DNA of 64,000 nucleotides from positions 192,001 to 256,000 of the forward strand of contig JBBFKW010000002.1 in assembly GCA_037481835.1 (NCBI GenBank), written 5' to 3'. A model generated the notes under the pieces. That model was not told the DNA's origin. It saw only the letters and a program-made list of their open reading frames with translations, and did no database searches. Source of the stretch: Desulfosoma sp. (GTDB taxonomy: Bacteria > Desulfobacterota > Syntrophobacteria > Syntrophobacterales > DSM-9756). A program made the position numbers and the translations under genes. Below, piece by piece: positions 1-64,000 of the stretch (its first letter is position 1; each line of letters starts with the position of its first letter).

Positions 1-325
1 GTGGAATATTATCTGTCCGACTGATGGGCAGGCTCCTCCATGTGTCCTGGTGACAGCCGGTACGGAGGGTCAATTGTAAGAATGTGCCACGTGGGGCCGG
101 GGCTGTTTCCGGAAGGCCTTTCGCGAGAAGTTCAGCGGCGAATACCCTGGTAACTCATGGATGGCGCTTCGCCGGAATCGCTCTCCATGCAGGCATGGAT
201 GGGGGGGAAGTGGTGGAGCAGGTTCTGGAGCAGAAGGCCGCGGAGGCAAAGAATTCCCAGGATTTCCCTGTGACCGGTTGCCGGTCAAAGGCGGGATACT
301 CTGCCTGTTCTTCCTCCAGGGGCTC

Positions 326-1249
326 CTAAGCCGTTTCTTTGAGCATCTTGTCCAGAAGCTCTCGGAATGCCGCCAGGCTTTCCGCCTGGATCGCCTGGCG
401 CCTCAGAGCCTTAAGCCTGGCAATGGAATCCAGGGAGACGATGATCTCTCGAATCGCCAGCGGGCATTCTCCGAAGCGCTCCGTGAGAACGTCCAGGATG
501 GCCTCCCGCGCCTCCTCCATCATGCCAATCTTCGTCCCTTGTTTGATTCCCTGCTCCAGCCCCTGCTGCAGCCCCTGTTGCAGCCCTTGTTGGATGCCCT
601 CCTCGTAGCCTTCCTTCTTGATCATTTCGTAAGCGGCGGATTCCATCATGATGTCTTTCCTCCTTTCCAGGAGCCTTCGCGGAAACTCGGGTGATACCAG
701 CCCCGCCAAGAGGGCCATGCCGGTAAGTAAATCGGCCTTCTGCGAGCGGTTGAGGTCGGAGTGATAGAGGATGTTTTCCGCCTCTCCGAAAAGCTCACCG
801 CCCCCTTTCATGAGGCCCACAAAGGGCATGAGGCATGGTTTTCCCGTTGCCACAATATCACGGGCGTCCAGGGTCGCCAAGGACAGCAGATGAAAGCGGT
901 ATGAAAGATAACGATTCTCAATGCGATCTACGGCGGAAGGTGCGTGCTTTAAAAGCATAACGGCCGGCACTACGGAAAGGCCCGTCTTCAAACGGTATCG
1001 GGCGTCATACTCCAGGAGCCGGAGGGGCACCTCGGGTTCCCATCGAGATTGGACCTCCAGAAGGACAACCAGGTCCTCACCATCGGTTGTCTTGACGCGA
1101 ATGGGAAAGTCGGCCCGGCGCACGGACGGGGTTTCCTGGGGAAGTTCCAGGATCTCGCTCCATTCGACGGAGAGGTTCAGGAAATACTCCAGAGCCGTTT
1201 CCCGGCAGTGAGACAGAATGACTTTGACCGCGATGTCATAGGCGCCCAT
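326..1249 (-). CDS. Rpn family recombination-promoting nuclease/putative transposase (YhgA-like, PD-(D/E)XK)
   Basis: N-terminal YD..K, RRAD...LLEVQS nuclease motif, RLLEY, and C-terminal EEGIQQGLQQGLQQGLEQG repeats typical of Rpn proteins; GGAG upstream of ATG. Confidence 0.85.
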   Translation of the reverse strand: MGAYDIAVKVILSHCRETALEYFLNLSVEWSEILELPQETPSVRRADFPIRVKTTDGEDLVVLLEVQSRWEPEVPLRLLEYDARYRLKTGLSVVPAVMLLKHAPSAVDRIENRYLSYRFHLLSLATLDARDIVATGKPCLMPFVGLMKGGGELFGEAENILYHSDLNRSQKADLLTGMALLAGLVSPEFPRRLLERRKDIMMESAAYEMIKKEGYEEGIQQGLQQGLQQGLEQGIKQGTKIGMMEEAREAILDVLTERFGECPLAIREIIVSLDSIARLKALRRQAIQAESLAAFRELLDKMLKETA

Positions 1250-1549
1250 GGGTTGCAGACTCCTTTTCCAGGGTCATCTTTAGGCATGATTATGCCATGG
1301 AGCGCCTTGTCGGTGCACGGGGATATGCATCGAGTTTTGGCCATAAGGGCGGGCTTCGGCGGCCTTCTGAGGAGCTGTTCATCCAATTGAACGCCGTGGG
1401 GGCTATGCGGCTCCCCATGAATGAGGTCTCGTCGATGCCGATCTTTCGGCTCCCGGGAAATCGCTTGGGGTTCCGATGTATCCGACAGGGTGCGCGATCA
1501 TGCGGCAAATGCGGGCGTGGTGTTCCCGGGGAAGGCACTTTACTTTTAG

Positions 1550-1599
1550 GGAAGTCAAAAGGGGCTACGGTTGACAAGCCGTAACCCCCTTGATTTTCC
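1550..1599 (-). terminator. Hairpin downstream of tRNA-Trp, likely intrinsic terminator
   Basis: Imperfect inverted repeat GGAAGTCAAAAGGGGCTACGG...CCGTAACCCCCTTGATTTTCC abutting the tRNA CCA end. Confidence 0.6.
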
Positions 1600-1676
1600 T
1601 GGCAGGCCAGGAGGGATTCGAACCCCCAACCCCCGGATTTGGAGTCCGGTGCTCTAGCCGTTCGAGCTACTGGCCT
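1600..1676 (-). tRNA. tRNA-Trp (CCA)
   Basis: Reverse complement AGGCCAGTAGCTCGAACGGCTAGAGCACCGGACTCCAAATCCGGGGGTTGGGGGTTCGAATCCCTCCTGGCCTGCCA: cloverleaf, anticodon CCA, GTTCGAATC T-loop, encoded CCA end. Confidence 0.97.
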
Positions 1677-1688
1677 GCATGCGCGGAC

Positions 1689-1717
1689 CTTATAGCCATT
1701 CCGGGAAGTGTTGTAAA
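1689..1717 (-). promoter_or_regulatory. sigma70-type promoter for tRNA-Trp
   Basis: TTTACA-N17-TATAAG on the minus strand just upstream of the tRNA. Confidence 0.6.
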
Positions 1718-1794
1718 GGGAAAACTGGGCGCGCCCTGGAGCGCTGCGAGGCTGGGGCCGCCGCAGGCCTAAAAAAAACCGACGCCTGTTGCCT

Positions 1795-1811
1795 TCGGCA
1801 CGGTTTGTGCT
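1795..1811 (+). promoter_or_regulatory. Putative sigma54 (-24/-12) promoter
   Basis: TCGGCACGGTTTGTGCT has GG-N10-GC spacing, about 55 nt upstream of the 1865 start. Confidence 0.5.
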
Positions 1812-1864
1812 TAAAATTACGTCAGATTGAAAAAAGCTCCGGGGCCGGAGCGCAGGAGGGTGCG

Positions 1865-2128
1865 ATGAAGATCAAATACTGCAAAAAATACGAAAAGTAT
1901 GTGAGCCAACAGCATTGTGAATTCTTTAATGAAGGGGCATCGTGCGAATTCTACAGCCCGGTGACGTGGAACAGCATTAAGGAGCTCCTTCAGGATGTGA
2001 ACAGGCCCAAGTGGGAAGTGAGCGAAGTCATTAAGCCCTTCAAGTGCAATCTTCTCGGCCGGGAATACCTCAACGAGATGAGCCGAAGAAGGCGCGAGCA
2101 AAAAAAGAGAACGGCGGCCCGCCTCTAG
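1865..2128 (+). CDS. Small Cys-containing basic hypothetical protein (87 aa)
   Basis: GGAGGG RBS before ATG 1865; MKIKYCKKYEKYVSQQHCEFFNEGASCEFY...CNLL; coding-like composition. Confidence 0.7.
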   Translation: MKIKYCKKYEKYVSQQHCEFFNEGASCEFYSPVTWNSIKELLQDVNRPKWEVSEVIKPFKCNLLGREYLNEMSRRRREQKKRTAARL

Positions 2129-2403
2129 TGCGTCATCACGACGCCGCAGGGGCCGTCCCGTGCCAGGACAGGTCCTAACGCCGAAACTCCCCCTTGATCC
2201 CCGTCTTTCCCTCATGCTACTAGCACGATGATCCCGGTCGTGCACAACGTCCCACGGCCACGCCGCTTCCCGCGGACGATGGCCGTGTCATTTTCCTTGA
2301 ACCCTGTGTCAACACATTGAGCACCGGGGCCCGGGGAATGCCCGAAGGGGCACTCGGACCCCGTAGGCTTTTTCCCGTCAAACCTTCAAGGGATGGGGCG
2401 ACG

Positions 2404-3849
2404 ATGTTCAAGAAACTGCTTGTGGCCAACCGCGGGGAGATTGCCATCCGCATCATGCGCTCCGCTCAGGAGCTGGGGATTCGCACGGTGGCAATCTATG
2501 AGGAAACAGACAAAACGGCCATGCACATCATGAAAAGCGATGAAGCCGTGTGCATCGGGGCGGGGCCGCGCAAGGACTATTTGGATATCGACCGGATCAT
2601 TCAGGCGGCCAAGGCCACGGGGGCGGACGCCATCCACCCGGGGTACGGTTTTCTTGCGGAAAATCCCTTGTTTTCCAAAAGATGCACGGACAATGGCCTT
2701 CTCTTTGTCGGACCGCCGCCCCAGGTCATTGCGGACATGGGAAGCAAGGTGGTCGCCCGCCGGATCATGACCGAGGCCGGAATTCCCGTGATTCCCGGGA
2801 CTCCTGTGCTTTCCCAGGGGGATGCCGGAGAGCGCCAGGCCGTTCGGTTTGCGGAAGAGCATGGTTTCCCGGTGATGATCAAGGCCGTGGCGGGAGGCGG
2901 CGGCCGGGGCATCCGAGCCGCCAAGACCATGGATGAGCTGGTTTCGGGCCTCAGGCTGGCCCGTTCCGAAGCCCGCATGGCCTTCGGCGACGACAGCATC
3001 TATCTGGAAAAAGGCCTCATCAATCCCCGCCACGTGGAGGTGCAGATCCTTGCGGACAACTACGGGGCGGTGATTCATCTGGGGACCCGCAACTGTTCCA
3101 TCCAACGCCGACACCAGAAACTGGTGGAAATCGCCCCGGCGAGCCTACCGCCGCTCATTTTGGAAAGGATCTGCGCAGACGCCGTGCGGGCGGCCAAGGC
3201 GGCCCGTTACGTCAACGCGGGGACGGTGGAATTTCTCATCGACGATCAGGATCAGTATTATTTTCTGGAAGTGAACACGCGAATCCAGGTGGAGCATACG
3301 GTCACGGAAATGGTGACGGGCGTGGATATTGTTCGCGAGCAGCTGCGCATCGCCGCCGGGGAACCCCTGTCTTTGAAGCAGCATGACATCCAGATTCGTG
3401 GCTGGTCCATCGAACTGCGCATCAATGCGGAAGATCCCAAAAACAACTTCATGCCCAGTCCCGGCACCATCCGTGTGTACCAGTCCCCCGGAGGCCACGG
3501 CGTGCGCCTGGACGGCGCCATCTATCAGGGCTATGAAATCCCCAGGTTCTACGATTCCATGCTGGTGAAACTGACCGTCTACGGGTTCACCTGGCGTGAA
3601 GCCGTGGACCGCTTGCGCCGTGCTCTGGACGGATTCAACATCGTGGGGGTTCCGACGACCATCCCCTTTTACAAGCAAATCGTGCAGGATCGTGATTTCA
3701 TCGAGCAGCGCTTTGATACGTCCTACATCGACACCCACCCCCATTTGATGGAGTACCGGGAAGAATCCCGCCCGTTGGATCGCTTGGCGCGGCTGATCGC
3801 CGAAATCAACGCCCACGGGTACAATCCCTATGCCCAAGATCGCCCTTGA
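2404..3849 (+). CDS. Biotin carboxylase (pyruvate carboxylase subunit A / AccC-like)
   Basis: ANRGEIA, HPGYGFLAEN, GGGGRG, CSIQRRHQK, EVNTRIQVEH, RINAEDP, YDSMLVKL motifs. Confidence 0.93.
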   Translation: MFKKLLVANRGEIAIRIMRSAQELGIRTVAIYEETDKTAMHIMKSDEAVCIGAGPRKDYLDIDRIIQAAKATGADAIHPGYGFLAENPLFSKRCTDNGLLFVGPPPQVIADMGSKVVARRIMTEAGIPVIPGTPVLSQGDAGERQAVRFAEEHGFPVMIKAVAGGGGRGIRAAKTMDELVSGLRLARSEARMAFGDDSIYLEKGLINPRHVEVQILADNYGAVIHLGTRNCSIQRRHQKLVEIAPASLPPLILERICADAVRAAKAARYVNAGTVEFLIDDQDQYYFLEVNTRIQVEHTVTEMVTGVDIVREQLRIAAGEPLSLKQHDIQIRGWSIELRINAEDPKNNFMPSPGTIRVYQSPGGHGVRLDGAIYQGYEIPRFYDSMLVKLTVYGFTWREAVDRLRRALDGFNIVGVPTTIPFYKQIVQDRDFIEQRFDTSYIDTHPHLMEYREESRPLDRLARLIAEINAHGYNPYAQDRP

Positions 3850-3864
3850 GGAACGGAGTCTTCC

Positions 3865-5523
3865 ATGGCGAGTCGAGAACGCATCACCCCTTCCATGAGC
3901 CCTTCGGAGATTATCGCTTTTGTTCGGGAAACTCCGGGCTATTTCCTGACCAACAACGAAAGGGACGTGTCCCAATCGGATTTCAAATGCCGCATCCTGC
4001 CATGGACCACCCTGCGCGTCGCCCCGTACCGAGACGACACTGGCTATTTCGCCTTTGAAATCACGGGCGGGGCCTCCATCCACGTGGACCTCATGGTCAA
4101 GCAAATCAACCCGTTCGAAAAGCTGCGCCTCGTGCGGCAGCGCATGCCCAATACCCTGATCCAGACCGTATGTCGCGGTCGGAACCTTTTCGGCTACCGC
4201 CCCTATCCGGACAATGTCCTGGAGCTGACCGTCACCCAGTTCGCCCGCTACGTGGATGTGTGGCGGGTTTACGACTTCCTGAACCATGTGCCCAACATGG
4301 AGGTTGTCGGCCGGGCGGTGCAAAAAGCCGGCAAGCTCCTCATGCCGTGCATCTGTTTCAGCACGGGGATCGGACACACCGATGAGTACTATGTGGGCAA
4401 GGTCGGGGAGATTCTGGAAACTTTCGGGGAAGAGATCATCCTCGGCATCAAGAACCACTCGGCCTTGGGATCGCCCCGCCGGATCGCCTCCTTGGTGCAG
4501 GCTCTGCGCACGCGCTATCCCCAGCTGGTGCTCGCCTATCACGGCCATAACACGGACGGAAACGACCTGGGCAGGATGGTGGCGGCCGCCGAAACCGGTG
4601 TCAAGATTTTGGAAGTGGCCGATCACGGCTTTGGCGGCATGTTTTCTCAAGCGCCGGCCCTGAGTCTCATCCAGACGCTCCATGACTACGGCTTCAAGGC
4701 CCCGGGACTGAAAGTCCAGCCCATTGTGGATGCTTCGGATCTCCTGCGACGGGAACGCCGGTACTATGAGCGCTTCGAGACGCCTTTCAGGGGATTCGAT
4801 CCCACCGTCAAGCGGCATCGCCTCACGGGGGGCGCCGCCTCCATGGCTTTCGAGCAAGCGGAAAAGCTGGGCCTTTTGGAACGAATCCATGAGGTCTTCA
4901 GCGAACTCATGGACGTCAACCGGGAATTGGGCAACATTTGGTCGGTCACCCCGGGAAGCCAGATCCTGTGGACCACGGCGGTAAGCAACGTCCTTCACGG
5001 TCGTTACGAACAGCCCAGCGACGACCTTAAGAATTTACTCCTGGGTCGCTACGGCCCTTTTCCGTTTTACGACCCCCAGGAGTGGATCTACGAAAAGGTG
5101 CTGGAACACAAGCGGCGAGACGGCAAGAGGTGGTACCAGATTCTCGCCGAAGAAGCCGGGGTTCAGAAACTGCCCGATGTGGATTTGGAAGCCAAACGGC
5201 GGGAACTGGAAGAGCGGATCAAAAGGCCCGCGGACGACGAGACCCTCTGCCTCTATCTCCAATTTCCCAAAGACGCAGTGGAATTTTTCCGATTCGAGGA
5301 GGCCTTCGGGAAGACGTGGCTCTTGCCGCCCCAAGTGTGGTACCGCCGCGGCGGGTTCCACGACGGCGAAACCATCCTCATTCCCGACGAAGAAGGCAAG
5401 ACCCACCAGATCGATATCATCTCCACGTCTCGCAAAGAGGGCATGGTGGAAACGTCCCTTCTGGTGGACTTTCATTTCCAGACCTATTCCGTCCCTGTGG
5501 GAGGTGCCGAGAAATCCTTTTAA
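3865..5523 (+). CDS. Pyruvate carboxylase/oxaloacetate decarboxylase-like carboxyltransferase subunit (divergent, no biotinyl domain)
   Basis: RDVSQS (cf. RDAHQS), RGRNLFGYRPYPDNV, HGH metal motif, VTPGSQ; no MKM-type biotin attachment site. Confidence 0.8.
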   Translation: MASRERITPSMSPSEIIAFVRETPGYFLTNNERDVSQSDFKCRILPWTTLRVAPYRDDTGYFAFEITGGASIHVDLMVKQINPFEKLRLVRQRMPNTLIQTVCRGRNLFGYRPYPDNVLELTVTQFARYVDVWRVYDFLNHVPNMEVVGRAVQKAGKLLMPCICFSTGIGHTDEYYVGKVGEILETFGEEIILGIKNHSALGSPRRIASLVQALRTRYPQLVLAYHGHNTDGNDLGRMVAAAETGVKILEVADHGFGGMFSQAPALSLIQTLHDYGFKAPGLKVQPIVDASDLLRRERRYYERFETPFRGFDPTVKRHRLTGGAASMAFEQAEKLGLLERIHEVFSELMDVNRELGNIWSVTPGSQILWTTAVSNVLHGRYEQPSDDLKNLLLGRYGPFPFYDPQEWIYEKVLEHKRRDGKRWYQILAEEAGVQKLPDVDLEAKRRELEERIKRPADDETLCLYLQFPKDAVEFFRFEEAFGKTWLLPPQVWYRRGGFHDGETILIPDEEGKTHQIDIISTSRKEGMVETSLLVDFHFQTYSVPVGGAEKSF

Positions 5524-5562
5524 TCAAGCCACAGGCGGACTTGGACGAAGGGGAGGGATCGT

Positions 5563-6450
5563 GTGCGGGGCGAAGTGGACCTCTTTCTGGAATACCTGGT
5601 GGCGGAAAGGCGGATGAGCCGCCACACGGTTTCGGCCTACGCCGGAGATCTGAGAAACCTTGCCCATTTCTTGACCCACAAAAAAGGGCGTTCGTCGTGG
5701 TCCGCCGTGGATCGACGGGACTTGGAGGATTATCTGGCGGCGTGCGCTCCCCAAACCGCACCCAAGACCCGGGCGCGGCGCCTCGCATGCATGCGCTCCT
5801 TTTTTCGATTCCTGGAGGAACGATCCCTTGTGCCATCCAATCCCGCCGCCGCGGTGACCTTTCCCAAGCTGCCCCGGTCCTTGCCCAAGACGCTTTCCGG
5901 GTCTCATGTGGAGGCATTGCTCAACGCCCCGGTACTTTCCACGCCCCTTGGGCTGAGAGACAAGGCCATCCTGGAATTGCTCTACGCCACGGGCATCCGT
6001 GTGGCCGAACTGACCGAACTCACCTTTCACCAGGTGAACCTTAAGGCGGGATTCCTCATCGTGCGCGGCAAAGGGGACAAGGAGCGCCTGGTGCCCATGG
6101 GGCAGTGGGCCGTGGAGGCTCTCCAGGCTTATGTGGAAAGGGGCCGCCCCGTGCTGGTCAAAGGGCGGGATCCCGGTCGCATTTTCCTCAATCACCACGG
6201 TCGACCGCTGTCCCGGCAGGGCGTGTGGAAGATGATCAAGACCTACGGACGGCGGATCGGAAGTCCTGAGGCCGTCAGTCCTCACGTGTTGCGGCATTCC
6301 TTCGCCACCCACTTGCTCCAAAACGGAGCCGACCTCCGTTCCCTCCAGATGATGCTCGGCCATGCCGATATCAGCACCACCCAGATTTACACCCATGTGG
6401 CCCGGGAACGCCTCAAGAAGATCCATCAGCACCATCATCCTCGCGCATAG
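5563..6450 (+). CDS. xerD: Site-specific tyrosine recombinase XerD
   Basis: RDKAILELLYATGIRVAEL, GKGDKERLVP, SPHVLRHSFATHLL, LGHADISTTQIYTHV. Confidence 0.9.
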   Translation: MRGEVDLFLEYLVAERRMSRHTVSAYAGDLRNLAHFLTHKKGRSSWSAVDRRDLEDYLAACAPQTAPKTRARRLACMRSFFRFLEERSLVPSNPAAAVTFPKLPRSLPKTLSGSHVEALLNAPVLSTPLGLRDKAILELLYATGIRVAELTELTFHQVNLKAGFLIVRGKGDKERLVPMGQWAVEALQAYVERGRPVLVKGRDPGRIFLNHHGRPLSRQGVWKMIKTYGRRIGSPEAVSPHVLRHSFATHLLQNGADLRSLQMMLGHADISTTQIYTHVARERLKKIHQHHHPRA

Positions 6451-6621
6451 CCCGTCGTGCTGAACCGTTGGTGCCTTGGAGGGCGGGGTCGGCGTGCCGG
6501 AACCTTCCCGGCGCGGGCGTCCAAGGAAGAGAATATTCTTGGCCTTTAGGGCGCGCGTCGTTAACATCCGGCCACGGTTTTGCGGAAGATCTCTCTTCTA
6601 GGGCGGCAATGGAGTCCATGC

Positions 6622-9285
6622 ATGGAAGTGATTACGACCCATCTCAATGCGGATTTCGACGCCATGGCATCCATGGTGGCAGCGAAAAAGCTCTATCCCG
6701 ACGCCGTTTTGGTTTTTCCAGGATCGCAGGAAAAGAACCTGCGCGATTTTTTCGTCAGCACCGCGGGCTACCTTTTCGATTTCGCTAAACTCAAGGGATT
6801 GGACCTGGAGCGCATCGAGCGGCTCATTTTGGTGGACACGCGCCAAGCGTCCCGAATCGGCAAGTTCCAAGACATCGCCGCCCGTCCCGGCGTGGACATC
6901 CACATTTACGACCATCACCCCCAGGCCGACGACGACGTTCGCGGTTCCCTGGAAGTCATCCGCCCGGTGGGCGCCACGGTAACCCTGCTGACCCACATTC
7001 TTCGCGAGCGCGGGGTTTCCATCAGTCCGGAAGAAGCCACCATTTTGATCCTCGGCATCTTCGAAGATACGGGTTCTTTCACCTTTTCGTCCACGACCCC
7101 TGAGGACTTCCGGGCGGCGGCCTTCCTCCTGGAACAAGGGGCGGACCTGAACGTGGTGGCCGATCTGGTCACCCGCGAGCTCACCTCAGAGCAGGTGGCC
7201 CTCTTGCACGAGCTGCTCCATTCTGCGCGAACTTACAACATCCAGGGCGTGGACGTGTGCATCGCCACCGTGTCCGTGGACCGCTATGTGGGCGATTTCG
7301 CGGTCTTGGTCCACAAGCTCAAGGACATGGAAAACCTGGATGTGGTTTTCGCTCTGGCGCGCATGGAAGACCGGATCTATCTCGTGGCCCGGAGCCGCAT
7401 TCCGGACGTCAACGTGGGGGAAATCGCCGCCTATTTCGGCGGCGGCGGTCATGCCACTGCGGCTTCGGCCACCATCAAGGACTTGACCTTGATCCAAGCC
7501 GAAGACCGGCTGTTCGAACTGCTCCAGAGCACCATCAAGCCGGCCGTGACTGCGCGAACCCTCATGAGTTCCCCGGTGATCACCATCTCGGCCGACGCCA
7601 CGCTCGCCCAAGCGGAAGAACTTATGGTGCGCTACAACATCAACGCCATGCCCGTGCTGGAAGGCGAGCAGGTCGTGGGCCTTATCAATCGTCAGGTTTT
7701 GGAAAAAGCCATGTATCATGGCCTCCACGAGGAGAAGGTGAGCGACTACATGAACCGCGATTTCGCCGTGATCGGCATCGACGGGACCCTCGTGGAGATT
7801 CAAAAGCACCTGGTGGAGCACCAGCAGCGCATCCTGCCCGTCTTGGACGGGCGGGCTCTGGTGGGTGTCATCACGCGCCGTGATCTCCTCAACCACCTCA
7901 TCACGGACCGATCGCGGGAACCGACGGCCCTCAAGGACGATCTGAGCTTGGGGCCTTGGGGCCGAAAGAAAAACATCACCAACGTCCTCACGGAACAGTT
8001 GCCCCGGGAGATCATCGAGCTGCTTCGGTCCTTGGGGGAGCACGCCGAGTCCATGGGGTACAAGGTTTACGCCGTGGGCGGCTTCATCCGGGATCTCCTC
8101 CTGCGGCGCCCCAATCTGGATATCGACGTGGTGGTGGAAGGGGACGGGATCCAGTTCGCTCGGACTTTTGCGGAAAAGGCGGGTATTCGGGCCCGTTGTC
8201 ATAAGAAATTCAACACGGCCGTGCTCGTTTTCCCCGACGAACTCAAGGTGGATGTCGCCACGGCGCGGCTCGAATACTACCAATACCCCGCGGCGCTGCC
8301 CATCGTCCAATTCGGTTCCCTGAAAATGGACCTCTACCGTCGGGATTTCACCATCAACACCCTGGCTGTCGCCTTAAATCCCAAGGAATTCGGCACCCTC
8401 ATCGACTTCTTTGGAGGCCAAAAGGACCTGAAGGAAAAGGCCATCCGCGTCCTCCATAATTTAAGTTTCGTGGAAGATCCGACGCGGATCCTTCGGGCCA
8501 TCCGGTTTGAGCAGCGCTTCGGGTTTCGAGTGGGCAAGCAGACGGCGGGTCTCATGCGCAACGCCGTCAAAATGGGCCTCATCGACCGGTTGGGGGGGCA
8601 GAGGCTTTTCCACGAGTTGCAGCATATCTTCATGGAAGAAGATCCCCTGCCGGCCATCCGCCGCATGGGGGAATTCGGCGTCATGGACGCCTTGTGTCCT
8701 GGGTCGTGTTTCGATGCCAAGGCCGAACGGCTTTTCGTGAAGATCAAGGAAGTCATTCTGTGGTACAAGCTCAGCTTCCTTGACGAACCGCTGGAATCCT
8801 GGCGGGTGTATTTCTTGGGTTTTCTGTGCCGGCTGAAACCCGACGATCTCCAGAAGGTGCTCGGCCGACTGGATTTGCCCCAGAATGCGAGGGAGCGAAT
8901 TCTATGGACCTTTCAAAGGGTTAACGATGTCCTCAACGACTTTTTGCGATTGCCTGCCCTGCGGCCTAGTGATATCTATCGAGCGCTTCAGCCCTTCGGG
9001 CCGGAGGAGCTCTTGTTTATGATGGCCAAGACGAACCGGGAAGAGGTTCAGCGGGCCATCAGCTATTATTTCCATCGATACCGTTATGTGAAGCCGGAAA
9101 TCGGCGGCAAGGACTTGAAGGCCATGGGGATTCCACCGGGGCCTCTGTACACGAAAATTCTAACGGCCGTGCGGGATGCCAAGTTGAACGGGGACGTGAA
9201 GAGCCTGGAGGATGAGATCCGCATGGCTCAGGCCATGGCGGCGGCCCAAGAAGGAGAGGCGGGGCGCAGTGCAGGACATCCTTAA
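6622..9285 (+). CDS. DHH/DHHA1-CBS-tRNA nucleotidyltransferase fusion (CCA/A-adding enzyme)
   Basis: H.NADFD, DHH, GGGGH, tandem CBS domains, VGGFIRD..DID, RRDFTIN, EDPTRILRAIRF. Confidence 0.88.
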   Translation: MEVITTHLNADFDAMASMVAAKKLYPDAVLVFPGSQEKNLRDFFVSTAGYLFDFAKLKGLDLERIERLILVDTRQASRIGKFQDIAARPGVDIHIYDHHPQADDDVRGSLEVIRPVGATVTLLTHILRERGVSISPEEATILILGIFEDTGSFTFSSTTPEDFRAAAFLLEQGADLNVVADLVTRELTSEQVALLHELLHSARTYNIQGVDVCIATVSVDRYVGDFAVLVHKLKDMENLDVVFALARMEDRIYLVARSRIPDVNVGEIAAYFGGGGHATAASATIKDLTLIQAEDRLFELLQSTIKPAVTARTLMSSPVITISADATLAQAEELMVRYNINAMPVLEGEQVVGLINRQVLEKAMYHGLHEEKVSDYMNRDFAVIGIDGTLVEIQKHLVEHQQRILPVLDGRALVGVITRRDLLNHLITDRSREPTALKDDLSLGPWGRKKNITNVLTEQLPREIIELLRSLGEHAESMGYKVYAVGGFIRDLLLRRPNLDIDVVVEGDGIQFARTFAEKAGIRARCHKKFNTAVLVFPDELKVDVATARLEYYQYPAALPIVQFGSLKMDLYRRDFTINTLAVALNPKEFGTLIDFFGGQKDLKEKAIRVLHNLSFVEDPTRILRAIRFEQRFGFRVGKQTAGLMRNAVKMGLIDRLGGQRLFHELQHIFMEEDPLPAIRRMGEFGVMDALCPGSCFDAKAERLFVKIKEVILWYKLSFLDEPLESWRVYFLGFLCRLKPDDLQKVLGRLDLPQNARERILWTFQRVNDVLNDFLRLPALRPSDIYRALQPFGPEELLFMMAKTNREEVQRAISYYFHRYRYVKPEIGGKDLKAMGIPPGPLYTKILTAVRDAKLNGDVKSLEDEIRMAQAMAAAQEGEAGRSAGHP

Positions 9286-9922
9286 GGACATAAGCATCTA
9301 TGCGGTCCCGTTGCTCTTGGCCGTGGTCAGTCATGAGGTGGCCCACGGATGGGTGGCGGAAAAGCTGGGCGATCCCACGGCCCGGCTCATGGGGCGCATT
9401 TCTTTGAACCCTTTGGTTCACATCGACCCCGTAGGGACGGTGATCATTCCCCTGGTGCTCCTTGTCACCCATTCGCCTTTTCTGTTCGGCTGGGCCAAGC
9501 CGGTGCCTGTCCAGTTCCACAGGCTCCACGGGGGGCGCAAGGCCATGGCGTGGGTGGCGTTGGCCGGCCCTCTGACCAACTTGATGCTGGCGGCCGTGAG
9601 CGCCCTGGTTTACCGTCTGGTCGTCTTTTTGTTCGCCGTGGGGGCGTCATCCGGTATCTTGGGCCTTCTCTTGCATCCTTTGTATCACATGGCCCGTTTT
9701 TCCGTCGTCTTCAATCTCGTGCTCATGGCCGTCAACCTCTTTCCCGTGCCGCCTCTGGACGGCGGCCGGGTGCTTGTGGGGTTCTTGCCCCGCACCTTGG
9801 CCCTCCACGTGGCGCGTTTGGAACGCTACGGCATGGTCATCGTCTTGGTGTTCATGGTCACGGGCTGGTGGGGATACGTGCTTCGGCCCGTGGTAAATCT
9901 CTTTGCGAGAATTTTGCTTTAG
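9269..9922 (+). CDS. Site-2 protease family (M50) membrane metalloprotease
   Basis: HEVAH, AGPLTN, NLFPVPPLDGG; hydrophobic; GTG start overlapping the previous gene. Confidence 0.9.
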   Translation: MQDILKDISIYAVPLLLAVVSHEVAHGWVAEKLGDPTARLMGRISLNPLVHIDPVGTVIIPLVLLVTHSPFLFGWAKPVPVQFHRLHGGRKAMAWVALAGPLTNLMLAAVSALVYRLVVFLFAVGASSGILGLLLHPLYHMARFSVVFNLVLMAVNLFPVPPLDGGRVLVGFLPRTLALHVARLERYGMVIVLVFMVTGWWGYVLRPVVNLFARILL

Positions 9923-10001
9923 GCCGAGGCCCCTGCGGCGTCTTCGGCGGAGGCGAACCGGGCGGATGGATTTGGGAAGAGCTGAGGAGGAGAAAGACCT
10001 G

Positions 10002-11003
10002 ATGAACAAGGACAAGAGGATCTTGAGCGGTATGCGTCCCACGGGGCGGCTTCACTTGGGGAACCTTCACGGGGCGCTCAAGAACTGGATCCAGCTTCAA
10101 GATCAATACGACTGTTTCTTCTTCGTTGCGGACTGGCACGCTTTGACCACGGACTATGCGGATCCCGGAGCGATCCGCCAAAACACATGGGACATGATCC
10201 TGGATTGGTTCGCCGCAGGACTGGACCCCGAAAAGGCCGTCGTGTTCATCCAATCCCACGTCAAAGAACACGCCGAATTGTACTTGCTCCTGGGGATGAT
10301 CACCCCGCTCGCGTGGTTGGAACGCAACCCCACCTACAAGGAGCAGCAGCAGCAGTTGGACACCAAGGATCTGTCCACCTATGGTTTCTTGGGTTACCCG
10401 GTGCTCCAGGCGGCCGACATCATTATTTATCGGGCTCACGGGGTCCCCGTGGGCAAAGACCAGCTGCCCCATGTGGAACTGACCCGGGAGATCGCCCGGC
10501 GGTTCAACTTTATCTACAACCGAGAGGTTTTCCCCATTCCCGACGCCCTGCTCACGGAAGTTCCCGTGCTGCCGGGAACGGACGGGCGAAAGATGAGCAA
10601 GAGTTACGGCAACTGCATCTACATCACGGAGCCGGAAGAGTCGGTTCGCCGAAAGATCCTGCAGATGGTCACCGATCCGGCGCGGGCGCGGCGCACCGAT
10701 CCGGGGGACCCGGAAAAATGTCCGGTTTTTGAGTACCACAAGCTCTATTCCACGGCGGACGAAATTGCCCACGTGGTTCAGGGATGCCGCACGGCCGGCA
10801 TCGGATGCGTGGACTGCAAGAAGATCCTGCTGCCCCACCTGCTGGATCACCTCGCGCCCATCTGGGACAAACGGGCGGCCCTGGAAAGGGACATGGACGG
10901 GGTCAAGGCGGCGGTCCAGGCCGGTATCGAAAAGGCGGCCCGGGAAGCCCGAAAGACCATGGAGCTTGTGGTGGAAACCGTCGGTTTGGGAAATCATGAC
11001 TGA
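10002..11003 (+). CDS. trpS: Tryptophanyl-tRNA synthetase
   Basis: SGMRPTG.LHLGN, YPVLQAADI, VPVGKDQ, KMSKS; GAGGAG RBS. Confidence 0.96.
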   Translation: MNKDKRILSGMRPTGRLHLGNLHGALKNWIQLQDQYDCFFFVADWHALTTDYADPGAIRQNTWDMILDWFAAGLDPEKAVVFIQSHVKEHAELYLLLGMITPLAWLERNPTYKEQQQQLDTKDLSTYGFLGYPVLQAADIIIYRAHGVPVGKDQLPHVELTREIARRFNFIYNREVFPIPDALLTEVPVLPGTDGRKMSKSYGNCIYITEPEESVRRKILQMVTDPARARRTDPGDPEKCPVFEYHKLYSTADEIAHVVQGCRTAGIGCVDCKKILLPHLLDHLAPIWDKRAALERDMDGVKAAVQAGIEKAAREARKTMELVVETVGLGNHD

Positions 11004-11769
11004 AAGGCCACGCGTCACCCTAACGTCCGTAAGGCTCCATAAATACATCGCCCAGGCGGGTTTGGCGTCTCGGCGAACGGCGGAGCGATGGATCCTGGAG
11101 GGACGGGTTACGGTCAACGGCGCGGTGATCACCGCCCTGGGAACGACCGTGGATCCCGAGTGCGATGACGTGCGCGTGGACGGGCGCAAGGTGGCGCCGA
11201 TACGGGGCCGTGAAGTCATCCTTTTTCATAAGCCGCGGTTTTGCCTGACCACGGTGAACGACCCCCGGGGCCGGCCCACGGTCATGGATTATCTGCGAGG
11301 TCTTTCGGTGCGCGTCTACCCCGTGGGGCGCCTGGATTGGGATGCGTCTGGCGCGCTCATCCTCACCAACGACGGCGAGCTGGCCAACCGGTTGATGCAT
11401 CCCTCCTACGGGGTTCCGAAGGTCTATGAGGTCCAGGTCCAGGGGGTTCCAACGGCGGAACAGCTGGCGGCGCTGCGCCAGGGCGTTCCTCTGGCGGAGG
11501 GGGTCACGGCACCGGCCGCAGTTCGCCTGGTGCGCCGCGCCCAAACGTCCGCCTGGTTGGAAATAACCCTCCACCAAGGATGGTATCGCCAGATCAAGCG
11601 CATGGGTGAAGCCGTCGGTCTTCCCGTGCTCAGAATTCATCGCACGGCTTACGGGCCCATCCCGTTGGGGGCGCTGCCGGTAGGCCGGTGGAGACGCTTG
11701 ACGGAGCGGGAGGTTCGCCGGCTTCGGGAAGCGGTTTCGTTGCCGAGAGAGGCACAGGCGGGCGCATGA
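10996..11769 (+). CDS. rluB: Pseudouridine synthase, RluB/RsuA family
   Basis: S4 domain RLHKYIAQAGLASRR; catalytic YPVGRLD motif. Confidence 0.85.
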   Translation: MTERPRVTLTSVRLHKYIAQAGLASRRTAERWILEGRVTVNGAVITALGTTVDPECDDVRVDGRKVAPIRGREVILFHKPRFCLTTVNDPRGRPTVMDYLRGLSVRVYPVGRLDWDASGALILTNDGELANRLMHPSYGVPKVYEVQVQGVPTAEQLAALRQGVPLAEGVTAPAAVRLVRRAQTSAWLEITLHQGWYRQIKRMGEAVGLPVLRIHRTAYGPIPLGALPVGRWRRLTEREVRRLREAVSLPREAQAGA

Positions 11770-13676
11770 CGTTCAAGAAAGATCGTCAAAGAGAGCTTCC
11801 TTATGAGGGGTCTCTCTTTCGGCCGAGAAAGAAAAAGAGCCGAGCGGCCTCCGTGTTAAAGGGCGCCGCGGGAGCGGTCGTGGTGGTGGGGCTCATTGTT
11901 CTTGCGCAGACTCAGTGGAACCTTCTGGGAGCCTTTTCCGCCCATCTACCCGTGCCCCATCGGCTCGAAGAGCTGGTTTTGGAAGTGAACGCCAAACGGG
12001 AAACCATCCCACCGGACGGCGAAAAGATTCTCAATCCTCGGGATGCCGTGCGGTTCGTGGGCGTCAAAACCGACGGATGGTTTTCCTGGGGCGTGAAAGT
12101 CAGGGCTCCTGAGCTGGATTTTCACAGGGTGCATTCCAAGGCGGCGGTTTTGCGCGACCTTTTTCCCGCAGAACCTTTCGAAACGCCCAAGACCCTGGCG
12201 GTTGAGGCCACGTGGATGGGAAAGCGCTTGGGCGGAGCGAGGCTCGTTATTCAGTTGGACGCCAAGGATTGGATGTCCAAGGCGCAGGAGGCCGGAAAAA
12301 CCGAGGACAAGATCCGCTTCTTGGAAAAGGTCCTGGAGTCTGAGCCCCGAAATGTTTTGGCGAAAACGCAGCTTGCGGCCTTGTATGCCGAAGCCGGCCG
12401 GGCTTCCGATGCCGAAAGGCTTTACGAAGAGGTTCTGGAACTGGGGCAATCCCGGCCGGTCCTGGAACGGCTCATCGGCGTCTACAAGAAGCAGAAGAAG
12501 CATGCCAAGGTTGTCGAAGCGTCCCTGAACCTCCTGCAGCTTAGCGAAGACGCTCAGGTGTTTCAGGATCTCCTCGGCTATCTGCAAAACAACGTGCCCT
12601 CAAAGGAAGCTCTGACATTGCTTAAGCACTACGCCGGCAAAGTGCCCGCCAAGTACCGCGGCTCTTGGCACTTGGTGCGTGCGGACCTGGCGACCAAGAC
12701 GGAAAATTGGTCGGAAGCGGCCCAAGCCTACGAAAGCGCCGTGGCGTCGGGGGTTCGGGACCCCAACATCCACTACAATCTGTCCGTTGTGCGGACGAAA
12801 TCGGGGGATTTGGATCAAGCGGCCGAGGATCTGGAAAAATACCTTCGCGCCAACCCCAACGATGTGACCAATTGGTTGAAGTTGGCGGCCATGTACGAAA
12901 AGGCCGGCGAAGAGTCCAAGGCGGTGAAGATCTATCGGGACGTGGTCGCCAAGAGCCCCTCCGAAAAGCGGGCCCTCGTGCGCCTGGTGGCCCTCTTGGA
13001 AAAATCGGGGGATAAGAACGAGCTTTTAAAAATCTACGAAAACTTGGCCCGCTTGGACCCCGACGATCGGGTCGTCCAGTGGAATCTGGCCATGCTGTCC
13101 TACGAGGCCAAACAGTGGGACAAGGCTTTGAGCGCCTTTGAAAAATGCGCCGCCCTTTCGCCAAACGATCCAAAGCCTTTGAAATACCTGCTGGATCTCT
13201 ACCAAAAGAACAAGGACCAGGAAAAACAGATCGCCGTCCTGCAAAAGCTTATTGCCGTGGATAGGGACAACTTGGCTTATTACGATGCCTTGTTTACACT
13301 TTACGATCAGGCGAGGAACTATGATGCCATAATCAAGGTTTTTGAAGAGGCGTCGAAGAACAATCCCAAAGTGAAGGCGTTTCACGAATATCTTCTCTAC
13401 GGGGCGCTGAAGAAGGGCCAAAAGCAGAAGGCCTTGGCGGCTCTGGAAGAATTGTGTCGTCTGGAACCCAAAGAAGTGAAATATTTCAAACAGGCGGCGC
13501 AGCTACACGAGAGCCTGGGCCAATACTCGAAAGCTTTGGAAAAAATTAAGCGTGTTCTGGAAATCAATCCCAATGATGCGGCGGCCAAGGACGACTACCT
13601 GCGGCTGAGGCTCCTTTTGGTGGCGCCCAAGAAGACCGGCTTTTTCTATTGCACAGACAAGCCGGTTCGTGTATAG
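11766..13676 (+). CDS. Membrane-anchored tetratricopeptide repeat protein
   Basis: One N-terminal TM segment followed by many TPR-like helical repeats; ATGA overlap with rluB stop. Confidence 0.8.
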   Translation: MTFKKDRQRELPYEGSLFRPRKKKSRAASVLKGAAGAVVVVGLIVLAQTQWNLLGAFSAHLPVPHRLEELVLEVNAKRETIPPDGEKILNPRDAVRFVGVKTDGWFSWGVKVRAPELDFHRVHSKAAVLRDLFPAEPFETPKTLAVEATWMGKRLGGARLVIQLDAKDWMSKAQEAGKTEDKIRFLEKVLESEPRNVLAKTQLAALYAEAGRASDAERLYEEVLELGQSRPVLERLIGVYKKQKKHAKVVEASLNLLQLSEDAQVFQDLLGYLQNNVPSKEALTLLKHYAGKVPAKYRGSWHLVRADLATKTENWSEAAQAYESAVASGVRDPNIHYNLSVVRTKSGDLDQAAEDLEKYLRANPNDVTNWLKLAAMYEKAGEESKAVKIYRDVVAKSPSEKRALVRLVALLEKSGDKNELLKIYENLARLDPDDRVVQWNLAMLSYEAKQWDKALSAFEKCAALSPNDPKPLKYLLDLYQKNKDQEKQIAVLQKLIAVDRDNLAYYDALFTLYDQARNYDAIIKVFEEASKNNPKVKAFHEYLLYGALKKGQKQKALAALEELCRLEPKEVKYFKQAAQLHESLGQYSKALEKIKRVLEINPNDAAAKDDYLRLRLLLVAPKKTGFFYCTDKPVRV

Positions 13677-13677
13677 A
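13649..13677 (+). promoter_or_regulatory. sigma70-type promoter for tRNA-Val, inside the 3' end of the TPR gene
   Basis: TTGCAC-N17-TATAGA ending 11 nt before the tRNA. Confidence 0.55.
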
Positions 13678-13688
13678 AATGGCGATTC

Positions 13689-13764
13689 GGGCGGGTAACT
13701 CAGCGGTGAGAGTGCCATCCTCACACGGTGGAAGTCGAGGGTTCGAATCCCCCCCCGCCCACCA
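13689..13764 (+). tRNA. tRNA-Val (CAC)
   Basis: GGGCGGG/CCCGCCC acceptor stem, anticodon arm CCATC-CT-CAC-AC-GGTGG, GTTCGAATC, encoded CCA. Confidence 0.96.
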
Positions 13765-13774
13765 TGCAGCTTCC

Positions 13775-13804
13775 AAGCTTCGGCCGTGCCGAAGCTTTTT
13801 TTTT
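13775..13804 (+). terminator. Intrinsic terminator after tRNA-Val
   Basis: AAGCTTCGGC-CGT-GCCGAAGCTT followed by a T run. Confidence 0.85.
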
Positions 13805-13830
13805 GGCAAAATCCGAAGGGGAGCCGCGCG

Positions 13831-13986
13831 ATGTGGAAAGACAAAACGTGGAAGACTTTGATCTTGGGGGGCCTTATCGTCTTTTTGTTCGGGGGGCTGA
13901 GCGCCTGCAATACGGTCAAAGGGATCGGCAAAGACATCCGGTCCTTGGGAGGGGCCATCGAGCGGTCGGCCGGCGGCGGAAAGTAG
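13831..13986 (+). CDS. Entericidin A/B family lipoprotein
   Basis: Signal peptide with lipobox LSAC followed by the family signature NTVKGIGKDI. Confidence 0.8.
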   Translation: MWKDKTWKTLILGGLIVFLFGGLSACNTVKGIGKDIRSLGGAIERSAGGGK

Positions 13987-14170
13987 GGAAGGAAAACGCC
14001 AAAGGGCGTCGCCTTTTTGAGCAGGAAAAGGGCTCCGCCCGTCCCGTCGTCCTCAGGCCGTTAAAGGTTGAGGGGCACGGCGGGCCGTGCCCCTGGAACA
14101 TATCCAAAGAAGAAAGAAGGCGTGGGAGCGCCCATGGCGCGTTGAGACGGGTTTGGGGACGGCAGAGCCC

Positions 14171-14971
14171 CTAACGGACACCCGTGGGAAGAAAACTTTC
14201 CTCGCCCAGCATGGTGAACGGCGATTTGCCGTCGGGGACCCCCGTCTTGTAGTGGAAAATCCCTTCCACAAGGCTGTTCACGTGCTTGTAGAGCGCCCGA
14301 AGGGGGATGTTGGCCGGGCAGGTTTCTTCGCACAGGCCGCAGTCGATGCACCGGCCGGCCATGTGGACGGCCCGCACCAGGTGGAACGACGTGTCGGGGG
14401 GGAGTTTTTCTGCCGGAATGAGTTCTTTGTGTTCGAGGCTGCATTCCGTGCAGAAGCACACGGGGCACACGTCCCGGCAGCCGTAGCAGCGGATGCAGCG
14501 GTTGAAATGGCCGAGCCACCAGGCTAGGCGATCCGTCTCCGGCATGGTTTGCAGCTCATGCAGCCGCCGGCTTTCCTGCACCGGCTTGGGGGCTTCCCCG
14601 TAGTCCAAGCGGTCCGGATACGGCTTGGCGCACTCACAGTAAGACGCCAGATCCTGCGAACAGGCCTGTCCCAAGACCACGACCTTGTCGGGCTGGAGCT
14701 GGTTCCATTTGAACAGTTCGTAAAGGGAGCGTTCCTCGCAGCCGCGCACCAGGACCCCGAAAGTCTTGTCCGGGTTTTGCCGTGCTTGGGCCAGCAGGAG
14801 CTTGGTGACGGGATATCGGGCCTTAAACGGCTGCCAGGTTTCCAGCGCGTCCACATCGGCCTTGGTGAAAACCGCCGGGAAAGGCAGGCCGTGGACCGTC
14901 TTGTAAGCGATGAAGGCGTCCACGCGACCTTCTTCCAGAAGTTGTCGGACTTTGGTCTTCATGAGATCCAT
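14171..14971 (-). CDS. 4Fe-4S dicluster protein (FlxC/FdhB-like, Hdr-associated)
   Basis: VRGCEE, CIRCYGCRDVCPVCFC, RAVHMAGRCIDCGLCEETCP. Confidence 0.8.
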   Translation of the reverse strand: MDLMKTKVRQLLEEGRVDAFIAYKTVHGLPFPAVFTKADVDALETWQPFKARYPVTKLLLAQARQNPDKTFGVLVRGCEERSLYELFKWNQLQPDKVVVLGQACSQDLASYCECAKPYPDRLDYGEAPKPVQESRRLHELQTMPETDRLAWWLGHFNRCIRCYGCRDVCPVCFCTECSLEHKELIPAEKLPPDTSFHLVRAVHMAGRCIDCGLCEETCPANIPLRALYKHVNSLVEGIFHYKTGVPDGKSPFTMLGEESFLPTGVR

Positions 14972-15002
14972 CCTGTGCGATGATCGAGTCGAGGTTTCGC
15001 CA

Positions 15003-15443
15003 TTACAGTCCCATGGCCAAGCGCGGGCTCGCCTCAAAGGACGGGGCGGGGCCCAGGGATCGCACCTTTTCCGTAAAATCGCGGATGACTTCGGCGAACT
15101 TTATTCCCTCGGCCGAGGAAATCCATTCCAGGCGGAACCGCTCCGGGTTGTAGCCGGCAAACCGGATGAGCTCCTGGACGAAGGTCATGCGCTTGAGCGT
15201 CATGTAGTTGCCTTTGAGGTAGTGGCAGTCGCCGATGTGGCATCCGGCCACCAGCACGCCGTCGGCGCCGCGCTGAAAGGCGTGGATCACGTGGTGGGGC
15301 GACACCGTCCCCGAGCACATGACCCGAACCACACGAACATTGGGCGGATATTGAAAGCGGCTCACCCCGGCCAGGTCCGCTCCGGCATAGCTGCACCAGT
15401 TGCACAAGATCGCCAAAATTCTCGGTTCGAAACGTTCAGCCAT
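15003..15443 (-). CDS. mvhD: MvhD/FlxD-type [2Fe-2S] adaptor subunit
   Basis: CNWCSYAGADLAG, VMCSG, GCHIGDCHY, WISSAEG. Confidence 0.92.
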   Translation of the reverse strand: MAERFEPRILAILCNWCSYAGADLAGVSRFQYPPNVRVVRVMCSGTVSPHHVIHAFQRGADGVLVAGCHIGDCHYLKGNYMTLKRMTFVQELIRFAGYNPERFRLEWISSAEGIKFAEVIRDFTEKVRSLGPAPSFEASPRLAMGL

Positions 15444-15467
15444 GATTGCGTCTCCCGCCTTTGTGGC

Positions 15468-18400
15468 CTAAGCCGTTAAGGCCTCATCGATCTGGGTGTA
15501 GAGCTGCAGGTGCGAAAATCCCAGCAGCGTGATGGCTTCCGAAGGGCAGGTGGCCGCGCAGGTGCCGCATCCCTTGCACAAGGCCTGGTTTACTTCGCAC
15601 TTGGCCTCTTTTTCCAGGTAAGAGATCGCCCCAAAGGGGCAGCACTGGACGCAGCCCTGGCAACCGCAGCACAGATCCTTGTTGATGACGGCGACGACGC
15701 CGCCCGCCAAGATGGAATCCTTGGCCAGAATCGTCGCCGCCCGAGCGGCCGCCGCCTTGGCTTGGGCGATACATTCTTCCGTGGGCTTGGGATAGTGGGC
15801 CAGGCCCGCCACGAAGACGCCGTCCGTGGCGAAATCCACGGGGCGCAACTTGGCATGGGCTTCCAGGAAGAAGCCTTCCGAGTTAAGGGGCACCTTGAAC
15901 ATCTTGGCCAGTTCGTCCGCTTCCGCGCTCTGCATGACGATGGCTGAAGCCAGGGTGAGGATGTCGGGTTTGAGAACGATGGGCCGTTGGAGCACATGGT
16001 CGACGACGGTCACCGTCAGAGTGCCGTCGGGAGCCACCTGAACCTGGGGTTTCTTTTCCAGGTCGAAGCGGATGAAGAGAACCCCCCGGGCTCTGGCTTC
16101 CTTGTAGAGGTTTTCCCTGAGCCCGAAGGTGCGGATGTCCCTGTACAGGACGTAGACATCCATTTCGGGGTCGAGTTTTTTCAACCGCAACGCATTTTCG
16201 ATGGAGTGGCTGCAGCACACCCGGCTGCAATAAGGTCTTTCCGGTTCCCGGGATCCCACGCACTGGATGAAGACGGCCGAACGGGCGTGGGCGATCCGGG
16301 GATCGCGTTCGCTGATGGCCTTGTCCAGGTCCAGGTTGAGGAAGATCCGGTCGCTCTGGCCGTAGCCGTACTCGGTGGGTTTTAGGGAATGGGCGCCGAT
16401 GGCGAGGATCGCTACGCCGTGATCGATTTCCTTCCGGGTTCCGGCCACGTCCACCACGGTGTGGAAATTGCCCACGAAGCCTTGGACGTCTCGGATTTGG
16501 GCGTTGGTCAGTACCGTGATCTTGGGGTGCTGGATGACGCGGTGGATGAGCTCATCCAGATACGGGGCGATGGGCTGGCCGTCCCACGTGGAATAGAGTT
16601 TTCGGCCGTGACCGCCCAAAACGTCTTTTCGTTCCACGAGCGTGACCGGGTAGCCTTGGTCGGCCAGGGTCAGGGCGGCCGTCATGCCGGCGATGCCGCC
16701 CCCGACCACCAGGCCCGACTTGGTCACGTTGAGTTCCATTTCGCCCAAGGGCTGCTGCAGCGCCACCTTGGCCACGGCCATGCGGACCATGTCCTTGGCC
16801 TTTTCCGTGGCGGCTTCCGGTTCGTTCATATGGACCCACGAGCCCATATTGCGGATGTTGGCCATTTCAAAAAGATATTTATTCAGCCCTGCCTGCCGAA
16901 GCGTTTCTTGGAACAGGGCTTCATGGGTGCGCGGGGAACAGGCGGCCACAACGATGCGGTTCAGGCGGTGTTCCTCGATGACTTTCTTCATCTTGTCCTG
17001 AGTGTCCTGGGCGCACGTGAACAGGTTGCGCTCCACGTAGGCCACCGAAGGCAAGGTTTCCGCGTAATCGGCCACGGCCGCCACATCGATCACTCCGGCG
17101 ATGTTGACCCCGCAGTGGCACACGAACACCCCGACCCTGGGTTCCTCCGCCGCGACGTCTTTTTCCGAAAGGGCAGGGGGTTTTCGGGTGAGGCTGTTTC
17201 GGGCCGGAGCCAGAAGCGCCGCGGAATCCGCGGCGGCGGCGGAGGCCTCCATGACGGACAGGGGAATGTCCTTCGGGCTCTGGAAAACACCGCACACGAA
17301 AATGCCGTTTCGAGACGTCTGCACGGGCTCGAAAGGCGACGTGGCGGCAAAGCGCCCGTCCCCGATTTCGATTCCCAGGCGCTCCGCCATCTCCAGGGTA
17401 TCCTTGGCAATCTGGAGGCCGACGGAAAGGACCACGAGATTAAACGTTTCTTCAATGATTCTGCCGTCTTCCGTCACGTACTGAATGGCCATGTCGTCCG
17501 TTCCGGGAACCGCCTCGATGCTGTGGACCCGGGATCGGATGAAACGGACGTGCTTTTCCTTTTCGGCTCGTTCGTAGTACTTGTCGAAGTCCTTGCCCGG
17601 CGTGCGCATGTCCATGAAAAAGATGGCCGTATCCAGCTCCGGACCACTGTGTTCTATGGCGATACCGGCTTGCTTGATCGCGTACATGCAGCAGACCGCG
17701 GAGCAGTACCCGTTGTCACAATGGTGGATGTCTCGAGACCCCACGCATTGGAGCCATGCGATCTTCTTCGGTTCTTGATGGTCGCTGGGGCGGACGAGAT
17801 GGCCTTCGAACGGACCGGACGCCGAAAGGATCCGTTCGAATTCCATGGATGTGACCACATTGGGCAGCTTGGCGTAGTTGTAGGTGTCGTAAACTCTGGG
17901 ATCGAAAGGCTCAAAGCCGGGAGCCAGGATGATGCTTCCCACATCGAGGGTGAATTCGCGGTCCTGATCGTCGAATTTTACCGCCTGGGTCGGACAGAAT
18001 TTTTCACAGGCCCGGCACTTGCCCTTTTCGAAGTAAATGCAGTGATCCTTGTCGATCACATATTTCAAAGGCACGGCCTGGGGAAACTTGACATACGCGG
18101 CTTTGCGTGTGCCGAGCCCCGCATTGTATTCGTCAGGGACCTTCCGAGGGCATTTTTCCGCGCACGTCCCGCACCCGATACATTTGTCCATGTCAATGTA
18201 GCGAGCCCTTTGAAAAACGGTGACGCGAAAATTTCCCGCGTCCCCGGAAACGTCCTTCACCTCGGCGAGGGTGTGGAGTTGAATGTTCAGGTGCCGACCC
18301 ACTTCCACGAGTTTGGGGGACAGAATGCACAGTGAGCAATCGTCGGTCGGAAACGTTTTATCGAGCGTCGCCATGACACCGCCGATGGCCGAACTCTTTT

Positions 18401-18527
18401 CGATCAAATGGACAAAGTACCCTGAGTCGGCCAAATCCAAAGCGGCCTGGACGCCGGCGATGCCTCCACCAACCACCATGACGGATCCGATGGGGTTCGA
18501 AGGGGTGGGTCGCGTCGCATTGGTCAT
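15468..18527 (-). CDS. hdrA: Large heterodisulfide reductase subunit A-like flavoprotein (internally duplicated HdrA)
   Basis: Two GGGIAG Rossmann motifs, KTFPTDDC, two CVGSR...YCS.VCC motifs, GVFVCHCG...AACSP, internal and C-terminal ferredoxin motifs. Confidence 0.9.
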   Translation of the reverse strand: MTNATRPTPSNPIGSVMVVGGGIAGVQAALDLADSGYFVHLIEKSSAIGGVMATLDKTFPTDDCSLCILSPKLVEVGRHLNIQLHTLAEVKDVSGDAGNFRVTVFQRARYIDMDKCIGCGTCAEKCPRKVPDEYNAGLGTRKAAYVKFPQAVPLKYVIDKDHCIYFEKGKCRACEKFCPTQAVKFDDQDREFTLDVGSIILAPGFEPFDPRVYDTYNYAKLPNVVTSMEFERILSASGPFEGHLVRPSDHQEPKKIAWLQCVGSRDIHHCDNGYCSAVCCMYAIKQAGIAIEHSGPELDTAIFFMDMRTPGKDFDKYYERAEKEKHVRFIRSRVHSIEAVPGTDDMAIQYVTEDGRIIEETFNLVVLSVGLQIAKDTLEMAERLGIEIGDGRFAATSPFEPVQTSRNGIFVCGVFQSPKDIPLSVMEASAAAADSAALLAPARNSLTRKPPALSEKDVAAEEPRVGVFVCHCGVNIAGVIDVAAVADYAETLPSVAYVERNLFTCAQDTQDKMKKVIEEHRLNRIVVAACSPRTHEALFQETLRQAGLNKYLFEMANIRNMGSWVHMNEPEAATEKAKDMVRMAVAKVALQQPLGEMELNVTKSGLVVGGGIAGMTAALTLADQGYPVTLVERKDVLGGHGRKLYSTWDGQPIAPYLDELIHRVIQHPKITVLTNAQIRDVQGFVGNFHTVVDVAGTRKEIDHGVAILAIGAHSLKPTEYGYGQSDRIFLNLDLDKAISERDPRIAHARSAVFIQCVGSREPERPYCSRVCCSHSIENALRLKKLDPEMDVYVLYRDIRTFGLRENLYKEARARGVLFIRFDLEKKPQVQVAPDGTLTVTVVDHVLQRPIVLKPDILTLASAIVMQSAEADELAKMFKVPLNSEGFFLEAHAKLRPVDFATDGVFVAGLAHYPKPTEECIAQAKAAAARAATILAKDSILAGGVVAVINKDLCCGCQGCVQCCPFGAISYLEKEAKCEVNQALCKGCGTCAATCPSEAITLLGFSHLQLYTQIDEALTA

Positions 18528-18551
18528 GATGCTCTCTCCCTTGTTTGATCC

Positions 18552-20033
18552 TTATTGCGTTTTGTCGTCGTCCTGTGCGGGACTGGGAGGAATGATCTTT
18601 TTCTGCCCGTTGGACAGGTATTCGTGCATGGATGCCGCGGCGATGCGGCCCTCTCCCATGGCGCTGATGACCGTGGCCCCGCCCGAAACGATGTCGCCGC
18701 CGGCCCACACGCGGGCTTTGGAGGTGCGGCCCCGCTCGTCGATGACCACGGTACCCCACCGGGTGACATTGAGATCCGGCGTCGTGGACGGGATGAGCGG
18801 GTTCGGGGAGGTGCCGAGCGACACCACCACGGTGTCCACATCCAGGATGTATTCGCTGCCGGGAATGGGCACGGGGCGGCGCCGGCCGCTTTCATCGGGT
18901 TCGGTGAGTTTCATCCGGATGAGTTCCATGGCGGCCACGTTGTTTCGACCGTCGCTCAGAAACGCCGTCGGGTTGCACAGGAAATGGAACTGGATGCCTT
19001 CTTCCTCGGCGTTTTCCACTTCTTCGAGCCGCGCGGGCATTTCGGCGCGCGTTCGGCGATAAATGACGTAGACCTCCTGGGCTCCAAGGCGCACGGCGCA
19101 TCGCGCCGCGTCCATGGCCACGTTGCCGCCGCCGATGACCGCAACCTTTTTCCCCATCTTGATGGGGGTGGCGTATTCGGGGTAGCGGTACGCTTTCATG
19201 AGGTTGGTGCGCGTCAAGAATTCATTGGCCGAATAGACCATGTTCAGGTTTTCCCCGGGCACGCCGAGGAATTTGGGGAGCCCCGCCCCGGGCGCCAGGT
19301 AGACGGCGTCGTAGTCCGTGCGCAGCAGCTCATCCAGGCTGTAGTTGATGCCGATGACGGTGTTGAGCCGCAGATCCACGCCCAGGGACTGCACGTACTG
19401 GACTTCCCGCTGAACGATTTCCTTGGGAAGACGAAACTGCGGAATGCCGTACATGAGCACCCCGCCGGCCACGTGAAGGGCTTCGAAAAGGACCACCTGA
19501 TGGCCCAAAATGGCCAGATCCGAAGCCACGGTCAGGCCGGAAGGGCCTGAGCCCACCACGGCGACTTTTTTGCCCGTGGACGGAGCCATCTCCGGCATGG
19601 TCGGCGTGCCCTGGGTGCGTTCCCAATCGGCGATGAAGCGCTCCAGGCGGCCGATGGCGACCGGAGCGCCTTTCTTGTTCAGGGTGCAGGCTTCTTCGCA
19701 CTGGAGTTCCTGGGGGCAGACGCGGCCGCACACGCCCGGAAGGGATGTCTTGCGCTTCAGGACCTTGGCCGCCTCCTCGATGTCTTCACGCTGCAAGGCC
19801 GCAATGAAGTCCGGAATGTCGATGTTGACCGGGCAGCCCTGCTGGCACGGCCGCTTCTTGCACTGGATGCACCGTGAGGCTTCCTCTTTGGCCAGTTCCC
19901 ACGTATAGCCCAGCGCCACCTCATCGAAATTATGCCGGCGCTCGTGTTCCGACTGCTTGGGCATGTCGACCCGGTTCAGGTTGAGCTTCTGTTTCTTCGC
20001 CGGGGCGCCCTTGGTTTCTTTTTCGTCCGTCAT
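18552..20033 (-). CDS. NfnB/GltD-like NADPH-dependent flavoprotein
   Basis: EASRCIQC..CQQGCPV, CGRVCPQELQCE, GSGPSG, YGIPQFRLPK, GGGNVAMDAAR, AGGDIVSG. Confidence 0.9.
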   Translation of the reverse strand: MTDEKETKGAPAKKQKLNLNRVDMPKQSEHERRHNFDEVALGYTWELAKEEASRCIQCKKRPCQQGCPVNIDIPDFIAALQREDIEEAAKVLKRKTSLPGVCGRVCPQELQCEEACTLNKKGAPVAIGRLERFIADWERTQGTPTMPEMAPSTGKKVAVVGSGPSGLTVASDLAILGHQVVLFEALHVAGGVLMYGIPQFRLPKEIVQREVQYVQSLGVDLRLNTVIGINYSLDELLRTDYDAVYLAPGAGLPKFLGVPGENLNMVYSANEFLTRTNLMKAYRYPEYATPIKMGKKVAVIGGGNVAMDAARCAVRLGAQEVYVIYRRTRAEMPARLEEVENAEEEGIQFHFLCNPTAFLSDGRNNVAAMELIRMKLTEPDESGRRRPVPIPGSEYILDVDTVVVSLGTSPNPLIPSTTPDLNVTRWGTVVIDERGRTSKARVWAGGDIVSGGATVISAMGEGRIAAASMHEYLSNGQKKIIPPSPAQDDDKTQ

Positions 20034-20098
20034 TGCCTATTCTCCTTGGAAAACCGCACATCCGAGTCGACGCCGATCGGCCTCATGCCGAATCGATT

Positions 20099-20944
20099 TC
20101 ACCATTGGGAACATCCGCGGCATTGGAATCCCTGCTGCAGGATGCTTTCATCGGCATAGGTGCAACGGCGGGCCATCAGGACTTCCCAACCGTCCACTTC
20201 GTGGCCGTCGAATTCGGGACCGTGCACGCAGGCGAATCTGTTGGTTCGCCCCACACTCAACCGACAGGCGCCGCACATCCCGGTGCCGTCCACCATGACG
20301 GGAGTGAGGTGCACCATGGTTTTGATGCCGTAGGGGCGGGTCATTTCCGAAAGCACTCGCATGAGACACAGGGAACACATGGCGATGACGCGGTCGATCC
20401 GCCGCCTGGGGTGCTGGTTGAGGAGCTTTCGCATGGCGACCGTGGTGCTTTCCATCATGCCGTCGCCCTTGGTGCCCAAAGCCCAAATCACGGTGTCGCT
20501 TAGTTCTTCGAGAGGCTTTTGCCCGAAGAGGCGCTCGGGGTCGGGAGCCTGCACGATGGTGGTCAGGGTATTGCCCTTTTCCTTGAGTGCTTTGAGGATG
20601 GGGACCATGGCGGCAAGGCCGTATCCGCTGAGGACCGAGACCACATGGCCGTAATGGTCCACTTCCGCGGGACGGCCCAGCGGCCCGATGAAACTCAACA
20701 AGGCGTCGCCGGGCTGAAGGCCGGCCAGCTGCTGCGTGGTCTTGCCCACTTCGATGAACACGAAATCCACCGTTCCGGCGCCCGTATCCCAGTCGCTGAT
20801 GGTGAACGGCACACGTTCCCCTTTTTCGTCGATGATGAGGATCACGAACTGGCCGGGCTTGGCCTTTTCTGCGACCACCGGCGCTTTCACTCGGAGCCGG
20901 TGGACCCTGGGAGCCAACACTTCATGATCGACAATTGGATACAT
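20099..20944 (-). CDS. NfnA/PyrK-like FAD-[2Fe-2S] subunit with degenerate NAD-binding motif
   Basis: PGQFVIL, ERVPFTI, GPLG, MVDGTGMCGACR...CVHGPEF. Confidence 0.85.
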   Translation of the reverse strand: MYPIVDHEVLAPRVHRLRVKAPVVAEKAKPGQFVILIIDEKGERVPFTISDWDTGAGTVDFVFIEVGKTTQQLAGLQPGDALLSFIGPLGRPAEVDHYGHVVSVLSGYGLAAMVPILKALKEKGNTLTTIVQAPDPERLFGQKPLEELSDTVIWALGTKGDGMMESTTVAMRKLLNQHPRRRIDRVIAMCSLCLMRVLSEMTRPYGIKTMVHLTPVMVDGTGMCGACRLSVGRTNRFACVHGPEFDGHEVDGWEVLMARRCTYADESILQQGFQCRGCSQW

Positions 20945-20946
20945 GG

Positions 20947-23550
20947 CTATCTTTTCTCCACTTTTGCGGCCAGTGATGTGCCCGTAAGACGGCTTCCACC
21001 GAGAACGCCCTGGAGGCGCTCCGCCGGGACGACCACGAGCTTCAGGGGGAGGTGGATGTTCAGTGCCAGTCGCCCCGTCACTTCTCCGCCGTTGAAGACC
21101 ACCGCCACGGTGTCCCCGGGCATGCACCCCAGCCGGTACGCATCGGCCGGGTTCATTTCGATCTCGCCGTCACAGGCCATGACGGCCCGGGCTTCCGGAG
21201 CCAAGAGCGGCCCGAAGTAGGAAGGGTAGAGCGCTTCCTTGGCAGCCAGGTGCAAGGGGAATTCCTTGCGCACTTCGGCTGGCTCCGGAGTCCGAGGCGG
21301 CTGCGACGGCCTCCACGGTTTGTAAACCGGGGCCGAGTCGGCAAAGAGAATGGGCGTTCCTCCATGGTCCGAAGAAGGGCACGGGAGCTGCACCGCCTCG
21401 TATCGGGCACGACTGCGGTCTATCCCCGCATAGGACTCCTGCTGTGAGGCCAGACTTTTCAGGATCACAACGGGTTCTTCATCGCCGATTTCCGCTCCGC
21501 CCAGGAAGCGCGACAAGGCCGCCGCCGTCTGGATGATCGTGCGGGATCCTGTGGAGGTGGCCAGCGCTTTCTCCGTCCACTGGATTCGCCGCTCGGCATT
21601 GGTCAAAGAGCCGTCCTTTTCCAAAAGAGGAGTCATCGGCAGCAGGACATCGGGCCGGATAAATTCCGGCGGCGCCGTCACGTCCTGGACCACGACGAAG
21701 TCCAGGGCGTCGCGAAAAGACCCCAGGGCCGCCCAGCATTCGTCGCCGTAAGATTCCGCCGCCACGAAGACGGCCTTGATCCGGCCCGAAGCCACGGCCT
21801 CCATGACGGCCGGACTCCAGCCGAGATCGCGGGCGCCCTGGATGTTGGACGACCCGAAAAGGGGCCAGAATCCTCCGCCGGGCTTTCCCAAGCTTCCCTT
21901 GGCGAACGCCAGGGAAAGGAGAGCCCGCGTCAGGTCGCCCACGTCGGGGGATTCCAAAACACCCAGTCCGGCCAAAACGGCCACCGTGTCACGCGCCGCA
22001 AGCATGCAGCCGGCTTCGACCAGTTCCTCGTCGTGGATCCCGGTCAAGTGGGAGACGGTCTCCACGTCGTAAGGGGCGGTGAGTTCTTTGAGCGCCGAGA
22101 GGAGCTCCGGGCCGGCCTTCTTGTCCGCCCCTTTTTCGTCCAGGATGATCCTCAAAAGGCCCAAGACCAGAGCGGTCTCCGATCCGGGCACGTAGCGCAG
22201 GTGCATGTGGGCGTAGCGCGCGATGGCCACATCATAGGGGTTGGCCACCACCAACTTGGCGCCCTTGAGCACCGCCTGGCGAATCGCTGTTCCCGCAATG
22301 GGATGTGAGGCTGCGGGGTTGCACCCCATGGCGAAGATGGCCGGCGCCTCGGCCAAGTCTTTCAAACTGTTGGTGGCGCACACCCTTCCCAACTGCTCGA
22401 ACACCGCCTGCTCGAAGAGGGCCAGCCCTTGGGATCCCATGAGGCCCACATGGGGGGTGTTCAGCGATTCCCGGGCCACCCGATTCAGAACATGAAGTTC
22501 CTCATTGGTCAAGCGGCCGTCCGTCAGCACGGCGATCTGATCCGGGGCGTAGTCTTTCAGCCGTCGGGCGACGTGCTTCAGAGCTTCGTCCCACGAGCGG
22601 GTCTTCCAGCCGTCGGCGTCTCGCACGGCAGGCTGCCGGATCCTTTCGGGGCGGGCGATGTAGCGCTTGAGGAGAAAGCGGCCTTGCACGCAGGCCTGCC
22701 CATTGTTGCTGGGGCCGTCGGGGCTGGGCTTTACCTGGATGACGGCTTCGTCGGCGCTCTTTTCCAGCATGAGCCGGCAGCCCGCGCTGCACACGGGGCA
22801 GATGGCCGTGGACCACAGAGTTTCCAGTTCTTTCTTGTAAAGGTCTGTCACGATGGCCGTCAAAGCGCTGCACACGGCGTCCATGGCCGAGCGGGTCTCG
22901 CCGTGGAAGTCCCCGAGATTCTCGCGCAAGGCCCCCACCGGACACACATCCACGCAGGCCCCGCAGAACTGGCACCCCGATTCTTCCAAGGTCCTGCCGA
23001 ACGGCGTGCCCACGGATTGACGCCCGTCCTTGGATTCCCGAAAAACGATGGTGCGGGCCCCCCGCACTTCGTGGCACACCCGCACGCAGCGGCCGCAGCG
23101 CACGCACAGGCTGTAGTCCCTTTCGAAATAGGGGCCGCCGGGCAGCGGTTCGGGCCGGGAGACGTCGGGCGCCGGGTAGGGGAAATCGATTCCCACGGCC
23201 GCCACCAGCTGCTGAAGTTCGCAGGTGCCGTTGCGGGGGCACCCCAGGCAGTGCCGCGGATGGTCCTGGAGGATCAGCTGCAGCATCTCCCGGCGAAAGT
23301 CGATGACCTTGGAAGACTGGGTCTGCACGCGAAGGCCTTCGCTTACGGGCGTCGTGCACGCCGCCGGAAGGCCCCGTTGGCCTTCGATCTCCACGGCGCA
23401 CAAGCGGCAGGATCCGCTGGGTTCCAAGGCCGGGTGGAAACACAGCCGAGGAATGTAGATTCCGGCGGCATCGGCGGCCTGGAGGATCGTCTGACCGGTC
23501 CTCGCCTTGACTTGCTCATCGTTGATCCAAATGTTGACGTCGCTCATCAT
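20947..23550 (-). CDS. FdhA/NuoG-like Fe-S protein with molybdopterin-oxidoreductase fold, apparently non-catalytic
   Basis: N-terminal 2Fe-2S (C..GSCRLC..C), HPRHC..C..C, 2x4Fe-4S, CPVCSAGC..C; TNEE and TNAERRIQ segments present. Confidence 0.85.
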   Translation of the reverse strand: MMSDVNIWINDEQVKARTGQTILQAADAAGIYIPRLCFHPALEPSGSCRLCAVEIEGQRGLPAACTTPVSEGLRVQTQSSKVIDFRREMLQLILQDHPRHCLGCPRNGTCELQQLVAAVGIDFPYPAPDVSRPEPLPGGPYFERDYSLCVRCGRCVRVCHEVRGARTIVFRESKDGRQSVGTPFGRTLEESGCQFCGACVDVCPVGALRENLGDFHGETRSAMDAVCSALTAIVTDLYKKELETLWSTAICPVCSAGCRLMLEKSADEAVIQVKPSPDGPSNNGQACVQGRFLLKRYIARPERIRQPAVRDADGWKTRSWDEALKHVARRLKDYAPDQIAVLTDGRLTNEELHVLNRVARESLNTPHVGLMGSQGLALFEQAVFEQLGRVCATNSLKDLAEAPAIFAMGCNPAASHPIAGTAIRQAVLKGAKLVVANPYDVAIARYAHMHLRYVPGSETALVLGLLRIILDEKGADKKAGPELLSALKELTAPYDVETVSHLTGIHDEELVEAGCMLAARDTVAVLAGLGVLESPDVGDLTRALLSLAFAKGSLGKPGGGFWPLFGSSNIQGARDLGWSPAVMEAVASGRIKAVFVAAESYGDECWAALGSFRDALDFVVVQDVTAPPEFIRPDVLLPMTPLLEKDGSLTNAERRIQWTEKALATSTGSRTIIQTAAALSRFLGGAEIGDEEPVVILKSLASQQESYAGIDRSRARYEAVQLPCPSSDHGGTPILFADSAPVYKPWRPSQPPRTPEPAEVRKEFPLHLAAKEALYPSYFGPLLAPEARAVMACDGEIEMNPADAYRLGCMPGDTVAVVFNGGEVTGRLALNIHLPLKLVVVPAERLQGVLGGSRLTGTSLAAKVEKR

Positions 23551-23690
23551 GACCCCTGATTGTTTCGTGTGACCGTGAAATGAGCCGGATCAAGAGAAAA
23601 AAATCACATTAAAGGGCCAAAAAAACAATGGGAAACCCATCGCTTAAGCGCTCTTCGGCGGTAACATCCCCCCTGCCTCCAAGCCGTTAA

Positions 23691-23719
23691 ACCATAAATG
23701 GAGACGGTTTCTTTGTCAA
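23691..23719 (-). promoter_or_regulatory. sigma70 promoter for the fdhA-like/nfn/hdr operon
   Basis: TTGACA-N17-TATGGT on the minus strand. Confidence 0.7.
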
Positions 23720-23900
23720 CAACTTGGATCACCGACGTGCAGGTGCGTTCAAGGCCAGGGGTGCAGGGCCCGCCTTCACGCCCCTTGGGCTCCGAAGGCG
23801 TGACCGCTCCATTGCGCCTTGCGTCCGTCCGCGGTCATCGGGTAAATGGAAGCGGGGCCATCACAGGGTTCGGCACCGGACGATGACAACGGAGGCACGC

Positions 23901-25517
23901 ATGAAGATCGCCTATTTGACCATGGAAGTGGGCCTGAGCGAACACATCCCCACCTACAGCGGCGGCCTTGGCATTTTGGCAGGGGATCACATCAAATCGT
24001 CGGCGGATTTGAACATCCCGTTGGTGGCCGTGACCCTTCTCTACAAACGCGGGTACTTCATCCAGCAGATCAACGCCATGGGACAGCAGGAAGAGCTCTA
24101 TCCGTACTTCGATCCCCGCGCCTTCATGGAACCCCTTCCCTTCAAGGTGACGGTCCCCATGGAAGGGCGAAACGTCCACGTGGGGGTCTGGAAATACAAC
24201 CAGGTTGGCCAGAAAGGCCGGGTTCCCGTCTACTTCCTGGATACCGATTTGCCCATGAACCGGCCCGAGGACCGCATGATCACCCATTATCTCTACGGCG
24301 GCGACAAACACACGCGGATTTGTCAGGAGGCCGTCTTGGGTATCGGCGGCTACATGGTGCTCAAGAAGCTGGAGCCGGGTGTGACCACCTATCACATGAA
24401 CGAAGGCCACGCCGTTTTTCTGACCCTGGCCCTGCTCAAGGACCTGGGGGGCACTGTGGAGCGGGTGCGGGAAAAGTGCGTCTTCACGACGCACACGCCG
24501 GTTCCCGCCGGCCATGACATTTTCGATTACGGCATGGCCCAAGCCGTCCTTCAGGATTACCTGCCGCCCAACATCCGGGATCTGGCCGGCCGAGACGCCC
24601 TCAACACGACCGTGTTGGCCTTGAACCTGTCGCGGGCGAGTAACGGCGTGAGCGAGCTCCACGGGGAAGTGTCCCGGCAAATGTTTCCCGGCTTCGACAT
24701 CGGCCACATCACCAACGGCGTGCACCATCTCACGTGGACCGGTCCCGAATTCCAGGCCCTCTTCGATCGGCACTGCCCGGGATGGCGCGAGCAGCCTCAA
24801 AACCTGGCCAAGGCCCGGGACATTCCGGACGATGAGATCCGGGAGGCCAAGAAAGCAGCCAAGAAACGCCTCATCAGTTACATCAACGCCATCTCAGGCG
24901 CCGGTTTCAGCGAACAACTCCTGACCGTGGGGTTCGCCCGCCGTGCCGCCTCGTACAAGCGGGCGACCTTGGTCCTCACCGACCTGGAATACCTGGTCAA
25001 CCTCTCTTATGACCGGGTCCAGTACATTTTCGCCGGCAAGGCCCACCCCCAGGACGGGGCGGGAAAGGAACTCATCGCGGAAATCGTCAGGATCGCCAAG
25101 AAGTACGAAGAAAAACTGCGGATCGTCTACGTGCCCAACTACAACATGTGGCTCGGCGCCCTCATGACCCAAGGCACCGACGTGTGGCTGAACACCCCGC
25201 GGCGCCCCCGCGAGGCGTGCGGCACCAGCGGAATGAAGGTGTGCTTCAACGGGGGCGTGAACATGAGCGTCCTGGACGGCTGGTGGCGGGAGGCGTGCCG
25301 GGACCGGATCAACGGATGGGCCGTCGGGGACGACGAGGACCAAAGCGATGAAGACGCCGCCGCGGACCTCTATCGCGATATCGACGACATGGTGACCACG
25401 TACTACGCCAGCCCCAAACACTGGGTGCAAATCATGAAAAACTCCATCGCCGATGTGACCCCCGTGTTCAACACGCACCGCATGGTCCTGGAGTATCTCC
25501 ACAAATACTACCTCTAA
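23901..25517 (+). CDS. glgP: Alpha-glucan (glycogen/maltodextrin) phosphorylase, short form
   Basis: YSGGLGILAGD, HMNEGH, FTTHTPVPAGHD, FAGKAHP, EACGTSGMK (PLP Lys); GGAGG RBS. Confidence 0.93.
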   Translation: MKIAYLTMEVGLSEHIPTYSGGLGILAGDHIKSSADLNIPLVAVTLLYKRGYFIQQINAMGQQEELYPYFDPRAFMEPLPFKVTVPMEGRNVHVGVWKYNQVGQKGRVPVYFLDTDLPMNRPEDRMITHYLYGGDKHTRICQEAVLGIGGYMVLKKLEPGVTTYHMNEGHAVFLTLALLKDLGGTVERVREKCVFTTHTPVPAGHDIFDYGMAQAVLQDYLPPNIRDLAGRDALNTTVLALNLSRASNGVSELHGEVSRQMFPGFDIGHITNGVHHLTWTGPEFQALFDRHCPGWREQPQNLAKARDIPDDEIREAKKAAKKRLISYINAISGAGFSEQLLTVGFARRAASYKRATLVLTDLEYLVNLSYDRVQYIFAGKAHPQDGAGKELIAEIVRIAKKYEEKLRIVYVPNYNMWLGALMTQGTDVWLNTPRRPREACGTSGMKVCFNGGVNMSVLDGWWREACRDRINGWAVGDDEDQSDEDAAADLYRDIDDMVTTYYASPKHWVQIMKNSIADVTPVFNTHRMVLEYLHKYYL

Positions 25518-25661
25518 CCCGATAAAGCACTGGGTCCCGAGGCTCGGCAGATCGCTCGACGCGCCTCGGGGGGCCCGAGCGCGCCGAAGTGGCAGGAAAG
25601 AGTCGCAAGCGTGCCGGCTTGGAGGAGCACCGCGGCCGCGACCTCCTTCGCCGGCCGGGTC

Positions 25662-26138
25662 CTACAGCGCTTCCAGGAGCTTGGGCACGGTGTCTTTGGG
25701 GGAAACGGGGGACCAGGCCTGCACGAGCTTTCCATTGGAGTCGAAGAGGAAGGCGGAGCGAATGATTCCCTGGACGGTTTTTCCCCGAACCTGCTTTTCT
25801 CCCCAGACGCCGAAGGCTTCCGCCACCAGGTGGTCCGAGTCGGAAAGGAGGGGAAATCGAAGGCCGTGCTTTTCCGCGAATCGTTTTTGGGTTGTCGGGG
25901 AATCGGGGCTGATGCCCACAACGCGCACGTTAAGACCGCTTAGGCGCTCCAAGGCCTCCTGGACGGAGACGGCTTGAGCCGTGCAGCCGCCCGTATTGGC
26001 TTTGGGATAGAAGAAGATGAAAAGATGGGATCCCAAAAAATCTTCCGGGCGCACCACGACGCCGTCCTGATCGAGCAGGGAAAAGGGCGGGACGGGATCG
26101 CCCGGACCGAGAGGCGCGGGGTTTTTCGGGGCGGGCAT
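25662..26138 (-). CDS. bcp: Peroxiredoxin, BCP/PrxQ family
   Basis: FFYPKANTGGCTAQA peroxidatic motif, GISPD, FPLLSD; AAGGAG RBS. Confidence 0.88.
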   Translation of the reverse strand: MPAPKNPAPLGPGDPVPPFSLLDQDGVVVRPEDFLGSHLFIFFYPKANTGGCTAQAVSVQEALERLSGLNVRVVGISPDSPTTQKRFAEKHGLRFPLLSDSDHLVAEAFGVWGEKQVRGKTVQGIIRSAFLFDSNGKLVQAWSPVSPKDTVPKLLEAL

Positions 26139-26152
26139 GATGTCGGCTCCTT

Positions 26153-27388
26153 TCATGACCGGTAGTCGGCGTTAATTTTGACGTAGTCGTAGGAAAAATC
26201 GCACGTATAGACCGTTTCCTCCTCCCTTCCCTCCCCCAAATCCAGGCGCAGCCGGATGTCCTTGCGGCGGAAGACGGCGGAGGCCTTTTCTTCCAGGTCT
26301 TCGTCCTGCACGGGTTGGCCGTTTCTAAAGATGCAGACGTCTTCGAAATAGAGACTGGCCCGGTCGGGATCGAAATCCACGCCGGCGCGTCCGGCGGCGG
26401 CCACAATCCGGCCCCAGTTGGCGTCCTGGCCGAACAACGCGGTCTTGACGAGGGGGGAGGTGGCGATGGTCCGAGCCACCCGAAGGGCCCGGTCCCGGCT
26501 CTTGGCTCCGAAAACCGTCACGGCCACGAACTTGGTGGCCCCTTCGCCGTCTCGAACGATCTGGTGCGCCAGATCCAGGCACACGTCACTGAGCACGCGG
26601 CCGAAAGCCCGTGCCTCGGAAGAGTCGGGGTCGGTGATAGGGGGATGGGCGGCTGTCCCGCTTGCCAAGACGAGAACCGTGTCGTTGGTGCTTGTGTCGC
26701 CGTCCACGGTGATCCGGTTGAAGGATCGCGAGACGGCTTCGCCGAGCCAGAACCGAAGGACTTCCGGGCTCACGCGGGCGTCCGTCGCCACAAAGGCGAG
26801 CATGGTGGCCATATCGGGGGCGATCATGCCCGATCCCTTGGCCATGCCGCCGCAGGTGATGGGTATTGCGCCCAGTTCCGTTTGGGCCCAGGCCGTTTTC
26901 GGCACGGTGTCCGTGGTCATGATGGCCGCGGCGGCATCTTCCCATCCTTCGGGCCGAAGATCGGCGGCCAGCCGGGACAGGGCGCTTTGCAAAGGTTCCA
27001 GGCGCAGCTGGGGGCCGATGACGCCCGTAGAGGCCACGAGAACCTGTTGGGGATCGATCCCGAGCACCGACGCCGCATGATGGGCGCTCAGCCGGGCCCG
27101 CCGAAGCCCTTCTTCGCCGGTGCAGGCGTTGGCGATGCCGGCATTGATGAGAACCGCTCGAGCCGCTCCCCGGGTTGCCGCAAGGTGTTCCTTGCACAGG
27201 ATCACCGGGGCGGCACAAAACCGATTCCGGGTGAAGACCCCGGCCGCCGCCGCAGGAGTGTCGCTCACAACGAGCGCGCAGTCGAGACGGTTCTTGTAGC
27301 GCATACCGCTTGCCGCCGCCGCCGCCTGAAAACCCGGAACCTGAAAGGATCCCCGATTCACGTTTCCGTGCGCTTCGTGCCTCGTCAT
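26153..27388 (-). CDS. argJ: Bifunctional ornithine acetyltransferase/N-acetylglutamate synthase
   Basis: NAGIANACTG, STGVIG, MTTDT, KGSGMIAPDMATML, DGDTSTND, DGEGATK, YVKINADYRS. Confidence 0.96.
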   Translation of the reverse strand: MTRHEAHGNVNRGSFQVPGFQAAAAASGMRYKNRLDCALVVSDTPAAAAGVFTRNRFCAAPVILCKEHLAATRGAARAVLINAGIANACTGEEGLRRARLSAHHAASVLGIDPQQVLVASTGVIGPQLRLEPLQSALSRLAADLRPEGWEDAAAAIMTTDTVPKTAWAQTELGAIPITCGGMAKGSGMIAPDMATMLAFVATDARVSPEVLRFWLGEAVSRSFNRITVDGDTSTNDTVLVLASGTAAHPPITDPDSSEARAFGRVLSDVCLDLAHQIVRDGEGATKFVAVTVFGAKSRDRALRVARTIATSPLVKTALFGQDANWGRIVAAAGRAGVDFDPDRASLYFEDVCIFRNGQPVQDEDLEEKASAVFRRKDIRLRLDLGEGREEETVYTCDFSYDYVKINADYRS

Positions 27389-27398
27389 GGCCAGCGCC

Positions 27399-29921
27399 TC
27401 ACTTTCCGCAGCATTTTTTATACTTTTTGCCACTTCCGCAGGGACATGGGTCGTTTCGGCCCACCTTTTTGTCCTTCTTGACGGTCTGGGGCGCCCTTTG
27501 GCCTCCGGCGGGACCGTAGTACATGGGCTGGTTTTCCTGTTCCTGGCGGAGCTCCTGGACCTCTTCCTCCCTGCGGATCTGCACGTGGAAAAGCACCCGG
27601 ATGGTTTCTTCCTTCAGCCGATGGATCATGTCGTCAAACAGGGCATGGGCCTCCCTCTTGTAGGCCACGAGAGGGTCCTGCTGGGCGTAGCCCCGAAGGC
27701 CGATGCCTTCCTTCAGGTGGTCCATGTTGAGCAGGTGGTCTTTCCACAGGCTGTCCAGGGTCTGAAGCAGGACGTAGTTTTCCAGATCCCGCATGAGGGT
27801 GTCGCCGAATTCCCGCTCGCGGGCTTCGTAGCGTTCCTGGACTCTTCGCCACAGGAGTTCCCTCAGGCCGTCTTGGCTCAGTTCGTTAAGCTCGCCCGGG
27901 CTGGGCATGAGGCCGGGTCCGAACAGGCGCTGCAGCTCGGCGTTGAGGGTCTCCAGGTCCCAGTCTTCCGCAAAGGTTTTCTCGTCCGTGGTGGATTGGA
28001 TGATGTCTTCCAGGAGATCTTCCGCCATGTCCATGATGGTGGGTTTGAGGTCGCCGCCTTTGAGGGCTTCCCGGCGCTGGCGGTAGATGACTTCCCGCTG
28101 TTGGTTCATCACATCGTCGTATTCCAAAAGATGCTTGCGGATGCTGAAGTTGTGCGCTTCCACGCGGCTTTGGGCGTTCTCGATGGCTTTGCTTACGAGC
28201 CGATGCTCGATGGGTTCGCCTTCTTCCATGCCGATGCGCTGCATGAGGCTGGAGATGCGATCGGCGGCGAAGATGCGCATGAGATCGTCTTCCAGGCTGA
28301 GATAGAAGCGGGAGGAGCCGGGGTCTCCCTGACGGCCGGCACGACCGCGAAGTTGGTTGTCGATGCGGCGCGCCTCGTGGCGTTCCGTTCCCAGAATGTG
28401 CAAGCCGCCCAGTTCGGCCACTCCCGGACCCAGGACGATATCGGTGCCGCGGCCGGCCATGTTGGTGGAAATGGTCACCGCGCCCCTTTGGCCGGCTTTG
28501 GCGACGATTTCCGCTTCCTTCTCGTGGTGCTTGGCATTGAGGACCTGGTGGGGGATGCCTTCGCGTTTGAGCATGCGGCTGAGCATCTCCGATTTGTCGA
28601 TGCTCACGGTCCCCACCAAGACGGGCCGCCCCTGGGCGTGGAGTTCCTTGATTTCCTGAACGGCGGCCTGGAACTTTTCCCGTTCGGTGCGGAAGATGCA
28701 ATCCGGATAGTCGATGCGGATCATCTTCTTGTGGGTCGGAATGACCACGACTTCCAGCTTGTAGATCTTGGCGAATTCCTCCGCTTCGGTGTCAGCCGTG
28801 CCCGTCATGCCGGCCAGCTTGTTGTACATCCGGAAATAGTTCTGGAAGGTGATGGTGGCGAGGGTTTGATTTTCGTTCTCAACCTGCACGCCTTCCTTGG
28901 CTTCCAGGGCCTGGTGCAATCCGTCGCTGTAGCGGCGGCCGGGCATGAGCCGCCCGGTGAATTCATCGACGATGATGACCTTGCCGTCCTTGACGATGTA
29001 GTCCACATCCTTTTGGAAAAGGGTGTGGGCCCGCAGGGCCTGTTGGACGTGGTGGAGGAGATCGATGTTCCTCGGGTCGTAGAGGTTATCCACGCCCAGG
29101 AGGCGTTCCGCCGCGGCCACGCCTTCTTCGGTCAGTGTCACCGTGCGGCTCTTTTCCTCCTTGGTGTAGTGGATTTCCGGCTTGAGGTGCGGGATGATGC
29201 GGTTGACCCGCACGTAGAGCTGGGTCGATTTCTCGGCGGGTCCCGAGATGATCAGGGGGGTTCTGGCTTCGTCGATGAGGATGCTGTCCACTTCGTCCAC
29301 GATGGCGTAGTTGAGTTCCCTTTGGACCATGTCCTCGAGCCGGAACTTCATGTTGTCGCGCAGATAATCGAACCCGAACTCGTTGTTGGTGCCGTAGGTG
29401 ACATCGCATTCGTAGGCGGCTTTTCGCTGGCGGTCGTCCAGACCGTGGACGATGCAGCCCACCGACAGGCCGAGAAACTTGTAGATTTCACCCATCCACT
29501 CGCTGTCGCGCTTGGCCAGGTAATCGTTCACGGTGACGACGTGGACGCCTCGACCGGTGAGGGCGTTGAGGTAGACCGGCATCACGGCGACGAGCGTCTT
29601 GCCTTCGCCGGTTTTCATTTCGGCGATTTTTCCCTGATGCAGGACGATCCCGCCGATGATCTGCACATCGAACGGGCGCATGCCCACGGTGCGGGCGGCC
29701 GCTTCCCGGGCCACGGCAAAGGCTTCGGGCAGGAGATCGTCCAGGGGTTCGCCGCGGGCGACCCGCTGGCGGAATTCGATGGTTTTCGCCTGGAGGGCCT
29801 GGTCGCTCAGGGCGCGCACGGACGGTTCCAGCTGGTTGACGGCGTCCACGAGGGGCGCAATGCGCTTCAGGTTCCGTTCGTTTTGAGTCCCGAAAATCTT
29901 TTTTAACAGAGCACCGATCAT
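27399..29921 (-). CDS. secA: Preprotein translocase subunit SecA
   Basis: [38 protein letters not shown]-terminal [18 protein letters not shown]. Confidence 0.98.
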
Positions 29922-29977
29922 GGTGGGCGTTCTCCTTATCTAAGATGAACGGCGGCCGCTGCGGCCGCCGCCAAGGT

Positions 29978-30006
29978 TCTATAACGCACAAGCAAACCAA
30001 ATTCAA
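29978..30006 (-). promoter_or_regulatory. sigma70-type promoter for secA
   Basis: TTGAAT-N17-TATAGA on the minus strand. Confidence 0.5.
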
Positions 30007-30098
30007 CGCATGGTTCCCTCCTGCCGGCGCAGACAAGGGATTGACAAAGCCCGGGGGCTTCTGGTATGCGATCAAATAAAAAAACGGTGTATTGCATT

Positions 30099-30905
30099 AT
30101 GAAACGCACGGGACAGCCCAACGCCATTGAAAAAGCCCTTCAGGTCTTGTCCGCCTTCCAGGTGGATCGGCCGCGGTGGGGCGTGCGGGAGCTGGCGGCC
30201 CATGTGGGCTTCAGCCCGGCCACGGTGCAAAGGATCCTTCAGAGCTTGAAGGCGTACCATTTCATCGAGCAGGATCCTCAAACGCTGCAGTATCGGCTGG
30301 GCCCCATTTACTACCGTTTCGTGGAAGTGCTCCAAAGCCAGCACGCCGTGGTCCAGGAGGCGGGCCCTGTCATGCGGCGCTTGAGTTTCGAGACGGGGGA
30401 GACGGTGCACTTGAACGTCGTGGACGGCCGGGAGAGACTGTGCATCGAGAGCATGGAATCCCTCCAGTCTCTTAAGGCCGGCATGCCCGTGGGCAACCGC
30501 TCCCCGCTCTATGCAGGGGCCTCATCCAAATGCCTCTTGGCCTTTTCTCCTGACGAGTTCGTGGCGGCCTATCTTGCGGACCTATCGCCCAAGGCTCTGA
30601 CCGAAAACACCATTGTGGACAAGGAGGCCCTCACGGCCGAGATCGCCGCCATCCGCCGTCGAGGTTACGCGGAAAGCCTGGCGGAACGGACTTTGGGGCT
30701 GGGGTCTCTCAGCGTGCCCGTCTTTTCCCATAACGGGGGGTTGCTGGCGGCCTTGAGTCTCGCTTTGCCGGAACTTCGGTTTCGAAACCCCGACCATAAG
30801 CAGCGGTGCCTTGAGCACCTTCTGGAGGCGGGACGGGAATTGTCCATGCGCATGGGCTGGCGTGGGCCGTATCCCAAACCCGTCGGCCGCATCGATGGCG
30901 TGTGA
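30099..30905 (+). CDS. IclR family transcriptional regulator
   Basis: N-terminal HTH (AIEKALQVL..WGVRELA..ATVQRIL), GETVHL, PLYAGASSK; start may be 30066; TTGACA at 30041. Confidence 0.9.
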   Translation: MKRTGQPNAIEKALQVLSAFQVDRPRWGVRELAAHVGFSPATVQRILQSLKAYHFIEQDPQTLQYRLGPIYYRFVEVLQSQHAVVQEAGPVMRRLSFETGETVHLNVVDGRERLCIESMESLQSLKAGMPVGNRSPLYAGASSKCLLAFSPDEFVAAYLADLSPKALTENTIVDKEALTAEIAAIRRRGYAESLAERTLGLGSLSVPVFSHNGGLLAALSLALPELRFRNPDHKQRCLEHLLEAGRELSMRMGWRGPYPKPVGRIDGV

Positions 30906-30934
30906 ACAACGGGGACAAGGAGAAGGGGAGTGCC

Positions 30935-32137
30935 ATGACAGGAGGATCCAGGGCGTTGGACGGCATCAAGGTGTTGGACCTTTCCCGGGTTCTTGCCGGA
31001 CCGTATTGTTCCATGATGCTGGGAGACATGGGGGCGGATGTGATCAAGGTGGAACGCCCCGGGGCCGGAGACGACACCCGCCAGTGGGGCCCTCCGGAAG
31101 CCGGCGGCGAGGCCGCCTATTACCTCTGTGTCAACCGAAACAAGCGCAGCATCACGGTGGACCTGAAAAAGGAAGAAGGCCGGGAGATCATCCGCACCTT
31201 GGCGTCCCAAAGCGACATCCTCATCGAAAATTACAAGGTGGGCACTCTGCCCAAGCTGGGTTTGGGCTACGAGGACCTAAAGAAGGTCAATCCCGGCCTG
31301 ATCTACTGTTCCATTACGGGATTCGGGCAAAACGGGCCGTACAAGGACAAACCCGGCTATGATTTCATGATCCAAGGCATGGGCGGCATCATGAGCATCA
31401 CCGGGGATCCCGAAGGGCCGCCCATGAAGGTGGGGGTGGCCATCGTGGACATCACGGCGGGCCTTTTCGCCTGCAGCGCCATTTTAGCGGCGCTGTATCA
31501 CAGGACCCTCACGGGCCGAGGACAGTACATCGATGTGGCCCTTCTCGACGCCGTGGTGGCGTGGCTCGCCAACGTGGGCAGCAACTATCTGGTTTCGGGA
31601 GAAATCCCGGCGCGATATGGCAACGCTCACCCCAACATCGTGCCCTACGAGCCCTTCAAATGCAAAGACGGCACCTACATCGCCCTGGCCGTGGGCAACG
31701 ACCGCCAGTGGCAGGATTTCTGTCGGCTGGCCGGCTTGGACCATCTGGCCGACGATTCCCGCTTCGCCACCAATCCCCAGCGGGTGATCCATCGCAAGGA
31801 ACTCATTCCCCTGGTGGCCCAGGCCATGCTCCAAAAGACGGGCGATGAATGGCTCGAGGCCCTGGATCGGCTCAAGATCCCCTGTGGGCCCATCAACACG
31901 TTGGATCGGGTGTTTTCCGACCCGCAGGTCTTGGCGAGGCAGATGGTCGCCGAGGTGCCGCACCCGACGGCCGGGTCGGTCAAGCTGGTGGCGAGCCCCA
32001 TGAAGTTTTCGGACACGCCGTGTGTCATCGACCGGCATCCGCCGCTTCTCGGCGAACACACGGAAGAAGTCCTCCGGGACGTGCTCGGCTTTTCGGAAGA
32101 CAAGATCCGCACGCTGCGGGAAAAGGGGGTCATTTGA
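30935..32137 (+). CDS. Family III (CaiB/BaiF) CoA transferase, likely succinyl-CoA:dicarboxylate type
   Basis: LDLSRVLAGP, GADVIKVE, NRNKRSI, GYDFMIQ, catalytic VAIVD, PPLLGEHT. Confidence 0.9.
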   Translation: MTGGSRALDGIKVLDLSRVLAGPYCSMMLGDMGADVIKVERPGAGDDTRQWGPPEAGGEAAYYLCVNRNKRSITVDLKKEEGREIIRTLASQSDILIENYKVGTLPKLGLGYEDLKKVNPGLIYCSITGFGQNGPYKDKPGYDFMIQGMGGIMSITGDPEGPPMKVGVAIVDITAGLFACSAILAALYHRTLTGRGQYIDVALLDAVVAWLANVGSNYLVSGEIPARYGNAHPNIVPYEPFKCKDGTYIALAVGNDRQWQDFCRLAGLDHLADDSRFATNPQRVIHRKELIPLVAQAMLQKTGDEWLEALDRLKIPCGPINTLDRVFSDPQVLARQMVAEVPHPTAGSVKLVASPMKFSDTPCVIDRHPPLLGEHTEEVLRDVLGFSEDKIRTLREKGVI

Positions 32138-32144
32138 GACGGTC

Positions 32145-32273
32145 ATGGGTGAGGCGCTGATCATCTTCGTCAACGGGATTGTGGGCGTTTTTCTCGGCAT
32201 GAGCGTTCTCTACGGCGCCATGCATTTATTGGCGTACGTGGTGAAACGGGCGAGCAAGGAGGGGCAGCCGTGA
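32145..32273 (+). CDS. Na+-translocating decarboxylase small membrane subunit (OadG/GcdD-like)
   Basis: 42-aa single-TM peptide (GIVGVFLGMSVL) overlapping the beta-subunit start. Confidence 0.7.
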   Translation: MGEALIIFVNGIVGVFLGMSVLYGAMHLLAYVVKRASKEGQP

Positions 32274-33388
32274 ACGGTGGACCTCTCGATTTGTTGGCCC
32301 AGATGGGGCTGCTGGCGGTCACGCCCGGCATGGTTTTCATGTGGTTCGTGGCGGGCGTGCTCCTCTACTTGGCCATCGCCAAGCAGTTCGAGCCGCTCCT
32401 TTTGCTGCCCATCGGCTTTGGGATCCTCGTGGCCAACTTGCCGCTCACGGGCCTCATGGAACCCGGAGAAGGGCTCATTTGGCGCTTTTACCATTACGGG
32501 CTCCAGTGGGAAGTCATCCCGCCCGTCATTTTCCTCGGCTTGGGCGCCCTTACGGACTTCGGGCCCATGCTGGCCCGGCCTTCCCTCATCTTCCTCGGAG
32601 CGGGAGCCCAGGTGGGCGTTTACGTCACGTTTTTCATCGCCCGGCTGCTCGGCATGACCCTTCCCGAAGCCGCCACGACGGGGATTATCGGCGGGGCCGA
32701 TGGCCCTACCACCATTTATCTCGCCACGCGGCTCGCCCCGCACATGCTTGGAAGCTGTGCCGTTGCGGCCTATTCCTACATGGCTCTGGTGCCCATCATT
32801 CAGCCGCCGGTCATGAAGCTATTGACCACCCGGGCGGAGCGGGCCATCGTCATGAAGAAGTCCCGCAAGGTTCCCAAGCTGGAGCGCATCCTCTTTCCCA
32901 TCGTGGCCACGCTGGTCACCGTCTTAGTGGTGCCGGCTTCAGCGCCCCTCATGGTCATGTTCATGCTGGGAAACCTCTTCAGGGAATCGGGGGTTGTGGA
33001 GCGTCTGTCCGGAGCCGCCCAAAACGAGCTCATGAACATCGTCACCATCTTTTTGGGCCTTTCCGTCGGGGCCACCATGAACGCCGCCACCTTTCTCCAG
33101 CCCAAAGTGATCTTCATCTTCGTCCTGGGATTGGCGGCCTTTGCCGTCAGCACAGCCTCCGGAGTGCTTTTCGCCAAATTCATGAACCTTTTCCTTAAAG
33201 ACAAGATCAACCCCCTGATCGGGGCCGCCGGGGTTTCGGCCGTGCCCATGTCGGCTCGCGTGGTCCATCAGGTGGGCAGTGAAGCCAACAAGAAAAACTA
33301 TTTGCTCATGTTCGCCATGGGGCCGAACATCGCGGGAGTCATCGGGACCATTTTGGCCGCCGGGGTGTTTCTGTCCATGCTGAAATGA
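32270..33388 (+). CDS. Na+-translocating decarboxylase beta subunit (OadB/GcdB/MmdB)
   Basis: EPLLLLPIGFG, IIGGADGPT, AYSYMALVPIIQPP, GVSAVPMSAR, AMGPNIAGVIG. Confidence 0.95.
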   Translation: MNGGPLDLLAQMGLLAVTPGMVFMWFVAGVLLYLAIAKQFEPLLLLPIGFGILVANLPLTGLMEPGEGLIWRFYHYGLQWEVIPPVIFLGLGALTDFGPMLARPSLIFLGAGAQVGVYVTFFIARLLGMTLPEAATTGIIGGADGPTTIYLATRLAPHMLGSCAVAAYSYMALVPIIQPPVMKLLTTRAERAIVMKKSRKVPKLERILFPIVATLVTVLVVPASAPLMVMFMLGNLFRESGVVERLSGAAQNELMNIVTIFLGLSVGATMNAATFLQPKVIFIFVLGLAAFAVSTASGVLFAKFMNLFLKDKINPLIGAAGVSAVPMSARVVHQVGSEANKKNYLLMFAMGPNIAGVIGTILAAGVFLSMLK

Positions 33389-33526
33389 AACGCGGAGGCG
33401 GCCGCCACTGGCGCCGGTCCTGCAGGGGTGCTCTGTCTATGAACGGGCGCATGGCGACGACCAAGTCTTGTGTGAACGATGAGCCTATCCAAGCCTGGAA
33501 CCCAACGAACGACAAGGAGGAGACAC

Positions 33527-33742
33527 ATGGCTGAAGACGTCCTGGCCCCCATGGTGGGCAAAATTCTCAAGATCAAGGTGAAGCCCGGCGATGCGGTGCA
33601 GGAAGACGATGAGATCCTCGTCATGGAATCCATGAAATTGGAAACGTCGGTCCATGCGCCGTGCAGCGGCGTCGTCAAAGAAATCAAGGTGTCCGAAGGC
33701 GACCGCGTGGAAGAAGACGATCTCTTGGTGGTGATCGAATGA
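33527..33742 (+). CDS. Biotin carboxyl carrier subunit (GcdC-like)
   Basis: 71-aa biotinyl domain APMVGKI...ESMKLE; AAGGAGG RBS. Confidence 0.9.
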   Translation: MAEDVLAPMVGKILKIKVKPGDAVQEDDEILVMESMKLETSVHAPCSGVVKEIKVSEGDRVEEDDLLVVIE

Positions 33743-33763
33743 CGAGGAAGAAAGGGGACTTTC

Positions 33764-34921
33764 ATGCAGTTTGAACTCACCGAAGAACAGCGCATGGTCC
33801 AGGAACAGGCGCGCCGTTTCGCCGAAAAGGAAATCCTTCCCACGGTGGAAGAAGAGGAACGCGGTCATGTCTTCAATCGCGAACGGCTGAAAAAGATGGG
33901 GGAACTGGGGTTTTTCGGCTGCTGTATCCCCGAAGAATACGGGGGGAACGGCATGGGCTTCGTGGAATCGGTGCTCATGACCGAGCAGATCGCCAAGGTG
34001 TCCCCATCGTGGCGGGTCCCATTCAACATGCAAAACATCGGTCCGGCCATCACCGTCAATCAATTCGGCACCGAAGAACAGAAAAAGGCCTTTATCCCTG
34101 GGTGGGTATCGGGGGAAAAGATCGGCTTTTTCGCCATCACCGAACCCAACGCCGGTTCCGACGTGGCGGGCATGCGCACCACGGCCAAAGACATGGGGGA
34201 CCATTGGGAACTCAACGGCCAGAAGATGTGGATCAGCAACGCCCCTGTGGCCGATGTGGGCTTGGTGTACGCCTACACGGACAAGGAAAAGAAATATAAG
34301 GGCATGACCTGCTTCATCGTGGATGTGGCCAACAACCCCAATATCGAGAGGCGGGCCATCGAAACCAAGTTGGGACTGCACTGTTCCCCCACGGGGGAAC
34401 TCATTTTCGACGGCGCCAAAATCCCCAAGGAGGCCGTCTTGGGCCAGGTGGGCGACGGCTTCAAGATCTGCATGTGGATGCTCAACAACACGCGGCTCAG
34501 CTGCGCGGCGGGGGCCCTGGGGGTGTCCGGCGCGTGCCTGGATCTGGCGGTCAAATACGCCAACGAAAGGACCCAATTCGGGCAGCCCATTTCGAGCTAC
34601 CAGATGATCCAGGCGCAGATCGCCGAAATGGCCGCGGAACACGAAGCGGCCAAGTGGCTCGTCTACCATGCGGCCTATCTCAAGGACCAAGGCAAACCCA
34701 ACCAGCTCCAGACATCCATCGCCAAGTTCTTCGCCTCGGAAGCGGCCGTCAAGGCGGCCAACGAAGCCATGAAGATTTTCGGGTCCTACGGCTTTTCCAC
34801 GGAATATCCCATCGAGCGGTACTATCGGGATGCCAAGTCCTATCAGGTGGTGGAAGGGACGAGCAACGTGCAGAAGATGATCATTGCGGGCATCACGTGC
34901 GGGCATCAGCCGAACCGCTGA
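33764..34921 (+). CDS. Acyl-CoA dehydrogenase resembling non-decarboxylating glutaryl-CoA dehydrogenase
   Basis: ITEPNAGSD, WRV.FNM, SPTGEL, NNTRLS, YGFSTEYP, VVEG, C-terminal NR recall the Desulfococcus/Syntrophus-type enzyme. Confidence 0.8.
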   Translation: MQFELTEEQRMVQEQARRFAEKEILPTVEEEERGHVFNRERLKKMGELGFFGCCIPEEYGGNGMGFVESVLMTEQIAKVSPSWRVPFNMQNIGPAITVNQFGTEEQKKAFIPGWVSGEKIGFFAITEPNAGSDVAGMRTTAKDMGDHWELNGQKMWISNAPVADVGLVYAYTDKEKKYKGMTCFIVDVANNPNIERRAIETKLGLHCSPTGELIFDGAKIPKEAVLGQVGDGFKICMWMLNNTRLSCAAGALGVSGACLDLAVKYANERTQFGQPISSYQMIQAQIAEMAAEHEAAKWLVYHAAYLKDQGKPNQLQTSIAKFFASEAAVKAANEAMKIFGSYGFSTEYPIERYYRDAKSYQVVEGTSNVQKMIIAGITCGHQPNR

Positions 34922-34933
34922 GAGGAGGAGGGT

Positions 34934-36490
34934 ATGGCACCGGAGTGGAAAGAGCTCACGGAAAGGTTCCAGGCGGAACGGGAGCGGCTGCGAGCGGGCG
35001 GCGGAGCCGATCTCCAGGAGAAAGAACACGCCAAAGGCAAGCTCACGGCCCGGGAACGCATCGAGCTCCTGTTCGATCCCGGGACGTTCGAGGAGCTGGA
35101 TCTTTTCGCCAAGCACATCGGGCGGGACTATGGTTTGGACAAGAAGGAACTGCCCGCAGACGGCGTGATCATCGGCTACGGGGAAGTCAACGGCCGAGGG
35201 TGCATGGCCTATGTGGAGGATTTTACGGTGGTGGCGGGCACCTTCGGCGAACGGCACGGCCGCAAGATCTGCAAGATCATCGACATGGCCCGTAAATACG
35301 GCTATCCCGTGGTGGGGATCAACGACTCGGGCGGCGCCCGCGTGACGGAACAAATGGGCGCCTTGTCCCAATACGGCCAGCTTTTCTACCGCCATGTGGC
35401 GGCCTCCGGCGTCGTTCCCCAGATCGCCCTCATCATGGGCCCCGTTGCAGGCGGCCAGGCCTACTCCCCGGCCCTCATGGACTTCATCTTCATGGTGGAC
35501 AAGACGAGCTCCATGTTCATCGCCGGGCCGCCTCTGGTGGAAGCGGTCGTTTACGAAAAGACAGACGAGCAGTCTCTCGGCGGCCCCAAGGTCCACGGAA
35601 AGATCACCGGCGTTTCCGACGGGACCATGGCCGACGATCGGCACTGTCTGGAACAGACGCGCCGGCTCCTGTCGTACCTTCCCTTGAACAACAAGGATCT
35701 TCCCCCCTACGAAGTCCCCGAGGACAGCCCCGATCGGGAAACCAGGGACCTGGAAGACATCATCCCGACGGACCAGAAGAAGCTCTACAACATGCGTCGG
35801 GTCATCGACGTGGTGTTTGACCAGGGGTCTTTCTTCGAACTGAAAAAGGAATTCGCCCAGAACCTGATCATCGGCTTCGCGCGCTTAAACGGCCATGTGG
35901 TGGGTGTTGTGGCCAACAACCCCATGAAGTACAACGGAGCCCTGGACTACAACGCCGCCGACAAGGGATCGCGCTTCATCCGGTTCTGCGACGCCTTCAA
36001 CATCCCGCTCATCAATCTGCAGGACGTGCCCGGGTTCCTCATCGGGACGCGTTCCGAACACAACGGCATCATCCGCCACGGCGCCAAGATGCTTTACGCC
36101 TACGCGGAAGCGACGGTTCCCAAGATCACCTGCGTGGTGCGCAAAGCCTATGCCGGAGGCTATCTGGCCATGTGCAGCAAGGACCTGGGAGCCGACGTGG
36201 TTTTCGCTCTGCCCACGGCCGAAATCTGCCTCATGGGCCCTCAAGGCGCGGTGAACATCCTCTTTCGCAAGGACATCGCTTCGGCTCAGGATCCCGAAAA
36301 GGTGCGCGCGGAGCGAGAAGCGGAATTCATGGAGCGCTACGTCAATCCCACTTACGCGGCAGGATTGCAGCACGTGGACGACATCATCCTTCCAGGCGAA
36401 GTTCGGCGCAAGCTCATCCGGGCCTTGGAAATGACCCTGGACAAGGACGAAGAGGCACCGGATCGAAAGCACGGCATCACACCGGTGTGA
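34934..36490 (+). CDS. Acyl-CoA carboxyltransferase subunit (PccB/MmdA-like), decarboxylase alpha subunit
   Basis: GKLTARERI, DSGGAR, AGGQAYSPA, RFIRFCDAFNIP, DVPGF, RKAYAG, KHGITPV. Confidence 0.9.
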   Translation: MAPEWKELTERFQAERERLRAGGGADLQEKEHAKGKLTARERIELLFDPGTFEELDLFAKHIGRDYGLDKKELPADGVIIGYGEVNGRGCMAYVEDFTVVAGTFGERHGRKICKIIDMARKYGYPVVGINDSGGARVTEQMGALSQYGQLFYRHVAASGVVPQIALIMGPVAGGQAYSPALMDFIFMVDKTSSMFIAGPPLVEAVVYEKTDEQSLGGPKVHGKITGVSDGTMADDRHCLEQTRRLLSYLPLNNKDLPPYEVPEDSPDRETRDLEDIIPTDQKKLYNMRRVIDVVFDQGSFFELKKEFAQNLIIGFARLNGHVVGVVANNPMKYNGALDYNAADKGSRFIRFCDAFNIPLINLQDVPGFLIGTRSEHNGIIRHGAKMLYAYAEATVPKITCVVRKAYAGGYLAMCSKDLGADVVFALPTAEICLMGPQGAVNILFRKDIASAQDPEKVRAEREAEFMERYVNPTYAAGLQHVDDIILPGEVRRKLIRALEMTLDKDEEAPDRKHGITPV

Positions 36491-36498
36491 CAGGAATC

Positions 36499-36536
36499 AA
36501 AGGGGGGAGCCGCCCAGTGGGGCGCTTCCCCTTTTT
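36499..36536 (+). terminator. Intrinsic terminator
   Basis: GGGGGAGCCGCCC-loop-GGGCGCTTCCCC followed by TTTTT. Confidence 0.7.
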
Positions 36537-36670
36537 CGTGGCCTAAAAAGGTTGTTTCTTCTCCACAAAAATTGTACGGCTTTTTCAAGGGTCGTGGGAT
36601 GGGTCCCGGATGGGCGCTCGGTTCGGGGCCGGAGGGCATGGATGGTTTTTTGACAAGAAAGGAGAGGTCT

Positions 36671-37666
36671 ATGAAGAAGCTCGGTGTGGTAATGGGTTTG
36701 GTGCTGTGTCTTTTGGCCGGGCAGGCGCAGGCCGAATCGGCCAAAGCCATCATCGCCACGGGGGGCATCGGCGGCGTCTATTACTATTACGGGACGCAGA
36801 TCGCCGAAATCCTCACCAAGGCCAACGCCTTGCCCTCGACGGCGATCCAAACGGCCGCTTCCGTGGACAACATGTTGCTCATTCGAGACAAGACCGAACC
36901 AGACAAAAAGACCTACTTCCTGGCGACCGTGTTGCCCGACACGGCCTACTTCACCGTGACGGGAAAGCATGAAAAGTTCGCCGAAAAGCCCGTCAAGGCG
37001 ACCATCTTGTGGATGATGTATCCCAACTACCTGCACGTGGTGACGACCGCCCAGTCGGGCATCAAGAGCCTGGCGGACCTCAAAGACAAACGCGTTTCCA
37101 CGGGGGCTCCGGGAAGCGGCACGGAATTTACGGCGCTGAATCTCCTGAAGGCCGCCGGGATCGATCCCGAAAAATTCAAGAAGTGGGAAAAGCTCGGGGC
37201 CAAGGAATCGGATGAGGCGCTGGCCAACGGCACCCTGGACGCCTATTTCTGGTCAGGCGGTCTGCCGACGGGAAGCATCGTGGAATTGGCCAACACCTTG
37301 AAGCGCAAGGGGCTGGATTTGGCCTTGGTGCCGCTGCCTTCCACGGATCCTGGTGTGGCGGCCTTCATGAACGAATTCAAGGGGCTCGTGGATCCCCAGG
37401 TCGTCAAGAAAGAAGTCTATTCCCTGAGCGACGACGTTCCCACGCTGGCCTTTTGGAATATGTTCGTCGGCCCGGAATCTCTCCCCGAAGACCTGGCTTA
37501 CACGGTGACGAAGACCGTGTTCGAAAACCTGGAGACGCTCCACGCCTCGGTCAAGCCGTCCAAAGACACCACGGCGGAAAACACGGCGCGTTTCATCGGC
37601 AAGACGGCCATCCCGTTCCATCCCGGGGCCGTGCGCTACTTCAAGGAAAAGGGCCTTGTGAAGTAA
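36671..37666 (+). CDS. TAXI family TRAP transporter solute-binding protein
   Basis: Signal peptide; ATGGIGGVYY, TAASVDN, STGAPGSGT, PFHPGAVRYFKEKG. Confidence 0.92.
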   Translation: MKKLGVVMGLVLCLLAGQAQAESAKAIIATGGIGGVYYYYGTQIAEILTKANALPSTAIQTAASVDNMLLIRDKTEPDKKTYFLATVLPDTAYFTVTGKHEKFAEKPVKATILWMMYPNYLHVVTTAQSGIKSLADLKDKRVSTGAPGSGTEFTALNLLKAAGIDPEKFKKWEKLGAKESDEALANGTLDAYFWSGGLPTGSIVELANTLKRKGLDLALVPLPSTDPGVAAFMNEFKGLVDPQVVKKEVYSLSDDVPTLAFWNMFVGPESLPEDLAYTVTKTVFENLETLHASVKPSKDTTAENTARFIGKTAIPFHPGAVRYFKEKGLVK

Positions 37667-37681
37667 AGGCCGGCGGACGCC

Positions 37682-38089
37682 ATGAAACCCCGCCCCACGG
37701 CGGTCGCTTGTGCGGTTTGTGGCATCTTTCTCGCCGCCGTGGGGTTTTTCCTTAAGCCCGCCCGGGTAGCCGTGGACGATCGCTCCACGGTGGTCGTCTT
37801 CCGGCGCTTTGAGGAAGGCTCCATTCGCTTCGTCAATTCGGTCACGCAAAAGCCCGTGACCATTCGCTTTCGCGTTCGATCCCTTTTCAGCGACTTTTCC
37901 ATGGAAACCGACGAGGAGACGGAAAACTATTACACATCCGGGACCTATGCCATCGACCCTGTCCTTTCCCGCCACACCTCTTCCTCGCTGAAGCTCTGCA
38001 GCATCCAAGGCATCGCGCTCTCCGTTGGTGACGACAGGTGGGAGATTCAAGACGGCTGTTTGGAGGTGACTCTGCTATGGACGTTTTGA
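37682..38089 (+). CDS. TAXI-associated small protein (DUF1850-like)
   Basis: Lies between the TAXI SBP and fused permease; N-terminal hydrophobic segment, F.NSV...PV motif. Confidence 0.55.
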   Translation: MKPRPTAVACAVCGIFLAAVGFFLKPARVAVDDRSTVVVFRRFEEGSIRFVNSVTQKPVTIRFRVRSLFSDFSMETDEETENYYTSGTYAIDPVLSRHTSSSLKLCSIQGIALSVGDDRWEIQDGCLEVTLLWTF

Positions 38090-40170
38090 TTCGAAGACTT
38101 GTGCAGGTGCTGGCCATTCTGGGAACGCTTTACCATCTCTACCTGGTCGTTCACCCGCACACGCCCTTGTCCTCGCTGAGGGTTTCCATCTTGGACCTCA
38201 CCCAGGTCCAGAGGGCGACCCACGTGTGTCTGATCGCCCTTTTGGGCTATTGGGTGTGCGTCTACCGGCTGAAGAGCCGAAGCTTTTGGGGGGCCCTGCC
38301 GCTCCTGATCATGACGGGGTTCCTGACCTTTGAATTCCTGCGCCTGGACGTACCCGTTTTCATGAAGGCCATGGCCTGCGCGGTGTGGGCTTTGACCATG
38401 CTTTCGGTCACCATCCCTCAGGTGGGCATGGCGGCCAATGTGCTCTGCGGCCTCCTCAGCCTCTTTCCCTTCATTTATTTGGTCGCGACTTACGAAAAGC
38501 TCATCTATCGCGCCATCATGCCCGAGCCGTGGGACCTCATGATGTCCCTGTCGGAAATCCTTCTGGTCCTCGGGGTCATCTTTCGCCTGAGCGGGCCCAT
38601 CATGCCCACGCTCGTCATGGTTTTCGTCCTCTACAACATTTACGGGAATCATATCCCGGGCGTTTTCGCCAACCCCGGTTTCAGTGTGGACATGCTTTTG
38701 GGCAAGCTCTATTGCGAGACGGAAGCAGGCATTTTCGGCTCCATTACCGGCGTTTCCTTAAAGTACCTCATCTATTTCACGACCTTGGGCGCGGTGGTGA
38801 CCCAAATGGGCTTCGGCAAGATCATCGCCAACATCGCCTTGCTTCTCGTCGGACGCAGCCCGGCTTCTCCGGGGCGAGCCAGTTCGGTCATGGCGGTGCT
38901 CATGGGCATGTTCTCGGGATCGGGGGCCGCCGACACGCAGTTTGTGGCCACCTTGACCAAGCCGCTCTACGACCAGGTGCGATACAACCGCCTGGTGGCC
39001 GCAGGCGTCATCGCCACCGTGGGCTCCATTGCCTACATCACCCCGCCGGTCATGGGCTCCATCTCCTTCATCATGGTGGAACTCCTGTCCATCCCGTATT
39101 CCATGATCATCATCATGGCCACAGGCCCCATGCTCCTGTACCTGGCCAGCATCATGCTCTACAATGAACTCTACGTCCTTCGGGAAGGCCTTCCCCACCT
39201 GCAAGTGGCCACGACGACCACGTGGGCCTACTTTCGCCGATATTCCTACGTCTTCGTGCCCATCCTGGTCATCATCGCCTTGATTTACCGAGGTATTTCC
39301 ATCAACCTCACGGTTTCCGTGGCCATCGGCCTCTTTCTGCTGTTCGCCTATGCGGACCGTTCCGTGAGACCTCCGGTGGCCAAGGTGTGGGAAGCACTGG
39401 AAGAAGGGATCGTCTCGCTCTTGCCCATCGCCAGCGCGGTCATCGCGGCCAACATGATCATGTCCATGATGGTCTTGAGCGGGCTGGCTTCCAAGTTTTC
39501 CATCGTCATGCTCAAGATCAGCGGATCCAGCATGCTCTTGGCCACGCTGTTCACCGGCGTCTTCAGCCTCATTTTGGGCATGGGCGTGCCGCCCATCGCC
39601 ACCTATGTCTTGACCTCGGCCCTCACGGCCCCCACCATCCAGAAGCTGGCCATGATGAGCGGTATTCCCGAGGGGCCGGCCCTTTTGGCGACGCACATGT
39701 TTCTTTTCTATTTCGCCGTGCTGGCCGAGGTCACCCCGCCGGTGGCGCTTTCGGCCTACGCGTCGAGCGCCGTCATGGGGACGGATCCCATCAAGACCGG
39801 GGTGTTTGCGGCCCGGGTGGCCCTGCCCAAGTACTTCATCGGGCTTGCCTTCATCTTGTCGTTCAGCGGCACGGCCCTGCTCATCCTGCCCGTGACGGAA
39901 ACCCTATCGGGCTTTGAGGCGTTTCGCGTCATCGCCTTGCGCTATCTCGCCTCCATCGGGGCCGTATTGTTTCTCAATGCGGGCGTTGTGGGCTACCTCT
40001 TCCGAAGGCTTTCCCAGGTGGAGCGCTGGCTTACGGGGCTGTGCGGCCTGCTCCTTTTCTACCCCCACTTCGGGCTGAACGCGGTCACAGGCGCCATTGC
40101 CCTTATCGTCAGTGGCTACGCCTGGATGACCCGGCGCAAAACCGCCGCGGCTCCAGCCCCGAAAGGGTGA
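38077..40170 (+). CDS. TRAP transporter fused 4TM/12TM permease (TAXI type)
   Basis: GIFG, ITPPVMG, LILGMGVP, HMFLFYF..LAEVTPPVAL; highly hydrophobic. Confidence 0.92.
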   Translation: MDVLIRRLVQVLAILGTLYHLYLVVHPHTPLSSLRVSILDLTQVQRATHVCLIALLGYWVCVYRLKSRSFWGALPLLIMTGFLTFEFLRLDVPVFMKAMACAVWALTMLSVTIPQVGMAANVLCGLLSLFPFIYLVATYEKLIYRAIMPEPWDLMMSLSEILLVLGVIFRLSGPIMPTLVMVFVLYNIYGNHIPGVFANPGFSVDMLLGKLYCETEAGIFGSITGVSLKYLIYFTTLGAVVTQMGFGKIIANIALLLVGRSPASPGRASSVMAVLMGMFSGSGAADTQFVATLTKPLYDQVRYNRLVAAGVIATVGSIAYITPPVMGSISFIMVELLSIPYSMIIIMATGPMLLYLASIMLYNELYVLREGLPHLQVATTTTWAYFRRYSYVFVPILVIIALIYRGISINLTVSVAIGLFLLFAYADRSVRPPVAKVWEALEEGIVSLLPIASAVIAANMIMSMMVLSGLASKFSIVMLKISGSSMLLATLFTGVFSLILGMGVPPIATYVLTSALTAPTIQKLAMMSGIPEGPALLATHMFLFYFAVLAEVTPPVALSAYASSAVMGTDPIKTGVFAARVALPKYFIGLAFILSFSGTALLILPVTETLSGFEAFRVIALRYLASIGAVLFLNAGVVGYLFRRLSQVERWLTGLCGLLLFYPHFGLNAVTGAIALIVSGYAWMTRRKTAAAPAPKG

Positions 40171-40186
40171 CGGACTGTTCCCCGAG

Positions 40187-40218
40187 GCGCCGTGAACCCC
40201 ATGGGGGTGCGGCGCTTT
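40187..40218 (+). terminator. Putative terminator hairpin after the TRAP permease
   Basis: GCGCCGTGAACCCC-ATG-GGGGTGCGGCGC-TTT. Confidence 0.4.
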
Positions 40219-40403
40219 CCCGATTCCCTCAGAGAATACCAGCGGGCGGGAAGGCCGCCGGGACTTCCAGGGACCGGAGCTCCTTTGCGACCAAATGGGG
40301 GCGAGGTCCCGTAGGCCCGCTGCGCCGCCACAGGCACGGCCCGCTTGGGGAGGGGCCTGAATCCTGGGCCCTGCGGCAATGCGCCCGCCCTTTCGCGAGC
40401 CGC

Positions 40404-40685
40404 TCATTGCAGCTTCTTGGGCGTTTTCAGAGGAGCGGGAGCCTGGACGAGCCGGTTCGTCAGGTCCTTGCGGAAGTGTGCCGGAAAGGGCTTTTGTCCC
40501 AGGCACATGGCCAAAAGGTCCATGTCGTCCAGGGAAAGAACGGCTTCCAATTCGCGAAGGTCGCCCTCGTCGAGCCGCTCGCCATGGATGTCCCAGAACC
40601 GGGTCAGGATGAGTTCCAGTTCCTGAGTGGCACGACGCCGGCACAGGTAGCGCAGTTTCCTTCGCAGCACATCCATCGATTCCAT
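40404..40685 (-). CDS. sdhE: SdhE/Sdh5-like flavinylation (assembly) factor
   Basis: RRKLRYLCRRRATQELELIL..F...LSLDDMDL pattern and size (93 aa) of the SdhE family. Confidence 0.7.
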   Translation of the reverse strand: MESMDVLRRKLRYLCRRRATQELELILTRFWDIHGERLDEGDLRELEAVLSLDDMDLLAMCLGQKPFPAHFRKDLTNRLVQAPAPLKTPKKLQ

Positions 40686-40778
40686 CCTTTGGGGACCTTC
40701 CTCGACTTGGGAGTTCTCGTTTTTGCCGGCGTTCTTTCGGTAAGCACCACGTTTTCAACCGGCAAAGCTCTCAACAAT

Positions 40779-40860
40779 GGGAGGCGCGTCCAACTCAAGC
40801 AGGGTCGTGCCACATGCGTCGATCTTGGCTTTGGCCCTCTTGACGCTGGACGCGCCTCCC
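40779..40860. repeat. 82-bp hairpin with perfect 14-bp terminal inverted repeat
   Basis: GGGAGGCGCGTCCA (40779-40792) / TGGACGCGCCTCCC (40847-40860), plus inner pairing TCAAG-AGGG / CCCT-CTTGA. Confidence 0.8.
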
Positions 40861-41285
40861 TCCTGGGGAGCGTTTTCTCCATGGAATCCAGCGGCTCCTC
40901 CATGCGGCGGCGACGGTTCTCCACGGGGGAGACTTTGTTGCCGTAAGCCACCCGGGTCTTGGCAAGGACTTGCGATTGCTCGTGAGAAACCGGCTGGAGC
41001 AAGCCCTCGAGGAAAAGGTTGTCGATATAAATGCGGACATCGTGGTGGTCGAAAGGCAAAAGCCTCGGTCCTGGGAACTCGAAGCCGGGTGCGCTGCGTC
41101 CTCAGGGACGGCATCGCCCTTCGGCTTTGCGAGCGAATCCAGCAACACCGGCCGGCGCTCCTGCAGGAACGCAAAGAATGCTTGCGCGTCCGGAATGATG
41201 GCTTCCAGAGGCCAATCCTCGAACAGGCCGTTTTGACGAAGCCCTGGATAAAGCACACATCGAGGACGGCCGGAATTTGTTGTTG
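40861..41285 (-). pseudogene. pglZ: BREX type 3 PglZ internal fragment with frameshifts
   Basis: Joined frames read QQIPAVLD..FIQ/LRQNGLFEDWPLEAIIPDAQAFFAFLQER.../GFEFPGPRLLPFDHHDVRIYIDNLFLEGLLQPV, which I recall as BREX-3 PglZ sequence; two frameshifts, truncated by the IS. Confidence 0.7.
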
Positions 41286-41288
41286 GAA

Positions 41289-42151
41289 TGTGTCAATGGA
41301 AATGAGACACCTCCGGTGAAGAATTAGACTCTCAGATCATCGCTTGTCTGCTTGTTGATCCAAGCGGCGGTTGGCAAAGCCGGAGGCTGCGGGATCTTGC
41401 CTTTGAAACGGGCAGGATTGGCTTCAAAGGCAGCCTTAAGGACCAGGCGGCGTTGATCCACCACCTGAGCCGCCAATCCATAGTGGAGCCGCTCCGGCGT
41501 GACCCGTCCCATGCCTGAGTGGCGATGTTCCTGGTTGTACCAAGTGGAAAAATCCCGGCAAAAGGATCGGGCGTCTTGGATCGAACCGAAACGTCCTGGA
41601 AACTGCGGACAATGCTTGAGGGTCTTAAAATGGGCCTCCGAATAAGGATTGTCATTGCTCACATGGGGCCGGCCGTGGGTTTTGGCGACCCCGAGATCCG
41701 ACAGCACGTGGACGAGGCACTTCGAGGTCATGGGCGAGCCCCGATCCGCGTGAACAGTAAGCCGGCCTTCAACAATGCGCTGCTTTTGGCAGGTCTCCTC
41801 AATGAGCTTCTGTGCCAGTGCGGCGCTCTCGCGGTGAGCGACCATCCATCCCACAACGGAGCGGCTAAAGAGGTCCATAATGACGTACAGATAGGCAGGC
41901 ATCGGCTTCTTTCAGGATTCGCACCTTGTAAGCAGCATTAAGGACTCGTCGGGGTTTCTTTTCCATCACTTCCGGATCCGGCGGATTGAGAAGTGCCCCG
42001 ATGGGGGTAACTCCAGTCGCCCTACGAGTTCGTTCCGCCGCCCCCATCCCTGTGCCGTGGTCGTGATTTTGAGTGGATGCCATAGCATGTCTTCTCCTAC
42101 CCGCCCTACACTCATTTAACAAGGGGCAGGTGTCTCACCGTCATTGGCACA
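41289..42151 (-). mobile_element. Internally deleted IS3-family insertion sequence
   Basis: Imperfect 24-bp IRs TGTGTCAATGGAAATGAGACACCT / AGGTGTCTCACCGTCATTGGCACA; orfA start (PDPEV..YKVRILKEADAC, ATG 42083) joined directly to the rve/DDE C-terminal part (YLYVIMDLFSR, HADRGS, DNPYSEAHFKTLK, WYNQEHRHSG). Confidence 0.85.
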
Positions 42152-42277
42152 GAGGGAGTTCCTGGTTTTGGATTCCTGGTTTTCAAAAAGGTTGTCTTGG
42201 CGGTTCATGCGAACTTCACTCCTTTTGGCTGGATAAAGGCGGAATGAGGCCGCCTTATTACCGCCTTATTCTCCGCC

Positions 42278-43680
42278 TTATTCATCGTCACGCCTCACCA
42301 AGGACCAGGTGGCTCCCCGGCCATGCCCAGATGACGACACCAAGTCCAGCTTTTTCAGGTGCAAAAGCTCTTCGCGAAGCCTCCGGTCAGATGGCGGATT
42401 CTCCAACCTGGAACGAATCTCGCGCAGGGGGATAGACGGTTTCTTGGACAAAACGTGCAGGATCTCCCGCTGTCGCTCGGTGAGGTCATGCGCTACGCGA
42501 TGCGGGGCGATGTAGCCGCTGGGTACGAAGCGCACCCAGACGCTGCCGGCCTGCTCGCCGAACTCGGGCTCGGGTGGCCGGCTTTCACACAGAGCTCAAC
42601 GATCTTTTGCGTGCCACGGCCCCAGCGTTCGATGATCCCGCGAAGATAGAAGACCGTGGCGATCAGCGGATTGCGAGGCTTCGACGGGTGGTCTCTCTTG
42701 AGGTCTGCTGGGCTGAGGCCAGCGGGCAATGTTCCATCGCTCCAGATCTCCAGACGGTCGTCGTAGATTGCGAGACTCACCGCCCCGCCTGTGATGGTGT
42801 AGTCCCGGTGGCAGAAGGCATTGACCAGCGCTTCCCGAAGGGCTTCGAGCGGAAAGAGCGGCTCGTCCTCCCGTTCGAACAGGCCGGGCACGATTCGGCC
42901 CGCCACCGGAAGGTGCCGACGCAAAAACAGCATGGCCTCGTCGAGGAGGGAGAATGCGTGGCCCTCCATCTGGCGCTGGTCGAGAAATTCCGATTTGTCC
43001 ACTCCGCGGAAGCGGGCCATACGTAACTGGCATTGGGGGTAATCGGGCAGGAAGCGGGTGCCGAATAGAAGAATGGCTGCGTTGTTCAGTCGACCGTCCT
43101 TGAGCAATCCCAACCGACGCAAGATGTCGGGGATGTCGCTGCCAGTCGATTCGGGTAGGCGGCCGGCAGCGATGCCTAGGCGCACGGTGCGCAGGATTTC
43201 CTCTTGGTCGAGGTCGATCAAGCCATATCCCTCGGCTTGCAGCGTTTCCCAGCGGGCGCGGCTGTCAAGACGTTCTGCCAGAAGCCGATGGTAGGTATCC
43301 TGAGGCATCACCGATGTGGTGGGACCCACCCGTTGATAAGGCCGACCGTCAAAGACATAGGGGCGCCGGGTGGGATCCGTTTGTGCCTCCAACACCAGCA
43401 CTTCCTTGCCATCACCGAGGTCGATTCGTCCCTGACGGATGTCTACCGGAGGTTCAAAACGACCCATTTGCTCGGCCATCTCCCGTAAGGTCTTATCAGA
43501 GACAGCCTGACCGCAAATTTTGCCTTCAGGGGTAACGCCGATCAAAACCTTTCCCCCGGCGCCGTTGAGCATGCCGCAAAGGGTTTCCATCGCCCGGCGA
43601 AGCTGAGCCGAGGATTTCTTGAATTCTAGAGTTTCCGATTCGCCCAGTTGGACGAGTTGTTTTAGTTCGTTCCGGTCCAC
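42278..43680 (-). pseudogene. AlbA_2 (Schlafen-like) + HATPase_c_4 + winged-HTH protein, single frameshift
   Basis: ESETLEFK, LCGMLNGAGG.VLIGV, ALREALVNAFCHRDY, PRNPLIA, IERWGRG; 1-nt loss near 42572 (HP/EPEFGEQAG) separates the LTERQREIL HTH tail. Confidence 0.8.
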
Positions 43681-43683
43681 GGC

Positions 43684-43975
43684 CTACTCCAGCACGATTC
43701 TCCCCTTGCTTGGCTCATGACCTCGGGTGAGGTCGCTCAGGTACTCCTCAAAGCGTTTCTTCATCTCCACCGGCGTCGCCGGTGAGCCACCCTTGAGAAG
43801 GGCTTTGCGCGGATCATCTGTCTTCGCCTCGACCTTGACCAACCCGGAGAGCACCTCCTGCAGGGCGTGAATGAAATTCTGGTCCAGCTCGTCGGGCAGC
43901 TTCCGCTCTTTGAGGAAGACATCAACCAGTTTTCTGTGCACGGGTTTGAGCAGGTCGAGGTTGGCGCAAGGAGTA
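43684..43975 (-). pseudogene. brxC: C-terminal remnant of BREX-3 BrxC-like ATPase (DUF6079 family)
   Basis: [54 protein letters not shown], recalled as the DUF6079 C-terminus; no N-terminus present. Confidence 0.7.
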
Positions 43976-43991
43976 ATGTCGGCTGGTGACC

Positions 43992-44019
43992 CAGTCCTCA
44001 GTCCTCGCCCCTCAGTCCT
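43992..44019. repeat. Tandem 7-mer repeat (CAGTCCT x2, CGCCCCT, CAGTCCT)
   Basis: Read directly; lies at the brxF/brxC junction. Confidence 0.8.
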
Positions 44020-44398
44020 GCCTTTTCCGTTCCTGGCGGCAACGACCGTCTTGTTCCGGGACAATCCCTGAAGCAGACGCAATGGATCCTGCTTCAGGTG
44101 GACAATCGAAAAGGAACTCGATGCCGTCGAGCAAAACCAGCTCGCCTCGGGCTTCACCCACGATGTCGCCCAGGAGCCGCGGCAGCTGCAGAGCCCGTTG
44201 GCGTTCGGTGAGGTCCAGCATCCGGCGAGACAGCTGGAGATTGACGTTGACGAGCGGTGCGGACGCCCTTGCCGACACCTCATGAAGCGCGGACGTCTTC
44301 CCGCTTCCCGCCGGGCCCACCATCAGGATCAGGCGGTAATAGAGCTTGCGAGCCTCGCCGATCTTTCGCAGGACCTCATCTGCCAAGGGCTCCGCCGT
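44020..44398 (-). pseudogene. brxF: BREX-3 P-loop protein BrxF, inactivated
   Basis: [52 protein letters not shown]; +1 frameshift near 44104; apparent start codon is ACG at 44398. Confidence 0.8.
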
Positions 44399-44751
44399 TA
44401 CTCGTTTCCTCTGTCTTTGACCCGTACCTTTCCCGGACCTCGCCCATCGGGCGCACCTTCGCCGTGTCCAAATCGACTATCCTATCTATTTCTCATATCG
44501 CTATGCGTTCCATCCCTCCGATCCCAGAAAGGCCCTCATGGGCGCATCCCCGTCGTCGCCCTGGGACATTCGGCAAACACCCTCTTTTGGGTCTTGGAAT
44601 TGTCCAAGCAGAAAAGATTCACGTCCAAAGCCCCCTTCCCCCGCGGGGAAATCCGTTACGGGAACCTGCACGTCTTCCAGCAATTCAGCGCCACAGGCAG
44701 GGGAAAATCGAGGGTCATTGTTCACGCTCCTTGCCGGCTCTTTGAATCAGT

Positions 44752-45618
44752 CTATGCCATACGGGAGGGGTTTTGGGGAAGGGTGGCTTTGACCCACGAG
44801 ACGACGGTGCGGAGCACTGCGGGGTGGTAGAGCATGGCCACATGGCTCATGGGCGGAGTCCATCGGACCTGCCAGTGCGCCGCCGTCGGAAGGAGCGCCT
44901 CTTGAGGAAGCACCATGTTGTCCACCGGGGAGGCCAAGGCAAGGCAGGAAAAAGGGGGCTCGGGGGTGAGGTTTTCCAGGCTTTCCAAGTCTTCAAAAAG
45001 GCGGCTTCGGAAACCCAAGGATTTGCCCAGGCTTCCCACGGCGAACACGGCGAGGCGGCTCCCCTGATGGGGGGTTCCCAGGGTGAGGCACCCCGAAACA
45101 GTCCCTTGGCGGGCGGTCCATGCGGCATGGCGGGCAAGGAGTCCTCCCAGGCTGTGTCCCACGAGAAAAAGAGGCCGCGACGGGGCGCTCCGGTGCAGGG
45201 CTTCAATGTGGCCGCGAAGCTTTTCGGCCAGGGGAAAGAACGCTTCTCCCCGGCTGGAATAGGTCCACGGGCGGATGTCGTGGATCCCGGCCCGTTTCAA
45301 AGCGCGCTCCAAGAAGATAAAGGCGCTCTTGTTGTGATACAGCCCGTGAACGGTGACCACAATGGGATCCCGGGTGTCGGAACGTGTAGCGGCGCCTTTC
45401 CGCTTGGGAAGCCAGCCCAGGGGAAAGGTGAAGGCGGCCGTGATCTGAGCCGCCACGGCCCAAAGAAAACCTAGAACCAGCCATGTTCTAACCCGCCCTT
45501 TGGAAAGGCTCCGAAGCTTTTCGAGGCCCGGCCCGTTTGCGGTATCGTACCAATAGAGCGTATAGGTAGCGGCGGCAAAAAGGACGAAGAAGAACAGAAG
45601 GCCGAATGCCCACCCCAT
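44752..45618 (-). CDS. Membrane-anchored alpha/beta hydrolase (lipase/esterase-like)
   Basis: N-terminal TMs, VHGLY, GHSLGG nucleophile elbow, LGTPHQGS, D and H of the triad; start overlaps the HAD stop. Confidence 0.85.
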   Translation of the reverse strand: MGWAFGLLFFFVLFAAATYTLYWYDTANGPGLEKLRSLSKGRVRTWLVLGFLWAVAAQITAAFTFPLGWLPKRKGAATRSDTRDPIVVTVHGLYHNKSAFIFLERALKRAGIHDIRPWTYSSRGEAFFPLAEKLRGHIEALHRSAPSRPLFLVGHSLGGLLARHAAWTARQGTVSGCLTLGTPHQGSRLAVFAVGSLGKSLGFRSRLFEDLESLENLTPEPPFSCLALASPVDNMVLPQEALLPTAAHWQVRWTPPMSHVAMLYHPAVLRTVVSWVKATLPQNPSRMA

Positions 45619-46313
45619 CACAAAAGCCCTCGCTTTTTCAGAAACCCGACGACGTCCGCAAGATTCGCCACACTGCCTTCGGGTGCCGGTTTCATTCCGT
45701 TGAGGATGTCGGCGAGGAGGTCGCGTTCCCTTTCCGGGCGATGGAGAATCCACAGGCCGCGCATTCCCGAAGCCCGAGCCGGCTCTATGTCCAGTTCATA
45801 GGAATCCCCCACCATCCAACACTGTCCGAAGCCCCGCATTCGAGCGGCCTGGACCGCCTTTTCGAAGAGCGCCTCGGCGGGTTTTTTCACGCCTTCGCGG
45901 TAGCTCAAAAACCGAAAATCCGCCGACGCGTCGATGTCCGGGCACCTTTTTTGAAATCCCAGGAAAAAGGGGTGCCAGATATTGGAAATGAGCCCTATGC
46001 CGTGGCCGGCTTCTTTCAGGAGCGAAACGAGCGCCGTAGCGCCGGGGATTTCACGGACACACTCCATTTGATCATCCCAGAGGCGCCGGATTTCGCGAAA
46101 GACCATGGCAGGGTCGTGGCGGGGAAGGACCGCCGAAACCGCCCGCCCGACCGTTTCCGGGTCCGCGGCGGGGAGGGTCATGAGGAGCTTTCCCACGGTC
46201 TTGGTCTCGTGTTCGTCCAGTTTCAAGGCGGCGCCGAGCAGCCGTCGGGGGGACGCCTCCGCCCCCGTAACCAGCGTATGCCCGATATCGAAGAAAAAAA
46301 CGGTCTTTTCCAT
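45618..46313 (-). CDS. HAD-superfamily hydrolase
   Basis: FFDIGHTL, LISN, KKP, MVGDSYELDI. Confidence 0.88.
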   Translation of the reverse strand: MEKTVFFFDIGHTLVTGAEASPRRLLGAALKLDEHETKTVGKLLMTLPAADPETVGRAVSAVLPRHDPAMVFREIRRLWDDQMECVREIPGATALVSLLKEAGHGIGLISNIWHPFFLGFQKRCPDIDASADFRFLSYREGVKKPAEALFEKAVQAARMRGFGQCWMVGDSYELDIEPARASGMRGLWILHRPERERDLLADILNGMKPAPEGSVANLADVVGFLKKRGLL

Positions 46314-46333
46314 GAGGGGCGGTCTCGTTGGTT

Positions 46334-47803
46334 TTATTCCTGAACGAAGGGCACGCCGTCCCGAAGGCAGCGTTCGGCCCGTTCCAATTGCCGGCCCAGG
46401 TACAGGGCGTGGTTGATATCCGAAAGAGCGCCGTCCCGGGCGAGTTCGTATTGAATCCGGGAGGCCTTGGCGTGCCGGTAGGTCTTGAGCGTCACGTCCC
46501 CGTAACGGTGTTCCACGATAATCGCTTCCCCATCCAGGGTAATGCGAAAGTAGCCCATGGGATCTTCGCGATAGCGGAAAGATTTTTCGGCGGCGATGAG
46601 GGCGGCGCGATCCATTTGGCCCGGATCGATGGAAACGGACTGGCTGAAGACCGTGATGGGGCCGAGAGGCAAACCCACGGCACGGGCGACACATTCCCCC
46701 ACAGCCATGAGGCCGTAAAAGTTCACAAGCCAAGCGTCCAGGGCATTATGGGTTCGAAACACGGCGGTCAGGGTCAGGGCCTTCTGAAACGTTCTAAAGA
46801 AAAGGCTCACCAGGCACGGATGGCCGGTTTCCGCCGTGAGGTCCCGCCTGGGGTCCCAGAGCACCACGTAGGCCTTGCGGTCCTGCGGGTCTTTTTTCAG
46901 CCGGTCGATGACCGCCGCAAGACCGTCCACCCCGAAATAGGCTCGGATTCGGTTTCCGTAGTTGTAGGTTTCATCGGGTTCGATGGAGCCGCTCAGGATG
47001 TCCTCCCGGTAGCGCTCCAGCCGTTCGGGTTGAAAACCGTAGCGGGAGAGCGCCTCGTTGGATACGGGTGCCGGTTTTTCCACGACGACCTTGACGTTTT
47101 GCAACTCCCGGCGCTCTCCCTTGGCGAGGGTTACGGCCACCCCGAAGCGATGGATGGTGTAAACGAGATCCTTCCATGCCTCCAGGGGATCGTCGGCGAT
47201 GACGCTCAGGGCTCGAGGGTTTGAGGGGTAGCAGGAGACGTGCACCTGGGGAAGGGGAACACTCAGGCGCCTGGCCGAAGGGGGAGGGACGGGACGATAG
47301 TTTTTGAGGAATTGAACGAGGTTGTGGGCGTCAGGATTTTCTTGTGGAGATCCGAAGAAAAGGACCTTGGGCGCCCTTTCGAAATGCTCGGGCCGCACGA
47401 GATCGTCCACTACGCGCAGGGTCCCTCGGATGCGCGCGGGGCTCGGGGTTCCGTGAGGGGTCGTTTCATAGGCGACGGGAGAACCCGGATAGGGTTCCAG
47501 GCCTTGATCGAAGAAGGCTTGCAATTCTTCCAAGGATCCGGAGCGGTTCCGGCCGTATACCACCAGGGTGTCGATCTGAGGGTTATGGAGCAGATTGCGC
47601 AACAATTCCCGGAGGCCGTTTCCGTACAAGGTGCCCACGGCGGCGATGGGGCTCGTTTCTTCATGGAGGTTCAGCCCACGGCGCCGCAGCCGTTCCAAAA
47701 TCACGTCGGGACGGGACCAGAGGGTCACAAGCCCGACGGTCCCGTACGGGTTGATGACGATGAGGTTTTGGGCGCAATGGATCGGGACGAACCGGAGCTT
47801 CAT
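46334..47803 (-). CDS. Thymidylate synthase-like fusion: MtrA-like N-terminus, archaeal-type ThyA core, DUF4346 C-terminus
   Basis: G.LYGNG...LRNLLHNPQI..LVVYG; YNYGNR, RKA..LWDP, HPCL, FRTHN..AW.N; DPMGYF...HALYLGRQLERAE. Confidence 0.75.
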   Translation of the reverse strand: MKLRFVPIHCAQNLIVINPYGTVGLVTLWSRPDVILERLRRRGLNLHEETSPIAAVGTLYGNGLRELLRNLLHNPQIDTLVVYGRNRSGSLEELQAFFDQGLEPYPGSPVAYETTPHGTPSPARIRGTLRVVDDLVRPEHFERAPKVLFFGSPQENPDAHNLVQFLKNYRPVPPPSARRLSVPLPQVHVSCYPSNPRALSVIADDPLEAWKDLVYTIHRFGVAVTLAKGERRELQNVKVVVEKPAPVSNEALSRYGFQPERLERYREDILSGSIEPDETYNYGNRIRAYFGVDGLAAVIDRLKKDPQDRKAYVVLWDPRRDLTAETGHPCLVSLFFRTFQKALTLTAVFRTHNALDAWLVNFYGLMAVGECVARAVGLPLGPITVFSQSVSIDPGQMDRAALIAAEKSFRYREDPMGYFRITLDGEAIIVEHRYGDVTLKTYRHAKASRIQYELARDGALSDINHALYLGRQLERAERCLRDGVPFVQE

Positions 47804-48399
47804 GGGCGGGGGATGAAATCGGTGGCGGGGGTTCGGCGCCGGGAGGTGATGTTTCGGATGTCCGATAGGATGTAGTCGTAGGTTTCGGGCGAAATGAGGA
47901 GCCTTTCGAAAGTTTCGATCCCGGCTTCTCGAACGGCTTCTTGCCAAAAGCGATCCCTTTCGGGAGACGCCGAATCGTAGCTTTGTTCGTAGTACACGGC
48001 TCGGATCCGTGCGGTGGCGATGAGTTTCAAGCACACGTAACAGGGAGCCAAGGTCGTGTACAGGGTCGCCCCTTCGACGGAAATGCCGTATCGGGCCGCC
48101 TGGGCGATGGCGTTGGCTTCGGCGTGGCTGGCTTTGCAAAAGTTGTATTTGTCCACGTCGGGAACGCCGAGGCTCCGCCGGTAGCAGTAGGGCCGGCCGT
48201 CGTCCATGTCAGGCTGGTCGATGCAGTGGGGGGCCCCGGGCATGGCGCCGTTATAGCCCGTGGAGAGGATATGGTTGTCCTTGACGATGACGGCGCCTGT
48301 CGGCCTGGAATTGCAGGTGGATCGGGTGCTCACGATCTTGGCGATGAGCATGAAGTATTCGTGCCAGCTGGGGCGTTGTCGGGCCATGGCGTTCGTCAC
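47800..48399 (-). CDS. dCMP deaminase (ComEB-like)
   Basis: RPSWHEYFM, RSTC, STGYNG, HAEANA, PCYVC zinc motifs; 4-nt overlaps with both neighbours. Confidence 0.9.
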   Translation of the reverse strand: MTNAMARQRPSWHEYFMLIAKIVSTRSTCNSRPTGAVIVKDNHILSTGYNGAMPGAPHCIDQPDMDDGRPYCYRRSLGVPDVDKYNFCKASHAEANAIAQAARYGISVEGATLYTTLAPCYVCLKLIATARIRAVYYEQSYDSASPERDRFWQEAVREAGIETFERLLISPETYDYILSDIRNITSRRRTPATDFIPRP

Positions 48400-49406
48400 G
48401 AACCGTTTTCGGTTTTTTCATGGTACAGGAAGCACCGCACGAACCGGTCCCGCCCGTACGGTTCCAAGGATGGCACAAAACGCCGGCACGTGTCCATGGC
48501 CTTGGGGCATCTGGGATGGAAGTGGCATCCTTCGGGCGGATGCAGGGGGCTCGGAAGGTCGCCCGTGAGGCCTTTTCGCGCCTTCTTGCGGTCCGGGTCG
48601 GGAAAGGGGGCGGCTTCCAGGAGGGCCTGCGTGTAAGGGTGCAGGGGGTCGTTGTAGAGGGTTTTCTTGTCGGCCGATTCCACGATACGGCCGAGATACA
48701 TCACGGCCACGCGGTCGCTGATGTGGCGGACCACCGAGAGATCGTGGGAGACGAACAGATAGGTCAGGCCGAACTGTTCCTGGAGGTCCATGAGCAGGTT
48801 GATGACCTGGGCCTGGATGGAAACATCCAGAGCCGAAACGGGTTCATCACAAATGATGAGTTCCGGCTGAAGGGCCAGGGCTCTCGCGATGCCGATCCGC
48901 TGTCTTTGGCCCCCACTGAATTCATGGGGATAGCGGTTGATCTGTTCGGGTCTGAGTCCGACGACTTCCATGAGGTGGCGGACCCGTTCCTGCCGTTCCG
49001 CCGGCGAACCCACCTTGTGGATGACCAGTCCTTCGCCGATGATGCGCCCGACGGTTTGGCGTGGATTCAAGCTGGCGTAGGGGTCTTGAAAAATGATTTG
49101 CATGCGGCGCCGAAGGGGACGCATTTGGGCTCGGTTCAATGCCACGATGTCCAGGCCGGAAAAGACAATGGATCCCGCCGTGGGTTTTTCCAGCTGCAGG
49201 ATGACCCGGCCCAGGGTGGATTTCCCGCAACCGCTTTCCCCGACCAAGCCGACGGTTTCTCCTCTGAGAACGGACAGGGTCACCCCGTCCACGGCCTTCA
49301 CCGTGCCCACCCGGCGGCGGAAGACGCCTCCCGTGACCGGGTAATGTTTTTTTACGTTCTTGAGGGTGACGAGCGGTTCCATGGATTTGGATTTGGCGGG
49401 TTCCAT
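48396..49406 (-). CDS. dppF: Dipeptide/oligopeptide ABC transporter ATP-binding protein
   Basis: [38 protein letters not shown]. Confidence 0.92.
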   Translation of the reverse strand: MEPAKSKSMEPLVTLKNVKKHYPVTGGVFRRRVGTVKAVDGVTLSVLRGETVGLVGESGCGKSTLGRVILQLEKPTAGSIVFSGLDIVALNRAQMRPLRRRMQIIFQDPYASLNPRQTVGRIIGEGLVIHKVGSPAERQERVRHLMEVVGLRPEQINRYPHEFSGGQRQRIGIARALALQPELIICDEPVSALDVSIQAQVINLLMDLQEQFGLTYLFVSHDLSVVRHISDRVAVMYLGRIVESADKKTLYNDPLHPYTQALLEAAPFPDPDRKKARKGLTGDLPSPLHPPEGCHFHPRCPKAMDTCRRFVPSLEPYGRDRFVRCFLYHEKTENGS

Positions 49407-49512
49407 CGGTTTGTGCCTGTTTTGGGTTTTTGTTTCGCCCTTTCGGAGCTTTGGTTAGATCAAGGGGCCCCTTGACCCGGGGCTTGGCCCCGGGCTGTTT
49501 TCCTTGGCCTTT

Positions 49513-50508
49513 TCAGGGCCCAGGGCCTTCGGCCGGGGGCGCTGCATGAAGCCAGCAGCGCACGCTGTGTCCCGGCTGGAGCGCCGTCAGCGGCGGCTCT
49601 TCTTCATGGCAGCGGGGCATGACGAAGCTACACCGGTCGTTGAACTTGCAGCCCACCGGCAAGGCGAGCAGGCTGGGCACAACGCCTGGGATGGCTTCCA
49701 GCCGGCGCTTTTCTTCGTGCACCAAGGTCGGGATGGACCGCAAGAGTCCCTGGGTGTACGGGTGCATGGGGTGATGGAACAGTTCGCGCACGGGAGCCTC
49801 TTCCACGACGCGCCCGGCGTACATGACCACCACGTGCTCGGCCGTTTCCGCCACGACCCCCAGATCGTGCGTGATCAAAAGCACGGCGGTGCCCGTGGTG
49901 CGACGCAGTTCATCCATGAGTTCCAGGATTTGGGCCTGGATGGTCACATCCAGCGCCGTTGTGGGCTCATCGGCGATGAGCAGGCGCGGGCTGCAGGCCA
50001 GGGCCATGGCGATCATGACGCGCTGGCGCATGCCGCCGCTCATCTGGTGCGGATAGTCCCGAATGCGCGTCTCCGGTGACGGGATGCCCACCATGCGAAG
50101 AAGATCCACGGCCCGGTCCAGGGCTTCCTTGCGGGAAAGTTTCTCATGCAGTTCCAAGACTTCGGCGATCTGATCCCCGACCCGAAACACGGGATTGAGA
50201 GATGTCATGGGTTCCTGGAAGATCATGGAAATCTTGTTTCCGCGAACATGGCGCATCTCACTTTCCGAGAGACCAAGAAGGTCCGTGCCGTCGAAAAGGA
50301 TGCGCCCGGAGGCGATCTTTCCCGGCGGAACGGGGATGAGCCGCATGATGGACAGAGCCGTCACGCTCTTGCCGCAGCCGGATTCCCCCACCAGGGCGAG
50401 GGTTTTCCCCGCGTCTACGGAAAAGCTCACATCGTCGACGGCTTTCACCGTGCCGCGGTCCGTGTGGAAGTACGTCGCAAGGTGTTCGACCTGGAGCAGA
50501 GGCGCCAT
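49513..50508 (-). CDS. dppD: Dipeptide/oligopeptide ABC transporter ATP-binding protein
   Basis: [29 protein letters not shown]. Confidence 0.92.
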
Positions 50509-50523
50509 GGAAAGGGTCCTTTG

Positions 50524-51399
50524 TTATTCACGAAGTCGGGGATCGAGAGCGTCGCGCAGCCCGTCTCCCAGAAGATTGAAGCCCAGAACGGAAAAGAGAA
50601 TCATCAAACCCGGGAAGGTGACGGCCCACCAGGCCCTGAGAATGAGGGCCCGACCGTTGGCGAGCATGGCGCCCCATTCCGGAGTGGGGGGCTGGGCGCC
50701 GAGGCCGAGGAAGCTCAACGCGGCGGCTTCCAAGATGGCCGACGCGAAGCCCAGGGTCGTCTGCACGATCAACGGAGCCAGGCAATTGGGAAGGATATGG
50801 ACGAAAATCAAGCGGGCGTCACTGGCTCCCAAAGCCCGTGCGGCCTGCACATAGTCCTTGGCATACTCTTCCAGGACCGATCCCCGCACCAGGCGCGCAT
50901 ACCGGGGAATACTCACCACCCCGATGGCGATCATGGCGTTTTGCAGGCTGGGTCCCAAGAACGCCACAATGACGATGGCCAACAGGATGCTTGGGAAGGC
51001 GAGCAAAAGATCCATGAAGCGCATCACCACGTGGTCGAGAAGCCCTCCGTAGAAGCCGGCCGTCGAACCCGCCAGGGTCCCGAAAAACAACGCGATGGAT
51101 ACGGACACCACGCCGACGACCATGGAGATGCGCGCCCCGTAGATGAGGCGACTGAGAAGATCGCGCCCGAAATCGTCGGTGCCCAGCACATGGGTCCAGG
51201 ACCCTCCCCTTTGCCACACCGGGGGTTTGAGTTTGGCGTAGAGGGATTGTTCCAGGGGATCGTGGGGAGCCATCAACGGGGCGAAAAGGGCCATCCCGGC
51301 AAAGAGCACGATAATCGCCAAGCCGGCGACGGCCGTCTTGTTCTTGCGGAGGCGTCGGAAGGCTTCCACCCAAGGGCTCTGAGGTTTTTCGCCGTTCAT
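50524..51399 (-). CDS. dppC: Dipeptide ABC transporter permease
   Basis: LGTDDFGRD, EAA loop AARALGAS, FNLLGDGLRDALDP. Confidence 0.92.
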   Translation of the reverse strand: MNGEKPQSPWVEAFRRLRKNKTAVAGLAIIVLFAGMALFAPLMAPHDPLEQSLYAKLKPPVWQRGGSWTHVLGTDDFGRDLLSRLIYGARISMVVGVVSVSIALFFGTLAGSTAGFYGGLLDHVVMRFMDLLLAFPSILLAIVIVAFLGPSLQNAMIAIGVVSIPRYARLVRGSVLEEYAKDYVQAARALGASDARLIFVHILPNCLAPLIVQTTLGFASAILEAAALSFLGLGAQPPTPEWGAMLANGRALILRAWWAVTFPGLMILFSVLGFNLLGDGLRDALDPRLRE

Positions 51400-52404
51400 T
51401 CACGACACCTTAATCCGCGGATTGATCCACGCGTAGAGAATATCCACGATCATATTGATGGTGACAAAGGTGGTGGCGATGAGCATGGTGCCGCCCTGCA
51501 CGGCGTTGAAATCCCGGGCGTAGACGGCGTTCAGGAGCCACAACCCGATGCCGGGCCAGGCGAAAATGGTTTCCGTGAGGATGGCTCCTCCGAGGAGGAT
51601 TCCGAACTGTAGGCCGATCACCGTGATGATGGGGATGAGGGCGTTTTTCAGGGCGTGCTTGTAGTGAACGAGTCGCGGCGGCAGGCCCTTGGCCTTGGCG
51701 GTTCGGATGTAGTCCTGGCGCAGGACTTCCAGCATGCTGGATCGGGTGATGCGGGCGATGATGGCCATGGGGATGGTGCTCAGCGTGAAGGCCGGCATGA
51801 CGATATGCCACAGAGCGTCCCGAAACCCTTGCCAGTTGGCCGTAAGCAGGCTGTCTATGAGGTGCAGCCCGGTGATGGTCTGAATGTGTACGTTGTAGCT
51901 CAGTCGTCCGGACAAGGGGAGCCAGCCCAGGTGAAGGGAGAAAATGATCATGAGGATCAAGCCCAGCCAGAAGATGGGCATGGAAACGCCCACGAGGGAA
52001 CAGAGCATGCTGGAGTAATCGAAGACCGAGTACTGGCGCGTGGCGGAAATGACTCCGGCAAACATTCCCAATGAGACGGCGAAGACCATGGCGGCGAAAG
52101 ACAGTTCCACCGTGGCCGGAAAACGTTCGGCGATTTCGGTTGTGATTTCTTCATGGGTGCGCAGGGCCCTGCCCAGATCGCCGCGCAGCAGCCGGGAGAT
52201 GAACCGGCCGTATTGAATGTGCAAAGGCTGGTCCAACCCCAGCTGCTCGCGCAGTTCCTTAAGGGCCTGTTCGGACGCCCGTTCCCCAAGCATCATCTCG
52301 GCCGGGTCTCCCGGAACCAGGTGAATCATGAGAAACACCAGGACCGAAATGCCGAAAACGGTTGGGATCAGGGTCAGAACGCGTCGAATGATAAAAGAAG
52401 CCAC
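51400..52404 (-). CDS. dppB: Dipeptide ABC transporter permease
   Basis: PGDPA, FPATVEL, DYIRTAKAKGL, ETIFAWPG; GTG start. Confidence 0.92.
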   Translation of the reverse strand: MASFIIRRVLTLIPTVFGISVLVFLMIHLVPGDPAEMMLGERASEQALKELREQLGLDQPLHIQYGRFISRLLRGDLGRALRTHEEITTEIAERFPATVELSFAAMVFAVSLGMFAGVISATRQYSVFDYSSMLCSLVGVSMPIFWLGLILMIIFSLHLGWLPLSGRLSYNVHIQTITGLHLIDSLLTANWQGFRDALWHIVMPAFTLSTIPMAIIARITRSSMLEVLRQDYIRTAKAKGLPPRLVHYKHALKNALIPIITVIGLQFGILLGGAILTETIFAWPGIGLWLLNAVYARDFNAVQGGTMLIATTFVTINMIVDILYAWINPRIKVS

Positions 52405-52438
52405 GTTTGCCTCTCAAGAGAACCCCGCGGCGATTGCC

Positions 52439-54049
52439 TCAGGATTCGATCCACACCTTGTGCAGCCGGATACTCGCCGTGGGATGAAGCTTGAAGTTCA
52501 TCACGGACTTTTTCATGGGCCACACCACCAAGGAATGGGCCAGGTTGATCAAGGGCACTTCTTCATGGATCAGTTCCTGTGCCCTGCGGTAGAGTTTGAT
52601 GCGTTCTTCCTTGCTGGACGCCTGTTTCGCTTTGACGATGATCTCATGATATTCTTGGTTCTTCCATTGGGTCCGCACGTTGGGGTCGGCATAGCCGTCC
52701 AAGAGCACGGCCAGGAAGTTGTCCGGATCGCCGTTGTCGCCGGTCCAGCCCAGCTGGAACATATCCATGGACGGATCCTGTTCCCGCTGTTTCTTCAAGT
52801 ACGTGCCCCATTCAAAGGTGACCAGTTCCACGTCGATCCCCACCTTCTTGAGATCCGCCTGAATGGCTTCGCCCACTTTCATGCCGTTGGGATTGTACGG
52901 CCTTGGTACGGGCATGCTCCACAGGGTGATCTTGGTCTGGCCGGCTTCTTTGAGTTTGTCGAAGAACTTGGCTTCCTGGAGGAGCTTCTTGGCCATTTCG
53001 GGATCGTAGGGGTAGTCCTGGATATCGTCGTTGTATCCCCACATGGTGGGCGGGATGGTGTTCTTGGCCACTTGGCCCAAGCCGTAGTAGATGTTGTCCA
53101 CGATGGCCTTCTTGTTGATGGCGTAGGCCATGGCTTTTCGGATCCTCTTGTCCTGCCACAGCGGTTTCGTGTGGTTGAAACTCACGTAGCCGATATTCAT
53201 GCCCGGCTGGGACACGAGCTTCAGGTTGGGGTCCTTGGACGCCAGTTCGATGTCTTCCGGGTTGGGAAACTGGCAGATATCGATGTTACCCGTCTTCAGT
53301 TCCAGAAAACGCACCGAATTGTCGGGGATGGTTCGAAAGATGGCCTGATCCAGATAGGGCCGGCCGTCCCAGTAGTCGGGGTTGGCCTGGAGAATGATCC
53401 GATCGTCTTTGATCCACTTGACGAATTTGAACGGGCCGGTGCCCACGGGGTTGCTCTTGAAATCGGGGCCCAGCTTCAACACCGCCGTGGGGCTGACGAT
53501 GGCGGCGAAGTCCATGCCCATATTGGCGATGAAAGGGGCCTCCGGCCTCAAAAGCTTGAAAACCACCGTGTAATCATCGACAGCTTCGATGCCGGCGACG
53601 ATCTTGTCCATTTCCATGGACAGCCAGTATTCGGCGGGGGGCTGTTCCTTGGGAAATTCCCACTGGGTTTTAAAAAACTTGACCTTCTTCTCCTTCATCA
53701 TGCGCCCGAGGGAAAAGACCACCGCATCGGCGTTGAAATCCGTGCCGTCGTGGAACTTCACTCCTTTGCGCAAATGGAAGGTGTAGGTGAGCCCGTCGGG
53801 CGACACGTCCCAGGAGGTGGCGAGCCCGGGGACGATGTCCGTGGATTCGTCCGCATAGAGCACCAACTGGTCATAGACATTGTCGCAGATCATGAAAGAG
53901 TTGCCGTCGGTTTCAAAAGCCGGATCCAACCCCACACTGTCGCCGCCTCTGCCGAAAACCAGGGTGCCCCCCGTTTTCGGAGTGGCCGCCGCGGCCGCCG
54001 ACGCCCACAAAATCCCCAGTGCCGCCATCCACACACCCCATCTTTTCAT
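52439..54049 (-). CDS. dppA: Dipeptide ABC transporter substrate-binding protein
   Basis: Signal peptide; [43 protein letters not shown]. Confidence 0.92.
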
Positions 54050-54191
54050 CGCCGTCCCTCCTTCGAACATCTTTGTGTGACACCGCCGAAGACCTTATCA
54101 TGTCTAGGAAAACTGATGCACACGTAGCAGATCTTGTGTAAGATGTCAAAAGTGGCGGATTCGAGCGACACCGGCATGGAAAGGAGAGGGA

Positions 54192-56093
54192 ATGGCTCAA
54201 AAACCGGACCGGGAGCCTGTGGGGCTGAAGGATTTCCTTGATCGCGTCAAGGAATCCATGGGCGGGGCGCCTGATCACAACAAGCGCAAGGTGCATTTTT
54301 CCTTTTGGTATTTCCTCATCGCGCTCATGGTCATCTCCTGGATCCATGACGTCATGGTCCAGCAGCAGCGCGTCCAGATTCCCTATTCCCAATTCAAACA
54401 GCTGGTGCAGCAAGGGGCCGTGAAAAACGTGGTCATCGAGCCCAACCGCATCACGGGGGAAATTACCGAAGGAGACCTGGCCAACCGGCGTTTTGTGGCC
54501 GTTCGGGTGGAAGATCCCGAATTGGTGCGGCTTTTGGACCAGCGAGGCATCGCCTACACGGGCCGCTTGGAAAACCGCATCCTCGAAGCCGTTCTGTCGT
54601 GGCTTCTGCCCATGGCCTTTTTCATTCTCTTTTGGGGTTTTCTCATCCGCCGCATGGGTGGGGGCCCCCAAGGGGTACTCTCCGTGGGTAAGGCCCGGGT
54701 CAAGATTTACGCGGAAAAGCAGGTCGGGATCACCTTCGACGACGTGGCCGGAATCGACGAAGCCAAGGTGGAACTCCAAGAGATCGTGGAATTTTTGCAA
54801 AACCCGGAAAAATTCCAAAGGCTGGGCGGAAAAATTCCCAAGGGCGTCCTGTTGGTGGGCGCGCCCGGCACGGGCAAGACCCTCCTCGCCAAAGCTGTGG
54901 CCGGGGAGGCGGGCGTGCCGTTTTTCAGCATGAGCGGGTCGGACTTTGTGGAAATGTTCGTGGGCGTCGGTGCGGCTCGGGTCCGTGACCTTTTCGCCCA
55001 AGCCAAGCAAAACGCCCCGTGCATCATCTTCATCGATGAGCTGGACGCCTTGGGGAAGGCCAGAGGATTAAACCCCGTGGGCGGGCACGACGAAAGGGAA
55101 CAAACCCTAAACCAGCTCCTGGTGGAAATGGACGGCTTCGAGGCCAATTCGGGCGTGATCATCATGGCGGCCACAAATAGGCCGGAAATCCTGGACCCGG
55201 CCCTCCTTCGCCCGGGACGGTTCGACCGCCACGTGGCCGTGGACAAGCCGGACATCCGCGGCCGCGAAGCCATTTTGAAGATCCACACCCGAAACGTCCA
55301 GCTGGACGACGATGTGGACCTCCAAAAGGTGGCGGCCATGACCCCAGGGTTTGTGGGGGCGGATTTGGCGAACCTGGTCAACGAAGCGGCCCTTCTTGCG
55401 GCACGGCGAAACAAAGACCGTGTGGGCATGTCCGAATTCCAGGAAGCCATCGACCGCATTATCGGAGGACTGGAAAAGAAGAACCGGGCCATGAATCCCA
55501 AGGAGAAAAAAATCGTGGCCTTTCATGAAGCGGGGCACGCCTTGGTGGCCATGAACGTCCCTCACGCCGACCCCGTCAACAAGGTGTCCATTATTCCGCG
55601 AGGGATCGCCGCCTTGGGCTACACCCAGCAGATGCCCACGGAGGACCGCTACCTCATGACCCGGGAAGAACTTCTCGACCGGCTGTGTGTGCTTCTCGGG
55701 GGCCGTGTGGCTGAAGAGCTGGTCTTCGGCGATGTGTCCACGGGGGCGCAAAACGATCTGCAGCGGGCCACCGATATCGCCCGCAGCATGATCATGGAAT
55801 ACGGCATGAGCGACAAGCTGGGGCTGGTCACCTTCACCCGGGAACCGCGCTCCGCGTTCCTCGATCTGGGCATGGCGCCTCGAGCCCGCGAGTACAGCGA
55901 AAAGACGGCCCAAGAAATAGATGAGGAAATCCGAAGGGTGATCGAGGAATCCTACGCCCGGGTCCGAGAAATCTTGACGAAAAAGCGCCGGTACTTGGAC
56001 CAAATGGCGGAGACCCTGTTGGAACAGGAAGTTCTGGAAGGCGAAGCCTTGAGGGCCTTGGAGCGCCAGGTGAAGGCCGATGAGGCGGCATAG
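54192..56093 (+). CDS. ftsH: ATP-dependent zinc metalloprotease FtsH
   Basis: Two TMs, [29 protein letters not shown]. Confidence 0.96.
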
Positions 56094-56129
56094 GGGCGAG
56101 ATTCCGCCGGCTTACATCTTCGAAAACTC

Positions 56130-56160
56130 GTAGGTTGGGGTTCGCCTTGCGAACCCCAAC
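56130..56160 (+). repeat. GTAG-type REP-like palindrome
   Basis: GTAG followed by a perfect 12-bp stem GTTGGGGTTCGC-CTT-GCGAACCCCAAC between convergent genes. Confidence 0.6.
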
Positions 56161-56304
56161 ATCCTCCGGCGCCCATTTCGGCGCGTTCGTGTCCCCAATG
56201 GTGCCCCCGCCACCCCGTGCCCCAAGGCTCCCGCCGAATACGCCGGGTGCCCGACGGGGCCCCCACCGCACCGAGAGTCCTGGGCTTTTGCCTTCCCGGT
56301 TTTT

Positions 56305-57822
56305 TCAGATTCCCTTTTCGGGGTTCCACTCGCGGATGAATTGGACCAAGGTGCGCACGCCAAAACCGCTGGCGCCCTTGGGAATCCAGCCCAGGTCCTT
56401 GTCCGCCCATACGGTTCCGGCGATATCCACGTGGGCCCACGGGACCGCATCGGGGACGAACTGCTTTAAAAACATGGCCCCGATGATGGTGCCCGCCTTG
56501 CGATCCCCGACGTTTTTGAAATCGGCCACATCACTTTTCATGTCCTCAAAATAGAAATCGTAGAGCGGCAGGGGCCAGAAAAGCTCGCCCAAGGGTTTCC
56601 CGATCCTTTGGATCATCGCCAGCAAGGCCTCTTGGTTTCCCAAAAGACCCGCCACTCGATCCCCCAAGGCGATGACACATGCGCCGGTGAGTGTGGCCAA
56701 ATCCACCATGACGGCAGGGTGGTATTGGGAGACGGCGTAGCTCAGGGCATCGCACAGGATCATTCTCCCTTCCGCGTCCGTGGAGATCACTTCCACGGTG
56801 AGGCCCGCGTGGGTTTTGATGACGTCACCCGGTTTATACGCTTGACCGTCCGGCATGTTTTCCGTGCACGGCATGAGGCCCACGACCCGGCGCGGAATCT
56901 TGAGCCGGCCGACGGCCTCCAGGGTTCCCAAAACGGCGGCGGCCCCGGCCATGTCGTGCTTCATGTCTTCCATCTTGGCCGCAGGCTTGATGGAAATGCC
57001 GCCCGTATCAAAGGTGATCCCCTTTCCCACCAGCACCACGGGCGATTGATGTTCCAAGCCTTGCGGGCAGTGTTCCACGACGATGAATCGGGCGGGTTCC
57101 CGGGATCCTTGGGCCACCGCCACAAAACCGCCCATGCCCAGTTCCTTGGCTTTATCCAGGTCGAAGGCATCGAAGGCCATGCCGTGAGCGGAGGCGAGGC
57201 GGGCGGCTTCTTGAGCCATGCGGGTGGGGGTCACCAAATTGGCGGGGGCTGTGGCGAGATCTCGAGCCAACCGGATACCGCTGGAGACCGCGTCCACCTC
57301 GCCAAAGAGTTCCGGGATGAAGGGCAGGGGGCCTTCGGAACAGACGATGACTTCCTTGGGGCAATCGGATTTTTCCACGTCCCGGGTCTTGAGTTCATCG
57401 TAACGATACAGCCCGAGACGGGCCGCCATCAGGGCTTCTCGTAAAAGAATCTCCTCGCTTTCCGGCATGTCGCTTAGAGCCGTGACGGGCAAAAGTACCC
57501 GTTCCACGGAAAGATCGCGGCAGCGCCGAACCGCCATGGCGGTTGCGTGCCGAAAAACTTCAAGCGACCAGTCCTTTTTTTTCCCTAACCCGACCAGGAT
57601 CACACGGGGGATGCGGGCGTCGGCGGGCCCGTAGAAGAGAAGGATCTCGGCTTTCTTGCCTCGAAAATCCTTAAGGGCGGGGCTGTCCTTGAGCCATGGA
57701 GCTTCTGCGTCCATCCATCGAACAAACCCGGCAGGAAACCCATTATCGTCCTGCCATGCGTAAAAGAGAATGCCGTCACCGTTCCAACGGGAAAAAGGCC
57801 CTTCCACATGTTTCCAGTCCAT
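56305..57822 (-). CDS. pepA: Leucyl aminopeptidase (M17)
   Basis: VGKGITFDTGG, MKHDMAG, STDAEGR, DLATLTGA, HVDIAG. Confidence 0.94.
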   Translation of the reverse strand: MDWKHVEGPFSRWNGDGILFYAWQDDNGFPAGFVRWMDAEAPWLKDSPALKDFRGKKAEILLFYGPADARIPRVILVGLGKKKDWSLEVFRHATAMAVRRCRDLSVERVLLPVTALSDMPESEEILLREALMAARLGLYRYDELKTRDVEKSDCPKEVIVCSEGPLPFIPELFGEVDAVSSGIRLARDLATAPANLVTPTRMAQEAARLASAHGMAFDAFDLDKAKELGMGGFVAVAQGSREPARFIVVEHCPQGLEHQSPVVLVGKGITFDTGGISIKPAAKMEDMKHDMAGAAAVLGTLEAVGRLKIPRRVVGLMPCTENMPDGQAYKPGDVIKTHAGLTVEVISTDAEGRMILCDALSYAVSQYHPAVMVDLATLTGACVIALGDRVAGLLGNQEALLAMIQRIGKPLGELFWPLPLYDFYFEDMKSDVADFKNVGDRKAGTIIGAMFLKQFVPDAVPWAHVDIAGTVWADKDLGWIPKGASGFGVRTLVQFIREWNPEKGI

Positions 57823-58118
57823 TCGTACGTCCTCCTCGTAAACTGTGGCCCAACCCTGCCCGATTCCACGCGAGGCCGGGGAAAATGCGTACGATCCCGG
57901 CGCAGAGGCCTCTCCGATTGAACTCGGCGATAGGCTCCTTCGGGCTGCTTATCAAAAGAGACTGCCCCCTCCCGCGTCAAGGAAAACGTCCGAGGAGGCT
58001 GTCCGGCAATTCGATTGTTGCCGACGTGGGCAACGTAAAATCAGATAGTTACGATGCCATAAACCAACAAAATCGGCATTCTCGGACAAGCTCCGAGGGC
58101 CGTGCTCGCCTTCTTTCC

Positions 58119-60074
58119 TTACCACCCACTGCCGCCTCCGCCTCCGCCGCCCCCGCCGGATGAGCCGCCGCCTCCCGATCCCGAACTGGATCCCGGAGGG
58201 GTGGAGGCCGACGCGATGGCGCTGGTAAGGCTGCCGCTCAGGCTGTCGCTGAAGGTGGTGAGGCTCGAAGCCCCCACGGTGGACCATCGGCTTCCGCTGT
58301 ACCAAGTGGGACGATAAGGCTTTTGGGCGTCATCGGCGGCGTCGAGAACCCTGGCGAACTGCTCGCACCACTCCTGCTCCACGTCCAAGGCGAGGGCGTA
58401 GGGAAGGTATTTTTCGAAATGTTCGGGTGTCTTTTCCGGCGGATGGAGAATCCCCAGGCGGTCCTTTTCGGCGATGCTCAGATACATTCGGAAGCCCTCG
58501 ATATGGTCGAGGATTTTCCGACCCAGGCGGGTCGGCGCCTTGAGCAAATGATAAAAAAGGGCGTGAAGGCCTCCGAGGGCCGCCAGGATAACTGCTCCCA
58601 AAAGCGAGACGCTGTAGGCAAAAAAGGCGAACCCGCCGATTTCTCCCGCCCAGAACGGCAGGGCTAACAACGTGATGCCCACGGCGGAAAACTTGCCCAA
58701 GAGGCGACGCGGCAACCGTCCCCGGCGGGATCCTCGCCATGCCTGAATCACCTGGATGGCCAAAGCGGTACAGCCCAAAGACCAAATGCTCAGCCACAGG
58801 GCCAGGAAGGCTGCCATGACCGGCTGAGTCCCGTAGAGGATGAGCCCCGCCAAGATGGCCAAGGAAAGGCCCAGCGCGGGGATCATGTAGCGGGTGTTCG
58901 TGAAGAAATAGGTTTTCTCGTATTCCTGGGAAAGGGTTTTATGGAGATCATCCAAGGCCTTTCTGAATTTGGCCGCATTTTTGTTGTCGAGAGCGATTTC
59001 TTTTAAGCCCGAATCGAAAAGGGCGTCCGCGATCTTTTTTTCTCCAGGGGTAAGGTTTTCCTTTTTACTGGATTTCTTAACCAGGACGTAGGTGTCGTCG
59101 GTTTCGCGGATGAGGAGGTGGCCTTTGACGGCCATGTTGACGACGGCAGCAGCGAAAGTCTTCTGATCGAAGTCCATATTGCGAACAAATCGCACGGCGG
59201 CCGGTGAAAAACCGTAGGGTGGTTCGAACAGAGGGATGATGGTGCCGGGTTCGGGATCCCGACCGACCCGAAACCAGACTACCAGATAGTACACCAGGAC
59301 CGCGATGAGTCCGACAATCCCGAGGGTGGAGCCTCGATTGTCTCCCAGCAGCGCCAAGGCCCGCTCCACCCGATCGGGTTCGTGGACGAAGCCCTTGGGC
59401 CAGGCCGCAGCGACCGTCAGCCCTTCACCCACGCCGAGCTTTCGCGTGGTTTCAAAAAACAACGTGCCGCCCCCTTCGTCGACGAAACGGTAGTCCTGCC
59501 CTCGATCCCCCTGGGGCCCGGTGTAGGCCGCGACCTGGAGGAGCCGGGCGCCCTGAGGCAGGACGATCCGCGCCGCCGCATGGTCGATGGGGAAGGTCCA
59601 GCCCGTTCCCGTCACGTTCCAGTAAAGCTCGTCGTAGTCCTTAAAGAAGCCCAACTGGCGGGATGTCCGATAGGTGATCGCGTAAGTATGGATGCCCGGA
59701 TCGATGAAAACATCCTTATGCCCGGTAGAGATTCGAACCCCGTTGCCGACGCGTTCCGTATGGTAGGGTTCGAGCCGGCCGTCACGCCGCACTTCCACGA
59801 TGTCGAAGGAGACCCGCACGCGATGGCCCTGCCGGTCCTTATAGACCGTGGGGAAGTCGCGGATGATCCCCCTTTTGATGGATTGGCCCAGGGCGCGGAC
59901 CGTGATGGTTTCTTTCACGGTGAGGCTCGAGTCTGCGTGGATGGTGATGTCGCTCGAAAAATCCAGGATTCTCTCGTCCTGGACGTCCTGGGCCGCCCGA
60001 GTCGGAACGGCGCCAAGGATTCCGGAGCTCCAAAGGGTCACGGAAACAAGGACGAGTAACAGCCCTCGGCGCAT
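58119..60074 (-). CDS. DUF2207 membrane protein
   Basis: Signal peptide, DELYWNVTG, YLPYALAL, Gly/Ser-rich C-terminus ending in W; follows lemA. Confidence 0.88.
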   Translation of the reverse strand: MRRGLLLVLVSVTLWSSGILGAVPTRAAQDVQDERILDFSSDITIHADSSLTVKETITVRALGQSIKRGIIRDFPTVYKDRQGHRVRVSFDIVEVRRDGRLEPYHTERVGNGVRISTGHKDVFIDPGIHTYAITYRTSRQLGFFKDYDELYWNVTGTGWTFPIDHAAARIVLPQGARLLQVAAYTGPQGDRGQDYRFVDEGGGTLFFETTRKLGVGEGLTVAAAWPKGFVHEPDRVERALALLGDNRGSTLGIVGLIAVLVYYLVVWFRVGRDPEPGTIIPLFEPPYGFSPAAVRFVRNMDFDQKTFAAAVVNMAVKGHLLIRETDDTYVLVKKSSKKENLTPGEKKIADALFDSGLKEIALDNKNAAKFRKALDDLHKTLSQEYEKTYFFTNTRYMIPALGLSLAILAGLILYGTQPVMAAFLALWLSIWSLGCTALAIQVIQAWRGSRRGRLPRRLLGKFSAVGITLLALPFWAGEIGGFAFFAYSVSLLGAVILAALGGLHALFYHLLKAPTRLGRKILDHIEGFRMYLSIAEKDRLGILHPPEKTPEHFEKYLPYALALDVEQEWCEQFARVLDAADDAQKPYRPTWYSGSRWSTVGASSLTTFSDSLSGSLTSAIASASTPPGSSSGSGGGGSSGGGGGGGGGSGW

Positions 60075-60093
60075 GGCCGCCCTCCTTGGTTTT

Positions 60094-60648
60094 TCATGCA
60101 AAGCCGACCTTGGGCACGGCCCGGTCCGCGTCCTCGATTTGGAAAAACGCTGCCTTTCGGAACCCAAAAAACGAGGCGAAAAGGTTGCTGGGGAAACTTT
60201 CGATGAGAATATTCAGATCCCTTACCGTGCCGTTGTAATAGCGGCGGGCCAACTGGATCTGGTCTTCAATGTCGCTCAGAGCTTTCTGGAGTTCCAGGAA
60301 ATTCTGGTTGGCCTTGAGGTCGGGGTAATTTTCGGCTACGGCGAAAAGAGCCCCCAAGGCCCGGCTCACAGCCCCTTCCGCCGCCGCGCGTTCTTCCACG
60401 GTGGCCGCCGCAAGGCTTTTGGCCCGAAGCGTCGTCACCTGCTCCAAGACGCCCCGTTCGTGCTGCATGTACCCTTTGACCGTTTCCACCAGGTTGGGAA
60501 TGAGGTCCGTGCGACGCTTCATTTGCACGTCCATGCCGCTCCAGGCTTCTTCCACCAGATTCCTGGCGCGCACCAACCGGTTGTAGATCGCAACGGCGAA
60601 AAACCCGAGAAGCACGACGAGTGCCGCTACCACAGCCCAGCTGACCAT
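60094..60648 (-). CDS. lemA: LemA family protein
   Basis: YNRLV, RRTDLIPNLVETVKGY, AENYPDLKAN, RRYYN. Confidence 0.94.
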   Translation of the reverse strand: MVSWAVVAALVVLLGFFAVAIYNRLVRARNLVEEAWSGMDVQMKRRTDLIPNLVETVKGYMQHERGVLEQVTTLRAKSLAAATVEERAAAEGAVSRALGALFAVAENYPDLKANQNFLELQKALSDIEDQIQLARRYYNGTVRDLNILIESFPSNLFASFFGFRKAAFFQIEDADRAVPKVGFA

Positions 60649-60700
60649 ACCATGCTCCTTATGCTAGGGGCTCTTGGAAAGAGGGACGGTTAGATTCTCA

Positions 60701-61540
60701 TTAATCCTTCTTTGGGCTTTCGGCCAGGGGGATGCCATGTGTCGTGCCGGTTTCCCCGTCGAAGTAGAGGAGCCGTCCGGCGTAGGCTGGAGGGCGCCCT
60801 GTGAGGAGTCGAAGGACTTCCATGGCCTGGAGGCTCCCGATGACGGCAGGGGTAGGCCCTGGAACACCCAGGTCCTGTTCCGCTTCGGTGCGGTCCCGTC
60901 GCTCGCCGTAGACGGCTTCAAGACCGACGGGTGAATCCGGCAGAAAGGTGGCGACCTGGCCCAGCCACCCGGCGACGGCGCCGTGCACCCAGGGGATGCG
61001 CCGGTTTCGGCAGGCTTGTTCCAAAACGAAACGGCTTTTCAGGTTGTCCAGGGCATCCACGGCCACCTGGCAGTTCTCGAGGATCCGATCCGCGTTTTCC
61101 CTTTCCAAGGGTTGCTGGATAGCCGTCACACGGATGAGCGGATTGATGCGGCGGCATCCTTCGGCGGCTTCTTCAGCTTTGGGCCGGCCGAGGTTTTCCG
61201 CGTTCGCGAACCACTGGCGGTTCAAATTGGTCGGATAAAAGGCGTCCGCGTCGCAGAGGATGAGATGCCCGATTCCCGCGCGGGCCAAAAGCTGGGCCGA
61301 GACCCCGCCGAGGCCCCCGCAGCCGCAGACGAAAACCGTCGATTGCGAAAGGGCCTGTTGGTCCTCGAAATTCAGTGTCCACAAGTTCTTAAGGTATCTG
61401 TAAGGAAGGATCCCACTTCCGAGGGCTTCTCTTTGGGCTTCCCAGGGTTCTAGATTGTTTTCCGCCGCCCATCGCAGAAGATCGGCATCCTGGATGACGC
61501 GCACGCTTCGGCCGCCGTAAACAACCGTCTTGGAAGTCAT
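60701..61540 (-). CDS. HesA/MoeB/ThiF family adenylyltransferase
   Basis: GCGGLGG, D..TNLNRQ, DALDN; lacks the CxxC zinc motifs. Confidence 0.88.
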   Translation of the reverse strand: MTSKTVVYGGRSVRVIQDADLLRWAAENNLEPWEAQREALGSGILPYRYLKNLWTLNFEDQQALSQSTVFVCGCGGLGGVSAQLLARAGIGHLILCDADAFYPTNLNRQWFANAENLGRPKAEEAAEGCRRINPLIRVTAIQQPLERENADRILENCQVAVDALDNLKSRFVLEQACRNRRIPWVHGAVAGWLGQVATFLPDSPVGLEAVYGERRDRTEAEQDLGVPGPTPAVIGSLQAMEVLRLLTGRPPAYAGRLLYFDGETGTTHGIPLAESPKKD

Positions 61541-61801
61541 GACGTTACGCCTTCCCTTGAGATCCGTTCATGGTCGATATCGTGCTGGAGTCTTTCAGGT
61601 CCGGCATAGGGCGTCTCGCGAGTGGATGAAGACTCCGATTGGACGGGACCTTCACGAGCGTCGAAGGGTGACGCTCTTGCAGGCCCCGGTGGGGCGCACG
61701 AGCCGCCGTGACCCCTAGCTACCACAGCAAGGCGGAGAATCCAAGGCACCCCGCAACGGGGCTGTTTCTGCCAGTGGCGGCTTGCGGCCGGGAAAACGGC
61801 A

Positions 61802-61830
61802 TTGACAAAAGAAAGGGGCGTCGGTAGCTT
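61802..61830 (+). promoter_or_regulatory. sigma70 promoter for serC
   Basis: TTGACA-N17-TAGCTT. Confidence 0.6.
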
Positions 61831-61942
61831 CGAGCGGTCCACGGAAGCGGGCGATTTTGCAGCACGCTCCGCTTTAAAAGCGGATCTTTGCCCCGTCATC
61901 GCCAATAAGCGTTCGAGAAAGATCACCACGGAGGGGAAAACC

Positions 61943-63028
61943 ATGACAGAACGCATCTACAATTTCAATCCCGGCCCCGCCATGCTGCCTCTTCCCGCCT
62001 TAGAGGAGGCCAAAGAAGAACTACTGAACTACAAGGGCTCCGGGATGTCCATCCTGGAAATCAGCCATCGCTCGGCCCTCTTTGAAAACGTCCTGCAGTC
62101 CGCCATCGCACGGGTAAAGCGCCTTCTGAAGTTGGACGACCGCTACCATGTGCTGTTCATGCAGGGCGGCGCAAGCCTGCAGTTCACCCTGGTTCCCATG
62201 AACCTGGCCTCCGATGCCGCGCCAATTGATTACGTGGATACAGGGACATGGTCTACCAAAGCCATCAAGGAAGCCCGCCTTTTGGGAAAAAACGTGCGCG
62301 TCGTCGCCTCCTCCGAAGACAAGGAATTCACTTATATTCCCGAGACGATCCCGGTCAACCCCGACGCGGCCTATTTGCATATCACGTCCAACAACACCAT
62401 TCGCGGGACGCAGTACCGCCAGTTTCCCGATGCGGGGAGCGTTCCTCTTGTCAGCGACATGTCATCGGATATTTTCAGCCGCGTATTCGATCCGGCCCCG
62501 TTCGGGCTGATCTATGCGGGAGCCCAAAAGAACGTGGGACCCGCGGGCGTCACCTTGGTCATCATCCGCCAGGACATGCTGGATCGCGTCCCGCCGAACC
62601 TTCCCACCCTATTCAAGTACACCACCCACGCGGAGAAAAATTCCCTTTACAACACACCGCCGTGCTTCGCCATTTACATGGTGGAATTGGTGCTCAAATG
62701 GCTGGAAGAAACCGTCGGTGGGCTCGCCGCCATGGAAGCGATCAACCGGCAAAAAGCGAGCCTCCTCTACGATTACCTGGACAGCCAGGACTTCTATCGC
62801 GGGACGGCTCAACCGGCGTCCCGTTCGTGGATGAACGTGACGTTCCGGCTGCCTTCGGCGGATCTGGAAAAGAAATTTATCGACGAATCCCAAAAAGCCG
62901 GCTTGGGGGGGCTCAAGGGCCACCGTTCCGTCGGGGGCTGCCGGGCGTCCCTCTACAACGCCATGCCCGTGGAAGGGGTCCAGGCCTTGGTGGATTTCAT
63001 GAAGGATTTTGCCAAACACAACGGCTGA
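61943..63028 (+). CDS. serC: Phosphoserine aminotransferase
   Basis: YNFNPGPA, SHRS, QGGAS, DMSS, AGAQKN, GHRSVGG.RASLYN. Confidence 0.96.
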   Translation: MTERIYNFNPGPAMLPLPALEEAKEELLNYKGSGMSILEISHRSALFENVLQSAIARVKRLLKLDDRYHVLFMQGGASLQFTLVPMNLASDAAPIDYVDTGTWSTKAIKEARLLGKNVRVVASSEDKEFTYIPETIPVNPDAAYLHITSNNTIRGTQYRQFPDAGSVPLVSDMSSDIFSRVFDPAPFGLIYAGAQKNVGPAGVTLVIIRQDMLDRVPPNLPTLFKYTTHAEKNSLYNTPPCFAIYMVELVLKWLEETVGGLAAMEAINRQKASLLYDYLDSQDFYRGTAQPASRSWMNVTFRLPSADLEKKFIDESQKAGLGGLKGHRSVGGCRASLYNAMPVEGVQALVDFMKDFAKHNG

Positions 63029-63142
63029 TGAATTGATTTCCCTTCAAGAAAATCCGGCATCGTGCCGAATCAAAAGGGAAAGCTGTGATTTCGGCATGAC
63101 GAAAACAGGTGGAACCGCATCGGGGAGCAGGAAAGGGAAGCG

Positions 63143-63844
63143 TTGGCGGCACCCCAATCCCCAGTCAAAACCTTGAGACCCGGAACTGCCGTCGACATTG
63201 TGCTCAGGGTGGATTTCTACCGGGAAGTCATGGATGTGCGTCGTGCCATGGTCTACGACACGGACGGGTTGACCCTCGTCGTCTCCCGTCCCAGTCCCGA
63301 TTTGAAGCCGGAGCACATCGGACGGCGGTGTACGGTGACCTTTGTCGTTCGCGAAAACGAATTCAAGAATCGATACGGGGTGCCCGCCGAAATCGTGGAG
63401 TTCAAAGAAAACTACCCCATCCGCAAAGGTTCCACGGTTCCAGCCGTGATCCTCCGGGCCTTGGGCGGCGTGGAACCGTTCAATCTCCGCATGGCCTACC
63501 GGGTGCGGCCTCCCATCACCAGCGGCATCGCCTTGGAGATTGACGCTCAGAGGGTGAGCATCCTGGATATTTCCACGGGAGGCGCCCGCTTTCTGTCTTC
63601 GGTGAGGCCCCCTCTTCAATTCCGCCAGCGCGTGGAAGTGGTCCTTCACTTGGACGAAGCCGCCCATGCCTTCCATGCCTTCGTGGTCCGCAGCCAAGAT
63701 CCCGGACCCCAGTGTCCCGTTCGGGGAGCCCAGGAAGTGGCCGTGCAGTTCTCCGGGATGGAAAAGCGCGTTCGGGAACAGCTGGCCAAAAAGATCCTCC
63801 AGATCGACCGGGAGCTTCGAGCCAGGGGCCTCGAAGACGCCTAG
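63143..63844 (+). CDS. PilZ-domain (YcgR-like) c-di-GMP receptor
   Basis: RMAYR (RxxxR) and DISTGG (DxSxxG) motifs; TTG start uncertain. Confidence 0.8.
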   Translation: MAAPQSPVKTLRPGTAVDIVLRVDFYREVMDVRRAMVYDTDGLTLVVSRPSPDLKPEHIGRRCTVTFVVRENEFKNRYGVPAEIVEFKENYPIRKGSTVPAVILRALGGVEPFNLRMAYRVRPPITSGIALEIDAQRVSILDISTGGARFLSSVRPPLQFRQRVEVVLHLDEAAHAFHAFVVRSQDPGPQCPVRGAQEVAVQFSGMEKRVREQLAKKILQIDRELRARGLEDA

Positions 63845-64000
63845 GGCTCGGGAAGATCGTCCAAGAGGTCCCGCGCTGCGGGAAGGCCGCCCCGCGCCCG
63901 GGCCGAAAGGACTGCTCGTAGGATGGCCTTTTCCACGGCCTGAGCGGCCAGCATCCCGACGATGCTCACATCCACGGGGTCCCTTTCTTCCAGGCTCAGG
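63841..64000 (-). CDS. C-terminal part of a P1/S58 (DmpA-like) peptidase, runs off the window
   Basis: Manual translation LSLEERDPVDVSIVGMLAAQAVEKAILRAVLSARARGGLPAARDL...*; stop shares CTAG with the PilZ gene. Confidence 0.6.
   Translation of the reverse strand, partial: LSLEERDPVDVSIVGMLAAQAVEKAILRAVLSARARGGLPAARDLLDDLPEP

Follow-up and report, generated by a model that had tools for sequence, protein, structure and literature searches.

Genes at the locus

The window, a 64,000-nucleotide stretch of a Desulfosoma sp. contig, carries on its minus strand a run of genes that begins with a ComEB-like dCMP deaminase of 199 aa (47800-48399), the GTG start codon of which abuts the oppF stop. The deaminase matches PF00383 at 84.1 bits and the ComEB model TIGR02571 at 106 bits, the latter value being under the model cut-off. 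Its TGA (47802-47800) overlaps, in an ATGA junction, the ATG (47803-47801) of a 489-aa three-domain ThyA-family protein (46334-47803, minus strand), a candidate thymidylate synthase hereafter called the fusion. A gap of 20 nt separates the TAA of the fusion (46336-46334) from the ATG (46313) of a 231-aa HAD-family hydrolase (45618-46313, minus strand), which was assigned by both Pfam and NCBIfam models, with PF00702, PF13242 and PF13419 each exceeding its own cut-off. Motif I of this hydrolase reads FFDIGHTL, the Asp+2 position being an invariant Gly in the alignment, and by its sequence the protein is to be classed as a distinct subfamily. The last open reading frame, a lipase-like alpha/beta hydrolase (44752-45753, minus strand; PF12697, 37.3 bits; PF07819, 27.1 bits), overlaps the 3' end of the HAD gene; its start is probably Met46 (45618), one base inside the HAD stop. 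An N-terminal membrane segment was predicted for it, as judged by eye. The gene order and all junctions are thus as the earlier note had described them, and so are the motifs that it had claimed for the fusion: HPCL (328-331), RTHN (350-353) and SQSVSID (387-393).

The arrangement is conserved: in each of 12 Syntrophobacterales loci the fusion is preceded by the dCMP deaminase, and in 10 of the 12 the alpha/beta hydrolase follows the HAD gene. Of 80 genome loci, 15 have the HAD gene next to the fusion, among them loci of Bacillota, Gammaproteobacteria, Magnetococcus and Acidobacteria; the same HAD family is also present in 16 ThyX genomes, in one of which (G029) it adjoins thyX. The fusion architecture is common, with 755 homologues among 8000 candidates scored and 192 clusters (50% identity) at E ≤ 1e-30, and the 120 homologues listed are all of similar length to the fusion and contain PF14251. 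The full-length three-domain form is absent among 50,697 phage records. Many hosts, judged by their names only, are anaerobes of corrinoid-rich lineages; Thiomargarita, Magnetococcus and Acidobacteria are hosts as well. Public sources already label the homologues 'thymidylate synthase', and our literature search found no paper on the MtrA-fold/ThyA/DUF4346 architecture.

Domains and residues of the fusion

The division of the fusion into MtrA-like, ThyA and DUF4346 domains, proposed in the earlier note, is supported by HMM and structure checks. The N-terminal domain (residues 1-178; 47270-47803, minus strand) has no Pfam match even at E ≤ 10, PF04208 included, and was recognised by its predicted fold: over 143 residues it aligns with the cobalamin-containing MtrA homologue 5laa_B at Z 13.6 and rmsd 2.4, and the best match to an unrelated structure comes next, at Z 6.3. 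When the domain was modelled alone (pLDDT 94.5), the top seven Foldseek matches were all MtrA chains. The cobalt ligand of MtrA, His84, is replaced by Ser90 in the HMM alignment, in agreement with the proposal of an MtrA-like domain that has no His ligand, and Glu54 is replaced by Tyr60. Gly57 and Asn64 of MtrA, named as nucleotide-tail contacts in the available part of PMC4915002, align with Gly63 and Asn70, two of the three invariant residues of the domain.

The short ThyA-fold core (residues 195-411; 46571-47221, minus strand), delimited by fold and HMM alignment, matches PF00303 over residues 282-449 (37 bits, cut-off 24.3). The best NCBIfam match of the fusion is TIGR03283, the 'methanogen-type' ThyA (residues 208-392), at 126.6 bits, which is below the equivalog cut-off of 174.55. 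Structural comparison of the core gave Z 22.9 for 9iqc_A, 21.6 for MilA and 17-19 for ThyA chains. The C-terminal domain (residues 413-489; 46337-46567, minus strand) matches PF14251 (DUF4346) at 61.9 bits (cut-off 29.6), or at 66.3 bits when scanned alone, and has invariant Asp414 and His465. It has no solved relative, its best structural Z being 6.5, to ribosomal proteins. NF002128 (residues 400-489) and TIGR00284 (414-488) match here too, placing DUF4346 also on MtrA-type and DHPS-like proteins; 'pterin-binding' is a Pfam label only.

Residues of the core were equated with those of thymidylate synthase (TS) by HMM alignment to the T4 enzyme 1tis. Tyr282 (Tyr94), Arg309 (Arg126), Pro329-Cys330 (Pro145-Cys146), Arg350 (Arg166) and Asn361 (Asn177) are kept, whereas Leu331 replaces His147, Asn353 replaces Asp169, and Ser391 and Asp393 stand, on the basis of this single HMM alignment, in place of His207 and Tyr209; no counterpart of Glu58 or Trp80 was located. 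Cys330 (codon 46814-46816, minus strand), the predicted catalytic nucleophile, falls on the PC motif in the alignment to T4 TS and shows no variation across a set of 40 diverse family members; the uracil-specifying Asn is invariant in that set as well. The available part of PMC4304848 gives eight catalytic residues for E. coli TS, Asp169 and His147 being two of them, and reports that few substitutions of Asp169 are tolerated. On the other hand, the canonical RSxD and HxY motifs are retained in 6 of the 40 aligned members, all of them distant three-domain proteins, and hence the architecture itself does not require altered chemistry.

Thymidylate genes and a ParB-like partner

The genome itself (99.37% complete) has no ThyX. 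The fusion gives its only PF00303 match, but a second, divergent ThyA-like gene, short (259 aa), lies on contig C24, and the search for folA yielded one reductase, of 172 aa, for which DHFR_1 and RibD_C score alike. This genome thus offers a candidate besides the fusion, and a folate/DHFR cycle is possible. A thymidylate kinase is present. Among the 41 related genomes (own included), which are non-independent samples, the fusion is found in 15, ThyX in 24 and both in none, and only G004 (95% complete, 380 contigs) and G021 have neither. In 12 near-complete genomes (relatives G006, G009, G011, G013, G014, G015, G017 and G019, and further G049, G090, G126 and G159, 99-100% complete) the fusion is the sole ThyA/ThyX candidate, and dTMP is therefore its most probable product. 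This distribution disfavours the non-thymine product that the earlier note had considered, whereas its suggestion that the dCMP deaminase supplies dUMP is supported. PF00186 is unmatched in 8 of the 15 fusion genomes of the order; since most ThyX genomes lack a match as well, the absence of DHFR is not discriminating.

A further link, which the earlier note did not mention, connects the fusion to the ParB-like protein ParB-CE ('catalytic effector', PF24392): each of the 25 fusion-bearing genomes that were tested has it, and no ThyX genome does. In our genome it is encoded on a separate contig (G000:C1:79661-80101). Among the 41 relatives it is present in 16, namely all 15 fusion genomes and G004, and in 0 of 24 ThyX genomes; in the phylum sample it is present in 10 of 151 genomes, including 8 of 8 with the fusion. 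Five further fusion genomes, which include Desulfocucumis, Thiomargarita and a member of the Thiotrichaceae, all have it at a non-adjacent site; it was also found in G204, and was absent from all 14 control genomes. Five genomes have it without the fusion (G004, G119, G185, G196 and G201). In other phyla ParB-CE often shares an operon with the deaminase, the HAD gene and the fusion, and in 13 of 80 genome loci it is the fusion's direct neighbour. A single row in Desulfovirgula comprises SHMT, a deaminase-like gene, HAD, ParB-CE and the fusion, and in Magnetococcus a dCTP deaminase accompanies the fusion, HAD and ParB-CE; such neighbours are consistent with synthesis of dTMP. The protein is about 204 aa long, has no DNA-binding or dimerisation domains, and carries the signature DGxHR (Asp119-Gly120-x-His122-Arg123), invariant in 35 of 35 sequences. 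The 120 homologues listed are unnamed, 'hypothetical' or named after the domain, and none is characterised. Five ThyX genomes (G016, G018, G032, G033 and G038) contain the deaminase-HAD pair at 77-84% identity and no ParB-CE, which indicates that ParB-CE tracks the type of synthase and not the deaminase.

The residue pattern follows the same division. The motifs read RTHN/SxSID in the fusion clade, RSWN/KLGLA in a paralog subfamily, and RSWN/LNIR in the short ThyA-like proteins of G119 and G185, where ParB-CE is present and the fusion is not; seven ordinary short ThyAs have RSWD/HLY. Every ParB-CE-associated ThyA-like protein examined has thus lost Asp169 (to Asn) and the His207/Tyr209 pair, whereas the ParB-CE-independent short ThyAs examined retain them. 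As these cofactor-side changes are common to the former and absent from the latter, we infer that the C1/reductant half-reaction differs from the conversion of CH2-THF to DHF. The earlier proposal that the enzyme may use an atypical C1 carrier, or may recycle its cofactor internally, gains indirect support from Asp169->Asn, His147->Leu and the strict co-occurrence with ParB-CE.

Function of the fusion and comparison with known systems

From these results, we consider it about an even chance (50%) that the 489-aa gene provides the bacterium with its thymidylate synthase, a three-domain enzyme of a type of its own, working in a conserved module with ParB-CE and with an altered C1/reductant half-reaction, which, from the residues, is probably non-canonical. 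The deaminase would make dUMP, which the core would activate via Cys330, with the phosphate held by Arg350 and Arg309 and the uracil read by Asn361, and methylation at carbon 5 would give dTMP. The MtrA-fold domain may bind a nucleotide-tailed cofactor or a phosphate without a His ligand, DUF4346 may take part in the C1/reductant half-reaction, and ParB-CE may be an NTP-using helper. The bacterium, apparently one of the Thermodesulfobacteriota, would then make thymine by an uncharacterised three-part enzyme in place of ThyX.

It is possible, if rather doubtful, that the fusion is instead an ordinary CH2-THF-dependent ThyA releasing DHF, in which the extra domains only stand in for the folate-tail and closure elements that the short archaeal-type core lacks, or serve in regulation or oligomerisation. 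ParB-CE would then belong to dNTP-pool metabolism and not to the synthase chemistry, for example by hydrolysing (d)CTP to supply the dCMP deaminase. The retained Cys and Arg166, Asn177, Tyr94 and Arg126 equivalents, the intact motifs of distant three-domain members, the DHFR/RibD_C-like gene and the public name agree with this, and SHMT in the Desulfovirgula operon points to CH2-THF as the carbon source. Moreover, in 80 ParB-CE-anchored metagenome loci the commonest neighbour is the dCMP deaminase (48), ahead of HAD (20) and the fusion (12). However, ParB-CE is missing from the five ThyX genomes with the deaminase-HAD pair and from 40 of the 43 short-ThyA genomes in the phylum sample, the Asp169 and His147 replacements hit residues that the available part of PMC4304848 lists as catalytic, and PF00186 is unmatched in 8 of the order's 15 fusion genomes.

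A specific sub-case of the non-canonical reading is a corrinoid-dependent or other methyl-transfer synthase. The MtrA fold would here hold a cobamide in the His-off state, or a different nucleotide-tailed cofactor, and pass methyl or electrons from it to Cys-activated dUMP; DUF4346 would dock a methyl-pterin donor, the reaction would yield no DHF, and ParB-CE would serve as an NTP-dependent activator. The fold, the match of the cobalamin-tail contacts to invariant residues, the NCBIfam placement of DUF4346 and the many anaerobic hosts from corrinoid-rich lineages (by name) are in its favour; we nevertheless regard it as unlikely, as His84 and its partner Glu54 are lost, the meander motif, as given in the available part of PMC4915002, is unrecognisable, PF04208 is unmatched, the ParB-CE-linked short ThyA-like proteins have no MtrA-like domain, and Thiomargarita, Magnetococcus and Acidobacteria are among the hosts. 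Very improbable is a product other than dTMP, such as 5-hydroxymethyl-dUMP or another C5-modified pyrimidine nucleotide, or a ribonucleotide or polynucleotide substrate, with ParB-CE and HAD processing the product: the flavin-dependent dCMP hydroxylase 9iqc and the CMP hydroxymethylase MilA do outrank true ThyA structurally, the His207/Tyr209 positions are altered, and the gene has linkage to a HAD with an atypical motif I and to a ParB-like enzyme, but twelve near-complete genomes would be left without a thymidylate synthase, the distribution is strictly complementary to that of ThyX, the uracil-specifying Asn is invariant, the same HAD family accompanies ThyX, thymidylate kinase is present and phage records lack the full-length form.

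Among known systems, the fusion resembles the short methanogen-type ThyA (TIGR03283; PF00303), with which it shares the fold, the Pro-Cys nucleophile and the Tyr94, Arg126, Arg166 and Asn177 equivalents; it differs in scoring under the equivalog cut-off (126.6 vs 174.55), in the two added domains, in obligate co-occurrence with ParB-CE, and in the Asp169->Asn, His147->Leu and His207/Tyr209->Ser/Asp changes. According to the available part of PMC9012536, little is known of which cofactor methanogen ThyA uses. ThyX occupies the same phyletic slot and is mutually exclusive with the fusion within the order, but its fold and chemistry are unrelated, and ParB-CE is found in 0 of 24 ThyX genomes. The ParB CTPase domain, sulfiredoxin and SerK kinase are NTP-binding proteins of the ParB/Srx fold; ParB-CE resembles them in the DGxHR signature and in its Pfam name, 'ParB CE domain', and differs in having no DNA-binding or dimerisation domains and no characterised member. 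MtrA is the corrinoid subunit of the methyl-H4MPT:CoM methyltransferase, with cytoplasmic homologues of known structure (PDB 5laa, 5l8x); the N-terminal domain shares its Rossmann-like fold with an N-terminal beta0 strand and the G..N and NPxI segment, but lacks His84, Glu54, the meander motif and the membrane anchor, and is fused to a ThyA core. In the bifunctional DHFR-TS of protozoa and plants, TS is fused to an N-terminal nucleotide-binding alpha/beta domain, and although the N-terminal domain of the fusion is not of the DHFR fold and is best matched by MtrA, DHFR-TS may serve as a working analogy for built-in cofactor recycling.

Gene row and domains of the fusion protein

Four minus-strand genes lie head to tail and tightly packed in the window. 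The row begins with a dCMP deaminase (199 aa, 47800-48399; PF00383, 84.1 bits; ComEB-type TIGR02571, 106 bits, under its cut-off) and continues with the three-domain fusion protein (489 aa, 46334-47803), whose ATG overlaps the deaminase TGA as ATGA. After a gap of 20 nt follows a HAD hydrolase (231 aa, 45618-46313), and an alpha/beta hydrolase ORF (44752-45753) overlaps the end of the HAD gene. The coordinates, the overlaps and the motifs HPCL, RTHN and SQSVSID reported in the earlier note were all correct on re-reading of the window. A scan of the minus strand from 44400 to 48800 gave no terminator-like or promoter-like site, which is weak evidence since the counts equalled those of shuffled sequence. 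Directly upstream is an oligopeptide/dipeptide ABC transporter operon (48396-52404, minus strand), in which two ATPases and two permeases were recognised by eye. The stop of its last, oppF-like ATPase gene abuts or overlaps the deaminase GTG, and relatives in Desulfosoma and Desulfacinum retain this adjacency. At 41324-41902 (minus strand), the translation of an ORF, on reading alone, resembles the integrase core of an IS3-family transposase that appears to be truncated.

The three domains proposed for the fusion are real: the ThyA core and DUF4346 were confirmed by Pfam, and the N-terminal domain by a structure match to MtrA. DUF4346 (PF14251), for which the Pfam name implies pterin binding, covers residues 413-489 over its full 86-position profile with 61.9 bits (66.3 bits when scanned alone) against a cut-off of 29.6, and Thymidylat_synt (PF00303) covers residues 282-449 with 37 bits against 24.3. 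The best NCBIfam match was the methanogen-type ThyA TIGR03283 (residues 208-392, 126.6 bits, where the equivalog cut-off is 174.55); the NF0024xx ThyA equivalogs reached at most 24 bits against the roughly 327 required. An AlphaFold2 model built from a 26-row alignment had a mean pLDDT of 84.7 and a pTM of 0.49, so that the domains are confident and their mutual arrangement is not.

In a Foldseek-independent search of this model against 48,161 chains, the ThyA fold was present at residues 195-411 (Z 17-23, rmsd 1.8-3.0): the flavin-dependent dCMP hydroxylase 9iqc_A, which has a ThyA fold, scored Z 22.9, MilA 21.6 and true ThyA chains 17-19. Foldseek returned 397 matches for the fusion at E<=0.001, and all among the matches listed were thymidylate synthase (TS) family chains. 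Residues 1-178 matched 5laa_B, an MtrA homologue with cobalamin (Z 13.6, rmsd 2.4, 143 residues), the next unrelated row over the same range scoring Z 6.3. Folded alone, the N-domain gave pLDDT 94.5 and pTM 0.90, and its best seven Foldseek matches were MtrA chains. Pfam recorded no family on residues 1-205 at E<=10, the N-domain profile found only weak matches in the PDB (E 0.002-0.09), and the top score of an ESM Atlas search with this domain, 0.76, lay under the usable range. For the C-terminal domain (residues 412-489) no solved relative was found, as its best structure matches were ribosomal proteins with Z at most 6.5. In the open-access literature we found no paper on DUF4346 (PF14251) and none joining thymidylate synthase to MtrA or an MtrA-like domain.

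Distribution and the thymidylate synthase slot

A word-indexed search in which 8000 candidates were scored gave 755 homologues of the fusion at E<=0.001. The 120 listed among these were 487-786 aa long, all with PF14251 and nearly all with PF00303, and were named, where a name was given, 'thymidylate synthase', 'DUF4346 domain-containing protein' or 'hypothetical protein'. When representatives at 50% identity were searched exhaustively, 1849 matched at E<=1e-3; 719 of these reached E<=1e-10, and 192 reached E<=1e-30. Scanning a single genome per species gave 124 encoded relatives; the 80 loci retained from these are biased toward the RTHN-type clade because they were selected with an alignment (A1) containing the RTHN pattern. 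Most belong to Thermodesulfobacteriota (Desulfosoma, Desulfacinum, Syntrophobacterales, Desulfobaccales), and other hosts are Desulfovirgula and Desulfocucumis (Bacillota), Thiomargarita, a Thiotrichaceae member, Magnetococcus and an Acidobacteriaceae member. The closest named relative is a Desulfosoma MAG with 79% identity. A phage origin was rejected: 50,697 phage records held no full-length fusion, none of the 244 matching records covered >=80% of it, and the 15 rows listed matched residues 178-445 only.

The genome of the window is 99.37% complete in 38 contigs. No thyX was found in it and, as for thyA, no second PF00303 match, but a divergent ThyA-like gene missed by the earlier note lies outside the window at G000:C24:12329-13105 (plus strand; locus L005:1486-2265). 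This 259-aa paralog carries the motifs TQCL, RSWN and KLGLA and an insertion of about 38 aa, is about 23% identical to the fusion core over short segments, and is matched by TIGR03283 at G000:C24:12344-13030 with 51.4 bits; PF00303 there scores 19 bits, under the cut-off. Its very conserved subfamily (252-265 aa, 72-96% identical across genera and orders and 72-86% across orders, no PF00303 match) is nested in a broader family of stand-alone short ThyAs 216-230 aa long, and one cluster, P0272, has a C-terminal 4Fe-4S ferredoxin-like tail. The subfamily occurs in 10 of the 41 relatives and the broader family in 43 of 151 genomes of a phylum sample. Consequently, the fusion is not the sole candidate in the window genome. 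For folA, the search found one 172-aa reductase with almost the same score from DHFR_1 (57.2 bits) as from RibD_C (57.9 bits). A lack of DHFR is no usable sign of the built-in cofactor recycling that had been suggested, since none of the 24 ThyX genomes of the order has a PF00186 match either.

Among the 41 related genomes, the fusion was found in 15, the window's own included (7/8 in family f1, 6/6 in f2, 1/26 in f3), and ThyX in 24, all without the fusion; no genome has both. Two have neither, G004 (95% complete, 380 contigs) and G021. PF00303 matched in 17 genomes, namely the 15 with the fusion, G021 and G031. No other ThyA-like gene was found beside the fusion in G006, G009, G011, G013, G014, G015, G017 and G019, nor in four genomes of another family (G049, G090, G126 and G159, 99-100% complete). 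If the fusion were not a thymidylate synthase, these twelve genomes would have none; this is a pattern and not a statistic, because related genomes are not independent. The exclusion with ThyX and the sole-candidate status in 12 genomes are the phyletic evidence for dTMP synthesis. Most probably, the fusion is the thymidylate synthase of this lineage, acting on dUMP from the adjacent deaminase, and we put the probability that its product is dTMP at about 0.8.

The earlier note had treated the deaminase, the fusion and the HAD hydrolase as one candidate pathway, and their order is indeed kept in 12/12 Syntrophobacterales loci, with the alpha/beta hydrolase next in row in ten of them. Of the 80 genome loci, 11 have the deaminase beside the fusion, 15 the HAD and nine the alpha/beta hydrolase; in Desulfovirgula the HAD comes before the fusion, in Thiomargarita, Magnetococcus and Acidobacteriaceae after it. 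A HAD specific to the fusion was rejected, as 30 of the 41 relatives have the family, including 16 ThyX genomes, and in one of these (G029:C33:79555-81476) it stands beside thyX, on the opposite strand. The orthologous deaminase (76-94% identity) is present in all 15 fusion genomes and in five ThyX genomes, where the HAD directly adjoins it. Since the pair adjoins in ThyX genomes too, deaminase and HAD form a general dUMP-side pair, with the fusion gene between its members. The motif I of this HAD reads FFDIGxTL (D9-I-G11-H-T13 in the window), with Gly11 at the Asp+2 position invariant in 11/11. It thus departs from the motif I DxDx(T/V) of HAD phosphatases, in which Asp+2 is the general acid, but shares with them the nucleophile Asp, the motif II Ser, the motif III Lys and the motif IV GDxxxxD. 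This HAD, with its Gly at Asp+2, is thus a general companion of dUMP/dTMP genes.

Two dCMP deaminase matches in relatives (G009:C13:342288-342857 and G014:C36:26617-27195) contain one in-frame TGA each inside the matched range, which may mean no more than that the match runs past the true stop of a shorter protein. Three Desulfobaccales loci (L060, L063, L079) have in common an Abhydrolase_11 protein of 222 aa, encoded 0.5-1.3 kb downstream of the fusion; the alpha/beta hydrolase after the window HAD differs from it.

A ParB-like protein accompanying the fusion

Pfam scans of the neighbours in distant fusion loci revealed a roughly 205-aa protein of family PF24392, a ParB-like 'catalytic effector' (hereafter ParB-CE). 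In Desulfobaccales its gene comes next after the fusion; in Thiomargarita, Magnetococcus and Acidobacteriaceae it comes next after the HAD. By tblastn, it adjoins the fusion in 13 of the 80 genome loci, Desulfovirgula among them, where the row is SHMT, a deaminase-like gene, HAD, ParB-CE and fusion; the Magnetococcus locus also has a dCTP deaminase. The window genome holds a single copy outside the window (G000:C1:79661-80101, minus strand; L108:1369-1983; 266 bits); the next gene, 15 nt further on, encodes a membrane protein of 320 aa that has a nucleoside-recognition Gate domain (PF07670), a pairing seen in 4 of 80 metagenome loci.

ParB-CE was present in all 25 fusion genomes tested. Among the 41 relatives it was found in 16, comprising all 15 fusion genomes and G004, and in none of the 24 ThyX genomes; among the 151 phylum genomes, in ten, including all eight with the fusion. 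Five of five further fusion genomes without adjacency contained it, and 0 of 14 control genomes did. In the order of Desulfocucumis, it was found in 8 of 41 genomes; five of these 41 were tested for the fusion, which G204 has at full length. In G196 and G201 a short ThyA-like match was the only one, and the ParB-CE-negative G221 and G224 gave no fusion or short ThyA-like match. Each genome with ParB-CE and no fusion (G004, G119, G185, G196, G201) has a short ThyA-like gene.

With ParB-CE as anchor, a scan of metagenomes gave 240 relatives, 80 of which were kept. Within <=4 kb of ParB-CE, a dCMP deaminase was found in at least 48 of these 80 loci, the HAD in at least 20, the fusion in at least 12 and the 259-aa paralog type in at least 6, the counts being lower bounds because many metagenome contigs are short. 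One five-gene row, in which the paralog heads HAD, ParB-CE, deaminase and fusion, was seen in three loci (L143, L144, L149). That ParB-CE merely tracks dCMP deaminase is disfavoured by the five ThyX genomes that have the orthologous deaminase-HAD pair without ParB-CE, and a role as a substitute for thymidylate kinase was ruled out, as the window genome encodes Tmk.

The DGxHR motif, Glu104, Glu108, Lys172, Lys173, Arg176, Arg185 and Arg198 of ParB-CE are invariant in 35/35 sequences; this ParB/Srx-fold protein may be an NTP-using enzyme. NCBIfam gave no match for ParB-CE, the 120 homologues listed were all unnamed, 'hypothetical' or named after the domain only, and no paper on the ParB-like catalytic effector protein was found in the open-access literature.

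Active site, N-domain and comparison with known systems

Residues of the ThyA core were equated, in E. coli numbering, by HMM alignment to T4 TS and by family conservation; the PF00303 alignment leaves the N-terminal third of the core uncovered and gave no counterparts of Glu58 and Trp80. The fusion keeps Tyr94 (Tyr282, invariant), Arg126 (Arg309, at least 90% conserved), Pro145-Cys146 (Pro329-Cys330, invariant in 40/40 members and aligned with the PPC of T4 TS), and Arg166 and Asn177 (Arg350 and Asn361, both invariant). Changed are His147 (Leu331), Asp169 (Asn353) and, by the HMM alignment, His207 (Ser391) and Tyr209 (Asp393), the last two belonging to an HxY motif which we take to contact the dUMP 3'-OH. 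For E. coli TS, PMC4304848 places Asp169 and His147 among eight listed catalytic residues, with few substitutions tolerated at Asp169, and lists His207 and Tyr209 as dimer-interface residues. The canonical RSxD and HxY are kept in 6/40 aligned three-domain members, the most distant ones, so the altered site belongs to this clade rather than to the architecture as such. In two Abditibacteriota forms (P0027 and P0030, 786 aa), the MtrA-like, ThyA and DUF4346 domains are followed by a second ThyA-DUF4346 repeat with the catalytic Cys replaced by Ser. These tandem forms resemble a pseudo-heterodimer fused into one chain, with a single active site. The second repeat suggests that the fusion core still pairs like ThyA dimers.

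The changed residues recur with ParB-CE. In an alignment of short ThyAs (A7), seven ordinary, PF00303-positive proteins read PPCL...FRSWD...GLHLY, the canonical pattern, and in the phylum sample, 40 of the 43 genomes with short ThyAs of this family are without ParB-CE. In the paralog subfamily the pattern is TQCL...FRSWN...KLGLA, in the proteins of G119 and G185 it is FRSWN...GLNIR, and in the fusion clade HPCL...FRTHN...SISID. Replacement of Asp169 by Asn and loss of the His207/Tyr209 pair thus recur in each ParB-CE-linked group examined, in a small sample. This residue pattern is the strongest hint that ParB-CE may be connected to the cofactor half-reaction.

In a profile alignment to MtrA structures, the MtrA segment GSEVQGH84 pairs with G84-R-N-R-S-G-S90 of the fusion. 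In MtrA, according to PMC4915002, His84 is the cobalt ligand, and Gly57-O and Asn64-ND2 contact the nucleotide tail. The fusion has lost both His84 (Ser90) and its partner Glu54 (Tyr60), whereas the tail contacts Gly57 and Asn64 are kept as Gly63 and Asn70; these two and Trp29 are the only invariant N-domain residues in 40/40 diverse family members. Since the invariant pair aligns with the MtrA tail contacts, the tail or phosphate pocket looks conserved, and His-on ligation does not. The pattern is compatible with a His-off cobamide, another nucleotide-bearing cofactor, or a purely structural role.

We give even odds to a different carbon or electron route for dTMP synthesis, involving the MtrA-fold domain, DUF4346 and ParB-CE. 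That the fusion is an ordinary enzyme converting CH2-THF to DHF seems somewhat unlikely: for it speak the kept catalytic Cys and the canonical motifs of the most distant three-domain members, and against it the loss of two listed folate-side catalytic residues. Its two additional domains come from the corrinoid/pterin world of C1 transfer. The corrinoid version of the different route, to which the MtrA fold and the kept tail contacts point and against which the lost cobalt ligand stands, appears improbable. A product other than dTMP, for which the dCMP hydroxylase as the best structure match speaks and against which the phyletic pattern stands, is the least likely reading and very improbable.

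The fusion is widespread (192 clusters at 50% identity), occurring in Thermodesulfobacteriota, Bacillota, Gammaproteobacteria, Magnetococcus, Acidobacteria and Abditibacteriota, fills the ThyX slot of whole lineages and is genomically tied to an unstudied ParB/Srx-fold enzyme. Even if its chemistry is ordinary, the result corrects metabolic reconstructions in which thyA and thyX are given as missing or no role is offered for the ParB-CE gene. A different chemistry would mean a new way of solving an essential reaction, with first functions for DUF4346, the bacterial MtrA-like domains and PF24392.

To the best of our knowledge, the established thymidylate synthase systems are only ThyA with DHFR and the flavin enzyme ThyX, both of them drug targets. 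Tentatively, and with the odds against it, a third mode may be envisaged beside these: a Cys-dependent ThyA core would work without folate-as-reductant chemistry (Asp169 to Asn, His147 to Leu), receiving C1 and/or electrons via the fused MtrA-fold cofactor domain, with a His-off cobamide or other nucleotide-tailed cofactor, and DUF4346. Such an enzyme would have an obligatory, NTP-using ParB-like partner, would be independent of DHFR, and would have displaced ThyX in several anaerobic or microaerophilic lineages.
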